Assembly: GCA_008369845.1 (NCBI GenBank)
Contig: MRSU01002690.1
Span: 57,305 to 77,304 of the forward strand
From: Trichomonas gallinae
Taxonomy: Eukaryota
Reading direction: 5' to 3'
DNA length: 20,000 nucleotides
A program made the translations under genes and the position numbers. Below, one piece after another: positions 1-20,000 of this stretch. Under the pieces are notes generated by a model. The model had not been told where the DNA came from, ran no database searches, and was given only the letters and a program-made list of their open reading frames with translations. Numbering within the stretch: position 1 is the stretch's first letter; each line of letters starts with the position of its first letter.

Positions 1-3000
1 TCTCTCCGCCAAATATTCTACTGGAAGATAAGAATTGATCTTGTTGATTTCTTCTTTGAATAACTCTAAGTATCTTTCTCTGTTCTTTTCGAAAGAAATC
101 GTCTTGAATTTCTCTGTTATTTCTGCTGTCGTAACATTGAAACAGGAAGCAATGACTTCATATAATTTATTCTTTTCGTTGTCAATTCTTGTTGTAGTGA
201 ATAACTGAAACGCTGAATACATTAATCCCCATAAATCTTGAACTCCATCTTTCCTTAATCTAACTGCACCATCAATAATCAAAAATGCAGACTGTAGGAA
301 TGATGTCATATGAATATTGTTGACCAATAACTGTGGAATAGTAAGAACTAACGAATTTAACATTGCTGCGTATTTCTTTGGCTCTTTGAATGATAATGCG
401 AGCATTCTTATTTCGATGATCATTGGTGAATTTATGTCTGACAAAGCGATTGATCTGACTGTTGATCTGATCATTGACGGAATACCGTCGCTCAAATAAC
501 GAACATGGTGGCCTGTGAAGTAGAACCGAGCATTCGGATTGAGTTCAACAGTTTTAGAACTGATGATGATTTTGTTTGAATTTGCTCTGAGAAGTTGATA
601 CATTGTGTGAATGTTATCGAATAAATAGCATAAATGTCTGTGTTCCATTTTCTCCAAATGATTAAACAAACACCAGCTGCCTGTTATGCATGTTCCAATC
701 AATATTCTGCTCAAGAAGTGTTCAGAGTTGTTTGGATATGGATACCAGTTATAAATAAATCTGCCGAAATCAGCTGCGAGCTGGAAAATAGTAGAAGCCT
801 TTCCAAGCATTGTAGAACCGAGCAAAATCATTGGATCAATTTCTCTGTTTCCTCTTGCAAGACTTTGGTAAGCAAACTCAATGCCTGTAGTATGAACAAC
901 GAAAGGAACTTGTCCCCAGAACTCATATCCAAGCTCCCATGATGTCTTCGAAATGCAAGCATAAATTGAGCCTGTTTCCTTCTTAAAGTGTAGCATTGTT
1001 TCATAGTCAATTGCGGGATTGAGGCCTTTGCGCTTTTGTTCTTGTAGTATTAAATTGGAATATCTATCTCTATAAGCAAGCAAAATTGCGAGAATTCCTG
1101 CTAATTCTGGTTTGACGCCAATTACATCTGTGATTTTTTGTATGTAATCGTTAATTAATTCTGGGAATGGCATCTCACCTTTGATTGTCTGTTTGAGCAG
1201 CTGGTTCCTCAAACTTGTCGTCAAAATAACATTCAAAGCAATTGCCAATATATTTGGCGCGAACATTGATATCCACTTGTCAAACATTACATTTTCGATC
1301 TTCTCGATTGCCTTCAATGACATTTCCTTGACTGTTTCTTGTGTTCTCTCAATCAGATCCGCAATCCACTGCTCAGGAACCGGTGTAATATCTACAGGCT
1401 TGTTAAGCGGTAATGTATATCCATGATTGCCAACAATACTGTAAACTTTTGACTGGAAAATTGGAACTTGGTTGCCCATCTCATCGTGGCAGTCGAGCGT
1501 TTTAACGAACATCAAAATCTTAGAGATTGTGCATGCAATGTCTTCGATTGATGTTGAGGAAATGAGTTTGAGAACATCATCGTTAGACAAGAAGAACAAA
1601 CGAGGCATTGCGTTTCTCTTTGTGTCCAACAATTTTCCGAGCGAAGCAATGATTGATTCCATTGTTTGGTTGTTTTCATTCAAAGCATCAAGTAATGATG
1701 GGAATGAACAAACAGAGAAAAGTCTTGTGTCTTTGATTGTGTGCCTAGCAATTGTGCTCCATTTCCTCTGAACACCAGAGAATTTGTTCATTTGTTGTGG
1801 TAAAAGTGATCTGGTTATATCTTGTGAGAAAATTGCGGATAAAATAATCCAGTTAGATTGGAATAATTGCCATGCTTCTATGATTTGATTGATGTTCTCA
1901 AGTGTTGAAGCGAGATTTGTGACTGTATCTCTGATGCCTTGTATGTATGGCCTCTGGAGCATCGAGCTGATATTAATCAATGCATCGTTGATTTCTTGTA
2001 ACAATTGATCAGTATTTCCAAGCAAAAGATTGTCTTCGTTGAGATTATTGCCTGGAACTTCAGCGATTGGCATCTGTACTTTGTTCCAGTAGTTAGTAAT
2101 GGCGTAGAATTCTGTTTCAAGTTTGTATTCACCGAGTGACATATTTGTGATTTGCTCGATTTTTTCTTTGTTCTGCAAAATATTCATCTTTATCAATTCG
2201 TCGACTGTCATCTTTGGATTGTAAGATGCCTGTTGATTGCAAGTCTCGAACAAGTTGTTCCAATGTCTGGCCTGCATCCTGCTGTTAGACAATTTCTCAA
2301 GTTCTTCGATATACGGAGAGATTTCATTTACTTTTGACGCGAGTTCGCCTAATATTGGATAATTATTTGATGCTGGAAGAGCTTGTAAACGCTTTAATTG
2401 CGTGTCAATTTCGACGACAGAATTTTTGAATACATCCATTTCTATTGAGATAAAGGCCTTCTTTGTCATCTGCTCCGAAATTTTCTGCCACTGATCAATC
2501 GATGAATATAATGTTAAAGCGAATTCATTGATATTTATTACGTTGTTGTAAAACGCGAATTTGTTAATTTCAACATCAATAATTTCTTGATATTTAATTG
2601 CTTGTTTAACCTGTGATTCGAGATCTCTCATCTTTCTGAGTCTTTTCTCACTTCTTGGAATTTCTTTCTCAATGTCGACAAGTGTTAATGTTGGAGGGAT
2701 TGCTGAAACTTTTTCATAATTCTTATTGAGTTTGGCTTCGAGTTGTGATATGTTATCTTTAAGTTGGTGAATGAAATAGTTGACAACGGAGCTCTTGATT
2801 GATTGAGCAACAATGAAATCGCTCTGGAACACTGAATATTTCTGATGAAGTGGATTTCTTTTATGCTGTAGTTGGAATTTTTCGAATAATGTATATGTTT
2901 CATCGACGAATTTAATTTCTGCTTCTATTGCTGGCTTTACGTTTTCTGCACGCTTAAATGTCTCACAGAATGATACGAAACCATCCAATGTTCCAGGCTC

Positions 3001-4992
3001 CATTTTGAGGATTTTGCCGTAATTTGTTAAAGCGCCATCAACTTGTTGAATTTTCATCGAAGAAAGTTTATCGAGAAGATTTTGCAAATCCAAAAATGTT
3101 TTCTTAGGAATTGGCTTCAATATTTGTCTTAAACCCTTGAGATCTATGTGAAGAACGCCTTTGACGATACCTTGTCTGAGGTTGTTGACTTCATGGTCAT
3201 CTTCTATCAACTGCTGCATTTCTTCTTTCACTTTTTCGAAATCGACAACGGGTTGCTCATCGCTGTTGACTAAAAATGTATCATCGCCAATATTATTCAG
3301 CGGATCTTGAATTTCGCCAACGAATTTTGTGCCTTTGCGAGTTATCAAATAATCTTTGACATCCCAACATTTGCCCATTTTGTAGATTGGATATAAATTC
3401 GAAAAATCTTGAGCAATGATAAATGCGTCATTATAAGAACTCCTGAGTGTTTTGATGATTCTCTCTTCTATCTCAGGCAGAATATTTTCGCATGATGTAA
3501 AGTTTGTTAATACTGGTCCATTAGCACATAATTGCTTAAAATCACATCCACTGTTTTCTATCAGAACTCTTAACTTTTCCATTTTAAGGAGTCTTGGTAA
3601 TTTGTTTAATGTATCAATGGAATTTGCCAATTGACCAACAATGCTCTTCTCAAGCTGCTGAAGATTGGGTGTGAAATCAACAGTGCCTTGATCTGTGAAT
3701 AAAACTTCGACCTGAAAAATACTTGAACCTTCTTGCGAAACGTTATGATCTGCCTGCTTCCAGCAATCAACGCAGATGTTCGCGAGTGTCTCTAATATCA
3801 TGTAATCGACTGTTCTAATGAATTGTCCTAACGAAGCAATTTGTTTATTTACGTCTTCTGTCTTTTTATATCTTAACAAAGCTTTTTGTTCTTCTAAATT
3901 TTCGAGGATTTGTATGTTAGGATGGCGGCGATTGAAGTTGAAATCTTGATCTGTCACCTGAACATGAAGTGGATCCGCGATTTTATCGAATAATTGCGCA
4001 ATTATTTCTGTGTTGTTTTGAATAAACTCTAAATAACTTGATTTCAATTTATCCGTATTTTCTCTTGATTGTTCTTCGAAATCTTCGAGTCTATATTTCT
4101 TGCCTACATGGAAGCATAGTAAATATTGCTTTAAAAGGCTGATTAATGCATTTTGTGAATCGTAAATTTTCAATTCTTGTCCAAAGAATAAAGGATTTCT
4201 GAATATTGTATTACTCATTGCATTAGCAAGTAAGCCTTTGAACCTCTGCTCTTTCAAAAACAGCACCCAGGCTCTGAAATTTTTCCAAAATAAATATTTC
4301 GAGAAGAATTTGAGTTTTCTTATGGCTTCGAATACAAATTTCTCTCTTGAGTATTGGTCGATTGTTAATGTTTCAGTTTCTCCGTTTGCATAAATATGAG
4401 TGACACCACTAGCACTCATTGTGTAATAATCAGTGCCAATCTCCGTAGATGGAACTTTCTTAAGATCGTACGGTGAGAAAAGTGGATCTTTTCGGTCGTA
4501 AGTGTAAATTAAATAAATAAAATGGTGACCACTTCCATCTTTTCTCTTTGAGAAGTATGCAATCGGGTCATCTTCGAATGCGAGTGTTTGTCTTTCAATT
4601 TCTTCTTCTCGTTTTGAAATTTGTAATGCAGTGACTTCTTGAAGATCTCCGAGCGGTTTATTTCCAAAACGCGATGAAGATGATAGTTGTGTACTCTTTG
4701 GTGGAATGATTGGTGATTTAATTATAGGTCTTCCAGTTTTCTTAGCGTGATTTCTAAATGCGTAGAGCGGAGGATTTTGCTGTTTAAGAAATGTATCACT
4801 TGAGCCTTCTCCAGGTGCACAGATATCGTAAGAATGAACTGTGCCTTCTAGATTCGAAGGTGCAAATAAAACTCGATCGATTGCCTTTTGTCCGGGTATA
4901 CTATCGAATTTAGTAGTTTTTACTCTGACGTTAGATTGTGGTGAACGAGGTGGATTTGTACCAGAGACGCTCTTTTCGTCCCTGTTACTCAT
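1..4992 (-). CDS. Axonemal dynein heavy chain, DNAH6/DNAH14-like single-headed inner-arm type, divergent; partial (tail, linker, AAA1; continues past position 1)
   Basis: ATG at 4992-4990 (MSNRDEKSVSG...). The frame showed no stop in the portions read down to position 1 (1664 codons), which explains its absence from the ORF track. The N-terminal tail has PYDLRKVP...DYYTMSASGVTHI...KLKFFSKYLFWKNF (DNAH6-like). Linker motifs are MQARHWNNLF (~2260-2290) and KRNAMPRLFFLSNDDVLKLI (1561-1620; canonical KR..FPRFYFLSNDELLEIL). These are followed by LGYEFWG and an AAA1-like region with GSTMLGKA (796-819) and GSWCLFNH (658-681). Confidence 0.92.
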   Translation of the reverse strand, partial: MSNRDEKSVSGTNPPRSPQSNVRVKTTKFDSIPGQKAIDRVLFAPSNLEGTVHSYDICAPGEGSSDTFLKQQNPPLYAFRNHAKKTGRPIIKSPIIPPKSTQLSSSSRFGNKPLGDLQEVTALQISKREEEIERQTLAFEDDPIAYFSKRKDGSGHHFIYLIYTYDRKDPLFSPYDLKKVPSTEIGTDYYTMSASGVTHIYANGETETLTIDQYSREKFVFEAIRKLKFFSKYLFWKNFRAWVLFLKEQRFKGLLANAMSNTIFRNPLFFGQELKIYDSQNALISLLKQYLLCFHVGKKYRLEDFEEQSRENTDKLKSSYLEFIQNNTEIIAQLFDKIADPLHVQVTDQDFNFNRRHPNIQILENLEEQKALLRYKKTEDVNKQIASLGQFIRTVDYMILETLANICVDCWKQADHNVSQEGSSIFQVEVLFTDQGTVDFTPNLQQLEKSIVGQLANSIDTLNKLPRLLKMEKLRVLIENSGCDFKQLCANGPVLTNFTSCENILPEIEERIIKTLRSSYNDAFIIAQDFSNLYPIYKMGKCWDVKDYLITRKGTKFVGEIQDPLNNIGDDTFLVNSDEQPVVDFEKVKEEMQQLIEDDHEVNNLRQGIVKGVLHIDLKGLRQILKPIPKKTFLDLQNLLDKLSSMKIQQVDGALTNYGKILKMEPGTLDGFVSFCETFKRAENVKPAIEAEIKFVDETYTLFEKFQLQHKRNPLHQKYSVFQSDFIVAQSIKSSVVNYFIHQLKDNISQLEAKLNKNYEKVSAIPPTLTLVDIEKEIPRSEKRLRKMRDLESQVKQAIKYQEIIDVEINKFAFYNNVININEFALTLYSSIDQWQKISEQMTKKAFISIEMDVFKNSVVEIDTQLKRLQALPASNNYPILGELASKVNEISPYIEELEKLSNSRMQARHWNNLFETCNQQASYNPKMTVDELIKMNILQNKEKIEQITNMSLGEYKLETEFYAITNYWNKVQMPIAEVPGNNLNEDNLLLGNTDQLLQEINDALINISSMLQRPYIQGIRDTVTNLASTLENINQIIEAWQLFQSNWIILSAIFSQDITRSLLPQQMNKFSGVQRKWSTIARHTIKDTRLFSVCSFPSLLDALNENNQTMESIIASLGKLLDTKRNAMPRLFFLSNDDVLKLISSTSIEDIACTISKILMFVKTLDCHDEMGNQVPIFQSKVYSIVGNHGYTLPLNKPVDITPVPEQWIADLIERTQETVKEMSLKAIEKIENVMFDKWISMFAPNILAIALNVILTTSLRNQLLKQTIKGEMPFPELINDYIQKITDVIGVKPELAGILAILLAYRDRYSNLILQEQKRKGLNPAIDYETMLHFKKETGSIYACISKTSWELGYEFWGQVPFVVHTTGIEFAYQSLARGNREIDPMILLGSTMLGKASTIFQLAADFGRFIYNWYPYPNNSEHFLSRILIGTCITGSWCLFNHLEKMEHRHLCYLFDNIHTMYQLLRANSNKIIISSKTVELNPNARFYFTGHHVRYLSDGIPSMIRSTVRSIALSDINSPMIIEIRMLALSFKEPKKYAAMLNSLVLTIPQLLVNNIHMTSFLQSAFLIIDGAVRLRKDGVQDLWGLMYSAFQLFTTTRIDNEKNKLYEVIASCFNVTTAEITEKFKTISFEKNRERYLELFKEEINKINSYLPVEYLAER

Positions 4993-4998
4993 TCCTTG

Positions 4999-5017
4999 AA
5001 TGTTAACGAGCAAAAAA
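4999..5017 (-). promoter_or_regulatory. Putative core promoter/Inr-like element of the dynein gene
   Basis: Minus strand TTTTTTGCTCGTTAACATT lies 6 nt upstream of the ATG. ACATT fits the trichomonad Inr consensus HCAHW. A near-identical element lies upstream of the CCDC42-like gene (9433-9451). Confidence 0.5.
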
Positions 5018-5032
5018 GTGCCAAATTTTGAA

Positions 5033-5168
5033 AATTTGTCAATATAATTATTTTACGTGTCAAAATTCTACATAATTAGGGTCGCCCCTGCATTTTATGA
5101 TAATTTGTCAATAAATTATTTTACATGTCAGAAATTGATTGAATTAGGGTCGCCCCTGTTTTTATGAT
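5033..5168. repeat. Imperfect tandem duplication, 2 x ~68 bp (plus a decayed partial third unit to ~5197), in the divergent promoter
   Basis: Units 5033-5101 and 5102-5168 both read AATTTGTCAATA..ATTATTTTAC(G/A)TGTCA..AATTAGGGTCGCCCCTG..TTTTATGAT. The 17-mer AATTAGGGTCGCCCCTG is identical at 5074-5090 and 5142-5158. Confidence 0.9.
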
Positions 5169-5305
5169 ATTTTGGATGTAAATGTATTTACGTGGCAAAT
5201 ATTTTTAAAATCGTCATAATTTATATTCAATTTTTCGAAAACTGTCAATGTAAAGTTACTAATTTGACATAGTTTATTTAATCGTTGTCAAAAATAAGGG
5301 AAGTG

Positions 5306-7876
5306 ATGGCAACGCAGACACCACGTACGAGAACTCTTATTTTGGGCTGCGATTATCCAACATTTCACTTATATTGGAGATATTATTCGCAATGTGCTGA
5401 TAAAGAAATTGTTGGTTTCGTCCATACAACATTCGCACCGCCACCTATTTCGAAATTTAAAGGAATTTATAGACTTCCATTACCAGTATATAATCTTCGT
5501 AGTCTTGAGCGTATTATTCTTAAAAAACAAGTGCAAAAATGCGTTATTCAAGCACAAAATATAGATATGACCGAATTACAAGCAATTATTAATCGAATTC
5601 TTTCAACTGGAATATGTGGATTCGAGTTTCTTCCAAAGAAATCATTAACAATTCATTCTTTCAAACGAACAATTGTTATTTCATCGTTAGCAACAAAATT
5701 AGGTAAATCTCAACTTGCCAGATATTTTTGCTCGATTTTGGCAAAAGAATATAAGCGAGTTGCTGTTGTATATTCATTATCTTCGATAAATCCTTCGGAA
5801 AATACTTTAATAATTGAGGATTGTCCACATTACGAATTTGATGAGCAATCTACAATTCCAGAAAATGTTTTCAGCATTGATGATGAACATCAGATTAAAC
5901 AATATCAAAACAGCGGCGCTTACAAGATTTTTGCAACAAGTGATATCAGACAAGCAATTATCTGCGCAGAACAATGTGCTGATATCATAATTTTCGATGC
6001 ATATCAATGCGAAATTCCTTTCATCGAATCTGATTACACGTTCTGTGTTGTATCATCAGATTCTCTTATAAATCCCCACAAATTATCGCTTTGGCCTGGT
6101 TTGGTCAATGTTCACGAAGCCTCCAAAAAAGTTGTTTTGTATCGAGGTCAACAACAGCTTCCAGACAGCAGAATCAAAGAGATTGATGCTTTATTCAAGG
6201 AATCTAGGGTGTACTATGCAAGTTCTCAATACGATTTTGAAGGTGTTTCAACATCCACTATTTTCGGCCAAAAAGTCATGACAATCGACTCCCAAGAAGA
6301 TGCAGGCATATCTAATCAGCTCGCCTTCCATTATGGTGCCTCAGAGATTGTCACTCCATCAACAACAACAGAACAAGTATCAGTCAAAGGCAGAACAACA
6401 ACAGTCAAGCTTCCTAGAGCTGCTTCTCCTCTTGCAATTCCACATGGTCATTCTGAGCTCAATCTCACTTCATCTATCGATTCATTCGCGTCCAGAGGTT
6501 TTGACGATTCATCTGAATTCTTAAACTACGAGGCTGGTTCACTTCCATCAATAATAATTCCAGCGCAAAACGCAAGAATCGACATTATTCAGAACATGAC
6601 AGCTGAACCGAAAAGTGAAGAGATGCTTTTTAAGATAGATTATGCTGAAGAAAGTGAGGACGAAAACATCAGCTTGGAAGATCGCTCTCCTTCTCCTAAC
6701 TCGCAAGTTGTTGAGGAGAAGAATCAAGCATTGGAAAATCTTTCGAGAATCATCAACGAAACTAAAGATGTCGATGTCATCATTTCATCGCTTAACACTC
6801 CAATTCCTGGCTTAGACCCAACAAAACTCGTCATCTACGCAACACCAGAAATTCAAGACAACGAAGGCAAACTCTATAAATGGATTGTTGACTTTGCAAA
6901 TCCGAAAGTTCCTGCCCTACAAAAACATTTCGAGGCGCAAGTCGACATCATCATGAGTTTGGCTAAAGCATCAGATAAAGAACTTAGAGTCCAAAACAAC
7001 GATTCGTCAAACAGAGAAAGCTTCTGCAGAATTTTCCTTTCGTCGCATTTGCCGCCGGGATTCAGAGTCACAACAGGCGAAATCATCGACAGCAGCTCTA
7101 ATCTAACTGGACAGCTCGATGTTGTTGTTGTCAATGATCTATGTCCTTCACTGACAATTGACACATCAGGGCATGTCATTGCGCCAATTCCAGCCGACTC
7201 TGTTCTCGCTGTTATTGAAGTCAAAACAACACTGACACATGATGCATTGAACAAAGCCTTGTCACAGATGCGTCCAATCAAAGCATTGATGCCTTCACAT
7301 ACTACGCTTTTGACGCCAGACGGCGGAATCATCGATGACCCACTCGGCGGAAAAGTCATTGCTGGAATCTTTTCATTCAACATCACAGATGAAATCGAAG
7401 ACCAAGTCCCTGAGCTGCTTGAAAAGTATCCGAATGTCGTAGATTTCATTGTGCTTCCAGATGCATTTGCTTTTATCAACGAGAAAACTCTTAAAGTCTG
7501 TGGCATGGAAGTTGGCAGCCATGAATTGATCCATGGATATTGCAAATTCACAGCGAAAGGAATGGGTTTGGCTATGATTTATGGAATTTTGAATTCCATT
7601 GCTGCCATCAGAAGATTCAACGGAATGAACTGCGTTAGATACATATCAGGATCATGGGGCAATGAAAGAGATAAGATCAGCAAAATTATTTCTCAAGTCT
7701 CAACGAGTATCAACCTCCTAGACAAATACTTCGCGACAGCTACTACAGAGAAGAAGAACGAGTACTTTAGGAAGAAAGATGAGTTCAGCAAAATTGTCAC
7801 TGACTCACTATCTAACTTAGGAAAGAAGAATGCGACAATTAAACCTCCTTCAGTCCCGAAGACCTCTCCTATATAA
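5306..7876 (+). CDS. Fusion protein: degenerate COG2403-type (cyclic 2,3-diphosphoglycerate synthetase/ArcE-like) P-loop module + C-terminal NucC/DUF6602-like PD-(D/E)xK endonuclease
   Basis: First ATG at 5306 (856 aa; the ORF track starts at a TTG at 5285). The N-part is collinear with recalled COG2403 proteins: TLILGCDYPTFH, SLATKLGKSQLARY, AEQCADIIIFD, WPGLVNV, YGASEIVTP, LENLSRIINETKDVDVII. The C-part (6917-~7640) reads NRESFCRIFLSSHLPPGFRVTTGEIIDSSSNLTGQLDVVV...PIPADSVLAVIEVK, matching the NucC pattern E..W..ML..YLP.RY....FVVDS.G.FSDQIDVVV...IVPAESVYAVFEAK. Confidence 0.85.
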   Translation: MATQTPRTRTLILGCDYPTFHLYWRYYSQCADKEIVGFVHTTFAPPPISKFKGIYRLPLPVYNLRSLERIILKKQVQKCVIQAQNIDMTELQAIINRILSTGICGFEFLPKKSLTIHSFKRTIVISSLATKLGKSQLARYFCSILAKEYKRVAVVYSLSSINPSENTLIIEDCPHYEFDEQSTIPENVFSIDDEHQIKQYQNSGAYKIFATSDIRQAIICAEQCADIIIFDAYQCEIPFIESDYTFCVVSSDSLINPHKLSLWPGLVNVHEASKKVVLYRGQQQLPDSRIKEIDALFKESRVYYASSQYDFEGVSTSTIFGQKVMTIDSQEDAGISNQLAFHYGASEIVTPSTTTEQVSVKGRTTTVKLPRAASPLAIPHGHSELNLTSSIDSFASRGFDDSSEFLNYEAGSLPSIIIPAQNARIDIIQNMTAEPKSEEMLFKIDYAEESEDENISLEDRSPSPNSQVVEEKNQALENLSRIINETKDVDVIISSLNTPIPGLDPTKLVIYATPEIQDNEGKLYKWIVDFANPKVPALQKHFEAQVDIIMSLAKASDKELRVQNNDSSNRESFCRIFLSSHLPPGFRVTTGEIIDSSSNLTGQLDVVVVNDLCPSLTIDTSGHVIAPIPADSVLAVIEVKTTLTHDALNKALSQMRPIKALMPSHTTLLTPDGGIIDDPLGGKVIAGIFSFNITDEIEDQVPELLEKYPNVVDFIVLPDAFAFINEKTLKVCGMEVGSHELIHGYCKFTAKGMGLAMIYGILNSIAAIRRFNGMNCVRYISGSWGNERDKISKIISQVSTSINLLDKYFATATTEKKNEYFRKKDEFSKIVTDSLSNLGKKNATIKPPSVPKTSPI

Positions 7877-8470
7877 TAAATGTTTGTTTAAATCTATTAT
7901 TTGAGCTTTTTAATACTTATAAACTATGTAAATAATGCTTCAAATAATAGATTGCATCTTTCAAGTTGTTTTTGCATATTTTGTATACTCATGAATTCAT
8001 CAAATATCCTTCTTTGGGCTCCTGGCATAAATGGAAAAAGCGAAAGATATATTAATAAAACAACATTGATAAGGCCTTCAAAATATGGTCATCATGAATG
8101 TTGCAAATAATTATTCTGTTCCTTGAACAGATGTCAAGACAAAATGCTTTATAGCAGGAATACACGCATATGATGAAATACTTCAGCTATTACTTGAAAT
8201 CAAAACAATATTGACACATGATATTTTATTATCGCACAGAATATTTTTTTTTACATATTAAGAAATGCAGTAATAACGAATTCATTCATGCAGATACATA
8301 TAAATAAATTCAGGAAGCATCATATCGAGAATTAGAGAAAATATTAAAATTGACAAAGCCCTCAGAATTCTATAGTTATTTATAATAATATGATAAATAG
8401 AAGGAGGATGAATGACAAACTTAACAGATTTAGTAATAATAATAAATATAAAAAGACAAATTAGGAAAAA

Positions 8471-9427
8471 TTAAAACAAAGTTCCATGGAGAAGGCTCTT
8501 ACGGGTCTGAGTCTTTTCACCGCCTCCATTTTGTCTAGATTTAATATTTTCGTCAACATATATTAAATCTGATATAAAATCACGCGTTTTGTTGAATTTC
8601 TCTGGCAAACCATTGACTTGTTCAATCTTTCTTCCGAATAACTGTTCAGAGAACTTGCAGGTCTTCTGATAAATGTTTTCAATTGTTAATCTGATAAGTG
8701 CAGCTTCTCTAGCTTTATCTCTCTGTTGAATTGACATTGTTTCTTGCAGATGTCTTTCTCTACCAAACTCTTTGAATGATGCTTCTTGTTCTTGTGCAAT
8801 TCGTTTAATTTGATAATCAATTTCAACGACACTATTTGTAGAAGATTCATCGTAAACAGTCATTGAATCTCTAAGACGCATTAATTCACGCTTGGAGCGA
8901 ACCAAACGAACCTGAAGAGTGCCTCTCCATTCTTTTAACGTATTATATTTGTTAACAATGCCTTGTACTTCGTTCTGTGCAGAACCACTGACAATTTCTG
9001 GCGACCTTTCGAATACTGAGTCCAAATACTTCTTATATGGAAGAGCAGCTTGTAATTTTGTTTTGATTTCGACTTCGTGTTGTTTAAGCTTTTCCATTTC
9101 GGCGATAAGTTCATCTAATTCGACTTGCTTGCCTGCTAAAGCAACTTCTTCTGACATCAAGCTTTCTTCATATCTTTGTCTTTTATTGCAGTTATCTCTG
9201 ATGAATTTATCTTTTGCAACGACTTCTTTCTGATTTTCAAGGTTTAGTTGTTCGAGCTCTTCGGCTCTTGCCTTGAATTGACGCATTTTCATTGCATGTT
9301 CTTGTTTTTTACGATCTAATTCGACTTGAAGGTCATAAGAAGCACGCTTCTTATCAATAAGACGTTCAAGACCGGTTTGGCTCTCAGGAACCAAACCTTT
9401 AAGACGGCGGGCTAAAACTCTCTGCAA
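8471..9427 (-). CDS. CCDC42/CFAP73-like (DUF4200) flagellar coiled-coil protein; start codon uncertain (TTG 9427; first ATG 9292)
   Basis: 318-codon coiled-coil ORF. ERLIDKKR...ELDRKKQEHAMKMRQFKARAEELE...KDKFIRDNCNKRQR and PYKKYLDSV resemble the DUF4200 motifs RLLEKRR...F.K.ME....R.EEL...KFDKFLKEND.KR.RA and Y..YLE.V. Confidence 0.8.
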   Translation of the reverse strand: MQRVLARRLKGLVPESQTGLERLIDKKRASYDLQVELDRKKQEHAMKMRQFKARAEELEQLNLENQKEVVAKDKFIRDNCNKRQRYEESLMSEEVALAGKQVELDELIAEMEKLKQHEVEIKTKLQAALPYKKYLDSVFERSPEIVSGSAQNEVQGIVNKYNTLKEWRGTLQVRLVRSKRELMRLRDSMTVYDESSTNSVVEIDYQIKRIAQEQEASFKEFGRERHLQETMSIQQRDKAREAALIRLTIENIYQKTCKFSEQLFGRKIEQVNGLPEKFNKTRDFISDLIYVDENIKSRQNGGGEKTQTRKSLLHGTLF

Positions 9428-9432
9428 GGGAA

Positions 9433-9451
9433 AATGTAACGAACAAAAAAA
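9433..9451 (-). promoter_or_regulatory. Putative core promoter/Inr-like element of the CCDC42-like gene
   Basis: Minus strand TTTTTTTGTTCGTTACATT lies 5 nt upstream of the TTG and mirrors the element in front of the dynein ATG. Confidence 0.45.
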
Positions 9452-9943
9452 TTGACATTATTGAAAATATTTTTGACTTTTGACATATAAACTATTTTAT
9501 GTCATGTAAATAATTGAATCATAATGATTTGTCATGTAAAATTTCAATACACTACAGCCAATATATCTTGCATCGTATATGCATTGATGTGTTATGATAT
9601 ATCGTGGTTTTATCACAAAATAAAATCATTTTTCAAAAGAAGTTCAAAACTTGTTAGTTTGAAGGTTTTTAGTTGACATAAAAGCAATATATTGATCTCA
9701 ATACCTGTGCGGTACAATATATATAACTATATTACAAATATACAAGGAGTTTAGCAAAATCATAATGACCTTTAATTGAAGCACCCATCAAAGCTATTTT
9801 GTTGAATTAGTCAATAAAATTTGATCCGTATTCTTTTGATGGTACCTTTATTGATGAACAATTCCAAATAATGTAAATTGACTTGATGTTTTGGGTTATT
9901 ATAAATCATTTATTGTTTTTGTATAAAGATTTTTATTTGTAGA

Positions 9944-10048
9944 TTTACATGTCAATTTTTGGTAAATTTTTCTTGTTTACATGTCAAAATATTGGCAGAT
10001 CTTTCTATTTACCTGTCAAGATTTATTGACAAATTTCTTTACGTGTCA
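9944..10048 (+). promoter_or_regulatory. Phased array of four TTTACNTGTCA motifs upstream of the EEP gene
   Basis: TTTACATGTCA at 9944 and 9976, TTTACCTGTCA at 10008, TTTACGTGTCA at 10038; spacing 32, 32 and 30 bp. Confidence 0.65.
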
Positions 10049-10182
10049 AGTTGATGAGAAAAATGTAAACAAATAACGTATTTTTAAAAGTGAACGGGAA
10101 ATTGGAAAAATAAATAAGAATGGAGAACGTGAATAAGTGATGTGTAAACAGTTTCAATTGAAAATAATCGGCCAAAATTTTA

Positions 10183-11232
10183 ATGGACGCAACAAATATT
10201 ATCTCAAGCATAGTCTTTGGCGCCTTCTTCTTGATTGTCGGAGGCTACATTTTCCTCAAACTTATCGGAAGAATTGTCCACTACAACCCAGACACACCTG
10301 TTGTTAAACCAGATCCAAATGTCTCCGTCGAGCGTGTTAGAATGATCACTGTTGACTTGCACCTTCATCCAAAGATCTTGCATCCATTTGGTAATCAGTT
10401 CAACAACGAACGTGCAAGTGAAATCGTTAATTATCTTAAGAACTATGACATCGTTGCTGTTAATGAGGCCCACTCTTCTCCATTCCACAGCATCAGCTCT
10501 TTCGCTAAGAAGATGAAGGATGCTGGCTACATTTACTCAACTGGTTTACCAAATGTTGACATAGCTTCAGTTGCCGTGGCTGATGGTGGCGTAATTATCT
10601 TCTCTAAGCTCCCAATCCTCAAGCACGATAACATTTTGTTCAATCTCTGCTGCGGACAAGATTATTTACTCTCTAAGGGCTCTGTCTACGCAAGAGTTCA
10701 AACTTCTCCAACAGAATACATCCATATTGTCGCCACAAACCTTCAGTCACTCTCTGATAACTCAATTCCTGAATGCCAGGCAGTTAGAATGAATCAGATC
10801 CGTGAAACACAGAGATTGATCTCAAGAAACCGCAAAGATCAGTTCCCAGTCTTCGTCCTTGGCAACTTCAACATTGATTCTATCAATCCAATAACAGCTG
10901 GAAAATTATCAAAGAACGAGTACGAAAGACTCTGCAGATCATTCACAGTTGATAAGTGCCAGTTCCTTGATATGCTTTACGACTCACAGGGCGAGCATAA
11001 ACCAACATACGGTGCTGGAGATAAAATTATTACTGATAAGCGCGATATTAACAAGCATATGAGCACAGACTACGTCATTGCATTCAACCCTCTTGAGGGT
11101 CCACTATACATGAGCAACCATATCACAGACGTTGTTCGTCTTGAATCTACATCCAAGCAATTCAACTACTGTTCATCACATTTCGGCGTCGAGGCTGAGA
11201 TTGTCCTTTCCCACCGTGCTCCAGAAGCATAA
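10183..11232 (+). CDS. Endonuclease/exonuclease/phosphatase (EEP) family, neutral sphingomyelinase C-like, N-terminal membrane anchor; probable pseudoenzyme
   Basis: Hydrophobic residues ~6-28. EEP motifs occur in order: YDIVAVNE, DGGVIIFSKLPI, SKG, HIVATNLQS, VLGNFNI, STDYV, SSHFGV. The stop TAA is followed by A (UAAA, the trichomonad polyadenylation signal). Confidence 0.85.
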   Translation: MDATNIISSIVFGAFFLIVGGYIFLKLIGRIVHYNPDTPVVKPDPNVSVERVRMITVDLHLHPKILHPFGNQFNNERASEIVNYLKNYDIVAVNEAHSSPFHSISSFAKKMKDAGYIYSTGLPNVDIASVAVADGGVIIFSKLPILKHDNILFNLCCGQDYLLSKGSVYARVQTSPTEYIHIVATNLQSLSDNSIPECQAVRMNQIRETQRLISRNRKDQFPVFVLGNFNIDSINPITAGKLSKNEYERLCRSFTVDKCQFLDMLYDSQGEHKPTYGAGDKIITDKRDINKHMSTDYVIAFNPLEGPLYMSNHITDVVRLESTSKQFNYCSSHFGVEAEIVLSHRAPEA

Positions 11233-11408
11233 AAATACAATATTTATGATTAAAAATTTATCTACTGCATTGCATACCTAAACAACTCTACAGCCATTCT
11301 TTTACGGCATAAAAATTATCATTCATAGACTTATTCACATGATAAAAGAATAAAAAAAATAGAATTTAATATTCAATGGTAAATAAACAGAAAATTTACA
11401 AACATATA

Positions 11409-12437
11409 TTATAAAGTATCAAAAAATTGGTTATCTTCGCGTTCTATTGCTTTCTCTACTGCTTTTGAGCTCTCGAAGAAAGGATGAGAAACGATTTGCT
11501 CGAATGTATATCTTTTCGCTGGATTTATCTCAAGAATATGAGTCAGTAAGTCCTTAAGAGTCTCATCTTTCGTGGGTATTTCAAGCTGGTTTCCAGAAAG
11601 ACAAAGTTTAACATGTTCAAACGCTTCTGTTACAGAATAGCTTTGTCCTTCCATTATTCCAAATGGTAAATACCCAAATAATGACTCATATAATGAGATT
11701 CCGTACGCCCAAACATCTGCTGGCTTCGGATAGAAATTTGAATCCAGCAGCACTTCAGGAGCGAGGAAAGCCACTGTTCCCCTTGGATCTGCGAGCTTTT
11801 CCTGTTCTTGTATGTGTTGCGATAGATAGAAATCTGTAAGAACGAAATAATCTTCGGATAAGCCAAGAATGTTTTCTGGTTTTATATCGCGGTGAACGAT
11901 GCCTCTGGAATGCATGTAAGCTCCAGCTATCGCTATTTCAAGAAAACATAAGTTTATCGTAGCTTGTGAGCATTTTTGTTTCAATATCATTGATTTTAGG
12001 TTTCCAAGAGGTGCAAGTGGAAATACTAGAACGACTGTATTGGTTATTTCGTCAGTAAACGCTTCAACGAGTGAAATAATGTACCTGTGATTTAGTTGCG
12101 ATAAATTATTAAGCGAATTTTGTAATTGATTGTATGGTTGCTCATCCTCTGGCACACCATTTCGTGTGAGTTGTCCAAACTGGTAAATCTTGGCAAAATA
12201 AAATCTATCATCATCAACATTTTTGATCAGAAAGAGACTAGCGAAAGATCGTGTGCTCAAACACTTAACAATCAGGTAGTTATGTATAATTGGGTTGTTT
12301 TGGAAAATAAAGTCTGCAAAAGGAACCGTTTGGATAATGAATTCATCGCCAACGTCATCTTCGGACGAGCCCTCCTCTTCTTCTTCTTCCTCCCCTTCAG
12401 CAACGACTTGGCTAGCTTTAGATACGCATGTTCCCAT
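11409..12437 (-). CDS. Ser/Thr protein kinase (CAMK/CAMKK-like), predicted N-myristoylated/palmitoylated, divergent
   Basis: MGTCVSK N-terminus, poly-Glu tract, FAK, HRDIKPEN, DFY, GTVAFLAPE, DVWAYG, P.KR...HPFF. Confidence 0.9.
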   Translation of the reverse strand: MGTCVSKASQVVAEGEEEEEEEGSSEDDVGDEFIIQTVPFADFIFQNNPIIHNYLIVKCLSTRSFASLFLIKNVDDDRFYFAKIYQFGQLTRNGVPEDEQPYNQLQNSLNNLSQLNHRYIISLVEAFTDEITNTVVLVFPLAPLGNLKSMILKQKCSQATINLCFLEIAIAGAYMHSRGIVHRDIKPENILGLSEDYFVLTDFYLSQHIQEQEKLADPRGTVAFLAPEVLLDSNFYPKPADVWAYGISLYESLFGYLPFGIMEGQSYSVTEAFEHVKLCLSGNQLEIPTKDETLKDLLTHILEINPAKRYTFEQIVSHPFFESSKAVEKAIEREDNQFFDTL

Positions 12438-13226
12438 TAAATAACGTTATTTATGATTATTGTCAGAAATTTTTGTCAAAAACGAAAATTTGTTGCTTTT
12501 GATCAAAGAACTAATCATTGCCGATGCCACCACATTAATATATAGTACTTATATTGTTATTCCATGAGAAGATAAACTACTAAAGCTTTTCTTATAATAG
12601 AATACAATAGAAATTACTTATTTTTGACATTTTACATGTCAAATAGTGTAAGAAAATGTAAGAATACGTTAAATATATGAAAATACATAAATTCATCATA
12701 TAAAGATTGTTATTTCAAACTCATTCGCTTCAAATATATATGGCATGTAGTCCAAATAACAAGACTCGTCAGTAAATGATTTTAATTTGCATTGTCAAAA
12801 TATTATGAAAAAAAAGTTGTATAAGGTTATTTTACATGACAAAAAATGAAAAGTATATTTAATTCATTCACAGGAATGGAAAACTCGGGTGTAAATCACT
12901 CCAAACTAGGTAGGAAATATATAATACCCAACTAGGTACTATTTAAAGAATATCTAAGAATGTAAACAATTAGGTGATGATGAATGGACTATAAACAGAT
13001 CTTATGATTGTTGAACATCTTTAGATGCCACGGAAACTTTATGACATGGATTTCAATGTCATACATGTATCTATTTAGAGGCGTTCTTTAAAAATACTGT
13101 TAAAATATAACTAGAATCGAAATACTATCAAAGCACATCAAAATTATATGTTTTTGTCATGTAAATTCGTTAATAATTATTTTATTTGTCAAATCATTAA
13201 ATTTTTGACAAAAAGTGAAGATTTCA

Positions 13227-13234
13227 AACGGTTT
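13227..13234 (+). promoter_or_regulatory. M3-like (Myb-element-like) trichomonad core promoter motif
   Basis: AACGGTTT fits the recalled T. vaginalis M3 consensus DRCSGYTD and lies 12 nt upstream of the ATG at 13247. Confidence 0.45.
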
Positions 13235-13246
13235 TTATTATATTTC

Positions 13247-15802
13247 ATGTTTTTGTTATTTATTGGGCTGATTAATGCAGTTGAAAACATGCCAATTCTC
13301 TCAACAACGTGCACAAACAGTACAGTATATAATCCACTAACTTATAGCTGCGAGTCTTGCCCCGCTGACTCAGTTTACAACGAAACAACACAAAAATGCG
13401 ACTATAACGCATGCGAGAATGGTCAAGTTAGGTATGGTTCTGTCTGCATGGCAGAAAATGCCTTTAACAGAAGCCGTTCAACAGCTGCAATTCGCGAAAA
13501 CGATTTACTCACATTTTCAAATATAAAATCAACATCCGGTGCTGACTCGATTCAAAGTTTCCAATACAGCGAACAAATTTTCAACAAAATCACATATTAT
13601 GGTGCTATTGCAAATAATGCGCCATACGATGTTCAAGCTAAAGAATTTCTTGCAAATATGTGTGCAGCAAACCACTTCAAGCCTGATTCATCAGTTTGTG
13701 TGCTGTTTAACACAGGCTACAACAACACAGGGAAAAGTTTGTACGGATATCAAGATTGGATAGAGGGCGTCCCATTCCTTTATTACAAGGATGCTAAGCA
13801 AAGCGATGTGCTGGAGGAGGACATATTTAAGACAGTTTTCACCGATAAACGCAACATTTCAATTCAATTAGCTCGTTATACGCCAGATGGAGAATTCCTT
13901 GGCTTCAAGGAGCTCACAACAGACTTCGAGCGTTGCTCCATTGCTAACCAAAACGCACAGTTGTGGAGAACTTTCGGATCAAATCTATATAATGACTGCT
14001 ACATCAATTTATATCAGGAACTTAACAGAACATCATTCGAATTCTACGAGCCTTTCATCGTTGACAATACTGTTGATGGAGAAAAAGTGATTCGTCCGCT
14101 TCCAATTTTAGATTTAAATTATCTTTCATCAAATACGCAAACTGTCAACAGATTTGGTGAAGAATATCATGTGTTAACACGCCGTTTCTTCCTTGCTGAT
14201 AATTACACGTCAGATGATTATGTACAATATTTAACTAACTTTACCCTCGTTTTCCAGACCAATATGAACAACAAATCTCAGATTTATGTTCCACTGATCA
14301 TCACAGATTACGTCCAAGTCCTTAAAACAGAGCTCCAAGCGAGAAAACCTTCTTTCAAGCCTTTAACTGAAGAAGTTTACCAGCCTGAATACGCATTCAA
14401 CGTATTCTACCAAATGGAGCTCTCAGACTTCTGGACAGGCGTTTTAATTGCAATTATTGTTATTTTATTTGTTTTTGTTGTTGCTTTAATCTGGCGCCTT
14501 ATTACCTTCTGCAAACGTCACAACGCAGAAGGCCTGTCATTATATATTTATCTGGGCTCAATCGCTTACATTTTAGATTATATCTCGAATTGGTTCTTCT
14601 TGTGCGTTTTCTTGGTTTCAGCATACTTCTGGTTCTTTTATAAGCTCCAATTCAGCAGTTTTTATTCACTTCCTTACGGAAGAGATTTCGAATATTTGAT
14701 TCCATTTGTTTGGACATCATTTACAATCAAGATTGTTGCTGTTTTCCTCCGCCTTTGGCAATTGACAGCGACAGATCTGTTCTTCATCGATTGGGAAACG
14801 CCGCATTCGGATGATCAGAAAGTATCTCCATGGAGAAGAATCACAGTTGCCAAACAATGGTACTATGCTAGTACAGTTCGTGCATACAGCATCCCATTCA
14901 CTGTTATGATGATTGTTTTCATACAAAATGGCTTCAATGTTGATTTAATCACGCAAGCAATTCCAGATACAACACTTATCGACGTAGGAATGAGTCCTAT
15001 GATCCTCAGAGTTGGCTGGATATCATTCTTGTTCGTTATCCTTGGTTTCATACAATGGATTTGGTGCGAATTCTTCTACTGGCATTTTTCATCAGATCCA
15101 TTCTTGAATTTCGTCGATTTGTGCTCCACCTCCAACATTTCGACAATGATCATAGAGTCCCCTCAGCACGGCTACTACGTGCACGGCCGCTGCGTCCACG
15201 CGCACTCAGATGAGTCGATGTTTAGGCTGACGACAAATCTCGCGAAAGAAGCCTTGGGCGTCGCGTCTGGCCGCGGCTTGACAACAGAAGACAGGTCTCA
15301 GGTATACGAGGTGTTCTATGAGACGAAGTTCAGGCGCAGGTTTATTGAGCAGTTCTACACTACTATGAACATGATGGGCAAGAAGCTGTTTTCTATCACG
15401 GCGAAAGAAATCCCGCACGAATGCATAGAGTCGTTCGCCAACCTCAACAAGACGTTCACAAAGTTCTTCGACATGAGCCAGACGAACTTCAGGAACGAGG
15501 TGCAGCTCGATGTCCCTGTTTCGCAGTTCGTGTTCGGCCTTTCGCCGAAGACTGACGAAAAGTCTATCCTCAACAAAGCAGAAGAGAGAGAATTCAGGAA
15601 GACGATGGTCTATGGCGCGCAGTGGTCATTGTACATCCTCGCCATCGTCCTATTCGTCGGCGTAGACATGCACACGCAGAATTCGATGATCGCCGCATTT
15701 GTTGTTTTTGTTGTTGATTTCTTGTTCATGACAGTATACAGACTCCGCACACGTGCAAAGGTTGCAAAGAACGCACTTATGGATACAGACTATTTGATAT
15801 AA
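13247..15802 (+). CDS. TMEM67: Meckelin (TMEM67/MKS3), ciliary transition-zone membrane protein
   Basis: Signal peptide from ATG 13247 (MFLLFIGLINA), Cys-rich N-terminus and several TM helices. Meckelin motifs are LTRRFFLAD, LFFIDWE, PWRRITVAKQW, FVDLCSTSNIS, HGYYVHGRCVHAHSD and RGL. The 33 codons from 13148 look like promoter sequence. Confidence 0.93.
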   Translation: MFLLFIGLINAVENMPILSTTCTNSTVYNPLTYSCESCPADSVYNETTQKCDYNACENGQVRYGSVCMAENAFNRSRSTAAIRENDLLTFSNIKSTSGADSIQSFQYSEQIFNKITYYGAIANNAPYDVQAKEFLANMCAANHFKPDSSVCVLFNTGYNNTGKSLYGYQDWIEGVPFLYYKDAKQSDVLEEDIFKTVFTDKRNISIQLARYTPDGEFLGFKELTTDFERCSIANQNAQLWRTFGSNLYNDCYINLYQELNRTSFEFYEPFIVDNTVDGEKVIRPLPILDLNYLSSNTQTVNRFGEEYHVLTRRFFLADNYTSDDYVQYLTNFTLVFQTNMNNKSQIYVPLIITDYVQVLKTELQARKPSFKPLTEEVYQPEYAFNVFYQMELSDFWTGVLIAIIVILFVFVVALIWRLITFCKRHNAEGLSLYIYLGSIAYILDYISNWFFLCVFLVSAYFWFFYKLQFSSFYSLPYGRDFEYLIPFVWTSFTIKIVAVFLRLWQLTATDLFFIDWETPHSDDQKVSPWRRITVAKQWYYASTVRAYSIPFTVMMIVFIQNGFNVDLITQAIPDTTLIDVGMSPMILRVGWISFLFVILGFIQWIWCEFFYWHFSSDPFLNFVDLCSTSNISTMIIESPQHGYYVHGRCVHAHSDESMFRLTTNLAKEALGVASGRGLTTEDRSQVYEVFYETKFRRRFIEQFYTTMNMMGKKLFSITAKEIPHECIESFANLNKTFTKFFDMSQTNFRNEVQLDVPVSQFVFGLSPKTDEKSILNKAEEREFRKTMVYGAQWSLYILAIVLFVGVDMHTQNSMIAAFVVFVVDFLFMTVYRLRTRAKVAKNALMDTDYLI

Positions 15803-16330
15803 TTAAAAGATTGTAATTAATTATTTTTAATCCTATTTTTACTTATTGAAATCACTTTCTATTATTTTTTTCTTTTTCTGCAAAATTATTTTGAATGTGG
15901 AATAAATCCTGGGATCGAAATTCATAGACCAGATTCAATTTTATAGATAGAATGAGTCACTGGAAAATATGTCAGCACAATAAAAATATGTCAAAACTTA
16001 GTGATACACATAAATTTATACAGAGTATGTATCTTTAACATAATATTCCTCTATGTCCAATCTATATTGCATTTTTATTGCAGGTTGTAAAATGCAGCAC
16101 ACATTGAAGTTGAAAGATTTCTTGCGAAAAACATTGTTTTCAAAAAGTCTTGCATGCATAGCATCAAATTATGAATTTCGGTCAATCAATGTAATACAGT
16201 ATGTCATATTTATATACAATGAATGCCTTTTTAATGATTTTAGAAGGAATTTAAATCTTGATGCATTTAGAAAAAAACTTTTTGGAAATTTTGACAAATG
16301 TCAAAAAAAAAATAAATATGTCAAAAAATA

Positions 16331-17059
16331 TTGATTCTGTTTTTTCTCTTTCAAATCTCCGGTAAGCTGGAGGATCCATTTGATGAAATACCGATAAAAG
16401 ACTTCGGATATGTCCCTGACTTTGCAGAATTAGAAAAATCTTCATTTTACCGCAATTTTGAGCTCGATTCAAAATTACCGGACGGTAGACAACAAATTAA
16501 ATCGCAAAAACATTCTTTTCTCCCAAATAATACTATTATAATGAACAATCAAATCGTTTGCAAGGATTTTTTTATGAATTCATCAGATATAGACGCTAAA
16601 GGCTGTTGGAGATGCGAAAATCCATGTAACAAGCATGCGATGTGTGTTTATCCTGGCAAATGCCAATGTTTATCACCTTATAAAGGCGACGGAATAAAAT
16701 GTAGTGAAACTCGACTTCTGATTACGGATGCTACACTATTTGAAGAAGAAAACATGATAATTGTAAGATTTTTGCCAAATGCTGAAGCTGAGACAAATAT
16801 CACTGTATTACTATCAGGAAATCCTTTAGCATGTGTCACAATGCAGCCTAACTCTATAACATGTGAAATATATAATGATCAATTATCAAATTTGAATATT
16901 TCTCTTGATTTCAATCAAAAAATTCAAAGTAAGCCATTTTTAGTCACTCGTATAAATCAGCAAACAACAAGAAGTGACATGCTTTCATTCTTCATTTATG
17001 GCTTTATTTGTGCGATAATGATTAATTTGATTATCAAATATATTCAAATGACTATTTAG
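16331..17059 (+). CDS. EGF-like domain single-pass membrane protein; start uncertain (TTG 16331; first ATG 16541)
   Basis: Signal-peptide-like (M/L)ILFFLFQISG, EGF-like CNKHAMCVYPGKCQCLSPYKGDGIKC, and C-terminal TM segment MLSFFIYGFICAIMINLII. Confidence 0.75.
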   Translation: MILFFLFQISGKLEDPFDEIPIKDFGYVPDFAELEKSSFYRNFELDSKLPDGRQQIKSQKHSFLPNNTIIMNNQIVCKDFFMNSSDIDAKGCWRCENPCNKHAMCVYPGKCQCLSPYKGDGIKCSETRLLITDATLFEEENMIIVRFLPNAEAETNITVLLSGNPLACVTMQPNSITCEIYNDQLSNLNISLDFNQKIQSKPFLVTRINQQTTRSDMLSFFIYGFICAIMINLIIKYIQMTI

Positions 17060-17562
17060 ATCATTTAAAATCATTTTTCCAATGTCAATATTAACGATTT
17101 TAAACTTGTTTGTTTTTTAAATATTATTGAATTTTTTTGTCTTTGTATTTGGGCCTTTTCTCAGTTAAATCATATACTTGCATTGTTTTTAATATTAAAT
17201 AAACTAACTTAGAGCCTTTAATCATCGAATAATAAAAAATTGAATTTTTTATTTATGCTCTAATCGCAAAATATATTTTGGAAATAGATATCGCAGTGTG
17301 TGCTTATTCTATTGTAAATCTCACTAAAGAAAAAAAATCATCATCAACTTTCACTAGGCCAAATAATATGAGTTCATATTATTCTGACTTATAAATCACT
17401 TATTTGGATGAGATAGGCTGATTTAGACGACGAGCAGCAACGAAATAAATAAAAATCGAAATAAAATTGATAATTAAAGAAATTGAAGCTTTGGAGTCAT
17501 ATATTTCAACAAACATTAATTACTATAGTTTATAAACAATATAAATACAACAAAATAATAAA

Positions 17563-18546
17563 TTATATTGTAATCTTTCTCATTCTCCTGTGTAAAGATG
17601 GGATGACCAAAGATGGGCTGAACGATGATATCTGTGGTGGTGGACTTTCGCTGAGGATGAGAGACATTGGCCTCATCGCGCTGCCAACTTTTCTTAATTT
17701 CTTTGGTATGATTGTAGAGCTTGCAGAATTGCTTTCACAGCTTTTCAAGTAATCTCTTAACTGTTTAGCACTCCATCTTTCCTCGACATTTGGCTCTAAT
17801 GAGTGTTTGAGCAATGTTACAATTTGTGGACTGCAACCTGGAGGAAGCTCGTAGTTTGATGAGCATATCTGCGATAGCATCTCTATAATATTGTTTCCGT
17901 TGAATGGAAGCATTCCTCCTGTAACCATTTGGTATAATGTAACTCCAAAAGCCCAAATATCGGATTTAAATGAGTTATATGGCATCTTATGGAACATCTC
18001 TGGCGCCATGTATGCAACTGAACCGCCAAAAATAGTTGATTTCTCGTCTTTCCTCATGATCTGAGAAATTCCGAAATCAGCAAGCTTAACACGGTTAAAC
18101 TTGTCAATAAATATATTGCTAGGCTTAATATCATGATGGCTAATATTGTTAGAGTGAACATATGTCAATACTTCAAGAATCTGTCTTGCTAAAATGATAC
18201 ATTTATATGGTTCGATGGCTCCATTATCACGTATGTAATGTAATAAGTTACCACCTGAGCAGTACTCTAATACAAGAACATAGTAATCACCCTCAATGAA
18301 TCGATCATAGATGTTGATTACATTAGGATGCATTAATTTAGTAAGTGCATTGAGTTCTGAATAGAATGTAGTCTCATAACCCTTAGCATTGGCTTGCCCA
18401 TCTATTTTGATGACCTTGCATACAAAAGGAACTTTGTATTTCTCTGAGTCACATAGATAGCACTTAGAAAACGTTCCATGCCCTATTTCTTCTTTGATGC
18501 TATACCCATGCTTAGTGAGAAGTTCAATTAGCTTATCTGATTCCAT
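17563..18546 (-). CDS. CAMK-family Ser/Thr protein kinase
   Basis: First ATG at 18546 (MESDKL; the ORF track starts at a TTG at 18582), with Inr-like CCATT upstream. Motifs are IGHGTFSKC, VCK, SELNAL, HHDIKPSN, DFG, YMAPE and DIWAFG, with a Ser/Pro-rich tail. Confidence 0.92.
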   Translation of the reverse strand: MESDKLIELLTKHGYSIKEEIGHGTFSKCYLCDSEKYKVPFVCKVIKIDGQANAKGYETTFYSELNALTKLMHPNVINIYDRFIEGDYYVLVLEYCSGGNLLHYIRDNGAIEPYKCIILARQILEVLTYVHSNNISHHDIKPSNIFIDKFNRVKLADFGISQIMRKDEKSTIFGGSVAYMAPEMFHKMPYNSFKSDIWAFGVTLYQMVTGGMLPFNGNNIIEMLSQICSSNYELPPGCSPQIVTLLKHSLEPNVEERWSAKQLRDYLKSCESNSASSTIIPKKLRKVGSAMRPMSLILSESPPPQISSFSPSLVIPSLHRRMRKITI

Positions 18547-20000
18547 TAATATAAAAAATGGCCCTTTTCTATAATATTTCAAATCTACCGGAAGATTTAT
18601 TATTTGTTTTATTTAATTGTAGACCTCTAATGTGATGTTTATAAAACGAGCGTAAACAAAATCCAAAATCTTGATTGAAATATTTGAATAGAAAATGGTT
18701 TATTACGATGGGTTTTATTAATACAAAACTACTGCATTAGTGTCGTATTATATATATTTAATGTTTTTGAAAATTGAAAAGACTTCAGAAAAAAATGAGA
18801 AAGTTGTTAAAAGTGACAATTCTGGACTGTCTTTAAAGATATCACCAATATATAAACATCATAATTATGAAATAGAATATTTGAAATGACGATTATTTTC
18901 GTCTCAAAATTGAAATGTAAAACGATAGCTTTTTTTATAAAAATAAATATTCTTATATATCATTTTTCTATTAAATTTGAATTTTTTGGAAAATTTTTTA
19001 AACTTTCAAAATTAATCTATATTTCAACTCTATATAATATAATATCAATATTCATGCAAGAAAACCTGGAAATTAGTAATTATTTCATTAAATTGAATGT
19101 ATTGTCAGTCATTTTCGAGTGCCATTATATTCCATGCATGCATTAATATAATAATCGAGTAAAAGTCAATGGAAAGTAAAAGATTACAAAATTAATTCTG
19201 GGACAGAAATCGATAGAACGGGGATCTGTCTCATTAATAGCATATATGTATCCAATTTATGTTGTTTTCATGCAAAGACCGTCATTCCTCACAACTAAGA
19301 AAATTAACTCAATTTTCAATACGTTTGAGCGATGTTATCAGAAAAATATTCAAATATCCTGACCATAGTTCCTATGTAGCCGCACACTACATCGATAGAT
19401 TTAGTGTTTTGAAAAATTTAATTTTGAATATTTTATCTATCACGTTTTTGACTTGAATATAGTTTCTTTATACTGTATGCATCAAACATTTCGCTGTGTT
19501 TTCGAATTGAAAACAAAAGAGAAACCAATGATTAACTCAAAGACAAAACCTGCGTTAGAACACTTTTTTGATCAATCCTATGATATATTTGCTACCAATA
19601 ACATCATATGATGCGAAATTAATTCTATAAATTATCTCTATACATTTTTCAGTGATAAGGTTAAATAAAATGAAGCAGAATTGTTCGAAATAGAGAGTGG
19701 ATAAGACGATCATTTTGTTGTATATTCTGTATTCTTGTGCATCCTGTGCCGTTCTTTAAATGATGTTTTTCAATGATTAATTTCAAAATTTAGGATCGAA
19801 TACGGAAATTTTTATATGATTTATGTATTATTGGCTATATCTATGTGTAAAAACACTGTCTATGCATATCTCATGGCTTAATTGCATTGACAAACTTAAA
19901 AGATCGTGACATCGAGTTTCATAGAAGTGATTCAACTCGATTTTTTGCGAATTTCGAACTAATTTTGTGATAATTAGGATTGTTGATATGTGTGATTTAT

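What the first reader, a model, noticed from the sequence alone, without database searches (positions are those of the whole stretch)
5306..7876. Possible one-component sensor-effector system: cDPG-synthetase/ArcE-like P-loop module fused to the NucC-like nuclease
Seen: the first ~530 aa align block by block with my recollection of the prokaryotic COG2403 'predicted GTPase' family, which is related to cyclic 2,3-diphosphoglycerate synthetase and, as I recall, to the archaeal arginine synthetase ArcE. The pairs are TLILGCDYPTFH vs VIIMGAAGRDFH, SLATKLGKSQLAR (5684-) vs AVRTGSGKSQTSR, FSIDDEHQIKQY vs CTIEEREEYEPH, AEQCADIIIFDAYQCEIPF vs AEKEADVILWDGGNNDFPF, WPGLVNV vs HPGETNL, and YGASEIVTP vs YGAKEIVDP. 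GKS is kept, but the family signatures GRDFH, RHPMPYG, EEREEYE, DGGNND, NK.D and EDGPT are eroded, while the nuclease site is intact. No CD-NTase or Cas10 lies in the window. Inference: the enzyme module was repurposed as a ligand sensor (nucleotide, arginine/citrulline or a cyclic metabolite) or an oligomerisation switch gating the DNase. That would make a self-contained CBASS-like device that I do not know to have been described. Arginine catabolism is a major energy route in trichomonads, so a metabolic trigger is plausible.
Basis: partly seen in the sequence, partly recalled or inferred. Interest (0 to 1): 0.88.

Follow-up and report, generated by a model that had tools for sequence, protein, structure and literature searches.

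The report
Dead arginine synthetase fused to nuclease
A trichomonad protist gene, with relatives in Trichomonas vaginalis, joins a degenerate copy of the metabolic enzyme arginine synthetase to a bacterial anti-phage-type nuclease domain, and the dead enzyme likely acts as a built-in switch for DNA cutting.

Summary
Confirmed. 5306-7876 is one intron-free 856-aa ORF of a trichomonad (78% identical to T. vaginalis TVAG_459780). Residues 5-535 are a full-length relative of COG2403/ArcE arginine synthetase (profile 71 bits, best shuffle 2.3; top fold match cDPG synthetase). Residues 543-771 have the NucC fold (DUF6602). All 14 full-length homologues compared carry both parts. Catalytic D605/E638/K640 are kept in 14 of 14. 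Seven ArcE signature motifs are kept in 0 of 14, while Walker A GK[S/T] survives in 13 of 14. The NucC cA3-binding residues are absent, as in the nearest standalone bacterial DUF6602 proteins. No such fusion was seen among 55 long ArcE proteins or 44 ArcE-bearing genomes. The best ArcE match is an intact metamonad (Paratrimastix) enzyme, so the module may be inherited rather than bacterial. Best reading: a pseudoenzyme-gated nuclease in which the dead ArcE module, attached to the helix NucC uses to pair trimers, replaces cA3 as the switch, probably through a nucleotide rather than arginine. Gating, ligand and cellular role are untested, and one homologue has lost the P-loop. Not a CBASS member; not found in my literature searches.

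The parts
5306..7876 (+). Single 856-aa ORF: degenerate ArcE/COG2403 module fused to a DUF6602 (NucC-fold) nuclease
   Evidence: 13 full-length database relatives, all with PF20247; a contig at about 95% identity covers 5927-7861 across the junction
5318..5650 (+). N-terminal alpha/beta subdomain (residues about 5-115), matching the cDPGS N-terminal domain that forms that enzyme's dimer; GRDFH motif changed to YPTFH
   Evidence: VIA alignment to 8ORU spans residues 5-541; dimer role from PMC10690619 passages; alignment
5651..6430 (+). LpxK-like P-loop core (residues about 116-375). Walker A G133-K134-S135 at 5702-5710, Walker-B-position D231, D213 and PGxxN are kept; the ArcE-specific motifs are lost
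   Evidence: VIA Z 20.0 to LpxK 4EHX, rmsd 3.5, 284 aligned; column counts
6431..6700 (+). Low-complexity, predicted disordered insertion (residues about 376-465), present only here and in TVAG_459780
   Evidence: alignment A1; pLDDT under 50 for residues 378-462
6701..6910 (+). C-terminal part of the ArcE module (residues about 466-535)
   Evidence: aligns to the ArcE C-terminal region
6911..7645 (+). NucC-fold PD-(D/E)XK nuclease domain (residues 536-780). Alpha0-equivalent helix 539-559; catalytic D605 (QLDVVV, 7112-7129) and E638/K640 (IEVKT, 7214-7228); cA3-pocket positions are G585, C613, D672
   Evidence: NucC residues from bioRxiv 10.1101/694703 passages
7646..7873 (+). C-terminal helical hairpin tail (helices 787-809 and 814-841), poorly conserved (30% mean identity)

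Best explanation
This is a conserved single-chain fusion of a degenerate arginine-synthetase (ArcE) module and a NucC-fold nuclease domain with intact catalytic residues, and the module likely gates DNA cutting by controlling how predicted nuclease trimers pair, probably in response to a bound nucleotide. Shown: one ORF; the homology of both halves; loss of the ArcE signature motifs; retention of Walker A and of D-EVK; and absence of the cA3-binding residues. Predicted: self-association of the nuclease domain. Inferred: (1) it cuts double-stranded DNA as NucC does; (2) NucC needs two trimers paired through their alpha0 helices, and the ArcE module is joined directly to that helix, so three module dimers (cDPGS is a dimer) could bridge two trimers into the active hexamer; (3) ATP/ADP binding at the retained P-loop, which closes the domain in cDPGS, would tune this pairing in place of cA3; (4) with no signal peptide or membrane segment it would act inside the cell, on foreign DNA or in regulated self-destruction.
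For: All 14 full-length homologues have both parts. D605, E638 and K640 are 14/14, and the nuclease domain is the most conserved region, 69% mean identity vs 43% for the P-loop core. The module is not decaying: it keeps its full fold, has its own family-invariant residues, and 35 of 38 listed differences to a related contig over codons 224-442 are synonymous (38 of 91 differences, the others not listed or from a paralogue). G133/K134 are 13/14, S/T135 14/14, D213 and D231 14/14. K131, aligned with the phosphate-binding R146 of cDPGS, is basic in 11/14. NucC R53/Y81/H136 align to G585/C613/D672, so cA3 cannot act as in NucC. Three copies of residues 536-842 scored 0.41, best control 0.00. That mark was reached by 21 of 30 solved pairs and 0 of 23 single chains, and on eukaryotes by 17 of 29 pairs; runs agree in at least 64% of contacts; pLDDT at least 71. 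The pass may be from memory of solved NucC trimers. The confident interface includes 536-542, where the module joins. The cDPGS dimer and its closure on ADP are from PMC10690619. No hydrophobic leader.
Against: Homologue L003 lacks the Walker A lysine and the last third of the module, yet keeps an intact nuclease, so nucleotide binding is dispensable in at least one lineage. The NK.D positions, near the adenine-contacting E305 of cDPGS, are not kept. Standalone bacterial DUF6602 proteins also lack the R53/Y81 pair (10 of 11) and have no ArcE module, so the pocket's absence need not be an adaptation and the domain may need no gate. The predicted complex is three copies against a two-copy calibration, and only two of the three pairwise interfaces are confidently named. 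There is no biochemical or expression datum on this protein.
Confidence: 0.45

Rival explanations
1. The ArcE module is a ligand-free scaffold: it dimerises, stabilises or localises a nuclease that is constitutively active or controlled by other means, and the P-loop is a structural leftover.
For: L003 lost the P-loop lysine. The N-terminal subdomain that dimerises cDPGS is more conserved (51%) than the P-loop core (43%). Only 18 of 113 ArcE near-invariant columns are kept, many of them Gly, Pro or hydrophobic.
Against: GK[S/T] plus two aspartates persist in 13-14 of 14 sequences whose P-loop cores share as little as 24% identity. An ungated non-specific nuclease inside a cell would be dangerous (inference).
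Confidence: 0.25
2. The module is still an enzyme but with a new substrate (an ATPase or a small-molecule or nucleic-acid kinase of the LpxK/cDPGS class), working alongside or upstream of the nuclease.
For: Walker A, the Walker-B-position Asp and a basic P-loop residue are kept, and the family has new invariant residues such as Y23, R25, C79, R215, E222, Q223 and W263. cDPGS and ArcE themselves share the fold with few shared motifs, so motif turnover can mean a new reaction, not death.
Against: The P-loop core is the least conserved folded part except the tail and module end. The stem branch is very long, 5.4 substitutions per column. L003 lost the lysine.
Confidence: 0.15
3. The module senses arginine or citrulline and links the nuclease to the arginine-catabolism state of the cell.
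For: It descends from ArcE: the nearest families sit beside or fused with carbamate kinase, ornithine transcarbamoylase and ornithine aminotransferase, and ArcE uses Arg/citrulline with ADP/ATP (PMC11032458).
Against: Seven ArcE motifs present in 20-32 of 32 ArcE sequences are in 0 of 14 fusions, including the acidic ones. That these motifs bind the amino acid is my inference; no ArcE structure was found in the PDB search.
Confidence: 0.08
4. The fusion is an assembly or annotation artefact, or two separate genes.
For: No run on record as RNA was listed as a holder (told under Tried and rejected); nothing positive supports this reading.
Against: Continuous ORF; 13 database relatives of 741-856 aa with both parts, two of them named T. 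vaginalis genes; an independent metagenome contig with the fused ORF; a sequencing-run contig across the junction.
Confidence: 0.01

Closest known systems
NucC (CBASS / type III CRISPR effector; bioRxiv 10.1101/694703, passages read)
   Same: Restriction-endonuclease fold (Z 18.9), catalytic D-x-E-x-K residues, alpha0 helix, predicted self-association.
   Different: cA3-binding R53, Y81 and H136 are replaced; no CD-NTase or Cas10 among scanned neighbours; fused to a 440-aa P-loop module; eukaryotic; 15-20% identity.
Standalone DUF6602 nucleases, including the anti-phage system Damona (bioRxiv 10.1101/2024.07.02.601686, passages read)
   Same: Pfam DUF6602 and PADLOC PD_DExK hits; share the RE...LP...TG...D...EVK pattern and lack the cA3 pocket; the best-scoring one (L042) sits between an ABC-type ATPase gene and another nuclease-like gene.
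   Different: About 260-350 aa, with no ArcE module in the protein or its locus (0 of 12 loci). I did not compare with the Damona sequence itself.
Arginine synthetase ArcE / COG2403 'predicted GTPase' (PMC11032458; first part and passages read)
   Same: Collinear full-length homology; Walker A and several Asp/Gly residues kept. The best match is an intact ArcE-like sequence from Paratrimastix pyriformis (119 bits vs 100 for the next).
   Different: Family motifs lost in 14 of 14. Known long forms are fused to arginine-pathway enzymes and others, none of 55 to a nuclease. The label COG2403 is recalled; no call printed it.
Cyclic 2,3-diphosphoglycerate synthetase (8ORK/8ORU) and LpxK (PMC10690619, passages read)
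   Same: Two-domain architecture and P-loop kinase fold (Foldseek E 3.7e-14; VIA Z 19.5 and 20.0).
   Different: 12-15% identity; more distant than ArcE; catalytic equivalence not shown.
One-chain NTPase-nuclease or nucleotide-gated defence nucleases such as Avs/STAND and Gabija GajA (recalled, not tested)
   Same: Proposed logic: a nucleotide-binding module controls a nuclease.
   Different: Those use STAND or ABC ATPases; here the module comes from an amino-acid metabolism enzyme of the LpxK class.

Membership tests
COG2403/ArcE family (descent) | Full-length sequence and fold homology | tested here: met
Arginine synthetase ArcE (active enzyme) | Family-invariant motifs GRDFH, RTGxGKS, RHPMPY, EEREEYE, DGGNN, EDGPT, PAMGY | tested here: not met
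   0 of 14 fusions vs 20-32 of 32 ArcE; 18 of 113 near-invariant columns kept
Arginine synthetase ArcE (active enzyme) | Arg + ADP + Pi <-> citrulline + ATP + NH3 activity | not testable with these tools
   needs an enzyme assay
P-loop NTP-binding module | Walker A GK[S/T] and Walker-B-position Asp | tested here: met
   GK[S/T] 13 of 14, D231 14 of 14; binding itself untested
DUF6602 (PF20247) | Score above the Pfam gathering cut-off | tested here: met
   82.5 bits vs cut-off 27
NucC | Fold and IDx30EAK-type active site | tested here: met
   Z 18.9; D605, E638, K640 14/14
NucC | cA3 pocket and latch (R53, Y81, H136; T226 and Y141 not mapped) | tested here: not met
   G585 14/14, C/T/S/A613, D/G/E672
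NucC | Homotrimer | tested here: inconclusive
   Model supports self-binding, 0.41 vs control 0.00, possibly from memory of solved NucC
CBASS / type III CRISPR system | Linked CD-NTase or Cas10 producing a cyclic oligonucleotide | tested here: inconclusive
   None among scanned window genes or, by my reading of the ORFs, in L003; no whole genome is held
Damona | Sequence match to the Damona protein and anti-phage activity | not tested
   only the paper's domain description was read

The most novel reading that the evidence does not exclude
Parabasalid protists built a one-chain immune or cell-death nuclease by fusing their ancestral, now dead, arginine synthetase to a bacterial defence nuclease, so that ATP/ADP-driven closure of the pseudoenzyme dimer assembles a NucC-type hexamer without any second messenger. 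It would be a eukaryotic energy-state-gated DNase of anti-phage origin, present in two copies in T. vaginalis.
Probability: 0.25. Interest if true: 0.92.

Novelty: new variant of a known kind. Interest (0 to 1): 0.76.

Why it matters
A NucC-fold nuclease with perfectly kept catalytic residues in a eukaryotic lineage that includes human and bird parasites did not turn up in my literature searches. It is a concrete case of a bacterial defence-type effector domesticated by a protist and wired to a new control module recruited from metabolism. It gives a directly testable handle on how trichomonads destroy foreign or own DNA, and on how a NucC-type nuclease can be switched without cyclic oligonucleotides. 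T. vaginalis has two copies, so knock-outs and recombinant assays are feasible.

Tried and rejected
No whole genome is held for the window, so an intact ArcE, a CD-NTase and the full paralogue set of this organism could not be searched. The exhaustive profile search of representatives never ran (queue full on nine tries), and the wide structural search did not run. The cluster look-up could not be made. Distant or prokaryotic fused forms therefore remain possible: the searches that ran are word-seeded and limited by length. Expression: no RNA holder listed. Run X1 is only guessed to be RNA, and the control over silent stretches could not be obtained, so transcription is not shown; X2 and X3 laid nothing. 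No relatives in viral contigs, none for the nuclease domain in phage records, and no convincing viral fold match. Pfam and NCBIfam miss the N-terminal module, and sequence search of the PDB finds only NucC. A prokaryotic ArcE + DUF6602 pairing was looked for and not found in those searched. In 201 genomes of one phylum, 44 had ArcE and 9 had DUF6602; 2 had both, about the 2.0 expected by chance, on different contigs. No nuclease hit lay in the ArcE loci (about 1.5 kb flanks) and no ArcE hit in 12 DUF6602 loci. Origin: the 83-row quick tree left the attachment open. The 30-row careful tree joined the fusions to Paratrimastix ArcE in 898 of 1000 bootstrap trees but with SH-aLRT 46, unstarred, a very long stem and skewed composition; no AU test was run, so inheritance is suggested only. 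The ArcE paper's supplement (1 text file) had no hit for eukaryote names; its figures S10-S11, which list the eukaryotic homologues, are pictures I could not see. bioRxiv supplements were closed. Earlier findings: none.
Full report
Observation. The interval is one open frame of 856 aa. Its neighbours are ordinary eukaryotic genes: protein kinases, meckelin, DUF4200 and an EEP phosphatase, plus a long divergent ORF that I read as a dynein heavy chain (not scanned). No whole genome is held. A protein search gave 13 relatives among 7990 scored candidates, 741-856 aa, all with PF20247. Two are named T. vaginalis genes, TVAG_459780 (78%) and TVAG_477770. The others are unnamed; I infer they are parabasalid from their closeness to these. 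A metagenome scan added L003, a 656-aa fused ORF among eukaryote-like genes, and a partial L004. Residue counts use 14 sequences: the window protein, P0003-P0014 and L003. P0002 (99% identical) and L004 (partial) were left out.

N-terminal module. Pfam and NCBIfam do not see it, but four other lines do. The ESM Atlas gave 'GTPase' clusters at 0.93-0.94 for the paralogue's N-terminus. tblastn hit an archaeal gene beside carbamate kinase, and a pattern scan found a bacterial one beside carbamate kinase. The AlphaFold model (mean pLDDT 70.2) matched cDPG synthetase first in Foldseek (E 3.7e-14); in VIA it matched cDPGS and LpxK at Z 19.5 and 20.0, a tie. An ArcE profile from 32 sequences scored the module at 71.0 bits, against 2.3 for the best of 500 shuffles. 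These 32 are mostly from one bacterial phylum, which inflates apparent invariance. Long members of this family are often fused to carbamate kinase, ornithine transcarbamoylase or ornithine aminotransferase. That fits arginine synthetase ArcE as described in PMC11032458 (abstract, part 1 of 6 and passages read), which notes homologues in a few eukaryotes. Of 113 near-invariant ArcE columns, 29 are kept in this protein and 18 in at least 12 of 14 fusions. Seven signature motifs occur in 0 of 14 fusions, while GK[S/T] occurs in 13 of 14; D213 and D231 are 14/14. Mapping through the ArcE-cDPGS alignment and PMC10690619 (passages), the Walker A lysine and threonine are kept, K131 corresponds to phosphate-binding R146, and the region of adenine-contacting E305 is changed. 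The Mg ligand D208 could not be mapped.

Nuclease. DUF6602 scores 82.5 bits, and PADLOC gives PD_DExK E 8.5e-24 and NucC E 6.3e-11. The fold matches NucC at Z 18.9 over residues 543-771. D605, E638 and K640 are invariant, and this domain is the most conserved part: 69% mean identity, against 51% for the N-subdomain, 43% for the P-loop core and 30% for the tail. NucC's cA3 residues R53, Y81 and H136 (bioRxiv 10.1101/694703, passages) align to G585, C613 and D672. Among 11 bacterial DUF6602 proteins hit, the best (57 bits) lacks these residues, while the one true NucC-like sequence scores 38 bits. Three plasmid examples lie outside annotated CBASS operons. Damona is a described anti-phage system with DUF6602 (bioRxiv 10.1101/2024.07.02.601686, passages). 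So the domain is NucC-fold, but probably from the cA3-independent standalone branch.

Selection and expression. A contig from run X1 (RNA is only a guess) covers 5927-7861 with 93 differences and crosses the junction. Of the 38 listed differences in codons 224-442, 35 are synonymous. The module is therefore under purifying selection. Transcription is not shown.

Origin. None of 55 long ArcE-containing proteins carries the nuclease. In 201 genomes of one phylum, ArcE (44) and DUF6602 (9) co-occur in 2, as chance predicts, on separate contigs. The fusion profile scores an intact ArcE-like sequence of the metamonad Paratrimastix highest, 119 bits against 100 for the next. A 30-row tree makes them sisters in 898 of 1000 bootstrap trees, but without SH-aLRT support (46) and on a 5.4-substitution stem; the 83-row quick tree left it open. 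The simplest reading, inferred, is that a parabasalid ancestor fused its own ArcE to a horizontally acquired DUF6602 nuclease.

Mechanism. NucC cuts when two trimers pair through alpha0 helices. Here the module is joined to the alpha0-equivalent helix (539-559). Three copies of residues 536-842 scored 0.41 against a best control of 0.00. The mark was reached by 21 of 30 solved pairs and 0 of 23 single chains; runs agree in at least 64% of contacts, with pLDDT at least 71. The pass may reflect memory of NucC, and the job is unlike the two-copy calibration. cDPGS dimerises through its N-terminal domain and closes on ADP. Three such dimers could bridge two trimers, and nucleotide state could tune the pairing. 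This is inference; the module's dimer was not modelled. Against it, L003 has lost the P-loop lysine and part of the module, and standalone DUF6602 proteins have no such module. I give 0.45 to a nucleotide-gated nuclease, 0.25 to a ligand-free scaffold, 0.15 to a new enzyme activity, 0.08 to arginine sensing and 0.01 to an artefact. The cellular role (defence against foreign DNA, regulated death or salvage of DNA) is open. There is no signal peptide or membrane segment by hydropathy.

Literature. Whole-word NucC + Trichomonas gave 0 papers; the word-start version listed 20 of 104 papers, none on this by title or abstract start. The two TVAG ids gave none and DUF6602 gave one paper. NucC with eukaryote, HGT, CBASS and protist gave 0, and arginine synthetase + Paratrimastix gave 0. 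each listed one paper unrelated by title and abstract start (not opened). PMC13260591 (passages) does not mention eukaryotes. The library lacks most subscription papers, and the ArcE paper's supplementary figures could not be read.

Verdict. This is a real, lineage-conserved and apparently undescribed domain architecture. It is not an ArcE enzyme or a CBASS member by the tested features, and it plausibly works like a self-gated NucC. New variant of a known kind; interest 0.76.

Noticed in passing
window 5026-5203: About 2.5 tandem copies of a 69-bp unit (77% identity, each with TTAGGGTCGCCCCTG) fill the short intergenic stretch between this gene and the divergent upstream gene; possibly a shared promoter element or small mobile repeat.
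   Followed up: partly
window 8186-8222: A 37-bp stretch 86% identical to 7208-7243, the nuclease's IEVKT active-site codons, lies 300 bp downstream of the stop (E 1.9e-4); it looks like the relic of a partial duplication.
   Followed up: partly
window 1-5013 (-): An open frame of at least 1671 aa running off the left end; I read it as a dynein heavy chain, not scanned.
   Followed up: no
P0023 (residues about 556-1007): Paratrimastix pyriformis encodes an ArcE-like sequence with all signature motifs intact, annotated as a cobalamin synthesis protein and joined to a coiled-coil region that may be a separate gene; a candidate eukaryotic arginine synthetase.
   Followed up: partly
L003:4995-6965: A 656-aa homologue with the P-loop lysine lost and the last third of the ArcE module deleted, but an intact nuclease site; a natural test case for the gating model.
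   Followed up: partly
L042:1-3120: The closest bacterial DUF6602 lies between an ABC/SMC-like ATPase gene and a gene with a nuclease-like N-terminus (my reading); possibly a defence operon.
   Followed up: no
run X1, record 2: A second, diverged contig matches parts of the nuclease domain, suggesting a paralogue in that organism as in T. vaginalis.
   Followed up: no
P0017-P0071: Many ArcE proteins are fused to carbamate kinase, ornithine transcarbamoylase or ornithine aminotransferase; some other long forms look like read-through or frameshift artefacts.
   Followed up: no
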